A stretch of DNA of 64,000 bases from Thermoanaerobaculia bacterium. Its GTDB lineage: Bacteria > Acidobacteriota > Thermoanaerobaculia > Gp7-AA8. Location: assembly GCA_017883205.1 (NCBI GenBank), contig JADGNZ010000001.1, positions 233,639 through 297,638 of the forward strand, in the 5' to 3' direction. Shown here piece by piece: positions 1-64,000 of the stretch. A program made the position numbers and the translations under genes. How positions within the stretch are numbered: the first letter of the stretch is position 1; every line of letters starts with the position of its first letter. The notes beneath the pieces were generated by a model. The model did no database searches. It saw nothing but the letters and a program-made list of their open reading frames with translations, and was not told the origin of the DNA.

Positions 1-477
1 CTTCGCTGCTACGCGCAACTCCACCGGCGTCCCGGCGAAGAACTCCGTGCTGTTGAGCAGCGACAGCTCGAGGTGCTCGCTCTCGGCCTCGGAGGCCAGA
101 TAGTCGATGATCACCTGATCGAGCGTTTTCTCTTCGTCGATCGCGATCGGCGCCGGCTCAGCGACGCTCGGGGCTGCCTGGGCCAGAGTGGGCCGCGGCG
201 TCGACTTCGTGATGTCGGCCGGCGCATCGAATCGTCCGCGCTTGATCGCGGCGATCATCGTCCGGTGCTGCTGCTCCATCAGGCTGCCGATCCACTTCTC
301 GTCGACGCCGGATGTGGCCTGTTCTGCGTATGACGTCTTCTTCGAGGCGAGAATCTCCCCACCGACGTAGACAAGCGACTCGATGTACGGATTCTGGAGT
401 CCCTTATCCTCGGTCTGGATGTGATAGACCTTCTCGTTGTGCTTGATGTCCGTGTTGAAGCCGGTGATCACGGGCAC
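1..477 (-). CDS. hypothetical protein (partial; C-terminal part runs off the left edge)
   Basis: The minus-strand frame is open from GTG (475-477) to position 1 and is absent from the ORF track because no stop lies in the window. Translation VPVITGFNTDIKHNEKVYHIQTEDKGLQNPYIESLVYVGGEIL... has normal composition. The competing plus-strand ORFs (73..333, 188..370) are Arg/Cys-rich. Confidence 0.55.
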   Translation of the reverse strand, partial: MPVITGFNTDIKHNEKVYHIQTEDKGLQNPYIESLVYVGGEILASKKTSYAEQATSGVDEKWIGSLMEQQHRTMIAAIKRGRFDAPADITKSTPRPTLAQAAPSVAEPAPIAIDEEKTLDQVIIDYLASEAESEHLELSLLNSTEFFAGTPVELRVAAK

Positions 478-580
478 GCTCCGACGCGAAACAGTGTTCT
501 GTCTCGAAGTCTCGGAGTTTAGCAGATGCTTTGCTGCCCGGTTTCGGGCAAGTACGATAAGCGCATCACGCGCAAGCGGC

Positions 581-1012
581 TCACGTCTCTTGCTGCAGCG
601 CGCGCACTTTCTGCCGCAGCGCGTCGCTCACCGGCACCTTGGTTTGCGCCTTCCAGTCGAACAGAACGACGACGACCATTCCCGTTGCGGCAACCTGGCC
701 GCTCGAACGTTTGCGGATCTCGTAGAGCGTATCGAACGACGTGTTTCGGATCGCGCCGATGCGGACGCAGATATCGATCGGCTCCATACCGATCTGGAGC
801 TTGAAGTCGATCTCGGCGCGGGCCACGATGAAGCCGATGTCGGACGGCACGCCGGCAGCGCCCGTCAGCGCGAACCAGAGTTGCGCACGCGCCCATTCAA
901 AGTAGGTGAGGTAGACGGCGTTGTTGACGTGGCCGAAGGCGTCGATATCGCGAAAGATCACCTGCCAGGGGACGACGAACCAGCCGTTTTCGAAGCGGGG
1001 CGACTCAGGCAC
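581..1012 (-). CDS. acyl-CoA thioesterase, 4HBT/YbgC-like hotdog fold
   Basis: 143 aa with a GTG start. The N-terminus ...VIFRDIDAFGHVNNAVYLTYFEWAR... is the typical 4HBT thioesterase signature. It lies 3 nt downstream of the HMG-CoA lyase stop. Confidence 0.85.
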   Translation of the reverse strand: MPESPRFENGWFVVPWQVIFRDIDAFGHVNNAVYLTYFEWARAQLWFALTGAAGVPSDIGFIVARAEIDFKLQIGMEPIDICVRIGAIRNTSFDTLYEIRKRSSGQVAATGMVVVVLFDWKAQTKVPVSDALRQKVRALQQET

Positions 1013-1015
1013 GGC

Positions 1016-1954
1016 TCATTGTACCGTCGCCGTGGATGCGGGCGCCGTTGCCGCCGCGCGCGTCCGCGACCGCAGGTACCGTCCGGGCAGCGGATGATCG
1101 AGATACGGCGCGATGATCTGCGACGCGGCCACCAGCCGGTTCAAATCGACACCGGTATCGATGCCCATCTTCTCCAGCATGTAGACGAGATCCTCGGTGG
1201 CCAGGTTGCCGCTCGCACCCGGTGCGTACGGGCACCCGCCCAATCCGCCCGACGACGCGTCGAACGTCGGAATGCCCATCTCCAGCGCAGCGAGCGAATT
1301 CGCCAGCGCGGTCCCGCGCGTGTCGTGAAAGTGCATGGCCAGCTTCGAGGCAGGAATCACCTGCATGAGGATTCCGACGACGCCCTGAACCTGCACCGGC
1401 GTGCCGACGCCGATCGTGTCGCCGACCGAGACCTCGTAGCAGCCGAGGTCGAGGAGGCGCGCGGAGACTTCGAGGACTTTTTCCGGGGCGACGTCGCCTT
1501 CGTACGGACAGCCAAACGCCGTCGAGACGTAGCCCCGCACGCGCATCCCTTCGGCGCGCGCACGCGCAGCCACCTGCGCGTAGTTGATGAACGATTCGTC
1601 GATCGTCATGTTGATGTTGCGCTGATTGAATGTCTCGGACGCGGCCGTGAAGATGGCGATCGATTTCACGCCCGCCTCGATGGCACGATCGAGCCCGGGC
1701 ATGTTCGGCACCAGCACCGGATAGTCGACGCCCGGGTCTTTCGGGATGTTGCGATAGACCTCGGCGGTATCCGCCATCTGCGGCACCCACTTCGGGCTGA
1801 CGAAGGCACCTGCTTCGATCGTCGTCAGACCCGCGTCTGCGAGTGCCGTGATGTAGTCGATCTTCGCCTCGGTAGGAATGGTGACCTTCTCGTTCTGCAG
1901 GCCGTCGCGCGGTCCTACCTCGACGACATTGACGTGATCGATCGTGATTTTCAT
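1016..1954 (-). CDS. hydroxymethylglutaryl-CoA lyase
   Basis: 312 aa. VEVGPRDGLQNE near the N-terminus and HFHDTRGTALANSLAAL, both typical of HMGL-like/DRE-TIM lyases. ATGA overlap with the upstream biotinyl-domain gene. Confidence 0.9.
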   Translation of the reverse strand: MKITIDHVNVVEVGPRDGLQNEKVTIPTEAKIDYITALADAGLTTIEAGAFVSPKWVPQMADTAEVYRNIPKDPGVDYPVLVPNMPGLDRAIEAGVKSIAIFTAASETFNQRNINMTIDESFINYAQVAARARAEGMRVRGYVSTAFGCPYEGDVAPEKVLEVSARLLDLGCYEVSVGDTIGVGTPVQVQGVVGILMQVIPASKLAMHFHDTRGTALANSLAALEMGIPTFDASSGGLGGCPYAPGASGNLATEDLVYMLEKMGIDTGVDLNRLVAASQIIAPYLDHPLPGRYLRSRTRAAATAPASTATVQ

Positions 1955-2421
1955 GTCAGCGTCACGAGATCTAAACCGGACTGCACCATCTCCCCTTCCT
2001 TGCAGTGAATCGCAGTGACCATGCCGTCGCGCGGCGCAGTGATCTGGTGCTCCATCTTCATCGCCTCGAGGATCAGGAGAGGAGCTCCCTTCGCTACCTG
2101 ATCTCCAACCGCGACGAGGATCTTCAAGACCACTCCGGGCATCGGCGCGCTCAGCGAATGATCGCTGTGCCGGGCCCGCGTACGAGCCCCTTTCACCGTC
2201 ACATCAGCGATCCAGATCTCCCCGTCGTACGCGAAGCTGACCTCGGTGCCATCAATGATGAAAGGCACGAGGTGCGTGCGGCCATCGACGCGTAGCTCAG
2301 CTTCGTTTCCATGCACGGCGACGAGCTCGATCTCGCGTTCGGCGACGCGAAAACGGCTTCCCTCACGCTCCAACTCCAGCTCGCTCGATTCTCCGTCGAT
2401 GGTGATGACTTTCTCGGTCAC
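1951..2421 (-). CDS. biotin/lipoyl-attachment (biotin carboxyl carrier) domain protein
   Basis: 156 aa with a GTG start. The C-terminal domain ...GAPLLILEAMKMEHQITAPRDG... carries the AMKM biotinylation motif. Confidence 0.85.
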   Translation of the reverse strand: MTEKVITIDGESSELELEREGSRFRVAEREIELVAVHGNEAELRVDGRTHLVPFIIDGTEVSFAYDGEIWIADVTVKGARTRARHSDHSLSAPMPGVVLKILVAVGDQVAKGAPLLILEAMKMEHQITAPRDGMVTAIHCKEGEMVQSGLDLVTLT

Positions 2422-2511
2422 CGGACGAGTCTATCGCGACGAAGCGATGATCCGATCGTAGCGCCGTCGGCCCGACGGCTGTATCGCCAGCGGCTCGCTG
2501 GCGGTTCTGCA

Positions 2512-3084
2512 CTACCGCGAAAACCGCGATCCCGGCGCATCGAGTGCCAATCCCCGCGCGCAAAGCGGACAGGCCGCCTCGTCATACGTCTCCAGGTTCA
2601 GTTCCATCAGCGCCTCATACGGCGCATCGAACGGATTCGGCGTCCCGCTCCGATTCAGGATCGACGCAAATCCCACCACCCGGCCGCCCAGCCCCTCGAC
2701 GACCGCGACCGTCTCCCGCGTTGACTTCCCGGTCGTGACCACATCCTCGACAATGACCACCGGCTCGTCCGCCGCAATCCGGAATCCGCGGCGCAACGTC
2801 ATCGCACCATCCTTGCGCTCCGTGAAGATCGAAGGCAATCCCAGCGCCTCGGCGACCGTGTAACCGATGATCACGCCGCCGAGCGCGGGCGCGACGATCT
2901 TCGCCGGCATCATCGTTGCGACCTTCGCCGCGAGCGCCTCGCCGATGGCCCGTGCGTTCCGCGGATGCTCCAGCAGCAGCGCGCACTGGACGTAGCCCGG
3001 GCTGTGAAGTCCGGACGACAGACGGAAGTGTCCACTGAGCAGCGCGCCGGTTTCGCTCAGAAGTGCCAGCAGGTCGAGTGGCAT
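2512..3084 (-). CDS. pyrE: orotate phosphoribosyltransferase
   Basis: 190 aa. N-terminus GHFRLSSGLHSPGYVQC and PRPP-binding loop VVIVEDVVTTGKSTRE. Confidence 0.9.
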   Translation of the reverse strand: MPLDLLALLSETGALLSGHFRLSSGLHSPGYVQCALLLEHPRNARAIGEALAAKVATMMPAKIVAPALGGVIIGYTVAEALGLPSIFTERKDGAMTLRRGFRIAADEPVVIVEDVVTTGKSTRETVAVVEGLGGRVVGFASILNRSGTPNPFDAPYEALMELNLETYDEAACPLCARGLALDAPGSRFSR

Positions 3085-3122
3085 GGCCGGCGAGAATAGA
3101 ATGGCGTGAGGAGCAAGCGCAA

Positions 3123-3569
3123 ATGGGTGAACTGACAGAGAAGATTCGCACCGAGCTCACCGCGGCTATGAAGGCACGCGATGCGGAGCGGCTCTCGACG
3201 CTGCGGATGCTGCAGTCGGCGTTCAAGTATCAGCAGATCGAATCGGGCCACGAGCTGAGCGACGAAGAAGCGATGACCGTGATCCGTAAAGCAGTCAAGC
3301 AGCGCCTCGATTCGATCGAGCAGTACACGAAAGGCAACCGCCCCGAGCTCGCTGACAAAGAGCGGCGCGAAATGGAGCTGCTCAAGACCTGGCTCCCTCC
3401 CGAGCTGACCGACGAAGAGATCGAGTCCGGCATCCGCGAGATCATCGCCTCGACCGGCGCGCAATCGAAGAAGGACATGGGCAAAGTCATGAAAGAAGCC
3501 TCCGCCCGCTACAAAGGGCGGGTGGACGGGAAGAAGATCCAGGAGATCGTCGGGAGACTGTTGCCGTAG
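3123..3569 (+). CDS. GatB/YqeY domain-containing protein
   Basis: The ATG at 3123 gives MGELTEKIRTELTAAMKARDAERLSTLRMLQSAFKYQQIE...KDMGKVMKEA, a typical YqeY-like sequence. The upstream part of the ORF-track call (3063) overlaps pyrE. Confidence 0.85.
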   Translation: MGELTEKIRTELTAAMKARDAERLSTLRMLQSAFKYQQIESGHELSDEEAMTVIRKAVKQRLDSIEQYTKGNRPELADKERREMELLKTWLPPELTDEEIESGIREIIASTGAQSKKDMGKVMKEASARYKGRVDGKKIQEIVGRLLP

Positions 3570-3600
3570 GTTGCGCGGAATCGCGAACCCGAGACCGCAA

Positions 3601-4662
3601 ATGCTGACCCCCTCCGAACGCATTCGCTACGCGCGGCACCTGATCCTGCCCGAGATTGGCGAGGCGGGGCAAGAGAGACTGAAGGCCTCGTCGGCGCTCA
3701 TCGTCGGCGCAGGAGGCCTTGGTAGCCCGGTGGGGTTGTATCTTGCCGCAGCGGGCGTGGGACGCATCGGTATCGTCGACTTTGACGACGTCGACGGCAG
3801 CAATCTTCATCGTCAGGTCTTGTACGGCGCGTCTGATGTCGGGCATCCGAAGCTCGAGGCGGCACGCGGGCGTTTGCAGGATCTGAATCCGGAGATCGCC
3901 ATCGAGACGCACGCCGCTGCGCTGACCTCGGAGAACGCGCTCAGCATTCTCACTGAGTACGACGTCGTCATCGACGGCACCGACAACTTCCCGACGCGCT
4001 ATCTAGTCAACGACGCCTGCGTGCTTCTCGGCAAGCCGAACGTCTACGGCTCGATCTTCCGTTTCGAAGGGCAGGCCTCGGTGTTCTCCGCGCAGGATGG
4101 GCCGTGCTATCGCTGCCTCTATCCCGAGCCGCCGCCTCCGCATCTCGTGCCGTCGTGCGCGGAGGGAGGCGTGCTCGGCGTGCTACCGGGTGTCATCGGA
4201 ACGATTCAGGCGACCGAGGCGATCAAGCTGCTGACGGGGATCGGGGAGACGCTCGTCGGCCGTCTTCTTCTGTTCGATGCCTTGAAAATGACCTTCCGCA
4301 CGCTGCGCCTGCGCCAGCAGCACGATGCCCATGGAGCGATCACGCGGCTGATCGATTACGACATGTTCTGCAATCCCGCCAGCACGCACGAGGTCACGTA
4401 CGACCAGATCGGGCCGGATTCGCTGCTCGTCGACGTCCGCGAGCCGTACGAGTGGGATGCCGGACACATCGACGGTGCCCGCCACCTTCCCCTCGGCGAT
4501 CTGCCTCACCGTCTGAACGAATTGCCGCGCGACGCCGACGTCATCTTCTATTGCCAGACCGGCGGCCGCTCCGCACGCGCGCTCGACCTCGCACGCGAGT
4601 CGGGCCTGACGCGGGCAAAGCATTTGCGCGGCGGCTACGTGGCGTGGCAACGAACGAAGTAG
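3601..4662 (+). CDS. ThiF/MoeB-type adenylyltransferase with C-terminal rhodanese domain (MoeZ-like)
   Basis: The ATG at 3601 gives MLTPSERIRYARHLILPEIGEAGQERLKASSALIVGAGGLGSP (Rossmann GxGxxG). CxxC pairs are present (CYRC ... SCAEGG). The C-terminal rhodanese-like region contains ...VIFYCQTGGRS. Confidence 0.85.
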   Translation: MLTPSERIRYARHLILPEIGEAGQERLKASSALIVGAGGLGSPVGLYLAAAGVGRIGIVDFDDVDGSNLHRQVLYGASDVGHPKLEAARGRLQDLNPEIAIETHAAALTSENALSILTEYDVVIDGTDNFPTRYLVNDACVLLGKPNVYGSIFRFEGQASVFSAQDGPCYRCLYPEPPPPHLVPSCAEGGVLGVLPGVIGTIQATEAIKLLTGIGETLVGRLLLFDALKMTFRTLRLRQQHDAHGAITRLIDYDMFCNPASTHEVTYDQIGPDSLLVDVREPYEWDAGHIDGARHLPLGDLPHRLNELPRDADVIFYCQTGGRSARALDLARESGLTRAKHLRGGYVAWQRTK

Positions 4663-4692
4663 TGGACTTGGTTGCGCGCGATGGCGCCGCCG

Positions 4693-6306
4693 CTACTGCC
4701 AGTCGTTCATTTTCCGCAGCAACTGATCGATCGTGAGAAGGCGCTCGGCGCCGTCGGATTCGCGCCGGAAGATGGCGTGATACCAACCCTTCATCCCGAT
4801 CGGTCTGTACACCTCGCTGCCCATCCGCAATTTGCGGCCGGATACGAGTTGCAGAAACACCTGCTCGTAGGCCGAGCGGGTCAGGCGCCGGTCGGGGAAG
4901 GGAGTGTTGTAGGTGCCGCTCCGCCGCTCGTTCGTCCGGCGCCGTTCGCGGTCGGGCGTCGTGCCGCGCAGGAGCGAGGTGCCGCGGCGGTCGAGATAGT
5001 CGGACGGCCGTTGCGGCATCAGTCTGGCGGGAGTGTCTTTTCGCCGGCGAGCGCGCACTGGCGGCCGAGCCGCTCGCGGACGCAAGGCCGGGCTTGGAGC
5101 CACCCTCTCCGGCTGAGCGGCAGCGATGGCGTTCTTGCGTTGGGGTGCAGGGATCGCAGCGCTTTCGGTCAGATGCATCGCACGGGCGTTGCCGCGATCG
5201 ACGATGTACTCATCGATCGACTGACCATCCCAGATCTCGCTCGCTGCCCGGGTGATGTCGAGCTCGATGTCTCGATTTTTCAGCTCATGGATGACGGAGC
5301 CCCAGCGGCAGAGGTGGCCCACATCCTCGTAGGCCGCCGGCCGGTCGGACAATTCTAGAAGCGACGGCGCGCGGCCGGAAAGGATCGCAAAGAGCAGCCG
5401 CATGCTGAAGGGGTCGGAGTACTTGCGGATCGAGCGCCGGAAGTACCATGCGACACGAGCGCCCATCGCGCGCAACGACATCATCTCGCCGAACTGCGTC
5501 TTCCAGACCGGCGCGTTGATGTCGGAGGTGTAGGGGCTCTGCGCGTAGTGGAAGTCCTTCGTCAGCCAGCCTTTGCGTGTGGTGTGTTTGCCGGGAACGA
5601 CGCCGTCGACGATCGGAATCGGAAGCTGATTGAGAACGGCCAGCTCGTACGATGGCCACGTCATCACTTCGCGGACGATGCCGACGATGAGCGTGGCCGC
5701 GGCGATCATCATGCCGGGGTCGGGCGTGAAATCGACCGTGATCTCGATTCTGCTTCCACGCGGCCTGACGCCGACTCCAGTGGAGCGGCGGTTCGACGCC
5801 ACCAGCATCACCGGCACAGGCAGGATATAGGCGAGCAGTAGCGCCAGCGCTTTCTCGTTCCGCCTCGCGTTCTGCTCCCGCTTCGGGATCTCGTAGGAGA
5901 TGTTGTAGTGGGTGCTGTAGGCCTTCAGCCGGACGGTGTGATCGTTCGCCTTTTCCCACCGCGTGAGCTGGCCGCGGACGAAGCCGATCTGTTCCCACAG
6001 GTTGCGCACCGTGCGGGCGGTGGAGTGCGGGGCGAGCTCGATGACCGGCGTGACGACTTCGATGACGCCTCGATCGAAATAGACGGCGCCTCCCGTCGGA
6101 AGCTGCAGGGACGACTTCTCGCGCGGAAGAAGAGGCCGGTCGATGAACGCGCTGGGATGTCCCCAGAACACGCGCGGATCGATCTCCTTCTCGTCGAGGA
6201 AGACATTGAACTCCGACTCCATGCCGATTACCGGCATCTGCAGTCGAGTCCGCTGGAGGAGCTTCCCGACTAGTCTCTGTTGTTTCAAATCTGGCGTTCC
6301 AGGCAT
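4693..6306 (-). CDS. divergent carboxylate-amine ligase superfamily protein (PafA/Dop/GCS2-like N-terminal domain) with Arg/Pro-rich linker and small C-terminal domain
   Basis: 537 aa with an ATG start. VIGMESEFNV resembles the GIETEFGV/GVEEEF first-strand motif of Pup ligase/GCS2. GGAVYFDRGVIEVVTPVIE resembles GARLYLDVGSHPEYATAE. STHYNISY resembles GCHENYL. Residues ~385-470 are low-complexity Arg/Pro-rich and are followed by a ~65-aa ordered-looking tail. Similarity was judged from memory only. Confidence 0.5.
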   Translation of the reverse strand: MPGTPDLKQQRLVGKLLQRTRLQMPVIGMESEFNVFLDEKEIDPRVFWGHPSAFIDRPLLPREKSSLQLPTGGAVYFDRGVIEVVTPVIELAPHSTARTVRNLWEQIGFVRGQLTRWEKANDHTVRLKAYSTHYNISYEIPKREQNARRNEKALALLLAYILPVPVMLVASNRRSTGVGVRPRGSRIEITVDFTPDPGMMIAAATLIVGIVREVMTWPSYELAVLNQLPIPIVDGVVPGKHTTRKGWLTKDFHYAQSPYTSDINAPVWKTQFGEMMSLRAMGARVAWYFRRSIRKYSDPFSMRLLFAILSGRAPSLLELSDRPAAYEDVGHLCRWGSVIHELKNRDIELDITRAASEIWDGQSIDEYIVDRGNARAMHLTESAAIPAPQRKNAIAAAQPERVAPSPALRPRAARPPVRARRRKDTPARLMPQRPSDYLDRRGTSLLRGTTPDRERRRTNERRSGTYNTPFPDRRLTRSAYEQVFLQLVSGRKLRMGSEVYRPIGMKGWYHAIFRRESDGAERLLTIDQLLRKMNDWQ

Positions 6307-6398
6307 GCCGCTCTTTCCGGGCCGTCGCGTTGGGATGTATGGAGCTACTGCATACGTTCTCTAAGCAAACGGCAGGCCGGGTGCGAAGTGCCGGGTGC

Positions 6399-6504
6399 GG
6401 GGAGTAGGGGGGTGGGGAGTGGAAGCATGCAGCCCCGCGAACCATGTGTCAGATACGCTGGAAGAAAGTGTCGTTCTTTCTCCCACTCCCCACTCCCCAC
6501 TCCC
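6399..6504. repeat. heptamer-repeat hairpin (ggggagt-type arms), terminator-like, immediately after the M15 peptidase stop
   Basis: Left arm ggggagtaggggggtggggagtgg (6399-). Right arm ctcccactccccactccccactccc (to 6504), whose reverse complement is gggagtggggagtggggagtgggag. The loop is ~50 nt. The minus-strand stop codon lies at 6505-6507. Confidence 0.8.
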
Positions 6505-7197
6505 TTATTCGTCTTCCGAGGTAGCAGGCTGGGACCGGCGCTCGACACGGCGGCGGTCCTCAAAGGCGAAACGGGGCTTGTTTTCCTGCGGCACTTCCAT
6601 CCGGTCTTCACTGATCTCGCGGGGGATCACTGTGATGTACCCGAGGTCGAGATGGACGTGATCGTCGGCATTGAGACCGGTGACGTGTCCGTACGGCAGC
6701 ACGTGAAGGTCGTCACTCGAATCCTCGGCGATGCCGTTGTACTTCTCGATCGTCTCTTTCCCCTTCAGGATCGTGCTCCCGATGCGGTAAATATCGGCCG
6801 CGGTGGCCCACATGTGCGGCGTCGCGTTCTGCGACAGCTTGTGCGACGGCGACCGGTAGCCGCCATTGACCGCGATGTGGACCGAGCCTCCGGCATCCCT
6901 TCGGAACTGCTCGAGATAGAACGCCAGAACGCGGACGGCGCACGGGATGTAGCGTGGGAACTCCTGCAGCCGCGGGTCTTCTTTGAGGTCGACGAGGGTG
7001 AACTCGTTGAGACCAAAATGCTGCGTCAGACGGATGCTCATGGCCGCCTCGTGGCTCGGAATCTCGTAAAAGTAGCGTGGCAGACGATGGCGCCGTTTCT
7101 GCGCGTCGAGGACCATCCCGCCGGGCTTGAGCAGAAACCGCAGCTCATCATTGAGATCGCAGGCGTCGACGACTTTGATCGACTGCGGCTCACTCAT
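6505..7197 (-). CDS. LAS-family zinc peptidase, Peptidase_M15A/YcbK(MepK)-like, apparently cytoplasmic
   Basis: 230 aa. NGGYRSPSHKLSQNATPHMWATAADIY contains the SGYR...H-x6-D motif and DHVHLD contains the HxH motif. There is no N-terminal signal peptide. Overlaps the upstream gene by 8 nt. Confidence 0.75.
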   Translation of the reverse strand: MSEPQSIKVVDACDLNDELRFLLKPGGMVLDAQKRRHRLPRYFYEIPSHEAAMSIRLTQHFGLNEFTLVDLKEDPRLQEFPRYIPCAVRVLAFYLEQFRRDAGGSVHIAVNGGYRSPSHKLSQNATPHMWATAADIYRIGSTILKGKETIEKYNGIAEDSSDDLHVLPYGHVTGLNADDHVHLDLGYITVIPREISEDRMEVPQENKPRFAFEDRRRVERRSQPATSEDE

Positions 7198-8158
7198 ATG
7201 TCAATCCCGCAAGCGTATTGTAGATGTCGCGCGAGACGTCGGCGACAGCGCTGCCGCGGCCAGTCTCGGCGCGGAACTGAGTAAGGATGACGAGGACGTA
7301 CGGCTCCCGTCCATCCAGAAAGACGATACCGGCGTCGTGATGCACCGTGGAGATGTTCCCGGTTTTGTGCGCAACGCGCGCAGCTTTCGGCAGGCCGGCC
7401 GGGATTCCGCTTCGATACTGCTGATCGAGCATGATCTTCAGCATGTCGTCGCTGGCTTCCTGCGAAAACGCCTTGCCGTCGGCGATGACGCGCAACATTT
7501 TCTGCAGTCCGTTCGCGGTCACTTCGTTGTTGAGGCCCGCTTCGAACGCCGCCTGATCTTCAACGCCGCGCAACACGCGAACGCCGTCGATCTCCAGCTC
7601 GTCGAGCGCCTGCTGAATGCTCTCGATGGTGACGACGTCGACGAGAAGGTTGGTGGCGAGGTTGCTCGACTTGGTGATCATCCAGTACGCGAGCTCGCGG
7701 ACGGTGAGCGTCTTGCCGAGGTGGCCGTAGACGTCGGGATCGGCATCGCTGGCGAGATCGAGCATGAACGGTTCCTGGTTGACGATGCTCGTGAAGCGAT
7801 TGCGAACGTGGACCGGCGAGTCGAGAGCGAGCGTTCCACGGTCGATTTCGCGAAAAACGCCGATGAGCACGGCCAGCTTCATCGTCGACGCGGCGTGGAA
7901 GTAGTGGTCGGCGTTGTACGACCACTGAATCGTGGTCTGCGCATCCCAGAATGAGATCCCGAGCTCTTCGAGATCGTGCTCTTCCTTGATCTTGAGAACG
8001 TTCCGGTAGAGCGAGATTTCGGACGCGGCGACGGAATCGTTGGCCGGCGAAACCGGAAGCTTCTCTTCGGCCTTGCGGGCCTTCAATGCCATTTGGCGAA
8101 TGTTACTGAACCTCGGCGACCCCATTGCAAGTTTCGGTGCACGCGGATCTCTGTTCAA
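7190..8158 (-). CDS. class A beta-lactamase-related serine hydrolase, apparently cytoplasmic (start uncertain)
   Basis: 322 aa. SxxK (ASTMK), SxN-like (KSSN) and KTG (HKTGN) motifs occur in the canonical order. No signal peptide. The TTG start overlaps the aminotransferase stop (TTGA). Alternative ATG starts lie at 8125 and 8092. Confidence 0.75.
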   Translation of the reverse strand: MNRDPRAPKLAMGSPRFSNIRQMALKARKAEEKLPVSPANDSVAASEISLYRNVLKIKEEHDLEELGISFWDAQTTIQWSYNADHYFHAASTMKLAVLIGVFREIDRGTLALDSPVHVRNRFTSIVNQEPFMLDLASDADPDVYGHLGKTLTVRELAYWMITKSSNLATNLLVDVVTIESIQQALDELEIDGVRVLRGVEDQAAFEAGLNNEVTANGLQKMLRVIADGKAFSQEASDDMLKIMLDQQYRSGIPAGLPKAARVAHKTGNISTVHHDAGIVFLDGREPYVLVILTQFRAETGRGSAVADVSRDIYNTLAGLTYE

Positions 8159-9411
8159 AGCGCCGCGCCGCGAAGCCAGCGGCCGATGCGCTCGACTCCG
8201 GTGCCGATTTCGTCGATCGATGCAGCGTACGAGATGCGAATGAATCCTTCGCCCATCGATCCGAAGGCAACTCCGGGGATGACCAGTACGGCCGCGTCAG
8301 TAGCAAGCGTACGCGCGAACATTTCCGTGTCGTACGACGGCACAGGCACGAATGCGTAGAAGGCGGCGGCCGGCGCCGGAATCGCGACCTCGAGCTCGCG
8401 CGCGATCGAGAAGAGCGCCGATTCGCGCTGCGCGCGAAACTGCGCGCGCACGCGCTCGAGCCACGCGCGGTTCCAGGCGTCGTCGGAGAGAATCGACTCG
8501 GCAAGCGATTGCGAGAACGCTGACGCGCACGTGGCGATGTACTGATGCGCCGTGACGATTGGCTTCATCAGCGTCTCGGCTGCCAGAATCCAACCAAGGC
8601 GCAGGCCGGTCATCGCGTGGCTCTTGGACATCCCTCCGACGACGATGACGTTCCCGGACATGCCGAGCATCGATGGCGGGGGCGTTTCGTACCAGATCGC
8701 GCGATAGACCTCATCGCTGACGACGAGCGGCCCGGCGTTGGCGATGCGCTGCAACGTCTCGCGATCGATGACGCTGCCGAGCGGATTCGACGGCGAGTTG
8801 ACGACGATCAGTTTGGTCTTCGGAGTGATCCGCGCGAGTAGCGCATCGGCATCGACGCGCCAGTCGGGTGGATCGATCTCGTAGGTCACCGGCGTCGCGC
8901 CAGCGATGCGGGCCAGCGTCGCATAGGCGAGGAAGCCCGGATTGGGGACGAGCACTTCATCGCCCGGATCGACGAAGGCCTGCATGATCGAGAAGAGCGC
9001 CTCTTCCGTCCCGGCGGTGACGCAGACCTCTGATTTCGGATCGAATTCGACGGGGGTCGGGAGTCGGGAGTCGGGGGTCGGAGAAACTTGATTGCCGGCT
9101 GTCGGCAAGCTCCGACCTCCGACCCTCGACTCCCGACCCCCATCCGCAATCAACGTTCGCAGCTTCAGCGTCCCGGCATTCGGCGTGTAATGCCAGGAGC
9201 CGGTGGCCGCAGCCTTCACGGCAAAGGCCCGCAACGTTTCGTCCGGCTCGACGTTCGGCTCGCCGATGCCGAGGTTGACGGAGAGCGGCGTGGCCAACGC
9301 GTTGATCTGGCGGATCAGCGAGAGCTCGATGTTGGCGAGTCGCTTGGCGATTCGAGGGTTCTGAGTTGCTTGGTTGCTTGGTTGCTTGGTCAAGATGTCC
9401 TCACTTGGCAA
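8155..9411 (-). CDS. fold-type I PLP aminotransferase (DapC-like by context), carrying a 30-codon palindromic insertion; start uncertain
   Basis: 418 aa. LGIGEPN, NSPSNPLG and the SKSHAMTGLRLGW PLP-lysine block are present. It lies directly downstream of dapD. The called TTG start (9411) and first ~15 codons lie in a repeat hairpin; a second TTG lies at 9393. Confidence 0.8.
   Translation of the reverse strand: MPSEDILTKQPSNQATQNPRIAKRLANIELSLIRQINALATPLSVNLGIGEPNVEPDETLRAFAVKAAATGSWHYTPNAGTLKLRTLIADGGRESRVGGRSLPTAGNQVSPTPDSRLPTPVEFDPKSEVCVTAGTEEALFSIMQAFVDPGDEVLVPNPGFLAYATLARIAGATPVTYEIDPPDWRVDADALLARITPKTKLIVVNSPSNPLGSVIDRETLQRIANAGPLVVSDEVYRAIWYETPPPSMLGMSGNVIVVGGMSKSHAMTGLRLGWILAAETLMKPIVTAHQYIATCASAFSQSLAESILSDDAWNRAWLERVRAQFRAQRESALFSIARELEVAIPAPAAAFYAFVPVPSYDTEMFARTLATDAAVLVIPGVAFGSMGEGFIRISYAASIDEIGTGVERIGRWLRGAAL
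9052..9141. repeat. 90-nt imperfect palindromic element inserted in frame in the aminotransferase CDS
   Basis: Arms are gggggtcgggagtcgggagtcgggggtcggag (9052-9083) and ctccgacctccgaccctcgactcccgaccccc (9110-9141). The 26-nt loop is itself partly palindromic. The length is exactly 30 codons with no stop. Confidence 0.85.
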
Positions 9412-9441
9412 CTGAGCAACTCAGAACCCCAGCAACTCAAC
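9356..9441. repeat. heptamer/octamer-repeat hairpin (ttgcttgg-type) at the dapD/aminotransferase junction
   Basis: gggttctgagttgcttggttgcttggttgcttggtcaag ... cttggcaactgagcaactcagaaccccagcaactcaac. The complementary cores are ggttctgagttgc/gcaactcagaacc. Confidence 0.75.
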
Positions 9442-10264
9442 GCAACGCGTCTTCAAGCGCGGTCGACGCATCCGTTTTCTCGTCGCGGTACTTCACGATG
9501 ATGGGCGTGGCGACGTGGAGAGCGTGCTTCTCGGCGAAGTCGCCCTTCATTGCGCGGGAGCCTGGTATGACGACTGCGCCGTAGGGGATTTCGAGCGGAC
9601 GATCGGCGGTGCGACGGTAGATCTGGCCGCGGACGGTGTCGTAGACCGGCGTCGACCCGGTCAGTACCACGCCGGCACCGATGACGGCGCGGCCGCGAAC
9701 GACGGTGCCTTCGTAGATGCCGCAGTTCCCGCCGACGACGACATCGTCTTCGATGATGACCGGAAGATTTCCGACCGGCTCGAGGACGCCGCCGATCTGC
9801 GCGGCGGCGGAAAGATGAACGCGTTTGCCGATCTGCGCGCACGAGCCGACAAGCGCGTGCGAGTCGATCATCGTGTCTTCGTCGACGTATGCGCCGACGT
9901 TCACGTACGCCGGCGGCATCATGACCACGCCTTTGGCGATGAACGTCCCGCGCCGGATCGCCGAGCCTCCGGGGACGATGCGGATGCCGTCCTGCGCGCG
10001 GAAGCGCCGCGTCGGAATCGTGTCCTTGTCAATGAACGAAAGAGTGCCCGACGCGAACTCGGCGGCCACGCCGACGCGGAAGGCGAGCAGGATTCCCTGC
10101 TTCACCCAGGCTTGCGCGTGCCACACGCCGTCTTCGTCGCGGACGGCTGCGCGGATCGAGCCCGCCTCCAGCTCGGAGAGGAAAAGACCGATCGTGCGAA
10201 CGGCTTCCATTCGATCCGTCTTCGGACCGATCGTCGCCAGCCGTTCTTCGATCGTGTTCGTCAT
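9437..10264 (-). CDS. dapD: 2,3,4,5-tetrahydropyridine-2,6-dicarboxylate N-succinyltransferase
   Basis: The ATG at 10264 (ATGA overlap with the dapA stop) gives [10 protein letters not shown].... Hexapeptide-repeat region ...[40 protein letters not shown].... Sits in a DAP operon context. Confidence 0.85.
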
Positions 10265-11178
10265 GACGCAGCCGCCGTATCGAGGAGCCCACACTCCCGC
10301 AGAATGGCCTCAAGCTTCTCACGATTTCCTTTCGCGATCGGGGCGAGCGGGGAGCGGACGGTATCGCTGTCGATGATGCCGAGGAGCTTGCAGGCGGCCT
10401 TGACCGGGATTGGATTCGATTCCATGAAGTTGCCGGTGAGCAGCGGCAGAACGCGATAGTGGACCGCCCTGGCGGTGGCGAAATCGCCGCGCAGCGCCGC
10501 GGTGACAAGCTCGCTCATCAAGCGCGGGATCTCATTCGACGCGACGGAAACGAGACCGTCCGCGCCGGCGCCGATGAGCGGCAACGTCCAGGCGTCATCG
10601 CCGCTGAGAACGAGAAAGCCATCCGGACGATCGCGGATCACCATCATGATCTGCTCGAGATTCGCCGACGCTTCCTTTACGCCGATGATGTTGGGGATCT
10701 CGGCGGCCATTCGCAGCGTCGTCTCCGCCGTCATGTTCACGCCGGTACGGCCCGGCACGTTGTACATGATCATCGGGAAGCCGGCCTTCTTCTTCTCGAT
10801 CGCCTCAGCCTGCATACCGAAGTGTCGGCGCAGTCCGTCAGGAGTCGGCTTGTTGTAGTACGGCGTGATGGTGAGGACGCCGGCGGCGCCGAGGTCGATG
10901 GCCTGTTCGGCCAGCTCGACGGCGCGTGCGGTGTTGTTGCTGCCTGCGCCTGCGAGCACGGGCACGCGGCCGTTCGCCTGGCGCACGACCAGCTCGACAA
11001 CGCGGCGATGTTCCACCGCGGTCAGCGCAGGATTCTCGCCGGTGGTGCCACAGGGAACGAGAAAATCGACGCCCCCATCGATCTGAAAATCGACAAAGCG
11101 CGCGAGCGCATTCTCATCGAGCGCGCCGCTGTCGGTGAAAGGAGTAATGAGGGCGGTGCCGAGGCCACGGAAGGTCAT
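10261..11178 (-). CDS. dapA: 4-hydroxy-tetrahydrodipicolinate synthase
   Basis: 305 aa. [44 protein letters not shown] is the canonical DapA N-terminus. Confidence 0.92.
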
Positions 11179-11190
11179 ATCGACTCCCGA

Positions 11191-11266
11191 GGATGAAGGA
11201 TGAAGGGTGAAGGATGAATCGAATTCTGCGCGCGGCTATTCATCCTTCATCCCTCCGTCTTCATCC
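11191..11266. repeat. heptamer-repeat hairpin (ggatgaa-type) between dapB and dapA
   Basis: ggatgaaggatgaagggtgaaggatgaat ... attcatccttcatccctccgtcttcatcc. The right arm overlaps the dapB stop codon (11261-11263). Confidence 0.8.
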
Positions 11267-11935
11267 TTCCGAAAACGCCAGCTCTTCGAAACGGAACAAC
11301 CCTTTGCGCCCTCGCAAAAGCTGCGCCGCCATGACTGCGCCCCGGGCGAAGCCGTCGCGGTTTCGGGCGCGATGCGAGATCTCGATGAGGTCGTCAGGTG
11401 AATCGAAGAAGAGCGTGTGCAAGCCGGGTTCGCTGCCGACGCGCGAGGAAGTGATCGGCGGTGTGAGCTTGCCATCGCTCCCTTCCTTCACCGCCGCGGC
11501 GATGCGCAACGCCGTTCCGCTCGGCGCATCTTTCTTCTGATCGTGATGACGTTCTTCCATGCCCGCCGCGTACTCCGGAAAGCGCCCGACCAGCGCACCT
11601 GCACGCTGCGCTAATGAAAAAACAACATTGGCGCCGGGCGAAAAGTTGGACGCGTAGACGCAGCCGATCCCGGCCTGTTCCACACGCTGCTTCACGTCGT
11701 CGAGCCGATCGTTCCAACCGGTCGTGCCGATGACGAGGCCGAGGTGGTTGTCGCAGGCAAGAGCGAGCGTCCCATCCAACGCGCTGGCGTGCGAGAAGTC
11801 GATCACGACCTCGGCATCACCCAGCGGTTCGTCGCGATCGATGTCGAGAATGCAGACCACCTGATGCCCCAGCTCCGTTGCCACGCGCTCGATCGTGCGC
11901 CCCATCTTGCCGTAGCCGTGAATGGCGAGCTTCAT
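11261..11935 (-). CDS. dapB: 4-hydroxy-tetrahydrodipicolinate reductase (short form)
   Basis: 224 aa. The MKLAIHGYGKMGR Rossmann start and the ...EERHHDQKKDAPSGTA... motif (E-x-HH-x-K-x-DAPSGTA) are present. Overlaps the lysC stop. Confidence 0.88.
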   Translation of the reverse strand: MKLAIHGYGKMGRTIERVATELGHQVVCILDIDRDEPLGDAEVVIDFSHASALDGTLALACDNHLGLVIGTTGWNDRLDDVKQRVEQAGIGCVYASNFSPGANVVFSLAQRAGALVGRFPEYAAGMEERHHDQKKDAPSGTALRIAAAVKEGSDGKLTPPITSSRVGSEPGLHTLFFDSPDDLIEISHRARNRDGFARGAVMAAQLLRGRKGLFRFEELAFSEG

Positions 11936-13299
11936 ACGGCGACCGCCTGCTCGAAAAGAGCGTGATGGATCCGCTGGATGGCGCGGTCAGACGCGGCGTC
12001 GTCGATCACGATGCTGAGATTCAGCCCTGATCGTCCCAGCGAGAGCATCTGCATCGGCACGTCGCGCAGGGCTTCGAAGACGCGCGCGCCGACTCGGGCA
12101 TCGCGCAGCAGGTTGCGGCCGACGATAGCGATGATGCACTGCCCGTCGATGATCTCGACGCTCGCCAGATCGCGCAGACGTCGCTGCAACTCGTCGATGT
12201 CATGCTGCTCGTCGACCGTTACCGTGACGGAGACCTCCGAGGTGGCGATGAGATCGACGGAGATCTTGAGCTCCTCGAAAACGTGAAACAAGCGCGCCAG
12301 AAAACCGTGCGCGCCGAGCATCTTGTTCGTCGTCATATGAACAAGCGTCACGTTGCGCTTGCGTGCGACCGAGCGCGGCCCGCTGGTCTGGCTCGGCCCT
12401 TCACGCGTGATCAGCGTTCCAGGCGACGCCGGATTTTGCGTGTTAAGAACTCGCACCGGAATGCCGGCCTCGATGGCCGGCTCGAGAGTGCGCGGATGCA
12501 GCTTCGCGCCGAACGAGGCCAGCTCGGCCGCCTCTTCGTGCGAAAGGTGATCGATCACGCGCGCGGCCGGCACGAAGCGCGGATCGCACGTGAGCAGGCC
12601 GTCGACGTCGGTCCAGATCTGCACTTCCTCGGCTCCGACCGCCGCGCCGACGATGGCCGCGCTGTAGTCCGAGCCGTTGCGTCCGAGAGTGGTCGTGGCA
12701 CCATCGACAGTCCGTCCGATGAAGCCGCCCATGACTGGAATGTGATTCCGCTCCACGATCGGCAGCAGCGTCTTCCGCGCCGCCTCGGCGGTCAGATCCA
12801 TCCGCGGGGTGGCGCCGCCGAAGTTGTCATTCGTCCAGATGACGTCCTCGGATTCGACATGCTCGCCGGGCAGCGAACGCATCATCATCGAGTAAGCGAA
12901 GAGGACGGACGAGAGCTTCTCTCCGATCGACAGGATCTTGTCGCGAGCGCGCGCCGTGACTTCGTGCAGCAGCGTGACGCCGCGAAGAATCGTGTGAATC
13001 TCCTCGACCTGCTTGTCGAGCCGCCTGACGAACGTATCGAAGAAGTCGAACTTCTGCTGCACGAGCCGCATGGCCACGTCTTCATGGCGCTGCCGGATGC
13101 GGTCGATGATCTCGTTGACACGCTCCCCGTCGCCGTCGCGCGCCGCGTTCGTGGCAGCGACAAGATCGTCCGTCACCCCCGAAAGCGCAGAAACGACGAC
13201 GATCGGCTGCAGATGCCGCCGTTCGGCCACGATGTCGATCGCATTCGCCACGCGCTCCGCATCGCCGACCGAGGTGCCCCCGAACTTGATGACGATCAT
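11932..13299 (-). CDS. lysC: aspartate kinase
   Basis: 455 aa. MIVIKFGGTSVGD kinase N-terminus with C-terminal ACT-type regulatory region. Confidence 0.92.
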   Translation of the reverse strand: MIVIKFGGTSVGDAERVANAIDIVAERRHLQPIVVVSALSGVTDDLVAATNAARDGDGERVNEIIDRIRQRHEDVAMRLVQQKFDFFDTFVRRLDKQVEEIHTILRGVTLLHEVTARARDKILSIGEKLSSVLFAYSMMMRSLPGEHVESEDVIWTNDNFGGATPRMDLTAEAARKTLLPIVERNHIPVMGGFIGRTVDGATTTLGRNGSDYSAAIVGAAVGAEEVQIWTDVDGLLTCDPRFVPAARVIDHLSHEEAAELASFGAKLHPRTLEPAIEAGIPVRVLNTQNPASPGTLITREGPSQTSGPRSVARKRNVTLVHMTTNKMLGAHGFLARLFHVFEELKISVDLIATSEVSVTVTVDEQHDIDELQRRLRDLASVEIIDGQCIIAIVGRNLLRDARVGARVFEALRDVPMQMLSLGRSGLNLSIVIDDAASDRAIQRIHHALFEQAVAV

Positions 13300-13340
13300 G
13301 TGCGCCCGCCGGGGTGATCAGCGATCAGTGATGCAGGGGT

Positions 13341-13652
13341 CAGTGAGGCAGTGCGAAAGCAAGCTGCTGCCTTCTTTGCCGACCCTCTCCCGACGAGCGC
13401 CTTCTCCCCCCGCGCTTTTTGCGGGGGGAGAAGGTGCCGAAGGCGGATGAGGGGGGCGTTAGGTGCGACAAACTCTCCATTCGAAAGCGCGTCACATGGG
13501 CCGATGTTGTATCCATCAAATGCCCCCTCATCCGGCCTTCGGCCACCTTCTCCCCCACTGAAAAGCGTGGGGGAGAAGGGGCTCGATTGGGGGGTGGTGC
13601 GAGAGTCTTCATTCATTGCGTGAGACTCGCCCATCAACCCACTGCCTCTCAC
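13341..13652. repeat. nested inverted-repeat (MITE/REP-like) element filling the asd-lysC intergenic region
   Basis: The outer inverted repeat is cagtgaggcagtg (13341-13353) / cactgcctctcac (13640-13652). Inside are two inverted copies of a ~58-nt module: 13400-13457 ccttctccccccgcgctttttgcggggggagaaggtgccgaaggcggatgaggggggc, and 13522-13579 as its approximate reverse complement. A related hairpin copy lies at 46879-46908. Confidence 0.75.
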
Positions 13653-14746
13653 AACATCCCCTTCGCCTCGAGCAGCTCGGCATTCAACAGCGCTGCTCCT
13701 GCTGCGCCGCGGATGGTGTTGTGGACGAGGGCGACCATTCGGATGTCGAGCAATGGGCAGGGGCGGAGGCGGCCGACGGTGACGGCCATGCCGTGCTCGC
13801 GGTCGCGGTCGAGGCGGGGTTGCGGACGGTCGGGCTCGACGGCGTAGTGGATCGGTTGCTTGGGCGCAGTCGGCAATCCCAGGCGCTGCGGCTCGCCGGT
13901 AAACGAGCGGATGGCGTCACGAATCTCGCCGAGATCGGCGCTGCCTTCGCGCAACTTCATCGAGATCGTCATCAGGTGGCCGTCGATCGTCGGCACGCGG
14001 TTGACCTGTGCGGAGATGCGGAACGGCGCGTCGACGAATCGGCCGTTCTCCCAACGGCCGAGAATCTTGCGCGGCTCGGTCTCGATCTTTTCCTCCTCGC
14101 CGCCGCCGATGTACGGGATCACGTTGTCGAGGATCGCGTAGGACGACACGCCCGCGTAGCCGGCGCCGGAGATGGCCTGCATCGTGGTGACGTGCAGTTG
14201 GTCGATGCCGAAGCGGCGCTCGATTGGCGCGATGGCCAGCGCCAAGCCGATCGTCGAACAGTTCGGATTCGTGACGATGTAGCCGTTGCCGCCGCGGCGT
14301 CTTCTTTGCCGCTCGATTGCTCCCAGATGCTCCGCGTTGACCTCGGGGATCAGGAGCGGCACATCTGGATCCATGCGATGGTTGCGGGAGTTGGAAACAA
14401 CGACGCAGCCGCGGTTCGCGTAATCGTCCTCGGCCTCACCGGCGACGGAGGAATCGAGTCCGGAGAAGACCAGGCGCGACTCGAGATCGGAGCCGAGCGA
14501 CTTCACCTCGAGCGAAGCGGCATCAGAAGGGAGGAGCGTGTCGAGACGCCAGTCAGCGGCCTCGCCGTACGATTTGCCGGAGCTGCGTTCCGAGGCCACG
14601 ACTTCGTGGAGACGAAACCAGGAATGGCCGGCCAGCAACTGCACGAAGCGCTGTCCGACGGAGCCGGTGGCGCCGAGGACGGCGACAGGGATTCGTGGCG
14701 TGCGGCGCGCGTCAGTTTGGGTGGGCAGTGTCAGTGTTTCGGTCAT
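13649..14746 (-). CDS. asd: aspartate-semialdehyde dehydrogenase
   Basis: 365 aa. VAVLGATGSVGQRF Rossmann motif, the active-site region ...VTNPNCSTIGL... and ...SGAGY... are present. Adjacent to lysC. Confidence 0.9.
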   Translation of the reverse strand: MTETLTLPTQTDARRTPRIPVAVLGATGSVGQRFVQLLAGHSWFRLHEVVASERSSGKSYGEAADWRLDTLLPSDAASLEVKSLGSDLESRLVFSGLDSSVAGEAEDDYANRGCVVVSNSRNHRMDPDVPLLIPEVNAEHLGAIERQRRRRGGNGYIVTNPNCSTIGLALAIAPIERRFGIDQLHVTTMQAISGAGYAGVSSYAILDNVIPYIGGGEEEKIETEPRKILGRWENGRFVDAPFRISAQVNRVPTIDGHLMTISMKLREGSADLGEIRDAIRSFTGEPQRLGLPTAPKQPIHYAVEPDRPQPRLDRDREHGMAVTVGRLRPCPLLDIRMVALVHNTIRGAAGAALLNAELLEAKGML

Positions 14747-16280
14747 TCAGTCTCAAATGTGCCTTCGTTGATTTCTGCAAGATCGATTCTAAGCCGAAGA
14801 AGGCGCCGAGGTGGATGAGGCGAATGAACGTGGTCCACGCAGCGAGCGGTCCCACGCCGATTCCCGTGAGGTGCGCGGTGAACGGAAGATGCAGCGGACC
14901 CCACCGAAAGAGCATCGATCCATGCGCTGGCGACGAGGTCCCTGCGAAATCATGAAAGAGCGCGACCTCGGTGATCACGACGTCCCACGCCACGATCCAC
15001 CACGCAGCCAATCGCCATCTTGACAACGCGGGCAGGAGGAGCGCGGGCACGACGATGGGCACCAGGACGAACCAGTACCACCCTTCTTTTCCGCCGATCG
15101 GGACCTGGCTGCCGGCGCGGCGCGCGAGTACGCAGACGATGACGTTGTAGGTTTGCGCGATTGCGAATGCGCCGAGGGCGAGCAGAGCCGGCGCGACATT
15201 CTCGCGTCGCAACGCGACGATCATGGCGATGACGATTGGCCCCAGATACAACGCGATCGCTGCCGGACGGAGGGCGTCGTTGTGCTGCCCCGATGTCCAG
15301 GCAGCGCTGGCGATCGTGACGCGGACGATCTCACTGATGCTGGCGTTGGCTTCGTTCACCGGCCCGGCTTGATGAGCGAGCGCAACGACGCCGAGCGGAC
15401 TGCCCCCGGGATACTGCACGACCTCGGTGCTCGTGCGTGCCGAAAGCTCGGCAAAGGTCAGCACGATGGCGATGAGCGACACGACGGAGACGGCTGCGAT
15501 TCGAGCCTTGCCGGCCTTCTGCCTCCGCCACAGCAGCGGAAGCACGATGAGCAGCGGCCACGTGTACATCTTCGCGTTGAGTGCCAGCCCCCACGCCAGC
15601 GCTTCCGCGGCAATCAGGAGCGCTCGGCGCGGTGCTGCCACGCTGATGGCGATGGCGACGGCGACGAGCATGCAGGAGAAGGCGTCGTTACTGGCGCGAA
15701 GGACGAGCGTTTCCCACGTCGGGAGTGAGACGAGAATCGCTCCGCCGAGGATCCCGATCGGGCCGAGCCAGCGCCGGCCGATCTCCGCGGTCGCGAGGAC
15801 CGTGATCAGCGCGAAGAGCAGCGACAGCAACCGCCAGAACCGTAGTTCGAAGACCGCGCTTCGCAGTGGCACGAGGCGCGCGGTGAGCGAGTAGTAAATG
15901 CTCGTCTGCTGCGCTTCGTAGTTGCGGACGACGTACGGCTTGACGTCTGCGCTGGCGAGTGGACGATCAACAAGAACGTGACCGCCGCGCGCGGCGACGA
16001 TGCTCGGCCATCGATCGCCGGCTTCACCCATTGCCGGCATGGCGGTCGGAGCGCCACCCTCATGCGCCGCAGCGATGCTCGCCATCAGATACGGCGGGAT
16101 CGAAGGCTCGGTCGTCGTGGGATTGCGATGCTCCGCGCGCACGAACGCGAGCCGAGCCACGTGGTACACCTCGTCGAGGCCGGCGTACGGCGGGAGCGCG
16201 GCCATCTGCAGCAGAAGCCGCGCGGCCGCGCAGACGATGAGTAGCGCGTAGGCAATCTTGAAGCGAGAGTTGGTGGGCAT
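14712..16280 (-). CDS. polytopic membrane protein, putative GT-C-type (ArnT/PMT-like) glycosyltransferase
   Basis: 522 aa with many hydrophobic segments. An early-loop DE motif (AGLDEVYH) resembles GT-C glycosyltransferases. Its 3' end overlaps the asd start by 35 nt. Confidence 0.5.
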   Translation of the reverse strand: MPTNSRFKIAYALLIVCAAARLLLQMAALPPYAGLDEVYHVARLAFVRAEHRNPTTTEPSIPPYLMASIAAAHEGGAPTAMPAMGEAGDRWPSIVAARGGHVLVDRPLASADVKPYVVRNYEAQQTSIYYSLTARLVPLRSAVFELRFWRLLSLLFALITVLATAEIGRRWLGPIGILGGAILVSLPTWETLVLRASNDAFSCMLVAVAIAISVAAPRRALLIAAEALAWGLALNAKMYTWPLLIVLPLLWRRQKAGKARIAAVSVVSLIAIVLTFAELSARTSTEVVQYPGGSPLGVVALAHQAGPVNEANASISEIVRVTIASAAWTSGQHNDALRPAAIALYLGPIVIAMIVALRRENVAPALLALGAFAIAQTYNVIVCVLARRAGSQVPIGGKEGWYWFVLVPIVVPALLLPALSRWRLAAWWIVAWDVVITEVALFHDFAGTSSPAHGSMLFRWGPLHLPFTAHLTGIGVGPLAAWTTFIRLIHLGAFFGLESILQKSTKAHLRLNDRNTDTAHPN

Positions 16281-16282
16281 GC

Positions 16283-17578
16283 GTGTGCGATCGCATTTTC
16301 ACACGTCTGCATCGCGATACACTCCGCGCCCGCTTGGCCACGCACGATCCGTATGCAGCGCTCCGCGTCCGCAATTTTCTCTGGCTGATCCTCGGCTACG
16401 CCACTTCGACGGTCGCCCGCGAGGCGCAGATCGTCGTCGTCGGCTGGCAGGTGTATCAGGTCACGCGCGATCCGCTAGCGCTCGGGATGATCGGCCTCGC
16501 CGAGGCGCTGCCGTTCATCGCCGTGGCGTTATATGCGGGACACGTTGCCGATCGGCTGCCGCGGCGTCCGATCGCCCTCGTTGGCACGTTCGGAATGCTG
16601 CTCTCGGCGATCGCGCTGCTGCTTTTCACCACCAGCGGGATGATCGCGCGCGGTCACGTCTGGCCGATCTACCTCGTCATCTTTCTCAGCGGCATCGCGC
16701 GCAGTTTCATCCGGCCGGCGTTCACGGCGTTGTCAGCCGAGGTCGTCACGCGCGATCTTTTCGCAAACGCCGTCGCCTGGCGCAGCTCAACGTGGCAGTT
16801 CGCCGCCGTGCTCGGTCCGGCCATGGGCGGATTGATCTATGGATTCGCCGGACCGGCAGCGGCGTACGCGGTCGTGATCGTGCTGATGACGCTTGCCCTC
16901 GGGGCGCTATGGTTCATCGCGCACGACGCGCGGCCGCGACAGGCCGAAGAGATCCCGATCGGCGACAGTCTTCGCATCGGCATCCGCTTCCTCCTCGGGC
17001 AACGAATCCTGCTCGCGGCGATGACGCTCGATCTCTTCTCCGTGCTTTTCGGCGGTGCGGTGGCGCTCCTGCCGATCTTCGCGCACATGCTCGGAGCGGG
17101 ACCGCAGGGTCTGGGCGTGCTTCGCGCTGCGCCGGCAGCGGGCTCGCTCGTCACCGGCATCATCGTTGCGCACCGGCGTCCGATGCGCCGCACCGGGGCC
17201 GCACTCTTCGCAGCGGTGGCAATCTTCGGCATCACGATCATCTTCTTCGCCCTGTCGCACAACTTCTGGATCTCGCTGGCGCTGCTGACCGTCGGCGGGA
17301 TGGCCGACAACGTGAGCGTGATCATCCGCGGCACGCTGCTGCAAACGTTGACGCCGCAGCACATGCTCGGGCGCGTATCGTCCGTGAATCAGATCTTCAT
17401 CGGCTCGTCGAACGAAATCGGCGCGTTCGAGTCGGGCGTGGCCGCGCGCATCCTCGGCACCGTGCCGTCAGTGATCTTCGGCGGCGTGATGACGCTGGTT
17501 GTGGTCGCTGTGACGATGGCGTGGTCGCCGCAGTTGCGAAAGATGCGGGAGATCGACGGGATCGGGATTTCGACATGA
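16283..17578 (+). CDS. MFS transporter (start uncertain)
   Basis: 431 aa with about 12 predicted hydrophobic helices. ...ALRVRNFLWLILGYATS... and ...GHVADRLPRR... are typical of the MFS_3/EntS-like family. The GTG at 16283 is only 2 nt from the divergent gene start; the TTG at 16334 is an alternative. Confidence 0.8.
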   Translation: MCDRIFTRLHRDTLRARLATHDPYAALRVRNFLWLILGYATSTVAREAQIVVVGWQVYQVTRDPLALGMIGLAEALPFIAVALYAGHVADRLPRRPIALVGTFGMLLSAIALLLFTTSGMIARGHVWPIYLVIFLSGIARSFIRPAFTALSAEVVTRDLFANAVAWRSSTWQFAAVLGPAMGGLIYGFAGPAAAYAVVIVLMTLALGALWFIAHDARPRQAEEIPIGDSLRIGIRFLLGQRILLAAMTLDLFSVLFGGAVALLPIFAHMLGAGPQGLGVLRAAPAAGSLVTGIIVAHRRPMRRTGAALFAAVAIFGITIIFFALSHNFWISLALLTVGGMADNVSVIIRGTLLQTLTPQHMLGRVSSVNQIFIGSSNEIGAFESGVAARILGTVPSVIFGGVMTLVVVAVTMAWSPQLRKMREIDGIGIST

Positions 17579-17648
17579 CGCGGCGGCGGGGACGCCGCCG
17601 GGCCAGCCGCCGAGACGGCAGCGTTCCGACAAGACTGTGGCCGTTCTT

Positions 17649-17681
17649 CTCCGACTCCCCACTCCCCACCCCCTACTCCCC
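17649..17681. repeat. single arm of the ggggagt heptamer repeat family
   Basis: The reverse complement of ctccgactccccactccccaccccctactcccc is ggggagtagggggtggggagtggggagtcggag. This is near-identical to the left arm at 6399-6422 but in opposite orientation. Confidence 0.8.
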
Positions 17682-17688
17682 AACAAAC

Positions 17689-17719
17689 AAAAACGCCGCC
17701 GAAACCGGCGGCGTTTTTC
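17689..17719. terminator. bidirectional rho-independent terminator between the MFS gene and secF
   Basis: aaaaaCGCCGCCGaaaCCGGCGGCGttttt is a GC stem with an A-run on one side and a T-run on the other. It lies between convergent genes. Confidence 0.85.
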
Positions 17720-17740
17720 GGGATGAGGACGTTTTAATTG

Positions 17741-18961
17741 TTAGCCCACGCGGCGCTTGCGCTGCTGCGGCGGCGGAGGCACTGTCTCGACGCGTGCTTC
17801 GACGCGAGAGCGCGTAGCCGGTCCGGAGAGATCGTGCGTACGGCCTGTCAGGTTGTTCCAGGCGATGGCAACCGCGGGAACGATCGTGACGGTCGAGTAG
17901 GTGCCGGCGAGAACGCCGATGAGAAGGATCCATGCAAACTCGTGGATCACCTTGCCGCCGAAGAGGATCAGGGCAACGAGAACGACCACGACAGAGCCTG
18001 ACGTCAGGATCGTTCGCGACAAGGTCTGGTTCATGGCCAGGTTGAGCTGCTCTTCGAGCGTCATGCGCGTCTTCAGCTTCCGCCTGTTCTCGCGGACGCG
18101 GTCGTACATGACGACGGTGTCATTGATCGAGAAGCCGACGATGAGGAGGAGTGCGGCGACGATGTTCAGCGAGAACTCGCCGTTGATCATCATCAGGAAA
18201 GCCAGCGACATGAGGACGTCGTGGACGATGCAGACGATCGCGGAGGCGCCGAACATCAGGTCGAAGCGGAGCCAGAGATAGGCGCCCATGGCCAGGGTGG
18301 AAAGGACGACGGCCCAGATGGCTTTCTGCTGCAGCTCGGCGCCGACCTGCGGACCGACTGTCTCCTGATTCAGCAGGTTGAACGCGCCGAGGAAGCATTT
18401 CTCGTTGAGGATGCGCGCAACGGCGGTCGTGACTCCGGGCGCCGAGGTGGCCTGGCTGATGGCCGTGAAGATGCCGACTTCCGAACGCTTGTTGATCACG
18501 TTCTGCGCGACGTTCCGGTAGTAGTCCTTCGACGTGGGCAGCGTGCCCTTCGCGTCGGGATCGAGCGAGTAGAGAAGCTCGGTCAGGCCGTCGCGGCCCT
18601 GAAAGTTGAGATCGAGCTTTGTCGCTGAGTCGGGATTGAGATCCTTGTTCAGCTTCGCAACGGTCTGTCCGGCGTAGTCGGCCTCTGTCTTCAACTTCGG
18701 CAGCCGGATGATCACGGCGCGCTCATCGGCTTTGCCGTACTGCTGGATCGAGGCATCGGCCAGGTCGGCGCGGAGGCGGTCCATCGGAACGGCGTCGCGG
18801 AACTTCAGCGTGACCGTGGCGCCGCCGGCGAAGTCGATGCCCCAGTTGATGCCGTGATTGAAGTACATGGCCAGTCCGCCCAGCATGAAGAGGACGGAAA
18901 AGCCGACGGCCATGAAGCGCCATCGAACGAAGTCAAATTTGGAATTGACGAATATCTGCAT
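17741..18961 (-). CDS. secF: protein translocase subunit SecF
   Basis: 406 aa. ...GINWGIDFAGGATVTLKF... with C-terminal SecD/SecF transmembrane helices. Lies downstream of secD. Confidence 0.92.
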   Translation of the reverse strand: MQIFVNSKFDFVRWRFMAVGFSVLFMLGGLAMYFNHGINWGIDFAGGATVTLKFRDAVPMDRLRADLADASIQQYGKADERAVIIRLPKLKTEADYAGQTVAKLNKDLNPDSATKLDLNFQGRDGLTELLYSLDPDAKGTLPTSKDYYRNVAQNVINKRSEVGIFTAISQATSAPGVTTAVARILNEKCFLGAFNLLNQETVGPQVGAELQQKAIWAVVLSTLAMGAYLWLRFDLMFGASAIVCIVHDVLMSLAFLMMINGEFSLNIVAALLLIVGFSINDTVVMYDRVRENRRKLKTRMTLEEQLNLAMNQTLSRTILTSGSVVVVLVALILFGGKVIHEFAWILLIGVLAGTYSTVTIVPAVAIAWNNLTGRTHDLSGPATRSRVEARVETVPPPPQQRKRRVG

Positions 18962-18982
18962 GGGTATCTCTCCTCGCCTGGC

Positions 18983-20551
18983 CTAGATGCTGATCTCGGT
19001 CGGGCGATCCTGCGCTTTGTACATGACGTCGAAGATCACGCGCGACACGAAGAACGCGGTGAAGACCGACGCGAACAGACCGATGAGAAGTGTGACGGCG
19101 AATCCTTTGATCGGGCCTGTTCCGAATTGAAACAGGAACAACGCCGAGATGATCGTCGTCATGTGGGTGTCGATGATGGTGCCGAACGCGCGCGAGAAGC
19201 CGTTCTCGATCGCGGCGCGGACGGTCTTGCCGTCGCGCAACTCTTCGCGGATACGCTCGAACACGAGGACGTTGGAGTCGATGGCCATGCCGAGCGTCAG
19301 GATGATGCCGGCGATTCCGGGCAGGGTCAGCGTGGCGTGGAAGATCGCCATCATGCCGAGCAGGATGACGAGATTCAGCAGCAGAGCGAGAACCGCGTTG
19401 ATTCCGGCGCCCTTGTAGTAGAGAAGCACGGAGAGAACCAGAGCGATGAAGCCGATGATCGACGCGAGGATGCCCTGGCGGATGGAGTCGCGGCCGAGCG
19501 ACGGTCCGACCGTCCGCTCTTCGAGAGTCGTCAGCGACGCCGGCAGCGATCCGCTGCGGAGCACGAGGGAGAGATCCGCGGCCTGCTGCGCCGAGAAGCT
19601 TCCTTCGATGACGCCGGAGTCGGTGATCTGGCTGTTGATGACCGGCGCGGACACGACCTTGTTGTCGAGGACGATGGCCAGCCGGCGATGCACGTTGGCG
19701 CCGGTGAGGTCGCCGAACTTGCGAGCACCATCAGGCGTGAGCGAGAAGCCGACGTTCGGCTGGCCGAGCTGGCCTTTCTGCACGCGGGCATTCTTGAGAT
19801 CGGTACCGGTGACCGGAACGGTCTTGCGAACCGCGTAGAACTCGATGCCTGCCGCGCGGCCCAGCGCGTCTTCCTTCGTGCCCGGGAGGATGTCGACTTC
19901 CGTCTTCATGTTGTCGGGAACGCTGGCCAGGGCCGCTGCCGCGTCGGAGCCGGGATTGCCTTCGACGAGGCGGAACTGCAGTTGGGCCGTCGTCTTGATG
20001 ATGTCTTTCACGCGCGCCGGGTCGTCGACGCCGGGCAACTGAATGACGATGCGATAGCCGCTCTCGGGTGCGATGTAGGGCTCGGTGACGCCGAGGGCGT
20101 TGACGCGGTTGTCGATGGTCTCGACGGTGTGGGCAACCGTATCGCGCTCGATGGCCGTCTGCGACGCCGTCTTCATCTTGAACTGCATCAACCCTTCGGG
20201 TGTGCGGCCGGTGTCGAAGGAGGGGAGGAAGTCTTTACCGATCGTCTCGTACGGAGTGGCCGGCGTATCGGCCGGAAGCGTGGCCACGAACGTTGTGTCG
20301 TTCACGCGGCGCGTCGTCGGAATCGGCAGATTGGTTTTCTTCGCCTGCGCCTTCAGCATCTCCGAGGCCTGGTCGGTCTCGAGGCGAACGGCGTCGCCGA
20401 CGTTGACGCGCATGACCAGATGCGTACCGCCCTTCAGGTCGAGACCGCGTCGGATCGGCTCAGGGTTGTCTTGGGTCGGTATCGTCGCGGCGGCGAAGCC
20501 GACGAGGACAACGAGGATCAGGATGACTTTCCACAACAGACCTCTAGTCAA
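18983..20551 (-). CDS. secD: protein translocase subunit SecD
   Basis: 522 aa. The TTG start is preceded by GGAGG. ...GLDLKGGTHLVMRV... and the C-terminal transmembrane bundle ...GTIIDTHMTTIISALFLF... are present. Confidence 0.92.
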   Translation of the reverse strand: MTRGLLWKVILILVVLVGFAAATIPTQDNPEPIRRGLDLKGGTHLVMRVNVGDAVRLETDQASEMLKAQAKKTNLPIPTTRRVNDTTFVATLPADTPATPYETIGKDFLPSFDTGRTPEGLMQFKMKTASQTAIERDTVAHTVETIDNRVNALGVTEPYIAPESGYRIVIQLPGVDDPARVKDIIKTTAQLQFRLVEGNPGSDAAAALASVPDNMKTEVDILPGTKEDALGRAAGIEFYAVRKTVPVTGTDLKNARVQKGQLGQPNVGFSLTPDGARKFGDLTGANVHRRLAIVLDNKVVSAPVINSQITDSGVIEGSFSAQQAADLSLVLRSGSLPASLTTLEERTVGPSLGRDSIRQGILASIIGFIALVLSVLLYYKGAGINAVLALLLNLVILLGMMAIFHATLTLPGIAGIILTLGMAIDSNVLVFERIREELRDGKTVRAAIENGFSRAFGTIIDTHMTTIISALFLFQFGTGPIKGFAVTLLIGLFASVFTAFFVSRVIFDVMYKAQDRPTEISI

Positions 20552-20578
20552 GATTTCCTCCAGGAAGATAGGGGGCGG

Positions 20579-20896
20579 TCACTCGGCCGCATCGCCCGTG
20601 GTGATTCCGGTGATCGCTGAACGTGCAACCTTGACCTTCACATTCTCGGCGATCTTCAGGTAGACAACTTCGGGCTCAACAGCCTGAATCGTCCCGTAAA
20701 TCCCGCCCGACGTAAGGACGCGATCACCCTTTTTGAGCGTACTCAGCATTTCCGCCGTCTTCCGCCGCTGCTTGTTCGCGGGGGCGATGACGAGGAAGTA
20801 GAAAACAAGAAAGATTGCCGCAATCGGCAGGATGTTGATGAGAAAAGAGGCCGTTCCGCCGGAACCGGCTTGGAGAAGCAAAGCAATCGCTGTCAT
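20579..20896 (-). CDS. yajC: preprotein translocase subunit YajC
   Basis: 105 aa with a single transmembrane segment followed by ...LKKGDRVLTSGGIYGTI.... Lies between tgt and secD. Confidence 0.9.
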   Translation of the reverse strand: MTAIALLLQAGSGGTASFLINILPIAAIFLVFYFLVIAPANKQRRKTAEMLSTLKKGDRVLTSGGIYGTIQAVEPEVVYLKIAENVKVKVARSAITGITTGDAAE

Positions 20897-20936
20897 ATCG
20901 TTTTTCTCTGTTTTTCGCTCGGGGGCTCTCTGTCGA

Positions 20937-22620
<1,684 letters not shown>

Positions 22621-22725
22621 CCTTCAGAGTCTGCTCTGGCCGCGCAACAGTTCGGCGCAGCCTCACCGACAATCGAGAACGCGCGAAGCGCAACCAACCG
22701 ACAACCGACAACGCGCGCAGCGCAG

Positions 22726-23421
22726 CTACTGCAGCTTCATCGATTCCACGTGCACGCTGCTGGGAAGGGCGAGAGTGAAGCGGCTCTGCTCCACCGGTGC
22801 ATTGACCTTCACATTCGTGAACTCGTAGCGGGTCTTGTCCCCGTCGCCCTCGGTGTACTCGAACTGCGTCGTGAGGTAGCTCTTCCTGTCGATGAAGATC
22901 TTGATGTGACGCACGCGCTTGGCGACCGCCTTGTTCTTCGGAGCGAGGTCGAGAACGAAGTAGGGCTTGTCGGACGTGTTCGTAAACGTGAAGTTGAACC
23001 AGGCGCCCAGCTCATCGATCGCGCCGCTGGCTCCCATGTACTTGAAGATGCGGTCCTGGTACTGCTTCACCTCGACCCGCTCGGCTTTGCCGAGGTCCGG
23101 ATAGTAGGTCGTGAGCACGCCGTTGGCGATGAGCATGGTCACCCGTTTCGGGGCATCGTAGGTCCAGAGGACGTTGTTCGGCTTCGAGTAGACGAACCGC
23201 CCGGTAGACACCTCGGTGTTGGACAGGAGGGCGAGGGTTTTCTCCTGTCGAAAGTCCGCCTGGAGCGTGTTTGTATTGTTTTGCGCGAGCTGTACTTTGC
23301 CAATCACTTCGTCGAGCGAGTCGGGGGCCAGCGCCCGGCGCGCCGCTACCGCCGGAATGGCCAAAGCAGACAAGCAGAGAGTGAACGCGAAAAACTTCCT
23401 GATCAACATGGGCTGACCCAA
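22726..23421 (-). CDS. LolA-like outer-membrane lipoprotein carrier/sorting protein
   Basis: 231 aa with a signal peptide (FFAFTLCLSALAIPAVA). ...LQADFRQEK...GRFVYSKPNNVLWTYDAP... is typical of LolA-family proteins. An alternative ATG lies at 23409. Confidence 0.75.
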   Translation of the reverse strand: MGQPMLIRKFFAFTLCLSALAIPAVAARRALAPDSLDEVIGKVQLAQNNTNTLQADFRQEKTLALLSNTEVSTGRFVYSKPNNVLWTYDAPKRVTMLIANGVLTTYYPDLGKAERVEVKQYQDRIFKYMGASGAIDELGAWFNFTFTNTSDKPYFVLDLAPKNKAVAKRVRHIKIFIDRKSYLTTQFEYTEGDGDKTRYEFTNVKVNAPVEQSRFTLALPSSVHVESMKLQ

Positions 23422-23485
23422 CGCCCCGCCGGAAAGTCGTATTTCAGGCCGGGCGAGTTATACTCAGTGAAAACTGAGGTTATTG

Positions 23486-24349
23486 ATGAAAAAGAACTTG
23501 CCGGCAATTGCCATCCTGTTCACCGTCGTGCTCACGGCCGCAAGTACCCCGTCCGCTACCGCTGCGATCGCGTACGAGTTCCGGCAAACGACGTCGTCGG
23601 ACCTCGAATCGATCCCTTCGAGCGATTGCGCCGGTCGTGCCATCATCGACGGCGACCGCTCCCGCGTGGAGTTTCTCGCCGGGAACACCTATCCGGTCGG
23701 CACCTACATCATCGCCACCAACGGCTCGCGAACCATGACTTTCATCGATCCCTCGAGGAAGTCGTTCGTGGAGGTCAATGCCGGCAGCGTCGCCAGCTCC
23801 ATCGGCGCCCGCAAGATCACCATCGCAAACAAGAAGACCGATCTCACCAAACTGCCTGACCAGACCACCATCGCCGGCTTTCCGACCGAGCACTACCGCC
23901 TGGTCATGAGCTATGACATCACCGTCGCCTTCGGCAGCCTTCCACTCACCCAGAGCGTGAAGACGACCATCGACAAATGGACGACCACCGCCTTCGGCGA
24001 TGTCGGCGACACGTTCCTCGCCAGCGGAGCGCTTCGAACCGGAAACCCCGACCTCGACTCGATCGTCTCGGCGGAAAACACGAACATCAAAGGATTTGCG
24101 CTCAGGCAGGTCGTCAGCGTCACGACGATCAATAACCGCGCCGCGGCCAACACTGACTCGCAGTTGCACATCAACCGCACGGTGACACAGACCAGCGAAC
24201 TGGTCATCACGTCGATTCAACCATCCGCAAAGGTCTCGCTGGCGACGTTCGTCGTTCCTCTGACCTACCACAAGGCCGGGCCGGTCCAGGACGATACCCA
24301 GAAATCGCCGATGCAGACGTTATCGATGGAGCCGAGTGGACAGGAGTGA
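23486..24349 (+). CDS. secreted hypothetical protein
   Basis: The ATG at 23486 is preceded by GAGG. There is a signal peptide (MKKNLPAIAILFTVVLTAASTPSATA), and composition is beta-rich and Thr/Ser-rich. No recognisable motif. Confidence 0.7.
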   Translation: MKKNLPAIAILFTVVLTAASTPSATAAIAYEFRQTTSSDLESIPSSDCAGRAIIDGDRSRVEFLAGNTYPVGTYIIATNGSRTMTFIDPSRKSFVEVNAGSVASSIGARKITIANKKTDLTKLPDQTTIAGFPTEHYRLVMSYDITVAFGSLPLTQSVKTTIDKWTTTAFGDVGDTFLASGALRTGNPDLDSIVSAENTNIKGFALRQVVSVTTINNRAAANTDSQLHINRTVTQTSELVITSIQPSAKVSLATFVVPLTYHKAGPVQDDTQKSPMQTLSMEPSGQE

Positions 24350-24353
24350 GTAA

Positions 24354-24550
24354 ATCAGAGATCAGAGACGAGAGATCAGAGACGAGAGATCAGAGACTGA
24401 CAGACAACACTTTGGGGAACCCTGCTAGTCTCTAGTCTCTGATCTCCAGTCTTTGGCAACCCTGATCACTAGTCTCTGATCTCCGGTCTTTGGTAGCCCC
24501 TGATCTCTAGTCTCTGATCCCTGGTCTCTGCTTTTCCAGTCTCTGATCCA
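24354..24550. repeat. complex microsatellite-hairpin region (cagagat/cagagac heptamers and their complement)
   Basis: atcagagatcagagacgagagatcagagacgagagatcagagactg is followed by several blocks of the complement (tagtctctgatctcc...). These include a ~37-bp direct duplication (about 24434-24510). Confidence 0.8.
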
Positions 24551-24580
24551 ATCTCACTTCGGGCGGTCGGGAGGGCGTGC

Positions 24581-25963
24581 ATGGTACGATCCGGTCAATT
24601 CGTCCGCGGAACCGGTTCAAGATCGATGAAAAGATCGTTTTCTATCGCTGAGGTCGTGCGACGTTTCGCCCACCAGCCCCGAGTGTACGCTGCGATAGCC
24701 TTGCCTCTGGCGATTCCCTTCGTTCTCGCTGCCGTCACCACCGATGGCGCCCTCACGCAGTCGCCGATCGTGAACAGCGCGGCAATGATTGCCGGTCCCT
24801 CAATCCGCTACGCGGATCTCACCGCCCCGACAGCAGCCTCGCTTCCCGAACACTCCGTAGTCCTGACAGTCGAAGACGGCGACACGCTCGAATCAGTCCT
24901 CCTCGCCGGCGGTCTGGGCCGGACAGACGTCGGCACGCTCAATTCCGAGTTTGGCAAGACCATCGACCTCCGCCGTCTCCGTCCCGGCCACCTACTCCGC
25001 TTTCACTACGACACTCGAGGCAGCGTGGACAGCGTCGAGATGAAGGTCACTGGCTGGGGTGAGATCGACGCGGTGCGCAACGCCTCGGGATTCACGATCA
25101 CACCGCGCGAAGCGCAGCAGCGCGAGGTCGAGACCACCGTCTCCGCCGCCATCGACTCATCGCTGTGGGATGCCGTTCGCGGCGCCGGCGAAGGTCCGGG
25201 GCTCGTTTCCGAGCTGGCCGACGTTTTCCAATGGGACATCGACTTCTTCGCGCTGCAGAAGGGCGACTCGTTCAGCGTCGTCGTCAACAAGCGGTACGCA
25301 GGCTCTGATCTCGTCGGATACGGCCCGATCGTCGCGGCGCGCTTCTCGTACGAAGGGAAAACGTACGAGGCTTTCCGCTGCCAGACTCCCGATGGCCGCG
25401 CAGGCTACTACGCCCGCAACGGCAGTCCGCTTCGCAAGCAATTCCTCCGCGCGCCGCTGCAATTCAGCCGGATCACCTCGGGATTCTCAAAGAGCCGCTA
25501 CCATCCTCTGTTGCACATCTTCCGGCCGCATCATGGCGTCGACTACGGCGCTCCGGTCGGGACGCCGGTGATGACGACCGCTGACGGTGTCGTCATGGCT
25601 GCCACGTACAACCACGGCGAGGGCAACTACGTGCGCATCCGTCACAGCGCGCGGATCGAGACGTCGTACCTCCACCTTTCGCGCTTCGCGAAAGGCATCA
25701 AGCCGGGCAAGAGCGTGAACCAGGGCGAGGTGATCGGCTACGTCGGAGCCACCGGTCTCGCCACCGGCCCGCATCTCGACTACCGCGTGTCCGACAACGG
25801 CACGTGGCTCAATCCTCTGGAGCTCAAATCGCTCACATCCGATCCGCTTCGCGGCGACTCCCTCGGCGCCTTCCGCACCAGCGTTGCTGCTCTGAGTCCG
25901 AAGCTGGACACTCCGGCACAGCAACTCATCGCCTTCGCGGCGAAACGGCGGGCACTTTTCTAG
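24581..25963 (+). CDS. M23 family metallopeptidase (MepM/OapA-like architecture)
   Basis: 460 aa. The C-terminal domain has HHGVDYGAPVGTPV (HxxxD) and GATGLATGPHLDYRV. The ATG at 24581 is preceded by GGGAGG; an alternative ATG lies at 24626. Confidence 0.85.
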   Translation: MVRSGQFVRGTGSRSMKRSFSIAEVVRRFAHQPRVYAAIALPLAIPFVLAAVTTDGALTQSPIVNSAAMIAGPSIRYADLTAPTAASLPEHSVVLTVEDGDTLESVLLAGGLGRTDVGTLNSEFGKTIDLRRLRPGHLLRFHYDTRGSVDSVEMKVTGWGEIDAVRNASGFTITPREAQQREVETTVSAAIDSSLWDAVRGAGEGPGLVSELADVFQWDIDFFALQKGDSFSVVVNKRYAGSDLVGYGPIVAARFSYEGKTYEAFRCQTPDGRAGYYARNGSPLRKQFLRAPLQFSRITSGFSKSRYHPLLHIFRPHHGVDYGAPVGTPVMTTADGVVMAATYNHGEGNYVRIRHSARIETSYLHLSRFAKGIKPGKSVNQGEVIGYVGATGLATGPHLDYRVSDNGTWLNPLELKSLTSDPLRGDSLGAFRTSVAALSPKLDTPAQQLIAFAAKRRALF

Positions 25964-25993
25964 CAGTCGCACGGATCAACGAACGCCCACCCC

Positions 25994-27847
25994 ATGAAAA
26001 AGGTCATTGTCCGCGCGCCGGTGCGCGCCGATCTCGCTGGCGGCACCCTCGATCTCTGGCCGCTCTACCTTTTTCATCCCGGCTCGCGCACCGTCAACGT
26101 CGCCATCTCGTACCACGCCGAATCCGAAGTCGAAGAGACGGGCGATGATGCCATCGACATCCACCTAACCGATCAGCAATACGAGCAGCGCTACCAGTCG
26201 ATCCACGAGCTGGCTGCCGATCCGAAGGCGGCGCTGATTCATCGCGCTCTCGAGCACTTTCACCTCACTGGCATCCGCATCACCACCCGCACCGACGCCC
26301 CGCGCGGTTCCGGCCTCGGCGGCTCCTCCGCGCTGACGATCACGCTCGTTCGCGCACTCTCCGAGCTCGCCGGTGCGCCAATCGAGGGCGACGATCTCAT
26401 CGCGCTCGTCCGCGATCTCGAAACACGCCTTCTTGGCGTGCCGGCCGGCATTCAGGATTACTACCCTCCGGTCTACGGCGGCCTCATGGCCATCCATCTG
26501 AACCCGGGCGCCGTCCTGCGGCATCCCATCGCTCTGCCGGTGGAACGTCTGGCCGAGCACATGCTCCTGCACTACACCGGCGTCGCGCACTTCTCCGGCA
26601 CGAACAACTGGGACATCTACAAACGCCAGATCGAAGGCAAGAAGAAGATTCACAAAGGCCTCGACCGCATCGCTGAGAGCGCCATCGAGATGGAGAAGGC
26701 CCTCGAGAGCGGCGACATGGAAGCAGCCGGCATCGCCCTCGGACACGAGTGGAAGAACCGCAAAGCGCTGATCGATGGGATCTCGACTCCGGAGATCGAG
26801 TCTGCGATCGCAGCCGCGGTCGGGGCGGGCGCATGGTCAGGGAAAGTCTGCGGCGCGGGAGGCGGCGGTTGCATCGTCTTCCTGATGCCGCCGGAGCGCC
26901 GCGAATCCGTACGCGAGGCACTGGCGCACGTCCCCGGACAAGTCATCGACGCCCATCCAGTCGCACACGGCATGATCATCGAGCGCAGCGACGACCTGCC
27001 GAAAGCTCGGCCGCGCTTCAAGATGCGCAGCTCCCCATCGCTCGAACAGCTCTACGTGTTCGGCGGCAGCGGCGCGTACAAACCGCACCTGCTCGCGGAA
27101 GCGATCATCACGCAGAGCGAGCCACGCAGCGGCCTGCACGTCGACATCGTCAGAAGCTTCGTCGCGCCGATGCGCGCCAGCGACGGCACGGTTCGGTGGG
27201 CCGAGGCACGAACAGTCGAGCCGGAAAAACTGGACATCCGCGCGGTACCCGATCCCAACCACCACGTCGATGACGGTCTGAAACCGGAGATGCTCATGCA
27301 GGGGGCGCTTCTGTCGGAGGACGCGTTCCGCGACTACGTGAGCGGCACGGCCAAGCTGACCCTCCTTCACAACCCCGAGTTCGATCTTTACTCGCAGCAG
27401 GACGAAGGGCGCTCCGCGTTCCTGAAGCGTTGCAGTGAAGAGGCAAGACTCCGCATCGATCTCCAGCAGGAAAAGCTGGAAAGCACCTTCCGCCGCCGCA
27501 TCGACCAGGTGAAGGAGCTCTCCGAGCGCGATCAGCGCGAACGCGAAGCCAGCGACGAAACGGCCGAAAGCGAGCGCGGTCCCGACGTCAACGTCGCCTG
27601 GGGCCAGACCATCTACAACATTACCAGCGGCAAACCCGCCGCCGTAGACGAATCGCCCCACTCCCTGCGCGAAGACGACTACCTCTCCAAAATCCGCCAG
27701 ATCCAACGATCCTGGGACAAAGAGCTCCAGGTCATCCGCGAGGAGCTGGAAGCCAAAGCCCGCGAGATCGAGGAGATCGTGATCACGCCCAGCGCCCGGA
27801 ACATCGAGATCACGAAGTACCTGATCCTCTGGGCGGCAGGGCTGTAG
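25994..27847 (+). CDS. GHMP-family sugar kinase (fucokinase/HddA-like) fused to a ~280-aa C-terminal region of unknown function
   Basis: 617 aa. RAPVRADLAGGTLDLWP, PRGSGLGGSSAL (GHMP motif II) and CGAGGGGC (motif III) lie within the first ~330 aa. The remainder has no recognised motif and includes a charged coiled-coil-like stretch. Confidence 0.8.
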   Translation: MKKVIVRAPVRADLAGGTLDLWPLYLFHPGSRTVNVAISYHAESEVEETGDDAIDIHLTDQQYEQRYQSIHELAADPKAALIHRALEHFHLTGIRITTRTDAPRGSGLGGSSALTITLVRALSELAGAPIEGDDLIALVRDLETRLLGVPAGIQDYYPPVYGGLMAIHLNPGAVLRHPIALPVERLAEHMLLHYTGVAHFSGTNNWDIYKRQIEGKKKIHKGLDRIAESAIEMEKALESGDMEAAGIALGHEWKNRKALIDGISTPEIESAIAAAVGAGAWSGKVCGAGGGGCIVFLMPPERRESVREALAHVPGQVIDAHPVAHGMIIERSDDLPKARPRFKMRSSPSLEQLYVFGGSGAYKPHLLAEAIITQSEPRSGLHVDIVRSFVAPMRASDGTVRWAEARTVEPEKLDIRAVPDPNHHVDDGLKPEMLMQGALLSEDAFRDYVSGTAKLTLLHNPEFDLYSQQDEGRSAFLKRCSEEARLRIDLQQEKLESTFRRRIDQVKELSERDQREREASDETAESERGPDVNVAWGQTIYNITSGKPAAVDESPHSLREDDYLSKIRQIQRSWDKELQVIREELEAKAREIEEIVITPSARNIEITKYLILWAAGL

Positions 27848-27904
27848 GCCTCACGGCCTGCCCTCGGAATTCCCACTCCCGCCCCGTGTTAGGATGCACC
27901 CGAG

Positions 27905-27981
27905 TCGGGCAGTAGCGCAGCCTGGTAGCGTACCTGAATGGGGTTCAGGTGGTCGGGGGTTCAAATCCCCCCTGCCCGACC
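27905..27981 (+). tRNA. tRNA-Pro (anticodon GGG), CCA encoded
   Basis: Hand-folded. Acceptor CGGGCAG/CTGCCCG, D-arm GCGC..GCGT, anticodon stem CCTGA/TCAGG with loop A-T-GGG-G-T (G37 fits Pro), T-arm GGGGG-TTCAAAT-CCCCC, discriminator A plus CCA. Confidence 0.9.
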
Positions 27982-28243
27982 AAATTGAACCCTCTCCGCA
28001 CCAACAAGTTGTCCGCATCATTCTCAACCGGGCAGTGAGCGTTCCGAGTCTAACGTCGTCTATTTCACGTCTATTCACAACGGTTCGGCCTTCGATTCCT
28101 CAACGACTCATATCGCTTCCGATCACCCCGAATTCAGCTGGTCGCCGGTTCCGCGCGAAGCCCAGGACACAGCAGCCGCGGTCGTCAACTGAACGGTCGC
28201 CGAGGGCGCGGGCTGATTTGCGTACGCGCAAGAGGCCGAACGA

Positions 28244-29014
28244 TCAGGGCGTGCGCTCGCCACGATCCACCTTGTCACGTTCAAAAATCCTCCGTGCAAG
28301 GCTCCCACCGACGAGCCGACTGTCGATTGTCAGTAGCTCTCCGATATCGAGTGCGATTCCGAGATTCATTTTCCGCTCGGGTGCATGCGCAAGCTCGGCG
28401 ACGTGCTCTTTCAAGATGATTCCACGAATTGCGAGATGGGAGCCGGCGGTGAGGAGCGGGGCACCCGAAAGACCGGGTGGTGGAACAAAAGTAGTTTCGT
28501 AACCGGGTGGAATGGCAGGCAACTCAGTAAGGCCACGCCGGGTGACAACGTGTCCGGCGAACGCACGGAGATAGTAAGCGTATACATCGGGCTGTACCGT
28601 CGTGATCGCGAACGGGAAACCACAAGCGAAAACCTCGTTCAGGTAGTCTAACGGCCTGAAATCGAATGCTAGTTTCGGAGTCTTCAACCCGGTGCACTTG
28701 AGTAGCGCAAAATCGATCGCCGGGTACTCCTCCTTATCTTCAACGAAGACGATTTGCCGATTCTTTGTCATGATCCGGCCGACCGCGACGCGGCCGTTTG
28801 TTTTCGACGCGGCATACTCAGCAGCGTCGCGGTACACGTGATGCGCCGTACCGAACAGTCCTAACAACGGCGAAATTGGAAAAGCCGTTCCGAAAACCTC
28901 TGCGCGTGCGAGATCAAGGAGCCTCGAATTTTCCGGATCGGGCGCGCCGCTGATCACTGCTAGATGAGTAGCGTTGATGAGATCGCTCAGCTCAGGCGAG
29001 GGCTTTACCGTCAT
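28244..29014 (-). CDS. trypsin-like (S1/Trypsin_2) serine peptidase, no signal peptide
   Basis: The ATG at 29014 gives MTVKPSPE.... The catalytic triad context is in the canonical order: GTAHHVY (His), IDFALLK (Asp), PPGLSGAPLL (GxSGxP Ser). Confidence 0.7.
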   Translation of the reverse strand: MTVKPSPELSDLINATHLAVISGAPDPENSRLLDLARAEVFGTAFPISPLLGLFGTAHHVYRDAAEYAASKTNGRVAVGRIMTKNRQIVFVEDKEEYPAIDFALLKCTGLKTPKLAFDFRPLDYLNEVFACGFPFAITTVQPDVYAYYLRAFAGHVVTRRGLTELPAIPPGYETTFVPPPGLSGAPLLTAGSHLAIRGIILKEHVAELAHAPERKMNLGIALDIGELLTIDSRLVGGSLARRIFERDKVDRGERTP

Positions 29015-29303
29015 ACTTACCCGAAACCTCCACACCAAGGTGATCGAGGCCGACACCGCTCTGGCCCTGACACCGCAAAATATGTCCGTACAATCTCCTT
29101 GGAGGTGGAAGCACAATCTAACAACCGTTCTGCTGACGCGTCGCGGCGATTCTGAGCAGGAACTATGGAGCAGTCACAATACAACCGTTGGAAGCTCACT
29201 TTTAAGACCGGAAATGTGAGTTGATCAAAATTCTCGCCGTACCAGATTGCCCTCACGAGAAGGGCGCTCCATAGGAACTGTATGTCCCGAGACAGACGCG
29301 GAG

Positions 29304-29349
29304 ATGGGGTTCAGGTGGTCGGTGGTTCAAATCGCCCCTTGGCCGACCA
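29304..29349 (+). repeat. degenerate direct repeat of the tRNA-Pro 3' half (att-like / 5'-truncated pseudo-tRNA)
   Basis: atggggttcaggtggtcggtggttcaaatcgccccttggccgacca compared with tRNA 27937-27981 atggggttcaggtggtcgggggttcaaatcccccctgcccgacca. Similarity continues for ~150 nt downstream (e.g. cgattcctcaacgact(c/t)atatcg). Confidence 0.85.
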
Positions 29350-29495
29350 GCTCGAACCCGTTTTCGCCAAAAACCAGCAATACGCATCATCCTCAGCCTA
29401 CGCAGCGAATGTTTCGACTCCAAAGTTCGGCGTCTAGTTCACTCTATTGACAGCGGCTCATCTCTCGATTCCTCAACGACTTATATCGTTCAGAT

Positions 29496-32075
29496 TCACG
29501 CAATCACGAGTGTCACGTTATTTCGGACCGGCAGTTCGCGGATGCGAGGTCCGCCCGCCGCGACAATCGCGTTGCATAGAGCGGGGGCCACTGCGGGCGT
29601 CGGCGGCTCGCCAGCGCCGGTCGGTGGCTCAGCGCTCGCCATGATGTGGACGGAGATTTTCCTCGGCGTCTGGTTGATGCGCAGCACGGGGTAGTCGTCG
29701 AAATTGTTCTGCACGACCCTACCATCCTTGACGGTGATCTCGCCGAACAATGCGAGGCTTAGGCCATAGATAATTCCGCCTTGCATTTGCGCGACTACCC
29801 GGTCCCGATTCACGGCGAGACCGCAGTCGATCGTGCCGTAGATCTCGTTGATCATGAGCTTGTTGTTTTCGTCTAGCGAAACGTCAACCACAATAGCTAC
29901 GTAGCTAAGCCGGCTCCGGTGAGCGGCGATACCTAAGCCTCGGCCCTGCATCCCTTTGTACTTCCGAACCTTTTCGTCCCAGCCCGAGTCCTTAGCCACT
30001 CGCTCCACCACGGCCCGCAGCCGACGAGTGTCGGGGGGGTAACCGGGTAGTATCTGGACCATTTGCCCGCCAATCGGCACCACCACCTCCTCCATAGGAA
30101 GGCTGTTATTGTTGTAGTGTTCAACGCCCTCGGCCTCAAGGGGTAGGATGCGCCCCTTTCCAATCAGATCGAGCAGGTAGTCCTTTGAGTCGTGGCCAGC
30201 AGCGACGGCGAGCTCGTCCGCGAACGAACATATACCGAAGGCGTGGTAGATACTCGCGGCCGAACGCATACAACCAACTCGGATATAACTTGGAGCCGGG
30301 CAGTTCTCGATGCGAAGGTTCGGCACGTCGAATGGCATATCCTCGAGGCCCTGAGCCCGTTCGAACGCCGAGCCATACGGATATTGGCCTCCGCCGGATG
30401 CGAAGCGCGCCCGCGCATACGCTGCACTTCTTTCGGCGGTCAGACCGCGCATCGTGGGGGGAGGGAAGAAGGTCGCGAAAAACGACGTGAAGGCGCTTCG
30501 CTGAAGCAATGCCGTCGCGTGTCCCTCCCCATCGAGACCCGCTTTCAGGTATTGGCTGCTGACCCCGCTGAAGTAGCTGAACTGGATATCGTCCTCGCGC
30601 GTCCATTGCAACCGGATCGGCACGCCGGGATTCTGCTTGGCGAGAATGGCTGCCTCAACGACGAAGTCGGGATACGCCTTGCGCCCGAAGCTGCCGCCCA
30701 GCATCGTGACATGCAGAGTAACGGCCTCCCGCGCCTTGTCCTGGAATGAATCCTCGAGCATCTGGGCGTCAGTGAGTCCGAGAGTGATCTGTCCGACCGA
30801 CAACTGAGTGAAGTCAGGACTCTGCGTGGGCGCCCACACTTCCATTCGGCCTTTCTGGAAGCGGGCGACAGCAACTGGCGGCTCCATCGGGGCTTGGGCG
30901 AGGTGCGGGATGTAGTAACGTGCTTCTACTGTTCGGACGGCCTGCGCTAAGACTGCGTCGACATCGCCTTTGCTACGCACCTCCATCCCTGGCTTGGATG
31001 TCGATGCTTCGAGTTGCTTGCGGTATTGCTCCGAGTCGTAAGCGGTGTTGGGACCAAGGTCCCATATGATCGTCGGTTTGAGCGCCTGGCGACCCCGAAT
31101 GGCCGCCCAGGTGCTATTCGCCAGCACGGCAACGCCGGCGTGAGGCATGACGGCAGTGCCTACGCCACCGCCGGGCATTCCGAGAGGAAGTACCGGTATG
31201 ACCCTCCGAACACCGGGCACGGCAAGCGCCGGAGCGTCATCGAAGGACTCGAGCGCCCCGTTCGCGACCGGGCAGCGTTCGATCAATGCGGTTAGCATAC
31301 CGGGCAAAATGAGGTCACCGCAATAAACCGTCTTCCCGCGCACCATCTCGGAAGCGTCAAAGAACGGCATGCTGTCCGTGCCGATGTACCGCCACTCCGT
31401 GGGTTTCTTGAGCGCGGCTTCGATCTCGTCGTACGTCGGAGTCTCTTTTTGGGCGCGCGCCAGAAGCCAACGATAGTCTATCGAACGCCCGCTGGGTGCG
31501 TGCACCACTCGGTGCTTCTTAGCGTGGCACTCCCTGGGATCGACTCCCAATTTCCCCGCGGCCGCCCGAATCATACCCAGCCGGATGCCTGCGCCGAAGA
31601 GCCGCATGGGGTAAAAGTAGGCAGCCATGCTTCGCGAGCCCTCCGTGTACTGAGATCCTTCAGGGGGCACTAGGTATTGCTTCCTCTCTACCGCTACCTG
31701 CTCATAGGGAAATGGGAGCTTGACGTCGGAAGGCGCCTCAAAAGGAAACTCAATTGCGTACTTGCGACTATCGGCGTCCGCTTGGCGCAGCGTAACCCGA
31801 TTCCAGTCGGCCTCGAGCTCGTCGACCAGCACTGCGGCGAGACTGGAGCGGATGCCCTGCCCCATCTCCGATCGGTGAGTGATGATCACCATATCGCCGT
31901 TGAGTTTGATGGCTACAAAAGGAACGCCCTCAACCGGAAACCCATTACGCAAATTAGCTGTGAGCGTCGAAGCCGAGGCCGACGGGAAAGCGTAATAGCC
32001 AAACACCATAGCTCCGGCGCCAACGCCGACCGCACGAAGGAAATCCCTACGAGTAATTTTGACGATGTGATTCAT
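29496..32075 (-). CDS. xanthine dehydrogenase-family molybdopterin-binding subunit (IorB/aldehyde oxidoreductase beta-like) with Tat signal
   Basis: 859 aa. It starts MNHIVKITRRDFLRAVGVGAGAMVFG (twin-arginine motif). Length and blocks such as ...GGSFGRK..., ...GCMRS... and ...AEPPTGAGEP... are typical of the IorB-type family. Confidence 0.8.
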   Translation of the reverse strand: MNHIVKITRRDFLRAVGVGAGAMVFGYYAFPSASASTLTANLRNGFPVEGVPFVAIKLNGDMVIITHRSEMGQGIRSSLAAVLVDELEADWNRVTLRQADADSRKYAIEFPFEAPSDVKLPFPYEQVAVERKQYLVPPEGSQYTEGSRSMAAYFYPMRLFGAGIRLGMIRAAAGKLGVDPRECHAKKHRVVHAPSGRSIDYRWLLARAQKETPTYDEIEAALKKPTEWRYIGTDSMPFFDASEMVRGKTVYCGDLILPGMLTALIERCPVANGALESFDDAPALAVPGVRRVIPVLPLGMPGGGVGTAVMPHAGVAVLANSTWAAIRGRQALKPTIIWDLGPNTAYDSEQYRKQLEASTSKPGMEVRSKGDVDAVLAQAVRTVEARYYIPHLAQAPMEPPVAVARFQKGRMEVWAPTQSPDFTQLSVGQITLGLTDAQMLEDSFQDKAREAVTLHVTMLGGSFGRKAYPDFVVEAAILAKQNPGVPIRLQWTREDDIQFSYFSGVSSQYLKAGLDGEGHATALLQRSAFTSFFATFFPPPTMRGLTAERSAAYARARFASGGGQYPYGSAFERAQGLEDMPFDVPNLRIENCPAPSYIRVGCMRSAASIYHAFGICSFADELAVAAGHDSKDYLLDLIGKGRILPLEAEGVEHYNNNSLPMEEVVVPIGGQMVQILPGYPPDTRRLRAVVERVAKDSGWDEKVRKYKGMQGRGLGIAAHRSRLSYVAIVVDVSLDENNKLMINEIYGTIDCGLAVNRDRVVAQMQGGIIYGLSLALFGEITVKDGRVVQNNFDDYPVLRINQTPRKISVHIMASAEPPTGAGEPPTPAVAPALCNAIVAAGGPRIRELPVRNNVTLVIA

Positions 32076-32125
32076 GACGTATAGCTTCAGCCCCGTTGCA
32101 TCGCAGCTTTACGCGTCAATTGACA

Positions 32126-32713
32126 CTACGGCACGGGGTCTACAGCGCCTGCGACCAACAATTCACATGTATGTGTCTGCCAGCGTCCGCTCTCGAACGT
32201 TCCACCTCCTGCCAACCTAACGGCGCCGTTCTTGTCCATACGCGATCCCTTCCCTAGACTATTCTCCGCGTCAGTCGACAGCATGAACCCGCGTAGATCA
32301 CTTTTGACCGATCTAAAATCAACCTGAAGGTCCAACGCGCGCAAAACCAACCTACCGGATTTCCTTTCGAAGGTACCCACGTCTCGTTCAGTTAGCAGTG
32401 AGTTCCCGCGCCCTTTGGGGTCGCTGATCATCAGCGAGGCGGCGTTAACGGCAGTACGGGAGGCATTAAACGCCAGCGTCAGCGAAATGTCGACAGTTGC
32501 TGGCGTATTATAGTCTGGATGATTGGTAATCATCGATAAGGAACCATCCAGCCTTACAACAAACTGCGCCGCAAGTGCCCGGCAAGAATCGTAGCGTCGC
32601 TGCAGCCGTGCAATTTCGTAAACGATTGCGGCCCGCTGCAATTCGTCAGGGGTCTGTTCCAACGAAGCAGCGAGCACAGCGATTCTATCTTTAAGCGGTT
32701 TGCAGGTGTCCAC
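32126..32713 (-). CDS. hypothetical protein
   Basis: 195 aa. The GTG start is preceded by GAGGGA. Composition is normal, with no recognisable motif and no Cys cluster, so it is not a 2Fe-2S subunit. Confidence 0.55.
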   Translation of the reverse strand: MDTCKPLKDRIAVLAASLEQTPDELQRAAIVYEIARLQRRYDSCRALAAQFVVRLDGSLSMITNHPDYNTPATVDISLTLAFNASRTAVNAASLMISDPKGRGNSLLTERDVGTFERKSGRLVLRALDLQVDFRSVKSDLRGFMLSTDAENSLGKGSRMDKNGAVRLAGGGTFESGRWQTHTCELLVAGAVDPVP

Positions 32714-33103
32714 AGTGTCTCCCTCGGGCTAAACATGCCCAAAAGAAGGTATCGTTGTGCTTCGAGTTAGCCCGATCCACTCCCCTAGGTCTTCCATCTT
32801 CCAAGCGTTTCACAGCATAGTCCAACCCATATAAATAACCCGACGACCACCACCGCGCAGCGCGTTCTCAGCGTCCTGGCCAAGTTAAGCATCTTCTGGA
32901 GAGCGGGTCGACTGAACCGCCATCGCGCAGAATCATCCGCACCGTCGACGAACCGAGTTCGGCGGATACGCAAGATCAGCGCTCTCTGCATGCGACCATC
33001 TTTCACCGCAGCGAAGCGGCGCTATCTATGTTCCCAGTCATTCGCTCGTTGCCTCCGCGGAAGATGTTACGCCTATTGCGGCCTTTTGTGTGATACTTAT
33101 CGA

Positions 33104-34384
33104 ATGGCGGCCGATCCTGGTGAAGGGGACGATCGTACTCATCTCGAACTCCTCAAGCTGAGGGCTGAGACAGAGAAACTGCGGCGCGAAATTGCGAAGC
33201 TTGACCAAGCTGTGCCGGCCGCTCGTGCTCATCGGCTTGAACTCATCAAGACGCTGGCCGCAGGAATAGCGGCTGTTGTCGCAATAACGGGCTTTTTCGT
33301 TTCTTTTTATAATCAACGACGTGACGCTCAGCGAATAGTGGAGGTCAGGCGTGACGACGAATTCGCTGGTGCATTGAAACAGCTCGCTGACGCGAAAGAA
33401 GAGCTAGGGCGTGTTGCATCTATCAATGCGATCGCCGTTTTCGCTTCTGATGCCAAATATGAAACCCGAGTGCGGCATCTTCTAATGCAGATATTACCGG
33501 TGGTCCGTGAACAACGTACGAGAACCGCCATATCGGAGGCGTTGGCCCTGCATTCCACGCCGATAACGTTGGCCGAGCTTGTACAATTTAATCGTGCCAT
33601 TCAAGAGCAGATCGAAACCAGAATTTCGCAGCGCATGTCGGAGGCGTCCGCTAATGTGCTAGTCCGAAACGCCGAAAAATACGACCAGCGGCTGGAAGGT
33701 GATGAAGATTATCGCGTCTTGGCGTGGCCGAATAGCTGGTCTCGCTCAGATACGAAACTACAGGCGTTGGTAGACGATCTAGGGTGGTCGGCGGAGACCC
33801 TTCTCACCGTGATGAATAATCTACATGAAATCCAGAATATTGACATGTCGGGCGTCGTGCTCGCGAGGCTTGAGCCCTCAGGCTTACCAAAATCTGACCC
33901 AGTGCCCACGTTCGGTGATCCAGTGCGATGTGGGCCGGAGCGAGTTCCGGTGATCGGTCTGACGCTGAGACATGTTAACTTGTCAAACTCAGTGCTGGCA
34001 TGTGTTGATTTCAAGCGGGCCACGTTCGACCAGGTAACGATGGATAATACGACGCTTTATAGATCCTCATTTACCGAGTGCGCTTTCAAGAATGTCTCTT
34101 TGAGTTCGTTTAGGTCATGGGTTTCGTTGGTGAACGACCAGGGCATCCACATCGTGGCGCCGGTAGTCGAGCGAAGCTATTTTGCTGGACCGGTATGGAG
34201 AGAATGCGAGTTAACGATCTCGCAGTTTGGCGCGAGGGAGCCGAGCCACGAGCAGCAGAAGATGCCGCATGGAAGCTATTATGGCTTCTTCGGGAGCACC
34301 TGGCAGATCCAAAAACTGGGCGGGGTCGCGCCACCACCAAGGGCTCGGCATAAGCAGGACTTTGATGGCCGAGTTAACTCCTGA
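33104..34384 (+). CDS. coiled-coil / single-TM protein with C-terminal pentapeptide-repeat-like region
   Basis: The ATG at 33104 gives MAADPGEGDDRTHLELLKLRAETEKLRREIAKLD..., followed by a transmembrane segment (LAAGIAAVVAITGFFVSF). The C-terminus ...LRHVNLSNSVLACVDFKRATFDQVTMDNTTLYRSSFTECAFKNVSLSS... has pentapeptide periodicity. Confidence 0.65.
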   Translation: MAADPGEGDDRTHLELLKLRAETEKLRREIAKLDQAVPAARAHRLELIKTLAAGIAAVVAITGFFVSFYNQRRDAQRIVEVRRDDEFAGALKQLADAKEELGRVASINAIAVFASDAKYETRVRHLLMQILPVVREQRTRTAISEALALHSTPITLAELVQFNRAIQEQIETRISQRMSEASANVLVRNAEKYDQRLEGDEDYRVLAWPNSWSRSDTKLQALVDDLGWSAETLLTVMNNLHEIQNIDMSGVVLARLEPSGLPKSDPVPTFGDPVRCGPERVPVIGLTLRHVNLSNSVLACVDFKRATFDQVTMDNTTLYRSSFTECAFKNVSLSSFRSWVSLVNDQGIHIVAPVVERSYFAGPVWRECELTISQFGAREPSHEQQKMPHGSYYGFFGSTWQIQKLGGVAPPPRARHKQDFDGRVNS

Positions 34385-34725
34385 CGGCTGCGGCCAGCTG
34401 GGTCCATGCAACCCGCACCGGTCACGGGCGTCACTAGTATTCGCCGCTTCTTTCCCCACGCGGCTAGTTTCCGATCCGGATGGCGACGGGGATTGGTGAC
34501 ACAGCTCTCCTTTCCTTGACGAGAGGCTGGTCGTCGTTGTGCGCGTAGCCGATGAGGACATCGCGCTCGTAGCTCACGCTGGCACCTGTCGCGTCCATTC
34601 GCTGACATCGCCTCGACACGAATGGAAGCGCCGCTGATTGAGGAGTGATTACTTCCTATTCTCCCTGGAGCGCTCTCAATGCCCAGAGTGCTGTGGGATG
34701 CGAGCTGTGTTTTCCAGTGAGTCGG

Positions 34726-37053
34726 CTAAGCACCGCGGGCCACCACGCCAGTCAGCCTCCCCTTGTCCAGCGTCACGATCCGATCGCAGAAGGCAATGGC
34801 TTGCGCGCGGTCGTGCGTGATCAGCAAGACGCCGAGAGCTTGTTCTCTACGGAGTGCGTCCAGGCGTTCCAGCCAGGCCCATTTTACGGGGGCGTCGAGC
34901 ATCGATGTGGGCTCGTCGGCGATGATGAGGTGGGGGTGTGCGATCAGGGCGCGGGCGAGGGCTACTCGCTGGCGTTCGCCGCCGGAGAGGGTGTCGACGT
35001 TGCGCTCGGCGTAGCGTTCGGGTGGGGTGAGGCCGGCTTCGGCGAGGGCGGAGATGACGGCGGTTGCTCGCGTGTCGCGATCGACGCCGGCGAGGCGGAG
35101 CGGTTCGGCGACGATCGTTTTCACTCGCTGATGCCAGGGGAGCGCGGAGAAGGGATCCTGAAAAATGAGGTGGGCCTGGCGAAGGTGATTGCGCAGCGCG
35201 CGGCCGTGCAACGCGGCGAGGTTGCGTCCCATCAACTGCACCGATCCTCGGGCCGGGCGCAGCAGCCGCAGCGCGAGGCGCGCTACGGTCGTCTTTCCTG
35301 CGCCGCTCGGGCCGACGAGGCCGACCGACTCACCGGCGTGGACTTGCAGCGACACGTTTTTCAGACCGGCACCGGTGGAGTAGGTGAAGTCGACCGCGGA
35401 GAGGTCGAGAACGATTGCCGGATCGGTCGGGCGGTGGATCGGATTGCGTGGCCGCGGACGCGCGGCCGCGGCGAGCGCCTGTCCGGCGACGCTGCTGGGA
35501 GCGGCCAGGAGCGCGAAGGGGGGGCCGCTTTCGACGATGCGTCCCCGGTCGAGTATGGCTAGCCGGTCGCAGTGGCGCTCGAGCAGACTCAGATCGTGCG
35601 AGATCAGCAGCAGCGCCATCTTGCGCTCGCGGCAGAGGCGGGTGAGCAGATCCAGGATCTCTCTCGCGCGATCACTGTCGAGTCCCGATGTTGCCTCATC
35701 CGCCAGCAGCACCTTCGGTCTTCGGCAAAGAACCATTGCGATTACCACGCGCTGCCGCATCCCTCCCGAGAGCTCGTGCGGATAGGCCTTCTTCAAATCG
35801 TGCGACAGTCCGACTGACTCCAGTGCTGCGGAGATCCGGGGCTCGATCGATTGGCGATCGCCATCCATGCCCGCGACTTCCCGAAGCTGCGAGCCGATAT
35901 TGCGCACGGGATTGAGCGACTGCATTGCCGCCTGCGAGATCCAGGCGATCTCCTTCCCGCGCTGCCGGCGGCGATCGCGCTCCGGCATCCGCAACAACTC
36001 GCTCCCCGCCAGCCACACGCCGCCGCGATGAATCTGCGCGTGCGGAAGCAGACCGAGCACGGTCTGAACCAGCGTCGTTTTGCCAGCGCCCGAGACGCCG
36101 ACGAGCCCGAGGACTTCGCCTTCGTCGAGATGCAAGTCGACGCCTTGCAGGATCGTGCGTCCGGGATAACCGACTTCGAGATCGCCGATCTGAAACAGGT
36201 ACGCAGGATCGGGATCGGGACACGGCCCGCTCGGAATCATCGCCGCCCGCAATGCCGCGCCCCTCGGCCTACCAACTCCGAGCAAGGCGAAGCCGGTGAT
36301 CAGCAATCCGATACCGAGGCCAGGCGGGAGCGCCCACCAGAGCCAGGCGTTGCCGAGAAAAACTGCGCGTGCATTGGCGTAATAGAGCGTGCCGCCCCAG
36401 CTCACCCATTGTGAATCGCCGAGTCCAAGGAATGACAGGCCGCTCTCCATGAGCACCGCCTGATGCGCGAGCCGCGCGAATTGCGCCAGGATCATCGGCG
36501 ACAGAACAGGGATGATGTGGCGGATCAGGATGCTGGTCTCGGTAGCGCCCATGGCGCGCTCCGCGACGACGAAGTCGGCGTCGCGCAAGGCTGCGGCCTG
36601 CGGTCGCAGCTCGCGCGCGCAACGTGCCCACGAGCTGAAGATCAAGACGGCGACGAGCAAGGGCCGGCTGGCACCTGCATAAAACGCAACCACAAGAACC
36701 AACGGCAGTGTCGGCAGCGTCAGGAAGAAATCGACGAGCCGCATCGCGACGAAATCCCATTGTCCTTTGCGATAGCCGGCGCCGGCTCCAACCAACGTGC
36801 CGAGCAAGGTCGCGCCGATTGCTGCCAATAGCGCGATCGCAACCGAATGCCGCGCGCCGTATAGCCAGACGCTCAGTAAATCCTGGCCCATGTCGTCGGT
36901 GCCGAGCCAGTGATGAAGCGATGGCGGCTGGAACGGAGCGGCGGTCCACGCCCTGGGATCATACGGAGCGAGAAGAGGGCCGAGGATGGCCACTGTCACC
37001 ATCAGGGCAACGAGCAGAGCGCCGACGCGCCGCGGGCCTTGACCCTCGCTCAT
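34726..37053 (-). CDS. fused ABC importer subunit: DppC/OppC-type permease plus two ATPase domains (DppD/DppF-like)
   Basis: 775 aa. The N-terminal ~270 aa form a polytopic permease. These are followed by Walker A GVSGAGKTT with signature LSGGMRQRV, and a second Walker A GPSGAGKTT with LSGGERQRV. Confidence 0.88.
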   Translation of the reverse strand: MSEGQGPRRVGALLVALMVTVAILGPLLAPYDPRAWTAAPFQPPSLHHWLGTDDMGQDLLSVWLYGARHSVAIALLAAIGATLLGTLVGAGAGYRKGQWDFVAMRLVDFFLTLPTLPLVLVVAFYAGASRPLLVAVLIFSSWARCARELRPQAAALRDADFVVAERAMGATETSILIRHIIPVLSPMILAQFARLAHQAVLMESGLSFLGLGDSQWVSWGGTLYYANARAVFLGNAWLWWALPPGLGIGLLITGFALLGVGRPRGAALRAAMIPSGPCPDPDPAYLFQIGDLEVGYPGRTILQGVDLHLDEGEVLGLVGVSGAGKTTLVQTVLGLLPHAQIHRGGVWLAGSELLRMPERDRRRQRGKEIAWISQAAMQSLNPVRNIGSQLREVAGMDGDRQSIEPRISAALESVGLSHDLKKAYPHELSGGMRQRVVIAMVLCRRPKVLLADEATSGLDSDRAREILDLLTRLCRERKMALLLISHDLSLLERHCDRLAILDRGRIVESGPPFALLAAPSSVAGQALAAAARPRPRNPIHRPTDPAIVLDLSAVDFTYSTGAGLKNVSLQVHAGESVGLVGPSGAGKTTVARLALRLLRPARGSVQLMGRNLAALHGRALRNHLRQAHLIFQDPFSALPWHQRVKTIVAEPLRLAGVDRDTRATAVISALAEAGLTPPERYAERNVDTLSGGERQRVALARALIAHPHLIIADEPTSMLDAPVKWAWLERLDALRREQALGVLLITHDRAQAIAFCDRIVTLDKGRLTGVVARGA

Positions 37054-38018
37054 GCAGCCGCGTCCAGTCCAATGCGAAGCCGGGGGTCGAGTCGAACCTG
37101 CAGGATGTCCGCCGCGATGTTCGCCAGCACTACCGAAAAGACGAGAAGGAGAAATACGCCCTGGACGAGCGGAAAGTCGAGCGCGAGGATGCCTTCATAG
37201 AGCAGCAAGCCGAGTCCGGGATAGGCAAAGACCGTCTCGACGATGACCGTGCCGCCGAGGAGGACGCCAAAGCTCATAGCGAACTGGTTGACGATGGGGC
37301 GCAGCGCGATCGGCGCGGCCTGTCGCAGCAATACTCGCAAAGGAGTCGCGCCGTGAGAGCGTGCGAGTGCCACGTAACCCTCGCCAAGGGCGTCCTCCAG
37401 GGATGCTCGTGCTACAAGAAACACCGAGGGGATGTACCCGAGCGTCAAGGTGGCAACGGGTAGCAGAGCGTGATGAAAAACGCTGCCCCATGTGACTCCT
37501 TCCTCGAGCGACGCAGCGCCATGAGTGGGCAACCATCCTAGAGTTACTGCGAAGACCGCGATCGCTACCATTCCAACCCAGAATGGTGGCAGTGATCCGA
37601 AGAAAACGACGGTGCACATCAGCGCTGAGGATGTGCGTGCACGCTCCACCCAGTGAAAAAGGCAGGCGAGGACGAAGCCGATCACGAAGGCGAGGATGAT
37701 CGAGCAGCCAACCAGTAGCAGCGTCCATGGCAGTCTTGCTGCGATCACCTTCAACACGGGCTTGCCGTGCGCGAGGGAGGTTCCGAGATCCAACCGCGCG
37801 ATACTGCTCAGGTAGTGGCGGTATTGCTCGATTAGTGGCCGGTCCATACCGAATTGCGCCAACATGGCGGTTCGCTGCGCGCTCGTGAGCCGCCCGGCAT
37901 CGTCGCCAATCAGGAAGTCGACTGGATCGCCCGGAAGCAGGCGTGGCAACAGGAAATTCGCGGTCGCGCCCAGCCAGAGGACCACGATATAGCCGGCAAT
38001 CCGTGCGGCGCGCGTCAT
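37050..38018 (-). CDS. ABC transporter permease (DppB/OppB-type)
   Basis: The ATG at 38018 (ATGA overlap with the SBP stop) gives MTRAARIAGYIVVLWLGATANFLLPRLLPGDPVDFL..., the typical BPD_transp_1 N-terminus. Confidence 0.88.
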   Translation of the reverse strand: MTRAARIAGYIVVLWLGATANFLLPRLLPGDPVDFLIGDDAGRLTSAQRTAMLAQFGMDRPLIEQYRHYLSSIARLDLGTSLAHGKPVLKVIAARLPWTLLLVGCSIILAFVIGFVLACLFHWVERARTSSALMCTVVFFGSLPPFWVGMVAIAVFAVTLGWLPTHGAASLEEGVTWGSVFHHALLPVATLTLGYIPSVFLVARASLEDALGEGYVALARSHGATPLRVLLRQAAPIALRPIVNQFAMSFGVLLGGTVIVETVFAYPGLGLLLYEGILALDFPLVQGVFLLLVFSVVLANIAADILQVRLDPRLRIGLDAAA

Positions 38019-39598
38019 GGTTTGGCCCACGCGGGGACGCCTCCTGCAAACTTCAGCAACGACCACTTGTGAAACACGCCCAGTCCGGGAATGGCACGCC
38101 AACCGTCGTACGCTTGCGGCCGGTAGGCATAATGGGCTTTCGGGTAATACAACATGATCGCGACGGGGGCCTTGCTGTGCAATTCCTGTAGTGCGAAACC
38201 GGCTTGGGTTCGTGCTTCAACAGTCGATGCGATACGCCATTGGCTGATGAGCGCATCCAGCTCTGGGTAGGACCGTCCTTCGTGCCACAGGTAGCCGTAC
38301 ATGACGGATTGCATCAGTTGATCGGGATCGGCGAGATTGTGCGGCGTTACGTCGTCGATCAATAAGTCGAACTGGCGGGTCGTGTAAAGCGCCCGAGAGC
38401 GCGCCGGATCGACGACGTCGACCTCGACGTCGAAGCCTACGGCCTTCAATTGCCGCGCGACGACCTCCGCGGCCCGCTGATGCAGCGGCTCGCTGCTGGA
38501 AACCTTCAGGCTGAACCGCAGTGGCGCTCCGCGGGGATCTTCACGCAGTCCATCTCCGTTGCGGTCACGAAAACCCTTCGCATCGAAAATCGCCGCCGCG
38601 GCGCGAGGATCGTCACTCGGCTGCCGCAGACCGGGTTTGGTCCAGGGGCTCGCGAGAGCAGGGAAAGGCCCGACAACACCTTGACCTAACGCCACCCGCT
38701 GCAACACTTCGCCCGGCCGGATTGCAAGCGCGATCGCGCGGCGAAACTCCGGGTCGGAAAACGGAGCGCGGTCGAAATTGACGCGCAGCTCCACGCCAAA
38801 GACCGGACTGTTACCTCCCCCAGTCATGGCCAGGTCCTTCCGGTGCGCCAGAGGATCGACCAGCTCGGGCGGCACCGGCGCGGCAACCAAATCCAGTTCG
38901 CCTGCGCACAATGCGGCAAATGCAGTTGCTGGATTGCGGATGAACGAGATGAAAATACTTGCCACGCGCGGAACGCCGCCGAAATAGTCGCGATTCGCTT
39001 CGAGGCGCAGGAATCGTCCCGCCTCCAGTTGCGACACGCGATATGGGCCGGTGCCGATGAGTGGCCCGTGATAGAGGTGAGGCTCTTTCACGGACCGCCA
39101 GAGATGTTCGGGGAGGATGACCAGGTCCGCGGCGGTGACGCGGTCGAACATCGGGCAGGGACGCTCGCAGCCGATGCGCAGCGACAAGCGGTCGATCGGC
39201 TCGATCGTCGTCAGCTTCGGCGTGTCGCTAACGTGATGCGTCCAGCGGTTTGGCGTACCGTCGCGGTAGTAGCGCAGTGTGAATACGACGTCACTGGCGG
39301 TAAATGGCTTGCCGTCATGCCAGCGCACACCATCGCGCAACTGGATACGCCACGCCTTCCCATCCTGCCCCTCGGGCACGATGGCCGTCGCGAGCCATGG
39401 CCGCGCGTTGCCGAGATAAGGAGAAGGTGCCGCAAGCTTGTCGTACACGAGCTCGAGCAACGTCTCGGGCAACCCGGGCGTGTAGGGAGTCAGATTATTG
39501 ACTTCATAGGCGACCGCTACACGCAGCGGCGCCGCGAAACCCGGTAGCGCCAGGCAGGCGATAAGGCCGATGCCGGCAGCTACCAGGCGCGAGCGCAA
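38015..39598 (-). CDS. ABC transporter substrate-binding protein, family 5 (peptide/nickel/opine type)
   Basis: 527 aa with a TTG start and a signal peptide (AAGIGLIACLALPGFAAP). Size and blocks are typical of SBP_bac_5. Located in an operon with the permeases. Confidence 0.85.
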   Translation of the reverse strand: MRSRLVAAGIGLIACLALPGFAAPLRVAVAYEVNNLTPYTPGLPETLLELVYDKLAAPSPYLGNARPWLATAIVPEGQDGKAWRIQLRDGVRWHDGKPFTASDVVFTLRYYRDGTPNRWTHHVSDTPKLTTIEPIDRLSLRIGCERPCPMFDRVTAADLVILPEHLWRSVKEPHLYHGPLIGTGPYRVSQLEAGRFLRLEANRDYFGGVPRVASIFISFIRNPATAFAALCAGELDLVAAPVPPELVDPLAHRKDLAMTGGGNSPVFGVELRVNFDRAPFSDPEFRRAIALAIRPGEVLQRVALGQGVVGPFPALASPWTKPGLRQPSDDPRAAAAIFDAKGFRDRNGDGLREDPRGAPLRFSLKVSSSEPLHQRAAEVVARQLKAVGFDVEVDVVDPARSRALYTTRQFDLLIDDVTPHNLADPDQLMQSVMYGYLWHEGRSYPELDALISQWRIASTVEARTQAGFALQELHSKAPVAIMLYYPKAHYAYRPQAYDGWRAIPGLGVFHKWSLLKFAGGVPAWAKP

Positions 39599-39604
39599 AC
39601 GACC

Positions 39605-41797
39605 TTAAAACCCCGCCGTGAGGTTGATGCTCAGGGACCGGCCGGGCTCGAGCAGCGAATTGGTGAAGCTCCTTGGAAATCCGAGGGACTCTTTGGTCAC
39701 CGGGCTACGGTAGGCCTTATTCATGAGATTGTCGATGCCGGCGGTGAGCCGGTACGCCTTCAGCCACGGCTGGTAACGGCCGAGGTCAAGGCCGCCATAG
39801 ATGCTGAAGACTTCGTATCCATCGGTGGGCCGCTCCTGTGTCGGGTTGATGCGTGTCTTGTCGTCCGACCAGCGCGCCGTAGCCTCGAGCCAACTGGAAG
39901 CGACCAGGAAGTTGCGGCGCAAGGCAATGAGCCCGTTGAGCGGCGGCACATAGGAGAGCGGTACGCCGGTAATCGTGTTGGTGGCGCGAACGTCCGCGGC
40001 GTTGAAACGCCAGGCCATGTTCTGCGACATCTGATAGGTGCCGTCGAGCTCCCATCCTTCCACCTTCGATTTGCCGAAATTCACGGCCACCCGTGTGGTC
40101 GGATTGAGGAACTGGAACTGGATCAGATCCTTGTAGTCGCTCCGAAACGTGGTGAGGTTCACGTTCAGAGCCTGCAACCGCAAGCGCGTGCCGAGCTCGT
40201 AGTTCACGCTCGACTCAGGCTTCACGTCGGCGTTGGGCAGTGTGTTTAGCGCTCCGACGATTCCGGAGCCTGATTTGTCGCTCGTGGTCGGCGCGCGAAA
40301 CGCGGTGCTGATGTTGCCGACGAAGTGCAACGCCGGCAGCGGCCGGAAGATCAGGCCACCGCTGCCGGTAAGCGCGGTGTCTCGCGCCGTGAGATTGCGG
40401 GCAAATGCCGCGGAGAGCTCGGGGGATTCGCCGGGCGCCGGCGTGGAGCTGAGGTTTGTCTCGACGAAGTCGTACCGGCCGCCGAGCGAGACGGTCCATT
40501 GCGACGTCGGATCGTAATCGTAGTGAGCCAATGCCCCGACGTCGGTTTGCGAAGCGTCGCGGACGCGCTTGGCGCGCGGATCGAGGAAGGTCGTCGCACC
40601 GGCCTTGTTGACGATTCGATCATCGTCTTCGAAGCTGGGCGCGTCCTCGTTGTAGAAGTCGACGCCGTAGGAAAGTACGTTGTTTCCGATGATCGAGCGG
40701 GCCAGCAGTTTGCCGCCGGTCTCCGTAGGTCCGATTACCCAGGTATTCCGGGTATCGACGTCGCCATTCGTGGCTGTGTGACTCACGCTGCGAAGAATGC
40801 TCGAAAGTACTCTCACGTACAGTGAGGCATCGATGTCCTGCAGCCACGGGGCGGCCTGGCTTTCGGTGAAGCCGGCGCGAACGTACCGCTCCCGGAGCGG
40901 ATCTTCGCGCGTGATCACGAGCGGAGCTCCTGGCGCGTTGGCGCGTCCTGCGTCGTCTGAGAAGATCTTGCCGATGAGCTCGAAGCGTTTGGTTGGGCTG
41001 GGCGAGTAGCCGATCCGCGCGTTCACCCCGCGCGCCGCGAAGTCACTATTCGGAACCTCGCCGTCGGGAGTGTGAAAGTTGTCTGCCTTGCGGTAGTTGC
41101 CGGCGAGCAGCATGTCGAAGCCGTCACCGATACCCTGCAGCTCGAGCCGTCCGGCGCCCATGTTGTTGGTGCTGGAGTAGCCGAGTGAGTAGAGCTGCGG
41201 CGTTAGCGAGAAGTGTTGTTGTGCCGGATCGCCCGCCGCGCGCCGCGTGATGACGTTGACCAGTCCGTTCATCGCGTCCGACCCGTAGAGTGCCGCCGCC
41301 GGGCCGCGGATGATCTCGATGCGCTCGATCTCATTCGGATCGAGCAGGCTGTATTCGAGGAAGTTGCGGCCCCGAAAGCGATCGCCGTCGATGAACAACA
41401 CGATGCGCGAATCGTTGGAGCTGAGGCCGCGAACGACGATCTGGCCATCGAGCCCGCCGGAACGCTGAAGCGAGATTCCGGGCGCGTCGTCGAGCATGGT
41501 CTGCACGTTGGACAGCGGCCGTGCGTGAAGGTCTTTCGAATCCATGACGGTCAGAGACTGCGGCGTGGCGTCGACGGGGCGCTCGAAGCGCTCGCCGGTC
41601 ACCGTGATCTGCTCGACCACGGGAGCGGCCGGCTTCTTCGCGGAGCCATCGTCGGGCTTGGCGTCTTTCTGGGCTTCCGCGGCGGGAGGTTTCTCGTTCC
41701 CGGAGGGCGGCGGCGTCTGCCCGAGGGCGACACCGGCCGAAAGCCCGGCGACGAAGACCGTCAGCAGTTGTGCGCGAGTGATGTGTGACATAGCCAT
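39605..41797 (-). CDS. TonB-dependent receptor
   Basis: 730 aa. The ATG is preceded by GGGAGG. It has a signal peptide, plug-domain motifs (...VVRGLSSNDSRIVLFIDG..., ...IEIIRGPAAALYGSDAMNGLVNVI...) and a C-terminal aromatic residue (...LTAGF). Confidence 0.92.
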   Translation of the reverse strand: MAMSHITRAQLLTVFVAGLSAGVALGQTPPPSGNEKPPAAEAQKDAKPDDGSAKKPAAPVVEQITVTGERFERPVDATPQSLTVMDSKDLHARPLSNVQTMLDDAPGISLQRSGGLDGQIVVRGLSSNDSRIVLFIDGDRFRGRNFLEYSLLDPNEIERIEIIRGPAAALYGSDAMNGLVNVITRRAAGDPAQQHFSLTPQLYSLGYSSTNNMGAGRLELQGIGDGFDMLLAGNYRKADNFHTPDGEVPNSDFAARGVNARIGYSPSPTKRFELIGKIFSDDAGRANAPGAPLVITREDPLRERYVRAGFTESQAAPWLQDIDASLYVRVLSSILRSVSHTATNGDVDTRNTWVIGPTETGGKLLARSIIGNNVLSYGVDFYNEDAPSFEDDDRIVNKAGATTFLDPRAKRVRDASQTDVGALAHYDYDPTSQWTVSLGGRYDFVETNLSSTPAPGESPELSAAFARNLTARDTALTGSGGLIFRPLPALHFVGNISTAFRAPTTSDKSGSGIVGALNTLPNADVKPESSVNYELGTRLRLQALNVNLTTFRSDYKDLIQFQFLNPTTRVAVNFGKSKVEGWELDGTYQMSQNMAWRFNAADVRATNTITGVPLSYVPPLNGLIALRRNFLVASSWLEATARWSDDKTRINPTQERPTDGYEVFSIYGGLDLGRYQPWLKAYRLTAGIDNLMNKAYRSPVTKESLGFPRSFTNSLLEPGRSLSINLTAGF

Positions 41798-41902
41798 GCC
41801 TCCCGTTGAAACTGCCGGAACTGCGAATCTGTCACGAGAAAATGGTGGACTGCCTGAGTGACGGCTATCGATTAGTGAGTGGTCGCCATGTTACCGGAAG
41901 TG

Positions 41903-42766
41903 TCAAGATTCGCGGAGCAGCGCGAGCTTGGCCTCGTCCGCCATTCCCGTGTACACACCTTCACGCGTCGCAAGATCGAGCAACTGGTTTCTGCGTCTTC
42001 CATCCAGCGAGCGGAAAAGAGGGTCCAGCGTCTCGATCGGATGACCAAAAAGGCGGCTGACACAGCGGGATGTGTAGTCGACGTCTGCCCGCGCGATGAC
42101 CTCCGCGAACTCCTCAAAGGTGCCGAGGTTTAGAAAGTTCAGCGCGTACTCGATTCCGGGGTTGGAGCGGCCAAGGTCGGGATCGACCTGGAAGATGTAC
42201 ATCCAGTGGATCGAGGCGGGATGAACGCTGTCGAGTGTCCGCTGGACATAGAGCTGCTGCGTTCCCGTGACATTGATATCGTTGATGAAGAGGACGGCGC
42301 GGCCCGCGAAATCCGCCGGGTCCGGCCGCGGAGCTCCCTCTCCTTCGTGCAGCCGATGCCGGTTCCTGATCCGGGCGGCCACGTCCGACCTGCTGTAGTC
42401 CTCTCCGAGGAGATGGGCATTGCTCGGTGCCATGGGAAGTGCGTATCGCAGGTCAACCAGCCGGAGTGATCGAGAACGAGGAAGTCGCTCGCGCAAGGCT
42501 TGAAACATCGCGTGGGCCAGCAGATTGGCTCCGGCGGGGATGACATACAGCGGGGGTGCCGTGATCACCCAATCGGTGGTTTCAGGCTGGCTGGCGACGA
42601 TCTTCTCAGCGACAGGAACCAGCAGACTCGTGTAGAACCGGACGCTCTCACGCACGCCCAGCTTCATCGACGGATATGGCTGGAACAGCGGATCCCGAGG
42701 ATCGAGCGTGGGGCTCGTAATGGTGTGCAATGCCGAGGACTGCTCGGACGAATCGTGTGCGCTCAT
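41903..42766 (-). CDS. phosphoribosyltransferase-fold (PRTase-like) protein of unknown specificity
   Basis: The ATG at 42766 gives MSAHDSSEQ.... A PRPP-loop-like AVLFINDINVTGTQ is present. The longer ORF-track start (42871) adds an Arg-rich segment overlapping the emfourin gene and was rejected. Confidence 0.6.
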   Translation of the reverse strand: MSAHDSSEQSSALHTITSPTLDPRDPLFQPYPSMKLGVRESVRFYTSLLVPVAEKIVASQPETTDWVITAPPLYVIPAGANLLAHAMFQALRERLPRSRSLRLVDLRYALPMAPSNAHLLGEDYSRSDVAARIRNRHRLHEGEGAPRPDPADFAGRAVLFINDINVTGTQQLYVQRTLDSVHPASIHWMYIFQVDPDLGRSNPGIEYALNFLNLGTFEEFAEVIARADVDYTSRCVSRLFGHPIETLDPLFRSLDGRRRNQLLDLATREGVYTGMADEAKLALLRES

Positions 42767-42831
42767 TGTGCTGGTGCTTGCGGTGAACGCGACGATACAC
42801 CGTCTGCTGGGCGAGCTCGATCGACGCGCCC

Positions 42832-43122
42832 TCAGCCGTGGCCGAGCACGTGCTCGACCACAGCTCGCCACTTCTCGGGCATCGACAGATCATCAGCCCG
42901 GTAGGTTTTCGAGCCGGTGCCATCGTCGACGGTGATGTCGTACTGGTAGACATCGGCAGCGCCAGCGGCGCGATGCGGCGGTGCCGGCTGATCAGGGAAC
43001 GCTGCACTCCTGATCAGCCGATGCAGCACATCCGCTTTCTCTTTCGGCAGCGTGGACGTATCGACTTCGGCGTGTGCGCCGATGTTCGCGAATCCGCCCG
43101 AGCGCTGCACGGAGATCTTCAT
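42832..43122 (-). CDS. emfourin-like protealysin inhibitor
   Basis: The ATG at 43122 (ATGA overlap with the protease stop) gives a 96-aa protein starting MKISVQRSGGFANIGAHAEVDTSTLPKEKADVLHRLI.... Its size, position directly downstream of a protealysin-like M4 gene and SGGFAxI start match the emfourin family as recalled. Confidence 0.7.
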   Translation of the reverse strand: MKISVQRSGGFANIGAHAEVDTSTLPKEKADVLHRLIRSAAFPDQPAPPHRAAGAADVYQYDITVDDGTGSKTYRADDLSMPEKWRAVVEHVLGHG

Positions 43123-44285
43123 CCCTTCGATTTCCTCGGCTGCGATTTGATAGTTGGCGGAACGTAGGCCGAATCCGGCGGCTGCGAAGCCGGAGGCGCC
43201 TTGACCGTGATCATGGCCGAGCCGGAGATGATCTGCTTCGATACGTTGATGCCGACGTTCTTCCATCCTTCGCCGACCGCGATCTGCTCTGCTTTTCCCA
43301 CTCCAAAAAGCTCTCCTGCCGCTTCGTACGTGGCATTGGCGGCGTCGGCGAACTGGGCCGTGTGCCCGAGCTTGTTCGTAAACGCCGTGTACCAGATCTT
43401 ACCGGCTTTCTCCCAGGCATTGCCGCCGATGGCGGAGGCAACGTTGTAGAAGGCCTTGTTGGGGATGCCCGAGTTGATGTGGACGCCGCCGTTGTCCTGG
43501 TTGGTGTTGACGTAATGGCTCATGTCCGCCGGCTGTGGATCGCGTCCCAGGGTCTTCGGATCGTTGTACGCAGTGCCGGGCGCTTTCATGGAGCGGAGTG
43601 CGACGCCCTTCACGCCCGGCGCGAGCAATCCTTTGCCGATCAGCCAGTCGGCCTGCGCCGCGGACTGCTTCAGCGTCCACTGCTTCACGAGCGAGCCCAT
43701 GACGTCGGAGAAGTGCTCGTTGAGCGCGCCGGACTGCGCCTGGTAATCGAGCGCCGAGGTGAACTGCGTGACACCGTGCGTCAGCTCGTGACCGATGACG
43801 TCGATGCAGGCGGTGAAGCGGGTGAAGATCTGGCCATCGCCGTCGCCGTACACCATCTGCGTTCCATCCCAGAACGCGTTATTGAACTTGTGGTTGTAGT
43901 GGACCGAAGAGTCGAGGCGCATGCCTTTGTTGTCGACCGAGTTGCGCGCGAAGACCGCCTCGTAGAAATCGTAGGTGTCGCCGGCGTAGTCGTACGCCTC
44001 GTTGACGCTGACGTCGGACGTCGCCTTCCCACCCTCCTTGCGAACCAGTTTCCCTGGAAGTTTCGTGCCGCCCTTCTCATCGTAAACGGTCCGCTGCTTC
44101 ACGCCGGGCGAAGCCGCGAGCAGCCCGACGAACGGTCCGATGGCCGTGCGCTTGCCGCGCGCGGCAGCGCTGACTTCCAATGCATGGTGGGCAGCTTCCC
44201 GAACCGCGGCGTTGGAGCTGGTAGTCAGGTGCTTGAAGATGTGGGGCGGAACGATGAAGCACACATGATGGTGTTCGTGTTTCAT
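43119..44285 (-). CDS. protealysin-like M4 (thermolysin family) metalloprotease
   Basis: The ATG at 44285 is preceded by AGGAGG. The 388-aa protein has no signal peptide. The short propeptide has a PPL-type motif (CFIVPPHIFKHL). The zinc site is VIGHELTHGV plus GALNEHFSD. Confidence 0.9.
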   Translation of the reverse strand: MKHEHHHVCFIVPPHIFKHLTTSSNAAVREAAHHALEVSAAARGKRTAIGPFVGLLAASPGVKQRTVYDEKGGTKLPGKLVRKEGGKATSDVSVNEAYDYAGDTYDFYEAVFARNSVDNKGMRLDSSVHYNHKFNNAFWDGTQMVYGDGDGQIFTRFTACIDVIGHELTHGVTQFTSALDYQAQSGALNEHFSDVMGSLVKQWTLKQSAAQADWLIGKGLLAPGVKGVALRSMKAPGTAYNDPKTLGRDPQPADMSHYVNTNQDNGGVHINSGIPNKAFYNVASAIGGNAWEKAGKIWYTAFTNKLGHTAQFADAANATYEAAGELFGVGKAEQIAVGEGWKNVGINVSKQIISGSAMITVKAPPASQPPDSAYVPPTIKSQPRKSKG

Positions 44286-44489
44286 AGAATTGCCTCCTTT
44301 TTCATGAATCGCGAAATCGTGATCGCCATAAGGTAAGTCCGCGAGGACGGAAATGCACCTGCTGTCCAGAGGGCGTTGACGCAATCGCGGTGTCTGAATC
44401 CAAGCGTAGACTTCCCGACGGACAGACGGAGACATTTCGAGCCAGGAGCCGGGAATTTCGGTCGGATCGCGGAGGTATGGTCGCCTGAA

Positions 44490-44786
44490 ATGGACGAGCA
44501 AGAGCAGCCAACCATCCGCATCACTCTCGATGACAGCGTCGCGCAGGGGGAGTACATCAACTTCGCGAACATCATCCATTCGCCGAGCGAGTTCGTGATC
44601 GACCTCGGACGGATCGTTCCCGGACGGACGGACGTCAAGGTCTACAGCCGTGCGATCATGACGCCGCTGCACGCCAAGCAACTCCTGGAAGCGCTGGCGC
44701 ACAACATCTCGTTGTTCGAGCAGAAGTTCGGCGACATTCGCATCGAGGGAACGACGCCGTTCCCGACGAACGAGCCTTCGAACTGA
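44490..44786 (+). CDS. DUF3467 domain-containing protein
   Basis: The ATG at 44490 gives MDEQEQPTIRITLDDSVAQGEYINFANIIHSPSEFVIDLGRIVPG...MTPLHAKQLLEAL..., which matches the DUF3467 pattern as recalled. Confidence 0.75.
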   Translation: MDEQEQPTIRITLDDSVAQGEYINFANIIHSPSEFVIDLGRIVPGRTDVKVYSRAIMTPLHAKQLLEALAHNISLFEQKFGDIRIEGTTPFPTNEPSN

Positions 44787-44814
44787 CGACGCGCGGCCAT
44801 CGTCCTTCCTGACG

Positions 44815-46221
44815 GTGGGGCGGCGCGAACCGGAAACCATCCACGTGGCACGAGTCAAAATCATCGGTGCCGGACTGGCAGGCTGCGAGTGCGCATTCGG
44901 CCTTGCGCAGCGGGGCCACAAGGCCGACCTCGTCGAGATGCGCCCTTCGACGACCACGGCGGCGCACCAGACGTCGAATCTCGCCGAGCTCGTTTGCTCG
45001 AACTCCTTCCGCTCTTCCGCGATCACGAACGCCGTCGGGCTGTTGAAGGCGGAGATGGCGCTGCTCGACTCGCTCGTCATCCGCTGCGGAACGGACGCTC
45101 GTGTGCCTGCCGGCGACGCCTTTGCTGTCGATCGGGAGCGCTTTGCCGCCGCGGTCACGAGCACCATTTCCAGCGAGCCGAACATCACGCTGAGACGTGA
45201 AGAGGTCACGTCGCTCGACCATGACGGCTACGACTTTCTCGTCGTCGCTACCGGCCCTCTCACGTCCCAGCCCCTCTTCGAAGCCATCAACAATTTCCTC
45301 GGGCGCGACGGTTTGTATTTCTACGACGCGATCGCTCCAATCCTCGCGGCTGATTCGCTCGACCTCACGAAGCTCTACTGGAAATCGCGCTACGGGAAAG
45401 GCTCCGCCACCGACTACCTCAACGCGCCGATGACGCAGACGGAGTACGAGACGTTCGTTGCCGCGCTCTTGTCTGCCGAGATCTTCGCACCGCACGACTT
45501 CGAAAAAGCCGCCCACTTCGAGGGCTGCCTGCCAGTCGAAGAGATCGCATCGCGCGGTATCGAGACGCTTCGCTTCGGACCGATGAAACCGGTCGGCCTC
45601 GAGCATCCCGTGACCGGCGAGCGTCCTCACGCGGTCGTGCAGCTCCGCAAAGAGGACTTGTCCGACGACTACTTCAACATCGTCGGATTCCAGACGAAGA
45701 TGAAGGTGCCCGAGCAGAAGCGCGTAATCCAGATGATTCCCGGCCTGGAGAACGCAGTCTTCGCGCGCTTCGGGTCGATGCACCGCAACACGTTCATCAA
45801 CGGGCCGAAACACCTGCGGCCGACGTTTCAGACGAAGCTCGACGACCGCGTTTTCTTCGCCGGACAGATCACGGGCGTCGAGGGCTACGTGGAGTCGTCC
45901 GCTGTCGGTCTGCTCGTGGCGCGCTATATCGACGAGTTGTCGCGTGATCTTGCCCCAACACCGTTGCCCTACTTCACCGCGCTCGGCGCCCTCGGGCGCC
46001 ATGTCGCCGAATCGTCTCCCGACCGCTACCAACCGTCGAATGTGACGTGGGCGATGATCGAGGATGTCATCGGCCGCTGCCGGAAAATCGAGAAGCGCGG
46101 CCGCCAGGTCGAAAAGGCGATGACGGCTATTCGTGCCGCGGCGGTGGCCCACACCGCGATGGCCGCGGTCCAGGTTACATCGCCCGGCCTGCGTCGAGAA
46201 TCGCCCGGCCGCGCGTGGTGA
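44815..46221 (+). CDS. trmFO: methylenetetrahydrofolate--tRNA-(uracil-5-)-methyltransferase TrmFO (start uncertain: GTG 44815 or 44845)
   Basis: KIIGAGLAGCECAF (FAD Rossmann), ...LAELVCSNSFRS..., ...RFGPMKPVGL..., ...FAGQITGVEGYVES... are present. Confidence 0.9.
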   Translation: MGRREPETIHVARVKIIGAGLAGCECAFGLAQRGHKADLVEMRPSTTTAAHQTSNLAELVCSNSFRSSAITNAVGLLKAEMALLDSLVIRCGTDARVPAGDAFAVDRERFAAAVTSTISSEPNITLRREEVTSLDHDGYDFLVVATGPLTSQPLFEAINNFLGRDGLYFYDAIAPILAADSLDLTKLYWKSRYGKGSATDYLNAPMTQTEYETFVAALLSAEIFAPHDFEKAAHFEGCLPVEEIASRGIETLRFGPMKPVGLEHPVTGERPHAVVQLRKEDLSDDYFNIVGFQTKMKVPEQKRVIQMIPGLENAVFARFGSMHRNTFINGPKHLRPTFQTKLDDRVFFAGQITGVEGYVESSAVGLLVARYIDELSRDLAPTPLPYFTALGALGRHVAESSPDRYQPSNVTWAMIEDVIGRCRKIEKRGRQVEKAMTAIRAAAVAHTAMAAVQVTSPGLRRESPGRAW

Positions 46222-46590
46222 ATCGTCCGGTCGAGGGTTGAATCGCCCTGTGTGCCCGGTGGATCGGTGAGCCCGGGCGGTATGTCGGTCAGCCCGCGCG
46301 GTGGATCGGTCAGCCCGCGCGGTGGTTCGGTGCGCCCGCGCTGTGGTTCGGTGCGCCCGCGCTGTGGTTCGGTCAGCCCGCGCTGTGGATCGGTCAGCCC
46401 GCGCTGTGGATCGGTCAGCCTGCGCTGTGGATCGGTCAGCCCGGGCCGTGGATCGGTCAGCCCGCGCTGTGGATCGGTCAGCCCGCGCTGTGGATCGGTC
46501 AGCCCGCGCTGTGGATCAGTCAGCCCGCGCTGTGGATCAGTCAGCCCGAGCTGTGTATCGGCCGGTGCGCGCGGTGAATCGTCGGGTGCA
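46203..46590. repeat. tandem array of 21-bp units (gtcagcccgcgctgtggatcg type), ~18 units including degenerate ends
   Basis: Counted by hand. The well-conserved core spans about 46283-46553, with degenerate copies at both ends. The first copies overlap the last codons of trmFO. Confidence 0.9.
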
Positions 46591-46594
46591 CTCG

Positions 46595-46762
46595 GAAAAC
46601 CATGGCGTACGCAAGAAAAGCCATGGCGTACGCAAGAAAAGACATGGCGTGCGCACGGAAGGGCGTCGCGAACGCACGAAAACGAATTGCGAACGCACGG
46701 AAAGACATCGCGTGCGCACGAAAAGGAGCCAAGTGCGCGCGGTGAGCAGGCCGGCGCGCACA
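46595..46762. repeat. second tandem array of 21-bp units (gaaaagccatggcgtacgcaa type), ~8 units
   Basis: Units begin with gaaaa/ggaaa A-tracts. The best copies carry the palindromes GCCATGGC and GCGTACGC. The array abuts the previous one. Confidence 0.85.
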
Positions 46763-46961
46763 ACAAGCCGGCTCGATCGCAGGTACACGCTGGCGGTTCG
46801 CACGGCCGCACTCGACGACGACGGCGGGATTACTACAGGGAACACCGGTACATGCGTGGCATCGCTTCGTGATCGAGATCTCCCCCACAAAAAGCGTGGG
46901 GAAGAAGGCGCTCGACGCAAGGAGGCACTGAAAAGGTGTGAGAAATGCGGTCGAGACCCCG

Positions 46962-47819
46962 CTACTGCTGCGCGATCGACTGCGAAACCGTCTGGCTCGT
47001 TCCCGAAACGATGTTTTGCTGCGGAGACAGTTGTGCCTGCGGTTGTGCCTCCGACTGCACTGCCGGCTGCGATTGCGTGCGCGTGACTGCTTTGTTGCCG
47101 AGATACGTGGCGTGACTGATACCCATCAGCGCGATGAGCGTCTGGGGTAGCTGTGGCACGGTGACGGCGCCGAGGGTCATGTTGGTGAACATCGCGTCGG
47201 CGGTGCCGAGGAACACGACGGCGGAGACGATCGTGAAGAAGAACATCTGCACTTTGGAAAGGTCCGTCATGTGGGCGTCGGCAAGCTCGTCGCCTTGGAA
47301 CAGATCGCCGACCGAGGCGTCAGTGATGTTCTTGTTCTTGTACATGACGCCCTGCGCGGCGGTGAAGTCTCCGGCCTGGTCATGCATGTTCGCCTGCGCG
47401 TCCTGCACCGCTGTCGCCGGTGTCGGTTTGCCTGACTTGTTCGCATTGACGATCGACGTGCCGACCGCCGATCCAAGACTGATTCCCATCAACATCAGCA
47501 GATCGGGCCGGAGCAGATCCTGTGCATTCGAGAGCGAGATCCCTTTCCACGCGCGGCCGAGGAGGATCGTGGCGAAATCAGCGAGCACGAGGACGGTCCA
47601 GAGCACGGCCTGGAAGCGCGAAAGGCTCATCACGTTGCGCTCGTTGATGAGGATTCCCCAGAAGCGGCCGGTCACGGCGACGCCGACGGTGATCATCAGC
47701 GCGAGGAGAGCGGCCAGTTCGACCCACAACACTGCGATCGCGTTCTGCGACGCGAAACGCGGCGCAACTGCGATGAATGCGACGCAAACGAGCATGGCAA
47801 GCGCGGACGATGCCTTCAT
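46962..47819 (-). CDS. hypothetical polytopic membrane protein with Gln-rich C-terminal tail
   Basis: The ATG at 47819 is preceded by AGGAGG and gives MKASSALAMLVCVAFIAVAP.... Several hydrophobic helices are present. The tail is ...TQSQPAVQSEAQPQAQLSPQQN.... It lies 39 nt downstream of the PP2C gene. Confidence 0.7.
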   Translation of the reverse strand: MKASSALAMLVCVAFIAVAPRFASQNAIAVLWVELAALLALMITVGVAVTGRFWGILINERNVMSLSRFQAVLWTVLVLADFATILLGRAWKGISLSNAQDLLRPDLLMLMGISLGSAVGTSIVNANKSGKPTPATAVQDAQANMHDQAGDFTAAQGVMYKNKNITDASVGDLFQGDELADAHMTDLSKVQMFFFTIVSAVVFLGTADAMFTNMTLGAVTVPQLPQTLIALMGISHATYLGNKAVTRTQSQPAVQSEAQPQAQLSPQQNIVSGTSQTVSQSIAQQ

Positions 47820-47857
47820 GATGGACCTCCTGTTTGTTTGGGTTGCCTGAAAGGCTA

Positions 47858-48964
47858 CTACCGGCGGGCGATTACCGCAATCGAGACGTCGTCTTCGGGT
47901 GGGCGTCCGCCGGTGAAGAGGTTCCACTCGCCGACGAGCGTCTCGACGAGTGTGGCTGCCGAGGCGGTAGGGTTCCAGCCGGCGATGACATCAACGTAGG
48001 AGTCGCCGAACTCGCGCTCGTTCCCGTTCCGAGCCTCGGTCAGCCCATCCGAGTGGAACAGCAGCCGTTCGCCTCGATCAAGCGAGCCATGGACCTCTTG
48101 CCAGACCATTCCAGTCTTCACGCCGAGCGGATACGACCCGCTGCCGATGCGATCGACGACTTTTCCGGCCGCGATCTTCACGATCTGGGGATGGCCGGCG
48201 ACCGTGGCGAGGAACGTTCCGTCGCGGTCGAACAGGAAGTAGCAGCAGGAGAAGAAAGATCGCGGTCCGCCGGTGCGGCAGAGGATGCGGTTCAGTGAGC
48301 TGATGATGGCCGCCGGCGATGGATCGACATCGAGTTGCGTGCGCCACGCCGCGTGTGCCACGGCCATGACCAGACCCGCGGCCATGCCGTGCCCCGAGGC
48401 ATCGCCGAAGAGGACGGCGAGGCGGCCGTCGGGAAGAGGTACGAAGTCGTAGATGTCGCCGCCGACCGTATTGGCGATCCGGTTGAACGCTGCGATCTCG
48501 TATTCGTCCGTCTGCGGAGGGTGTTTCGGGATGAGATCCGCCTGCAGGTCGCGCGCGAGCTCGAGCTCGTCGCGGTACTTGATCTTGTCGATCAGCTCCA
48601 TCGCCAGCAGCAGCACCACGAGCATGAACGCACCGGTCATCTCGAAGAGCAGCCACGGGTTCTGAATGTGATTGCGCCAGCTCAGGACGCCGAGCAGGCA
48701 GGCGAAGAACCAGACAAACGCGAAGAGAAACACCAGGCGGCGCTGGGGCGTGAGACGCTTCGCCAGGCCGAGGAGCACCGCGCTGCGGGTGCGGACAAAG
48801 CGGCGCAAACGCTTGGGATCGGCGTCGATCTTCGACTGATAGTCGGCGATCAGCATCTTCCGCGTCTCGGGCCATTCGAGCGAGTAGAGATTCGTTACGT
48901 CCTTCGTCTTTAATGACGAAATCGTGTCTTTCCCCAGCTCGACCCAGTCATGAAGCTCTGCCAC
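47858..48964 (-). CDS. membrane-anchored PP2C/SpoIIE-family serine phosphatase (RsbU-like)
   Basis: 368 aa with a GTG start. Two transmembrane segments are followed by ...VGGDIYDFVPL...LFGDASGHGMAAGLVMA...FHSDGLTEA... Confidence 0.85.
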   Translation of the reverse strand: MAELHDWVELGKDTISSLKTKDVTNLYSLEWPETRKMLIADYQSKIDADPKRLRRFVRTRSAVLLGLAKRLTPQRRLVFLFAFVWFFACLLGVLSWRNHIQNPWLLFEMTGAFMLVVLLLAMELIDKIKYRDELELARDLQADLIPKHPPQTDEYEIAAFNRIANTVGGDIYDFVPLPDGRLAVLFGDASGHGMAAGLVMAVAHAAWRTQLDVDPSPAAIISSLNRILCRTGGPRSFFSCCYFLFDRDGTFLATVAGHPQIVKIAAGKVVDRIGSGSYPLGVKTGMVWQEVHGSLDRGERLLFHSDGLTEARNGNEREFGDSYVDVIAGWNPTASAATLVETLVGEWNLFTGGRPPEDDVSIAVIARR

Positions 48965-49019
48965 GGCTGGATTGTACGTAAGAAGTCACAGGCGGGTTCC
49001 AGAGCGGTAGACTGCGCCG

Positions 49020-52000
49020 ATGCGTCGATGGGTGTGCCCACTCGTCCTAGCGGTCAGCGTTGCGCTTATTGGTGCGTTTTCTGTCGCGGGGCAGGAGCTT
49101 CCGTTCCGGCACCTCACGCCGCACGATCAGGTCAATCCGCTCTCCTCCGCAAGCGTTCAGAAGGTCACGCAGGACCACCTCGGCTACATCTGGTTCGCCT
49201 TCTACGCTTCCGGTCTGACGCGCTACGACGGCCATGCCATGGAGCAGTACGGTACGGCTGATGGTCTTCGCGACCTGACCATCCGCGAGGTGGCCGAAGA
49301 CGGAACGCACCACCTTTGGGCGGGATCCGAATCGGGCCTCGTCGTTTCGGAGAAGACGCTCGATGTCTACGAGCCGGGAAAGCGCGTGCGCTTCGTCAGC
49401 GCGGTCGGCAACGAACGGCTGCCGCGGATGCGCGTCCGCCGGAACTGTCTCGTCACCGGTATCGACGGATGGGTCTGGGCCGGCGTGCAGGACCGGATTG
49501 TCCGCTACCGTTTTCACGGCGACGCCCTCGAACGTGGCCGGATCGACGAGGTCCCGACGACTTCGGGAGTCGCGGCCATGCTCATGCGCCGGGACGGCTC
49601 CGTTTTGATTTCGCTCAACTCCGGCGCGGTTCTCCAGTTCGATCGCGAGGGTAAATTCGGCGGCGAGCTTCATGGCTTGCCGTCGTGCGTGAATGGGGTG
49701 CTGCTCGAGGCGCGCGATGGCGCGCTGTGGGGCGGATGCACGAATGGTGTTCTCTGGCGTGGCCAGAACGAGCAGTACGCGGTCATCAATCACGCGCTCA
49801 CGGAGCGAATCGTGTCGATCCTGGAGACGTCACGCGGCGAGCTCTGGGTGGCCAGTCTCGGCTCGGGTGCGATGCGGCTCGACACTCGCAATTTCGCCGG
49901 CGTCTTTCTCGTGAAAAGAGAGAACGATCTCCTTGGCGACACGCTCTGGGACCTTTACGAGGATCGCGAAGGCAATCTCTGGTTTGCCCAGAATGGCGGC
50001 GTGTCACGGCTGCGGAAGGACTATCGCGCGTTCGAAGCGCTTACCGGCCGGTCGCATGCCGGCGAACAACCAGCACTCCCCGATCCGGGCGCGTTCTCGG
50101 TGCTGGCTCCTGAGTCCGGAGCCCCCGGCCCGTGGGCGAATCTTACGATCGTCGGAACGGGTGGCGGCCTGGCGTTCATCGCACCCGACAAGACCACCGG
50201 CGAAGGCGTGGCGCTGGTCGCACCCGACAGGACGCAGAGCGTGCTGCGCGTTGGCGACGGTCTCCTCAGCAACTCGGTCTATTCGCTGACGCGCGATGCC
50301 GAGGGGCGGATCTGGATCGGAACGGTGGGCGGCGTGAACTGCTTGTCCACGCCGGCCAACGCGCCGCCGATGATGACGTCGTCGAAGCGAAACAACGCCA
50401 CGGTTGCCGGCACAGCCGCCGTGATTACGTCCTATCCGGTCGACACGACATACTTGGTACAACCTTTCGAAATTCGCGGCGCGGAGACGATCTGGTTGGC
50501 CGGAATTCACGGAATCGCCTGCCTCGCTGGCGGGCGGTGGTTTACCTTCGGAACGGCGGCCAGACTTCCGCCCGCAGGTGCGACTGCCGTGGCAGTCGAT
50601 GGCGCCGGTTACGTCTGGGCCGGCACGCCGGACAGTGGGCTCCTGCGTAGCGTGGTGCCGTTCGATCCAGCGGTGTGGAAGTCGGGCGACGTGTCGAGAT
50701 TCTTCGCATCTGCGTGGTCGCATGCGACCGGTGCCCGCACCGACTCGATTCGAACGCTGCTCTGGACCGTCGGCAAATTGTGGAGCGGCACCGCCAACGG
50801 CCTGGAAATCCTCGACACGAATCCGCTGCGCATCGTTGCCACGCTTCCTGGATCGTCGCTGGGCGGAAGCCTGGTCGCCGGACTGATGTCGTCACCGAAT
50901 GGCAAGTCGGTCTGGGTCAGTCAGAACGCCGGACTCGTCGAAGTCGATGCGCGCGACTTTCACGTTCTCACGCGGGTGTCGAAAGCGGACGGCCTCATCG
51001 ACGACGAAGCGTGGGCCTACGACCCGCTTGCCGTCGGCGACGACGGCCGGGTCTACTTCGCGACGCCGAGCGGTCTCTCGATTTTCAATCCGGCGTTGCG
51101 TGAGCCCAATGCCGAGCCGCCGATCGTTCGCTTTCGCGACATCACCTTTCGCGAAGACCGAAGGGGCAATAACGAAGTTTCGATTGCGTACGCAGCGCTG
51201 ACCTTCAGCGACGAGTCGCGCGTCGTCTACCGCACACGGCTCTTCGGCTACGACAACGACTGGTCGACTGCGCGGTCCGACGCAAAGATTCGTTACACCA
51301 ACCTTCCCGCGTACCTTTTCCCGAAGTCGTATCGGTTCGCAGTGATGGCGCGAGGCAGCGACGGCGTCTGGTCGCTTCCCGAGCTTTACACCTTCTCCGT
51401 CATGCCGCCGTGGTGGCTCCGCTGGTGGGCGATGATCGCCTATGCCGCGGCCATCGTCGCGGGCGCGAGCGTCGCCAACCGGCTCCGAGTCCGGCGTTTG
51501 CGTCGCCGCAATCGCGAGCTCGAAGCGATCGTCTCCGCGCGAACCCACGAGTTGGAAGCGCTCGACAGGATGGTCGAGATCATCAATCGCGAGCTGGTGA
51601 TCGAGAACGTATTGCGAAGTCTTCTCGAGCAGGGCATGAAGCTCTTTCCGCAGGCGGACGCCGTGGTCTTTGTGCAGTTCGACCATGAACATCGCCGCAC
51701 CGAGGTCGTCGCGGGACTCGGCCACGATCTGGAGACCTTCAGCGAGATTCAACTGTCGCCCGAGGAAGCAACGCGCCGGTACTCGGAGCGGGCCGAGTTG
51801 CTCGAAGAGGGCGTCTATCTGATCAAAGGCGACGTCTTCCCGGAGCTCACCGGCAGCGAGCAGATGACGCATCTGCCGGTTCCTAAGTCGATGCTGGCGA
51901 TGGAAGTCTCCCTCGGCGGACGCGTCGAGGGTTTTCTCGTCTTCGATAACTTCAGCGATCCCGAAGCGTTCAGCCGGAGCGATCTGCGCAAGCTGGCGCG

Positions 52001-53624
52001 CGTGCGCGAGCACGCCATCTCCGCCATTTCCAAGGCGCGCATCCTGCGCGAGCTGCAACTGAAGAATCGGGAGGCCGAGGAGGCCAATCAGGCCAAGAGC
52101 CGCTTCCTGGCCAACATGAGCCACGAGCTGCGAACGCCGATGAACGCCATCATCGGCTTCTCGGAGATTCTCATCGACCGTCTGGAGACGCAGATCGACG
52201 CGAAGTCGTTGACGTTCATCCGGTCGATCCTCAGCTCCGGCAGGCATCTGCTCGAGATCATCAACGACATCCTCGATCTCTCGAAAGTGGAAGCAGGCAG
52301 GATGGAGTTGTTGCCCGAGACGTTTCCCGTGCGCAGCGCGATCGAGAGCATTTGCCAGATCATGCGGGGAATGTCGACGCGCAAGGCGATCTCGTTCGCG
52401 GTGGAGATCGATCCGGGCGTTACCGCGATCGAAACGGACCAGTCGAAGTTCAAGCAGATCCTCTACAACCTGCTCTCCAACGCGGTGAAGTTTTCGCCGA
52501 GCGAGTCGGTCGTAACCATCCATGCGCGGCGCGTCGAGGCCACTGTCGGGGCCCCTGTCGGAGCCACTGACGAGCAGCCTGAATCGATCAGCATCGACGT
52601 CACCGACCACGGCATCGGCATCGCTCCGGAGAACCTGGCGCTGATCTTCGAAGAGTTCCGCCAGGTGGACAGCACGCTTAACCGCCAATACGGCGGAACG
52701 GGCCTGGGCCTCTCTCTCGTGCGGAAGTTCGTCGAGCTGCAGGGTGGAACGCTGACCGTGACGAGCGAGATCGGCAAAGGCAGCACGTTCACGTTCACGC
52801 TGCCGATTCACTTCGCCGGAACGACGATTCCCAGTCCGATCATCAACGTAGACGGTACGGTCATTCCGCCCGGCGAGCGCGTGCTCGTGGTCGAAGACGA
52901 AGACCTCGCGTACGCGACGCTGGCGACGTATCTGCAGTCGGCCGCCTACGTACCGATTCGTGCGCGCAACGCGGATGAGGCGATGCGCCTCGCGCGCAGC
53001 ATCAAACCGGTGGCGGTGACGCTCGACATCGTCCTGCCGGGGGCGCAGGGATGGGATGTTTTGCGCGCGCTCAAGGCAGATGCGGTGACATCCGAGCTGC
53101 CGGTGATCATCGTCTCGATGATCGACAACCGTGAGTTGGGGCTGGCCTTCGGCGCGGACGATTACTTCGTGAAGCCGGTCGATTGGACGCGTTTCATGCG
53201 CCGGCTGCGCGAGATCGCACTGCGAACATCGGCGCCGAAGCGGCCGCGCCTTCTGCTCATCGACGACGATGTCAGCGTTCACGACATTCTGGAGGCGGAG
53301 CTGACGAAGCAGGGCTACCAGATCGAGAAGGCATTCACCGGTATCGAAGGGTTGGAGAAAGCGGGCAGGAACCTGCCGGACGTCATCATTCTCGATCTGA
53401 CCATGCCCGGGATGAGCGGTTTCGAAGTGGCAGCGCATCTGAAGGAGAACGAGGCCACGGCGCGCATTCCGATCCTCGCGTTCACGGCGAAGGAGCTGAC
53501 GGAGCTCGATCGCGATCACTTGCGCGGCGGATTCGCCGCAGTGGTTGCGAAAGGGTCATCATCGGGCAAGCGCCTGATTCAGGCGATTCACGCGCTCGAT
53601 ACGCGGCCCGTGGTTTCTTCGTAG
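49020..53624 (+). CDS. hybrid sensor histidine kinase/response regulator with periplasmic beta-propeller/Y_Y_Y sensor, GAF-like region, HisKA-HATPase and two receiver domains
   Basis: 1534 aa with a signal/transmembrane segment. The N-terminal region has long repeated W/G-rich propeller-like segments, followed by a transmembrane segment ([15 protein letters not shown]). H-box [11 protein letters not shown] and G-box GTGLGLSLV are present. The two REC domains are VLVVEDE...LDIVLPG and LLLIDDD...[10 protein letters not shown]. Confidence 0.9.
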
Positions 53625-53777
53625 ACCGACGGGAGGCGGGGGTCGGGTGTCGGAAGCGTCATCCTCGTGCTCCGACCCTCCATCTGTGACATCTGCGGAG
53701 GTCACCCTGATTGATCCGCAGATGACGCAGATCGTGATGGTCACTCGATGAATTCGGCAAGTTTTGCCGAGATACAC

Positions 53778-54100
53778 GAGTCGAAACCACTACCGAAATT
53801 GGTCTCGACCCAATTTCACGTGTCAAAACCAATACCGAAATTGGTCCCGACCCAATTTCAGGAGTCAAAACGACTACCGAAATTGGTTTCGACCCAATTT
53901 CACGTGTCAAAACCAATACCGAAATTGGTCCCGACCTAATTTCAGTAGTCAAAACGACCACCGAAATTGGTCCCGACCCAATTTCAGTAGTCAAAACGAC
54001 CACCGAAATTGGTCCCGACCCAAATTCAGTAGTCAAAACGACTACCGAAATTGGTCTCGACCCAATTTCAGGAGTCAAAACGGCTACCGAAATTGGTCTC
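53778..54100. repeat. tandem array, ~7.6 units of 42 bp, each unit with an 8-bp inverted repeat (gaaattgg N7 ccaatttc)
   Basis: Aligned by hand. A representative unit is (g/t)agtcaaaacgac(c/t)accgaaattggtc(c/t)cgacccaatttcag. The array lies in the convergent intergenic region between the kinase gene and the 54288 gene. Confidence 0.9.
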
Positions 54101-54287
54101 GCCCCAGGCACTTTCAAAGTAGGGCCAAGTGCAAAGTTGAAAGCGCCAGACGTTGACTGGATCAGGACACGGTGTCCCTTTAGTCACTTTCAACTTTAGA
54201 CCTGACCCCATTTTGAAAGTTGCTAACTGCTCCGACACCCGACACCCGATCAGCGACTCCCGGACAGACGTCCCACCCCCACCCAAA

Positions 54288-55367
54288 TCACTTCGTGGCC
54301 CGGTAGATCTTCTCGCGGTAACCGGCGACATCCTCGGTCACCTCGATGAATGGGAGCGCGAGATCGATCTCGAGGCACGCATCGCGATAGTGACGTGTTT
54401 CGAAGAGAGCGACGGCGTAGTAGTAGTGATAGCGCTCTTCACCCGGGCCGATCACGCCAACACCTCGAAACGCGCGTAACGCTCCGGCAAAGTCGCGTAC
54501 GCGGTACAGCCCTTCTGCCAGGCGCAGAGCCGGAGCATGTGAAAGCTGCGGCTCGCGAAGGAGCGCGTTGTAGATCGAGCGCGCGCTGTCAGGATCGCCG
54601 TTGTCGATTGCCTGCTGGGCCTCGTCGAGGCGCGCATCGATGGTCTTTTTCGCGGGTTGCTGCTTTGGCGGCACCATCGGAGCGATTGTCTGCAGGGTTC
54701 CGATGCTCGGCTGCGTGCTGGTCCCCTCACGAGGCGACCCCGGAGCCGGGTCCTTCGAAACGGGATGGTCCGTCGAAGGAGCGGAAGCGGCCGGGGAGTG
54801 CTCGTTGGCTGGTGGAGGAGATGACGGCGCAGGAGCCGGCCGCCTACTGTTTCGATCGGGAGCGTTCGCATCGCCGGCTTCGCGCGGAGCCGTTTCAGCA
54901 ACGTTCGGCTTCACGCTGGGAGTCGGTACTTCCACTCGGGGCCTTTCTTTCGCAGCGTCGTCCTGCATCTGTTCGGAGATGCCGAATACCACCGATTCCT
55001 TTTTTGTCAGCAGAGTCGCTGCCGCGCGAAGGAGCTCGGCTCGCAAGTCGTCGGGAATCGTCATCGACCGCAATCGCGGCTGAACCTTTTCTGCGGCGGC
55101 GATGCGGAGCAATGCGTCGCGAGTCTCGCTCTCGTGCCCAAGCCGGTTTGCTGCGATCGCCGCATAGACCTCGGCGGTCTCGAACTTCTCGATCTCCTCC
55201 ACGAGCCCGAATGCCGCCTTGTGCAGCTCGGTGAACGCCAGTTGGTAGTCCGCCGTCCGGAAATCGGCCATTCCCCGCGTGTAGAGCCGTTCGTAAAATT
55301 CGTCAGCGCCGCCAGCCAGTAAAACCGAGGGCGCTAACAATAAGAAGCCTACGGCGAGTTTGCGCAG
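54288..55367 (-). CDS. secreted hypothetical protein with TPR-like C-terminal region (start uncertain: CTG 55367 or TTG 55340)
   Basis: The N-terminal domain ...DEFYERLYTRGMADFRTADYQLAFTELHKAAFGLVEEIEKFETAEVYAAIAANRLG... is paralogous to the next gene. It has a Pro/Ala-rich linker. The TTG start would truncate the apparent signal peptide. Confidence 0.65.
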   Translation of the reverse strand: MRKLAVGFLLLAPSVLLAGGADEFYERLYTRGMADFRTADYQLAFTELHKAAFGLVEEIEKFETAEVYAAIAANRLGHESETRDALLRIAAAEKVQPRLRSMTIPDDLRAELLRAAATLLTKKESVVFGISEQMQDDAAKERPRVEVPTPSVKPNVAETAPREAGDANAPDRNSRRPAPAPSSPPPANEHSPAASAPSTDHPVSKDPAPGSPREGTSTQPSIGTLQTIAPMVPPKQQPAKKTIDARLDEAQQAIDNGDPDSARSIYNALLREPQLSHAPALRLAEGLYRVRDFAGALRAFRGVGVIGPGEERYHYYYAVALFETRHYRDACLEIDLALPFIEVTEDVAGYREKIYRATK

Positions 55368-55539
55368 AATTCGCTCTCCTTCGAACGTGCGAGAAATCGA
55401 TCACGGGACGATTGAAAGACGGAACACGAGATCCTTTGTTTTTCATCCGGCAGGAATCTCTACGGCACTCCCACCAGATACGGCATCTCAGCATTCCGAT
55501 TCGATGGATCGACTGCCGTCCCCTGCCCGGCAGCCGAAC

Positions 55540-55968
55540 TTACCGAGAGCCGGCCGGACGCTGCGTCCGTCCGGCGATGCGCAAAACCGCCCGCTCCTCG
55601 GTCGTCAGGAGAAGCGTTGCCGCCCGCTCGAGCTCCGCGCGCAGAGCATCGGGAATCGCAATCGAGCGAAAGTGCGGTTGGATGCCGTCGGCCTTCGCAA
55701 TCCCGACCAGGGCGACGCGCGTGAGAGCCTCGTTGCCCAATCGATTCGCTGCAATCGCCGCATACGCCTCGGCGGTCTCAAATCGTTCCAGTTGATCGAC
55801 GAGCCCGAATGCCGCCAGGTGAAGGTCGTTGAACGCAGCCTGATACTCAGAGGCATGGAAGTGGGCCATGCCCCGCGTGTAAAGGCCCTCGTAGAAGTCG
55901 TCACCGAAACCGGCAAACCCGGCCGCAGGAACAAGGAGGAACAGGAGGCACACGACAACTCTTTGCAG
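55540..55968 (-). CDS. secreted hypothetical protein, paralog of the N-terminal domain of the previous gene (start uncertain)
   Basis: ...DDFYEGLYTRGMAHFHASEYQAAFNDLHLAAFGLVDQLERFETAEAYAAIAANRLG.... GGAAGGAGG lies just upstream of GTT-CTG at 55971-55966. The ORF-track start (56136) adds an implausible Arg-rich leader. Confidence 0.6.
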   Translation of the reverse strand: MQRVVVCLLFLLVPAAGFAGFGDDFYEGLYTRGMAHFHASEYQAAFNDLHLAAFGLVDQLERFETAEAYAAIAANRLGNEALTRVALVGIAKADGIQPHFRSIAIPDALRAELERAATLLLTTEERAVLRIAGRTQRPAGSR

Positions 55969-56129
55969 AACGTACCTCCTTCCGGAGCATGAGGATCGGG
56001 TCAGGCGACCATGGAGCAGGCATCCAGCATACTCTGCATGTTTCGTGCGCGGGATGGGGATGCTGGGTTGCCGAATAACCCGGCGACCCACCAACCCAGC
56101 ACCAAATCGCGATAGCATCGGATTTCGCC

Positions 56130-57419
56130 GTGTCAAAAAATGTGATCATCGTTGGTGGCGGTCTGGCTGGACTCTCGGCTGCGGTCTATCTCTCCAGAGC
56201 CGGCCGCACCGTCACGATCTTCGAGCGCCGCCGATACCTCGGTGGCCGCGCCGTCACGCATCTCCGCCACGGCTATCGTTTCAATCTCGGGCCGCATGCC
56301 TTTTTTCGCGCGGGGCACGGCTGGAACGTACTGCGCGAGCTCGGCATCCCAGTCCGAGGCGGCGTGCCCAAAGTGCGCGGTTTCGGGATGCTGGGCACGC
56401 AGCGCTTCAAGTTTCCCGGAAGCCTTTGGTCGATCCTGACGACCTCGCTCTTTGGGCTCAAAGCGAAGATGCAGATGCTGGCGCTCTTTCTGCGCATTCG
56501 CAGCATCGACCCGAAGCTGTACGCGTCGATGACCGTGCGCGAATGGATCGATGCGAACGCGTCCGACGAGCGCGTGCGGCTCCTGCTCGAGGCAGTCTTC
56601 CGGCTCGCAACCTATAGCAACCGCCCCGATCTTCAGGGCGCGGGCGCTGCGCTTGCGCAGTTGCGGCTCTCGATTCGAGGCGTGGTCTACGTCGACGAAG
56701 GCTGGCAGAAGATCGTCGACTCGCTTCACAGCGCCGCGGTGGCGTCGGGCGTGAATTTCGTTACCAGCTCCCGCGTCGTCAGCGTCGATCACGAAGGCGG
56801 CGCCGTGCGAGGCGTGGAGCTCGGCGGACTCGAGATCGAAGACCGCAAAGACACGATGTCGCTCGTCATGCCGGACATGTCCGATCCCGATAAGGGAACG
56901 CGCATCCCCGCCGATACGGTTCTTCTGGCCGTCGATCCCTCCACCGCCCGCGAGCTCGTTCGCGATGTCGACTGGCCTGAAACGACCGCCGTGATGATGT
57001 CGTCGCTCGATATCGCGCTTTCAAAGCTGCCGCAGCCGCACAACACCTTCGCTCTCGGGCTCGACAAGCCGCACTACTTCTCCGTTCACTCGGCGTGGGC
57101 TCAGTTGACTCCCAAGGGCGGCGCATTGCTGCACCTGGGCCGGTACGGAGACGGCGGGACGGAAGAGGAGTTGGAAGCGCTGGTCGATGAGCTGCAACCG
57201 GGCTGGCGCGACCTCGTCGTTCATCGCCGTTTTCTTCCCGCGATGACCGTTTCGAATGCGCTCGTGCAGCCGGATGGCGTCTCAGCGCGGATGAAGGCGG
57301 TCACACCGCTGCGCGGCCTCTACGTCGCCGGTGATTGGGTCGATGAAGGCGGAATCCTTTCGGACGCCGCCTTTGCCAGCGCGCGCGCGGCCGCGAAAGC
57401 AATCCTCGCGGCCGGCTGA
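56130..57419 (+). CDS. FAD-dependent oxidoreductase (phytoene desaturase/amine oxidase family)
   Basis: 429 aa with a GTG start. The dinucleotide-binding start is VIIVGGGLAGLSAAVYLSRAGRTVTIFERRRYLGGRA. The C-terminal ...LYVAGDWV... motif is present. Confidence 0.85.
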   Translation: MSKNVIIVGGGLAGLSAAVYLSRAGRTVTIFERRRYLGGRAVTHLRHGYRFNLGPHAFFRAGHGWNVLRELGIPVRGGVPKVRGFGMLGTQRFKFPGSLWSILTTSLFGLKAKMQMLALFLRIRSIDPKLYASMTVREWIDANASDERVRLLLEAVFRLATYSNRPDLQGAGAALAQLRLSIRGVVYVDEGWQKIVDSLHSAAVASGVNFVTSSRVVSVDHEGGAVRGVELGGLEIEDRKDTMSLVMPDMSDPDKGTRIPADTVLLAVDPSTARELVRDVDWPETTAVMMSSLDIALSKLPQPHNTFALGLDKPHYFSVHSAWAQLTPKGGALLHLGRYGDGGTEEELEALVDELQPGWRDLVVHRRFLPAMTVSNALVQPDGVSARMKAVTPLRGLYVAGDWVDEGGILSDAAFASARAAAKAILAAG

Positions 57420-57430
57420 GCTCCGTTCCC

Positions 57431-58411
57431 CTAACGCGCAAGGCGGATGTCGCCACCCGAGCTGCGGAGCACGAGCTTCGGTCCACCGCCGTTCAACTTC
57501 CCGTTCAGCGATGAGTCGTCCTGCTTGCCCTGAATCGTGATTGGCACATCGGAGGCGACGTCGCCGCCGCTCGTGTGCGCATCGATGTCCAGTGATACGT
57601 TTGGCGCGACGTGGATCGTGATCCCTCCACCCGAGGTCGAGAGCCGCGAGTCGGCGTGAGGCTGACGCGAAACGCGTGCTTTGATCGATCCGCCGGAGGT
57701 CGAAGCATCGATGGCACCGCCTGCGTCGCCGATCTCGATCGAGCCGCCCGAGGTGTGCGCCTTTAGATCGGCCGTGGCGCGGCGAATGTCGATCGAGCCA
57801 CCCGAGGTCTTCGCAGTCAGCGAACCGGTGGCGTCGCCAACTTTGATGTCGCCTCCGGATGTGGAGAGTGTCGCGGTGGCGCGGGAACCGGCCATCGAAA
57901 CATCGCCTCCCGATGTGTGGGCATCTACGATGCCGTCGATCCTGCCGAGAGTTACATCGCCGCCGGAAGTGCGGACCGTTGCGCGTCCGGCGAGATCGGA
58001 GACGGCGATATCGCCGCCTGACGTCGTCAGATCGACGTTGTACTGCGCGGGAACATTGACGACGAACCGGACATCGAAGTCGTTGTTCCAGTGGAACCAC
58101 GATGTCGGATGGTTGTAACGGGCGCGAATGTGAACGTCGTTCTGCGCCTGCGAGAACTGGACATCGAAGTCTTTGAACAGTTCGTTTGCCCGTTCGTTGC
58201 TCGACGTCTTCGCGCGGCGGATCACATCGACGCTGACGTTGCTCGCTCCCGAGGTCACCTTGATGTCGCCGAGATCGGCGTCGATGGTGATCGTTCCGCC
58301 GGCGTGAACGTTGAAGTTGCGGTGGATGGGGCTGTCGATCGCGGCGTGCGCGGCGGAGATCGACGCCAGCCCGAGCACAGCCGCGAGCGCTGCAGTACGA
58401 ATGCGCGTCAT
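57431..58411 (-). CDS. DUF4097-type beta-strand repeat protein (putative adhesin), secreted
   Basis: 326 aa. The ATG is preceded by AGGAGG. It has a signal peptide. TSGGDI/TSGGSI repeats occur about every 20 residues. Confidence 0.8.
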   Translation of the reverse strand: MTRIRTAALAAVLGLASISAAHAAIDSPIHRNFNVHAGGTITIDADLGDIKVTSGASNVSVDVIRRAKTSSNERANELFKDFDVQFSQAQNDVHIRARYNHPTSWFHWNNDFDVRFVVNVPAQYNVDLTTSGGDIAVSDLAGRATVRTSGGDVTLGRIDGIVDAHTSGGDVSMAGSRATATLSTSGGDIKVGDATGSLTAKTSGGSIDIRRATADLKAHTSGGSIEIGDAGGAIDASTSGGSIKARVSRQPHADSRLSTSGGGITIHVAPNVSLDIDAHTSGGDVASDVPITIQGKQDDSSLNGKLNGGGPKLVLRSSGGDIRLAR

Positions 58412-58533
58412 GGTGTTGCCTCCTGTGCCTACTAACTACGCTGGCCGAGGCGAAAGGTTAGCAGGGGGGCACGGCCGCGGAGGGAACCTGCTGAAACGCG
58501 GAGAACGTTTAAGCGGACCGCACTGCGTGCATG

Positions 58534-59016
58534 TCATGTGTTCTTTAGCAGAGACGGACAGATGTGATGCTCGGGATCCCACCAGAGAACCTGAAGCACG
58601 GCGCCTTGACGAAAGCCCCAAATCCGCTCAGTTCCGGTCAAGTGCAAGGAGATCACCTCGTCTACGTCGAAGAGATTGAGCGACGAAAGATGATTCTGAG
58701 CCTCGTTACTGATTCGGGAAACGGGGACGGAGTGGTTGCGCTTCTTCGCGGTCACGAGGATGTCGCTCCACGTCATCGATTCGAAGTTGGCCAGCTTTGC
58801 GCGAATTTCCAGCAGCTTTGAGGGAGCGATATCCCGCCACCCGTGCGGGCTGACCAGTTTCAATCTCGCGACCCGCCATGAAGGTGAAAGGTGATTGGTA
58901 CTCGGGTCCGCAGCGACAATCGGAATCTTCCCAACTCTGGGCTCGATCCCGATGAGTGGTCGCTTCGCGATGTTCGGTTGAACGGCCGCCTTAGGACGTT
59001 TGTCTCGATTTGCCAA
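58534..59016 (-). CDS. hypothetical protein; candidate toxin partner of the upstream Panacea-domain antitoxin (start uncertain, TTG)
   Basis: 160 aa. It begins 6 nt after the antitoxin stop. The N-terminal ~45 aa are basic and disordered. The C-terminus is ...ISLHLTGTERIWGFRQGAVLQVLWWDPEHHICP.... No domain recognised. The local G+C is lower. Confidence 0.6.
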   Translation of the reverse strand: MANRDKRPKAAVQPNIAKRPLIGIEPRVGKIPIVAADPSTNHLSPSWRVARLKLVSPHGWRDIAPSKLLEIRAKLANFESMTWSDILVTAKKRNHSVPVSRISNEAQNHLSSLNLFDVDEVISLHLTGTERIWGFRQGAVLQVLWWDPEHHICPSLLKNT

Positions 59017-59022
59017 AGCTGC

Positions 59023-59460
59023 CTACGCGTGAGAGAGGCTACCGTAGTACTCCGCCATGGCTGCAGGCGTGATCTCGCTGTCTCCGCGTTCCGTGGGAGC
59101 GAGACCGCGCCGCGCATCTCTCCACGGCAGCTCGGAGTGCGTCAGATCGCTCAGCCACTGGGAGCTCTTGTCCCCGTAGAATCCGAGGACGGCATCGACC
59201 GTCTCACGCTGAACTGCGCTGAGGTTATCGGGATTGCCTCGTGGCCACTCTTTGATATCGAACATGCCTCGATGAACTGCGTAAAGGTGCGGCACGACCG
59301 GACCATTGATCCATGCTTCAATCCGGTCATGGAACAATGGCTTCTCGTCCCACACGAGTGACCAGGCCTGCGAGTAGTAAACCAGCTTTTGCAGCTTCAT
59401 CGCGGTCGTCCGGCCGAGCTTCTTCAGGATGTAGTTTGCGATGTCGTGTGCGTTGGCCAT
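59023..59460 (-). CDS. Panacea (DUF4065/SocA/GepA-like) domain antitoxin-type protein
   Basis: The ATG at 59460 gives MANAHDIANYILKKLGRTTAMKLQKLVYYSQAWSLVWDEKPLFHDRIEAWINGPVVPHLY..., which matches the DUF4065 core (KLQKLxYY...AWxxGPVxxxxY). The ORF-track extension to 59916 is Arg-rich and was trimmed. Confidence 0.85.
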   Translation of the reverse strand: MANAHDIANYILKKLGRTTAMKLQKLVYYSQAWSLVWDEKPLFHDRIEAWINGPVVPHLYAVHRGMFDIKEWPRGNPDNLSAVQRETVDAVLGFYGDKSSQWLSDLTHSELPWRDARRGLAPTERGDSEITPAAMAEYYGSLSHA

Positions 59461-59597
59461 AGCCTGAATCCTCTCGCCCCGATTGCGTTCGGGCTGTTCG
59501 AAATGTAACCGGAATTCTGCCACGGCTATGCCGGTGCGAGGCAAAGGTCTACGTGACGTGGAATCGAAAGCGTGTTGAGAAGGTCCCAACCCGTCCG

Positions 59598-60053
59598 CTA
59601 CTTCGGTCGCTCCCGCTTGATCGCGATCGGCGAGACCTGGCTGGAGATGTTGAACCATCCTTCGCCGGTCTTGATCCAGACGTCGCTGTAGCGAAGGTCG
59701 ACGACGACTCGTTCTCCCGCCTCCCTGTAGCGTTGGACGATGTGGCCGGTGACGATGGCGGTGCTGCCGTGCGCGTGGATCCGGACGTCGCTCGTCTCGT
59801 AGGGCTCGATGTAGGTTCCCCGTTTCTTCATCGACTCGATCAGCTCTGCTTTGGTCTGCAGCTCGCCGCTGCTCGTGATCCGAACGTAGTCGTCGGAGAG
59901 ATGGGTCCGGAACCACTCCGTATCCGCCATGTAGGTGGCGATGGCCATCTCGCGGTCGAGCTTTCTGATCGCCTGCTCATCGCTGGCGAAATTGGCGGCG
60001 GAGGCAGAAAGGGCGAGCAAGCCAACGGCGGCTGCGAGCAGGGCGCGTCTCAT
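59598..60053 (-). CDS. secreted NTF2-like (SnoaL/DUF4440-type) protein
   Basis: 151 aa with a signal peptide (LLAAAVGLLALSASA). Length and the pattern ...DDYVRITSSGELQTKAELIE...VWIKTGEGW... are typical of DUF4440-like proteins. Confidence 0.65.
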   Translation of the reverse strand: MRRALLAAAVGLLALSASAANFASDEQAIRKLDREMAIATYMADTEWFRTHLSDDYVRITSSGELQTKAELIESMKKRGTYIEPYETSDVRIHAHGSTAIVTGHIVQRYREAGERVVVDLRYSDVWIKTGEGWFNISSQVSPIAIKRERPK

Positions 60054-60084
60054 GGGGTCATTCTGTCACGGGTACACTCTGCGG

Positions 60085-60747
60085 ATGATCAGCGCCGTTG
60101 CCGCGACTCTCGTTCTCTCGATCTTTCCCGCGAACGCTCCGCCTCCCCGTTTTCTCGCCCTCGGCGATTCCTACACCATCGGCGAAAGCGTAGCCGAGGC
60201 GGATCGTTGGCCGAATCAACTGGTGCGTGCGCTGCGTGCAAGAAAAGCAGTCGTTGCCGATCCGGAGATCATCGCGAAAACCGGATGGACGACGGATGAG
60301 TTGTCTACTGCGATCGACGCCGCCAAGCCGCACGGACCGTACGCGCTCGTGACGTTGCTCATCGGCGTCAACAACCAATACCGCGGCCGCGACGCGGAGC
60401 AGTATCGGAAAGAATTTGTCGCGTTGCTGCACCGCGCCATCGGTTTCGCAGGTGGAGACGCCAAACGCGTGATCGTCGTCTCCATCCCGGACTGGGGCGC
60501 CACACCGTTCGCCGAGGGCCGCGACCGGGCGAAGATCGGCGCGGAGATCGATCATTTCAATGCCGTTGCGCGCGAAGCGGCCGTGCGCACCGGTGCGCAT
60601 TACGCGGATGTCACGCCAGTCTCTCGCCATGCATCCACGGACCCGACGCTTGTCGCGCAAGACGGCCTTCATCCCAGCGCAAAGATGTATGCGCAATGGG
60701 TCGGCGTCATTTTGGCGCAGGCGGAGGCGGCGTTGCAGGGCCGTTGA
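60085..60747 (+). CDS. SGNH/GDSL-family hydrolase
   Basis: The ATG at 60085 gives a 220-aa protein. Block I is LALGDSYT, block III IGVNN, and block V DGLHPS. Confidence 0.85.
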   Translation: MISAVAATLVLSIFPANAPPPRFLALGDSYTIGESVAEADRWPNQLVRALRARKAVVADPEIIAKTGWTTDELSTAIDAAKPHGPYALVTLLIGVNNQYRGRDAEQYRKEFVALLHRAIGFAGGDAKRVIVVSIPDWGATPFAEGRDRAKIGAEIDHFNAVAREAAVRTGAHYADVTPVSRHASTDPTLVAQDGLHPSAKMYAQWVGVILAQAEAALQGR

Positions 60748-61384
60748 TGACGATGGTGTCGATCGTCGTTTTCGCGGTCGGCGTTCCCTGAGCCATCCCT
60801 GATTCGCTGAACGCGAAGAGCAGCCCGTCGACGCGGCGGAAGTCGTTGTAATCGACGACGAAGTCCATGCCGGTCGTTTTTCCGGTCGATCGCACGATGT
60901 GCCACGACTTCGGATCGATGTCCATCCCAACCGTAAGCGAGGCAGAGACTGGAACCTCGATGACGCGGAAACCGTCGCGCATGCCGCCGTCGTGCAGCGA
61001 CGCACGCTTCTCGACCAGGAGCAGCGGCAACGCCAGGCGCGCGGCCTGCAACTTCATCGCGTCCAGACCCGGGCCGGTGACGTCTTTGCCGTTGTTGGTC
61101 CCATGGTCGCCGTCGACGACGCGCAGTTCGGTTCTCGTGGGATAGACGATCTCGATGCGCAGCTTGTCCGGTTTCTGCCAGGAGCGCGTCGTCGCGCCGT
61201 TCCCACTGCCCATCGCCGGTACGACCGTACCGGTTTCCCGGATCGTTGTCACCTTCTGCCATGCGGAGGCGCCGCCGTACTCCTTCAGGACGTTCCCGAC
61301 GACATCGTCGAGCGACTGCGCAAATGCGGCCGGAGTGGCCAGAAGGAGAGAGAGGACGACGATCTGCCTGAGCGCTGATTTCAT
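60707..61384 (-). CDS. secreted hypothetical protein (LolA/lipoprotein-sorting-like by composition only)
   Basis: The ATG at 61384 (alternative 61405) gives MKSALRQIVVLSLLLATPAAFA.... The 3' end overlaps the convergent SGNH gene by 41 nt. The ORF-track extension to 61951 is antisense to glnS and was trimmed. Confidence 0.6.
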   Translation of the reverse strand: MKSALRQIVVLSLLLATPAAFAQSLDDVVGNVLKEYGGASAWQKVTTIRETGTVVPAMGSGNGATTRSWQKPDKLRIEIVYPTRTELRVVDGDHGTNNGKDVTGPGLDAMKLQAARLALPLLLVEKRASLHDGGMRDGFRVIEVPVSASLTVGMDIDPKSWHIVRSTGKTTGMDFVVDYNDFRRVDGLLFAFSESGMAQGTPTAKTTIDTIVINGPATPPPPAPK

Positions 61385-61510
61385 GATCCGAATTGTGGCA
61401 TGCATCGACACTTTCCGCTCACGATGACGGTGCCAGATCCTTTGGCAGCCAGCGCTCCCGGCCGTGCCGGGCGTTGACTCGCTGCACGCCGATGTATACG
61501 GTCGCGCCCC

Positions 61511-63181
61511 ATGACCATCGAAGCCCCGGAAAAACCGCGCGATTTCATCCGCGAGATCGTCGAGGAGGATCTCGCTGCCGGCAGGACCCAGCGCGTCATC
61601 ACCCGCTTTCCGCCCGAGCCGAACGGCTACCTCCACATCGGCCACGCCAAGTCGATCTGCCTCAACTTCGGCATCGCCAACGAGTACAACGGCCAGTGCA
61701 ATCTCCGATTCGACGACACGAACCCGACGAAGGAAGAGGTGGAGTTCACCGAGTCGATCAAGCGCGACGTGGCGTGGCTCGGTTTTTCCTGGGGCGAAAA
61801 TCTCCTTCACGCCTCGGATTACTTCGCGCAGCTTTACACCTGGGGCGAAGAGCTGATCAACGCGGGGAAGGCTTACGTCGACAGCTCGAGCGCCGATGAG
61901 ATGCGGGCCATGCGCGGCACGCTCACCGAGCCGGGAACCGATTCTCCGCATCGGTCACGTTCCATCGAAGAGAACCTCGATCTTTTTCGCCGCATGCGAG
62001 CGGGGGAGTTTCCCGACGGCGCGCAGGTGCTCCGCGCGAAGATCGACATGGCTTCGCCGAACATCAACATGCGCGATCCCGTGCTCTACCGGATCCGCCA
62101 CAAATCGCATGACCGCACCGGCGATGCGTGGCCGATCTATCCGATGTACGACTATGCCCACCCGCTCTCCGACGCCATCGAGGGGATCACCCACTCGCTT
62201 TGCACGCTCGAGTATGAGGATCATCGGCCGCTGTACGACTGGTTGATCGAAGACGTGTCCGTGCCATCGCGGCCGCGGCAATACGAGTTCGCACGGCTGA
62301 ATCTCAGCTACACCGTCATGTCGAAGCGCAAACTGCTGGGGCTGGTCACCGAGGGCCACGTGCACGGCTGGGACGATCCGCGCATGCCGACCATCGCCGG
62401 CTTGCGACGCCGCGGCTACACGCCCTCATCGATCCGCAACTTCTGCGAGCGCGTCGGCGTGGCCAAACGGGAGAACGTCATCGACGCGGGACTGATCGAG
62501 TTCTCCATTCGCGAGGATTTGAATCGCATCGCTCCGCGGGTGATGGGTGTTCTCGACCCGCTTCGCGTCGTCATCGACAACTATCCGGCAGGCGATACGG
62601 AATGGTTCGATACGCCGAACCACGTCGACGATCCGTCGCTGGGAACGAGAAGAGTTCCGTTCGCGAAGACGATTCTCATCGAGCGCGAGGACTTTCTCGA
62701 GGATCCGCCGAAGAAGTTCTTCCGGCTCGCTCCGGGCCGCGAAGTGCGGCTGCGATCGGCCTACTTCATCACCTGTACGAACGTCGTCAAGGACGATGCC
62801 GGCAATATCGTCGAGCTGCACGCGACGTACGATCCGGCCACGCGCGGCGGCGATTCACCCGACGGCCGAAAACCGAAAGCGACACTGCACTGGGTTGCCG
62901 CCGATCACGCCATCGACTGCGAAGTGCGGCTCTACGACCGTCTGTTCAAGTCGGAGAATCCCGAGGAGAGCGGCAATTTCCTCGATGATCTGAATCCGCA
63001 ATCGCTCCAGGTCGTGCAGGCCGCGAAGCTTGAGCCATCCGTTCGCGGCGCGCAGCCGCAATCGCGTTTTCAGTTCGAGCGGCTCGGCTATTTCTGCGTT
63101 GATTCCGACTCAACGCCGGACCGGCTGGTCTTCAACCGGACGGTGACGCTCAAGGATGCGTGGGCGAAGACGGCGAAGTAG
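61511..63181 (+). CDS. glnS: glutamine--tRNA ligase
   Basis: 556 aa. [17 protein letters not shown] (HIGH motif), VMSKR (KMSKS-type motif) and the GlnRS-type C-terminal anticodon-binding region are present. Confidence 0.93.
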
Positions 63182-63187
63182 GTTTCT

Positions 63188-63294
63188 GAGCACAGACAAG
63201 AGTGTCTGTGCCACATTGCTTCTGGCTTTGTGCTCAGACACTCCTGTGCCACGAGAAGTGAGTCAATGTGGCACAGACACTCTTGTCTGTGCTC
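63188..63294. terminator. perfect 30-bp inverted repeat (47-nt spacer) directly after glnS; hairpin/REP-like, possible terminator
   Basis: gagcacagacaagagtgtctgtgccacatt (63188-63217) is the exact reverse complement of aatgtggcacagacactcttgtctgtgctc (63265-63294). Each arm is internally palindromic (cacagaca..tgtctgtg). A partial third copy lies in the spacer. No clear T-run follows. Confidence 0.6.
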
Positions 63295-63381
63295 TTCACC
63301 AGTTTTCTTAAGCGTCCACCTTTTTCATCTGCTATTCTTGCGGCGGTCCAACGTCTATCTTTTTGAAAGGGAACGTGCGCG

Positions 63382-63618
63382 ATGGCTGTCTGCTGGCGTT
63401 GTCCGAGGTGCGGTGAGGTGAGCTGCGAGGATGACGTGAATGCCACCGGCAACCCTGTGGCTTGCGATCATTGCGAACGGCCATTCCCGCCGCATGAGAC
63501 GCTCTGCTCGGTCTGCGACGCGCCCAATCCCTGGCAGCGCCGCGACACGCTGCACTTCCTCTGCCGCGAGTGTGGCACGACGCAGACCTACTTCTCGCAC
63601 CTTCCGATTGCCGGCTGA
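63382..63618 (+). CDS. small Cys-rich zinc-ribbon protein
   Basis: 78 aa with four CxxC pairs (CWRCPRC, CDHC, CSVC, CREC). Composition is plausible. The SD is weak. Confidence 0.55.
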   Translation: MAVCWRCPRCGEVSCEDDVNATGNPVACDHCERPFPPHETLCSVCDAPNPWQRRDTLHFLCRECGTTQTYFSHLPIAG

Positions 63619-63623
63619 CTGAT

Positions 63624-64000
63624 TCAGCGCGTCGAACGCCGCCGCGGAGTGCCCGGCTGCGGATCGGGCGAGGCGAGCGTTCGCAGGAAAAGTCGCGGCG
63701 CCATCAACTCCTGGTCGTCCTCGCCGCGGCTGTAGACCACATACGTATTCCGCGCCGATGCGGTAAGCGTCAACGGCAGCGTAAGGCTCTGATGCAGATT
63801 GATTAGCGACGTCACATGCGGCGCCGGCTCCGGGTTGATGCGCGTCCAATAGAGACGGCCGCTCGTGTCATCGTCCGGTTCGACGAAATAGAGACCGCTG
63901 CCGACGACGGCCACTGGCTGAAGCGCGAAGGAAGTCTCGCTGGTCATCACAGGTCTGCCTGACGGCGTGTCGAGTATGACTCCCCCGGCGGTGATCCGTC
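63624..64000 (-). CDS. hypothetical protein (possibly partial; frame stays open to the right edge)
   Basis: The minus-strand ORF has its stop at 63624. GTG/ATG lie at 63950/63947, but the frame is open upstream to position 64000, so the true start may lie outside the window. Confidence 0.45.
   Translation of the reverse strand, partial: RITAGGVILDTPSGRPVMTSETSFALQPVAVVGSGLYFVEPDDDTSGRLYWTRINPEPAPHVTSLINLHQSLTLPLTLTASARNTYVVYSRGEDDQELMAPRLFLRTLASPDPQPGTPRRRSTR

Follow-up and report, generated by a model that had tools for sequence, protein, structure and literature searches.

The window (the whole stretch of 64,000 nucleotides analyzed here) contains a gene for a stand-alone Panacea protein followed at once by a 160-aa open reading frame (ORF) on the same strand. 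The question raised by this locus is whether the 160-aa partner belongs to a new toxin family, belongs to a known one, or merely travels with its neighbor. Both genes are on the minus strand, panA first and panT second, and the locus is made up of the following parts.

59461..59597, minus strand: intergenic region of 137 nt on the 5′ side of panA, from the stop codon of the DUF4440 gene (59598) to the panA ATG (59460)
59023..59460, minus strand: panA, 145-aa ORF with an ATG start at 59460; stand-alone Panacea (DUF4065/SocA-like) protein, presumed antitoxin
59017..59022, minus strand: 6-nt spacer between the panA stop codon TAG (59025..59023) and the TTG start of the toxin ORF (59016)
58534..59016, minus strand: putative toxin ORF (PanT), 160 aa, TTG start
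58897..59016, minus strand: toxin residues 1 to 40, a basic, proline-rich N-terminal extension, predicted to be disordered, that runs into a PSWR motif
58534..58896, minus strand: toxin residues 41 to 160 plus the stop codon, a predicted RelE/BECR-like alpha+beta domain of PanT cluster T1

A mobile pair of genes

The sequence-only reading had described a 145-aa Panacea/DUF4065 protein ending 6 nt before a 160-aa ORF, in a two-gene operon with the antitoxin first and with no extra DNA-binding domain on PanA. Our analysis confirmed this layout, including its coordinates, and added the strand, which that reading did not give. PanA contains KLQKLVYYSQAW and EAWINGPVVPHLY, has a GPV motif at G53-P54-V55, and matches the Pfam family SocA_Panacea (PF13274) over residues 23 to 113 (E = 1e-17; 65.5 bits versus a cutoff of 25.7). 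It also matches PHROG phrog_1281 (E = 1.5e-37) and has 7,978 homologs with E ≤ 1e-10, many of which are named SocA-domain or DUF4065 proteins. The protein consists of the Panacea domain alone and carries neither an HTH nor a PAD1 N-terminal domain. PanA was better conserved than the toxin at 84 of 85 loci (mean identity, 66.6% versus 47.2%), a pattern that classical antitoxins do not usually show.

The 6-nt gap suggests that translation of the toxin ORF is coupled to that of panA. The two ORFs share a reading frame in the window; in-frame spacing was found at 29 of 85 loci, about the chance rate, and read-through fusion across the stop codon was therefore rejected. The 137-nt region upstream of panA presumably holds the promoter and 5′ untranslated region of a bicistronic operon. 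Positions 58300 to 59700 were scanned for consensus sigma-70-like promoters and intrinsic terminators, and neither was found; an inverted-repeat scan of positions 58400 to 59650 yielded no convincing operator. The GC content of the pair had been read as visibly lower than that of its surroundings; the difference is real (0.575 versus a window mean of 0.622, with a standard deviation of 0.03) but modest, falling at the 8th percentile of segments of the same size. GC3 was 0.67 and 0.73 in the two genes versus 0.73 to 0.85 in the neighboring genes, which encode DUF4440, GDSL lipase, DUF4097, amine oxidase, and GlnRS proteins (ORF list and Pfam).

Homologs of the 160-aa protein, drawn from many phyla, were essentially always syntenic with Panacea genes. 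PanA was found directly upstream on the same strand at 85 of 86 genome and metagenome loci and at all 23 viral-contig loci, and these 108 syntenic loci out of 109 rule out a chance adjacency of two genes. An orphan toxin gene, with its motifs intact and without PanA, was found at a single locus, L028. The distance from the PanA stop codon to the nearest toxin start was −23 to +21 nt in 82 of 85 related loci, and the toxin ORF is open back to the PanA stop codon in nearly all of them. No third conserved gene was found among the clustered flanking ORFs of 84 loci. Nucleotide homology to one related locus, L001, covers exactly positions 58534 to 59463, with unrelated flanks; since this homology stops at 59463, the region upstream of panA lies outside the conserved cassette. 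Four different flanking contexts of the cassette were seen. Phages and prophages carry the pair as well: it occurs in Emek, on a contig of a gut phage, and on 23 IMG/VR contigs. The two genes form a true mobile module.

Homology of the partner to PanT cluster T1

A Pfam search with the 160-aa protein returned zero matches, and searches with 140 family members at E ≤ 10 returned no consistent family, so that the earlier placement of the partner outside every Pfam family held for the protein and its relatives alike. In BLASTP, WP_017744647.1 of Scytonema hofmannii matched the protein across 118 aa at 51% identity (E = 3e-48); Dataset S1 of Kurata et al. 2022 (PMC8832971) gives the Scytonema protein as pT1/T1 and WP_017744648.1 as its partner PanA. 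The family profile also matched a second T1 member, Emek YP_006560566.1 (hhalign probability, 96.4%; E = 1e-9; hmmsearch E = 1.4e-10). Judged by this homology, the 160-aa protein is a member of the already catalogued PanT cluster T1 and not of a new PanT family. The sequence-only reading had proposed a candidate new PanAT toxin and had said that profile searches assigning the protein to a described PanT family would count against this; the protein is a clear T1 homolog.

T1 comprises 217 of 1,268 predicted pairs and is among the two largest PanT clusters (PMC8832971). PanATs were defined by Kurata et al. through a two-gene architecture, a gap of ≤100 nt, and conservation in ≥2 species; the pair in the window has a Panacea domain, a gap of 6 nt, multispecies conservation, and a conserved neighborhood that does not exceed three genes. 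Three T1 members have been assayed in E. coli: WP_074844970.1 from C. cadaveris was toxic, but its PanA did not restore growth, whereas WP_077635758.1 from E. coli MOD1 and the Emek member YP_006560566.1 were nontoxic (PMC8832971). The members tested carry the label "mRNase" in SI Table S1 of that study as a prediction, and no T1 pair combines toxicity with rescue, the two criteria for a toxin-antitoxin system (PMC8832971). T1 is thus a known family that is still unvalidated as a toxin-antitoxin system. Searches of Dataset S1 of PMC8832971 by selected terms yielded no HHpred hit list for T1, and none of six T1 accessions sought in the NetFlax supplements was present. Emek-type pairs were found in 48 of 5,426 E. 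coli genomes; the accession found, WP_032219545.1, differs from the E. coli MOD1 T1 protein that was tested.

Two parts of the partner are conserved across the family. The sequence-only reading had noted a basic, disordered N terminus, and residues 1 to 33 are indeed rich in K, R, and P with pLDDT values below 50. Family alignments keep a K.P...K.P pattern in this tail, followed by the PSWR motif. The tail is under purifying selection (dN/dS, ~0.17 versus a 94%-identical ortholog at locus L007) and is therefore coding. In the domain that follows, E79, R131, D147, and H150 are invariant among 140 diverse members, and H95 is at least 90% conserved. The C-terminal signature of the domain is LWWDPxHx[VI]C, and the ORF ends in ...ISLHLTGTERIWGFRQGAVLQVLWWDPEHHICPSLLKNT. 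This conserved set of acid, base, and Arg residues—E79, H95, R131, D147, and H150—may include the catalytic residues of the protein. All five are present in the window protein, whereas profile alignments found no equivalents of E79, R131, and H150 in Emek YP_006560566.1. The published negative T1 test thereby gains a testable reason, namely that the Emek protein lacks three of the five residues.

Two further profiles matched the same domain. Residues 58 to 152 aligned with positions 191 to 280 of the 284-position PADLOC model of NsnC, a weak match for the window protein itself (E = 1.3e-4), and 101 of 140 family members matched this model, with a best E value of 4e-9. [quoted passage not shown] Residues 71 to 153 matched the NCBIfam model NF046006 (MAG6450_fam) with an E value of 2.6e-4 and 21.5 bits, under the curated cutoff of 40 bits, and 126 of 140 family members matched it at E ≤ 0.01 (best E, 4e-9). 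NF046006 spans only the C-terminal 103 positions, and the window protein is a distant relative only. In the literature, MAG6450 turns up only in a transposon screen, as a conserved hypothetical protein from Mycoplasma agalactiae. The toxin also matched phrog_8366 (E = 5.6e-9).

Predicted fold, proposed mechanism, and alternatives

The AlphaFold2 model of the toxin domain has a pLDDT of 94.2 and a pTM of 0.86. About 45 of the best 50 Foldseek matches in the PDB were RelE, HigB, YafQ, YoeB, or ParE proteins, with a best E value of only 0.19, which is not significant; TMt was 0.56 to 0.58 for RelE, HP0894, YafQ, and HigB, again at nonsignificant E values. Foldseek searches of viral structures (BFVD) returned nothing meaningful, and searches of PDB chains with the toxin sequence and with the 140-member profile returned noise only. 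No sequence match to the RelE, ParE, YafQ, HigB, YoeB, or Gp49 families was found in Pfam (the protein and 140 relatives, E ≤ 10) or in the PDB. On the strength of the model, the 160-aa protein is predicted to have a RelE-like fold, in which helices pack against an antiparallel sheet of three to four strands. The suggestion of an undescribed fold was not supported, as the model resembles RelE, HigB, YafQ, and YoeB and the domain is homologous to the BECR domain of NsnC. The partner does bear the hallmarks of a toxin that had been expected of it, with a RelE-like predicted fold and invariant polar residues.

We propose, with a probability of roughly 0.65, that the locus is a chromosomal T1-class PanAT cassette in which PanT would be an mRNA-cleaving endoribonuclease neutralized by PanA binding. 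Translation of the upstream panA would be followed by that of panT, coupled through the 6-nt gap and the TTG start. PanT would be built from a basic disordered tail of ~40 residues and a RelE/YafQ/YoeB-like domain of the BECR superfamily. Free PanT would most likely act as an endoribonuclease that cuts mRNA, possibly on the ribosome, with translation arrested as a result. By analogy with other stand-alone Panacea antitoxins, PanA may keep PanT inactive through direct protein-protein binding, following type II logic; a stand-alone Panacea is able to neutralize a toxin through direct contact (PMC10440598). The N-terminal tail might serve in PanA docking or in RNA or ribosome binding.

It is possible, although on the doubtful side, that the cassette serves phage defense by abortive infection. 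Panacea would then be a sensor and not a labile antidote, and PanT would be kept bound and inactive until a signal from a phage sets the RNase free or activates it allosterically. The greater conservation of PanA than of PanT would fit a constrained sensor and a diversifying effector, a sensory role for Panacea is the one favored by the NetFlax authors (PMC10440598), NsnC, the effector of the anti-phage system Menshen, has the same effector domain, and phages and prophages carry the pair. However, the literature searched gave no defense phenotype for any T1 pair, the pair of PanA and toxin itself is not among the systems modeled in PADLOC, and the locus in the window lies outside a defense island, among metabolic or secreted-protein genes. 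That T1 members failed the classical assays of toxicity and rescue would fit a trigger-dependent system, and a defense role and the cassette proposed above are not mutually exclusive. A more specific version is somewhat less probable still: T1 PanATs, including the pair in the window, might be trigger-dependent anti-phage modules rather than addiction pairs, with a highly conserved stand-alone Panacea protein as sensor, a faster-evolving RelE-like RNase, of the domain also employed by NsnC, as effector, and the conserved basic tail as a leash in the grip of Panacea. If true, trigger dependence would account for the failure of T1 in the classical assays, and one RNase module would join two defense architectures, T1 PanAT and Menshen NsnC.

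The same assays bear on whether the partner is a growth-arresting toxin in its host at all or a nontoxic, often degenerate RNA-binding or RNA-processing factor that travels with PanA. We consider such a factor unlikely. The Emek result, one of the two negatives among the three T1 members tested in E. coli, is not transferable to the window protein because three of the five conserved residues are missing in Emek, and the C. cadaveris member is toxic. The orphan copy at L028 and the lack of a validated T1 toxin-antitoxin pair are consistent with a factor of this kind, but the near-obligate linkage to the antitoxin and the strict set of polar residues point to an enzyme needing a guard. The original proposal, that the toxin represents a new family and perhaps a fold not yet described, could draw on the absence of a Pfam family for the protein and its 140 relatives, on empty PDB sequence searches, and on Foldseek E values above 0.1. 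The T1 homology refutes it, with 51% identity to one listed T1 PanT and a profile link to a second, and the family matches both the NsnC C-terminal BECR domain and MAG6450. The best Foldseek matches are, moreover, almost purely of the RelE superfamily with TM values above 0.5, and we regard this proposal as having scarcely any probability.

Comparison with known systems

The pair adds one example to a PanAT class on record since 2022. T1 pairs resemble the window pair in layout: in A|T order, a PanA made of Panacea alone ("noNTD") comes first, and a hypothetical protein of ~150 aa begins no more than a few nucleotides away. The T1 rows examined in PMC8832971 give both the "A|T" order and the "noNTD" PanA. 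The taxonomic spread of T1, which includes Acidobacteria, Cyanobacteria, and phages, agrees with that of the homologs found here, whereas metagenome-assembled genomes of Thermoanaerobaculia (Acidobacteriota), the host lineage in this case, are absent from the PMC8832971 set. In addition, the window protein keeps all five polar residues, unlike the tested Emek member. For the T1 cluster, unnamed so far, the comparison provides a domain assignment as a predicted RelE/BECR-like RNase homologous to PB-BECR1 and MAG6450, with an E/H/R/D/H set. The conserved basic tail and an antitoxin more conserved than its toxin both bear on what the Panacea domain does.

SocAB of Caulobacter crescentus, a type VI toxin-antitoxin system, has an antitoxin with the same Panacea/SocA domain as PanA, and PanA matched the NCBIfam SocA_antitoxin model with an E value of 1.4e-10 and a score far below the cutoff of the model. 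SocB, however, is unrelated to the toxin found here. PanAs other than SocA work through direct binding and not as ClpXP adaptors (PMC8832971). In Menshen, the H-R-H triad of NsnC corresponds to H95, R131, and H150 of the toxin in the window. NsnC has an inactive-PIN N-terminal domain where the toxin described here has a disordered tail of ~40 residues, and Menshen also includes NsnA (ParB-DUF262) and NsnB (an ABC ATPase), neither of which is near the locus. Membership in Menshen was therefore rejected, given that the inactive-PIN domain, NsnA, and NsnB are all missing and that the effector domain alone is in common; Panacea goes unmentioned in the Menshen paper (Li et al. 2025, PMC12065111).

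The predicted topology of the toxin domain is like that of RelE, YoeB, YafQ, and HigB, with helices on an antiparallel sheet and a C-terminal catalytic His right after the last strand. RelE-family toxins cleave mRNA on the ribosome, and the endoribonuclease activity of the RelE/ParE superfamily often depends on ribosomes. The conserved Glu/His/Arg/His chemistry of the toxin described here recalls the sites of YoeB and YafQ, whose residues are Glu-Arg-His and His-Asp-His, respectively (also PMC12065111). Compared with the RelE superfamily, the predicted toxin domain is enlarged by an inserted helix and strand (residues 95 to 112), the protein has an N-terminal extension of ~60 residues, and its antitoxin is a Panacea protein rather than RelB, YefM, DinJ, or HigA.

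The panA-panT cassette and its setting

The two genes form a tightly coupled operon:

59460..59023, minus strand: panA, ATG start, 145 aa, TAG stop
59016..58534, minus strand: panT, TTG start, 160 aa, beginning 6 nt after the panA TAG

PanA, the presumed antitoxin, matched the Pfam family SocA_Panacea PF13274 (E = 1e-17; 65.5 bits against a cutoff of 25.7), and a Pfam search of the 160-aa partner PanT, the putative toxin, returned no match. The pair had been proposed in a sequence-only reading; it is real, the coordinates were exact, and the motifs quoted are present in PanA. The lower-GC patch described there was also found, although the dip is moderate (0.575 versus a window mean of 0.622; 8th percentile among equal-size windows). 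GC3 of the pair is below that of all five neighbor genes; the neighbors encode a DUF4440/SnoaL-like protein, a GDSL lipase, a DUF4097 protein, an amine oxidase, and GlnRS. Other short dips in the composition profile (~0.62) lie at 54000-54300 (0.52) and 63150-63450 (0.54), and a tRNA-Pro (GGG) at 27906-27982 was the sole RNA gene detected across the 64 kb. At 59014-59025, the panA TAG and panT TTG share one frame two codons apart, leaving a single stop between the proteins. Since this in-frame spacing occurred in 29 of 85 related loci, approximately the chance rate, it is probably without meaning.

A word-based search with the 160-aa protein recovered only 20 relatives. When these were aligned and used in a full HMM scan, 2,487 cluster representatives were recovered (E ≤ 1e-3), and scanning the GTDB species genomes for the family motif gave 478 genomes. 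The synteny with Panacea genes that the sequence-only reading had put forward for checking was present: a Panacea gene lay directly upstream of the toxin homolog, on the same strand, in 85 of the 86 genome and metagenome loci fetched and in 23/23 IMG/VR viral-contig loci, which rules out chance adjacency. In 82/85 loci, the nearest toxin start lay -23 to +21 nt from the PanA stop. No conserved third gene was found around the pair in the fetched loci, and the flanks were wholly different from locus to locus. Orthologous loci with 94% and 91% protein identity belong to Thermoanaerobaculia (Acidobacteriota). Nucleotide homology to one fetched locus, L001, covers exactly 58534-59463 (both genes and nothing beyond), and the closest relatives, L007 and L008, have the same flanks as the window; the pair is therefore a mobile two-gene cassette that is vertically inherited within the window's lineage.

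Placement in PanT cluster T1

PanT had 51% identity (118 residues, gapless; E = 3e-48) to WP_017744647.1 of Scytonema hofmannii PCC 7110, which forms one 90%-identity cluster with a Scytonema sp. NUACC26 homolog and is listed in Dataset S1 as a predicted PanT (pT1/T1) with PanA WP_017744648.1 in the order A|T (PMC8832971). Another T1 protein, YP_006560566.1 of Salmonella phage Emek, lies directly 3' of a DUF4065 gene and was matched by the family profile with hhalign (96.4% probability, E = 1e-9, 148 columns) and hmmsearch (E = 1.4e-10). The proposal of a new PanT family, which the sequence-only reading had made dependent on the protein falling outside described families, is refuted by this homology to catalogued T1 members. 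Sequence comparison instead places the locus as a new member of the known PanAT T1 class, in a lineage without earlier sampling. T1 accounts for 217 of 1,268 predicted pairs, about equal to the MqsR cluster T2 (218), and spans many phyla, including Acidobacteria, Cyanobacteria, and Mollicutes, as well as phages (PMC8832971).

The T1 members assayed carry the predicted label "mRNase" in SI Table S1; the Clostridium cadaveris protein was toxic yet was not neutralized by its own PanA, and the proteins of E. coli MOD1 and Emek showed no toxicity (PMC8832971). Because of these outcomes, T1 is still an unvalidated toxin-antitoxin class, and we found no later literature characterizing it. Emek YP_006560566.1 (L088:2258-2743) retains equivalents only of H95 and D147 of the window PanT, having none of E79, R131, and H150, and this loss is a possible cause of its negative assay. 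The window PanT retains all five residues. An unannotated PanA-T1 pair on a human gut phage contig (MT835822; L089:1692-2755) encodes a toxin with H, R, D, and H but Ser at the E79 position, so E79 may be dispensable across the wider family. Emek-type pairs (≥95% identity) occurred in 48 of 5,426 complete E. coli genomes, and that of the STEC346 chromosome (L090) lies in a P22-like prophage immunity region beside arc/mnt/ant genes; PGAP labels such pairs "Panacea domain-containing protein" and "hypothetical protein."

Predicted fold and N-terminal extension of PanT

The full-length AlphaFold2 model was confident from approximately residue 40, with residues 1-33 disordered; modeling of residues 41-160 with 140 sequences gave pLDDT 94.2 and pTM 0.86. 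Predicted elements, numbered as in the full-length protein, were as follows:

46-48: short strand
65-79 and 83-89: helices
94-98: strand
104-112: helix
120-125, 131-137, and 140-147: three antiparallel strands

Approximately 45 of the 50 best Foldseek matches in the PDB were RelE/HigB/YafQ/YoeB/ParE proteins, with target-normalized TM scores up to 0.57 to 0.58, none significant (best E = 0.19); another Foldseek search showed a similar tendency. H150 is placed just past the last predicted strand, as is the catalytic C-terminal His of YoeB, YafQ, and HigB. In the PADLOC model of NsnC, the Menshen effector, the C-terminal stretch 191-280 (model length 284) was independently matched by residues 58-152 of PanT (E = 1.3e-4); 101/140 family members also matched the model (best E = 4e-9). 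That region of NsnC is described as PB-BECR1, a BECR (Barnase/EndoU/Colicin/RelE) RNase domain nearest to YafQ with an H-R-H triad (PMC12065111), which fits H95, R131, and H150 of PanT. All 140 diverse members share E79, R131, D147, and H150, and H95 is nearly invariant among them. Distant, subcutoff matches to NCBIfam MAG6450_fam were obtained for 126/140 members, and PanT matched phrog_8366 (E = 5.6e-9); no Pfam family covers PanT or its 140-member family. The Foldseek list, the NsnC match, and the triad point to a divergent RelE/BECR fold rather than the undescribed one suspected from sequence, and PanT is thus a predicted divergent RelE/BECR-like RNase.

The N-terminal extension of ~40 residues is real coding sequence: its dN/dS is ~0.17 (0.045 for the domain), in nearly all loci no stop interrupts the toxin ORF before that of PanA is reached, and the pattern K.P...K.P...PSWR is conserved in the family. 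As a guess, it might serve as a PanA docking leash or in RNA/ribosome binding. WP_017744647.1 is 118 aa in RefSeq, giving the 98-nt gap of Dataset S1; the proteins clustered with it at 90% identity have 148 aa and begin just past PanA. The true start probably lies upstream of the annotated one, and some database entries have probably missed the tail. The sole locus without PanA (L028:1665-2021; Iningainema sp. MAG, 2.3-kb contig) encodes a 118-aa homolog that begins at the PSWR motif, with the tail gone and catalytic motifs intact, downstream of an unrelated 448-aa ORF.

Toxin-antitoxin or sensor-effector

What stands of the earlier interpretation is a PanAT-type, Panacea-syntenic two-gene module, without the new family or fold. 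In such a module, PanT would be an endoribonuclease that blocks translation, and the stand-alone PanA would neutralize it by binding it directly, a mode of action already shown for other stand-alone Panacea antitoxins (PMC10440598; PMC8832971).

The data leave room for a defense-type cassette in which Panacea is the sensor and PanT the effector. PanA was more conserved than the toxin in 84/85 loci (on average 66.6% versus 47.2% identical to the window's own proteins), the opposite of the usual order in type II toxin-antitoxin pairs, and the one toxin without PanA is N-terminally truncated. The lack of success of T1 in classical assays is compatible with such a cassette, although for Emek the absent E79/R131/H150 equivalents offer a simple possible explanation. 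A sensory role for Panacea is preferred by the NetFlax authors (PMC10440598).

The stronger conservation of the antitoxin is new, as are the defined conserved residue set for T1 toxins and the degenerate active site in a published nontoxic member (Emek). Also new, and absent from both PMC8832971 and PMC12065111, is the link of T1 to PB-BECR1 and MAG6450, and the effector domain that PanT has in common with Menshen is likewise consistent with a sensor-effector cassette.
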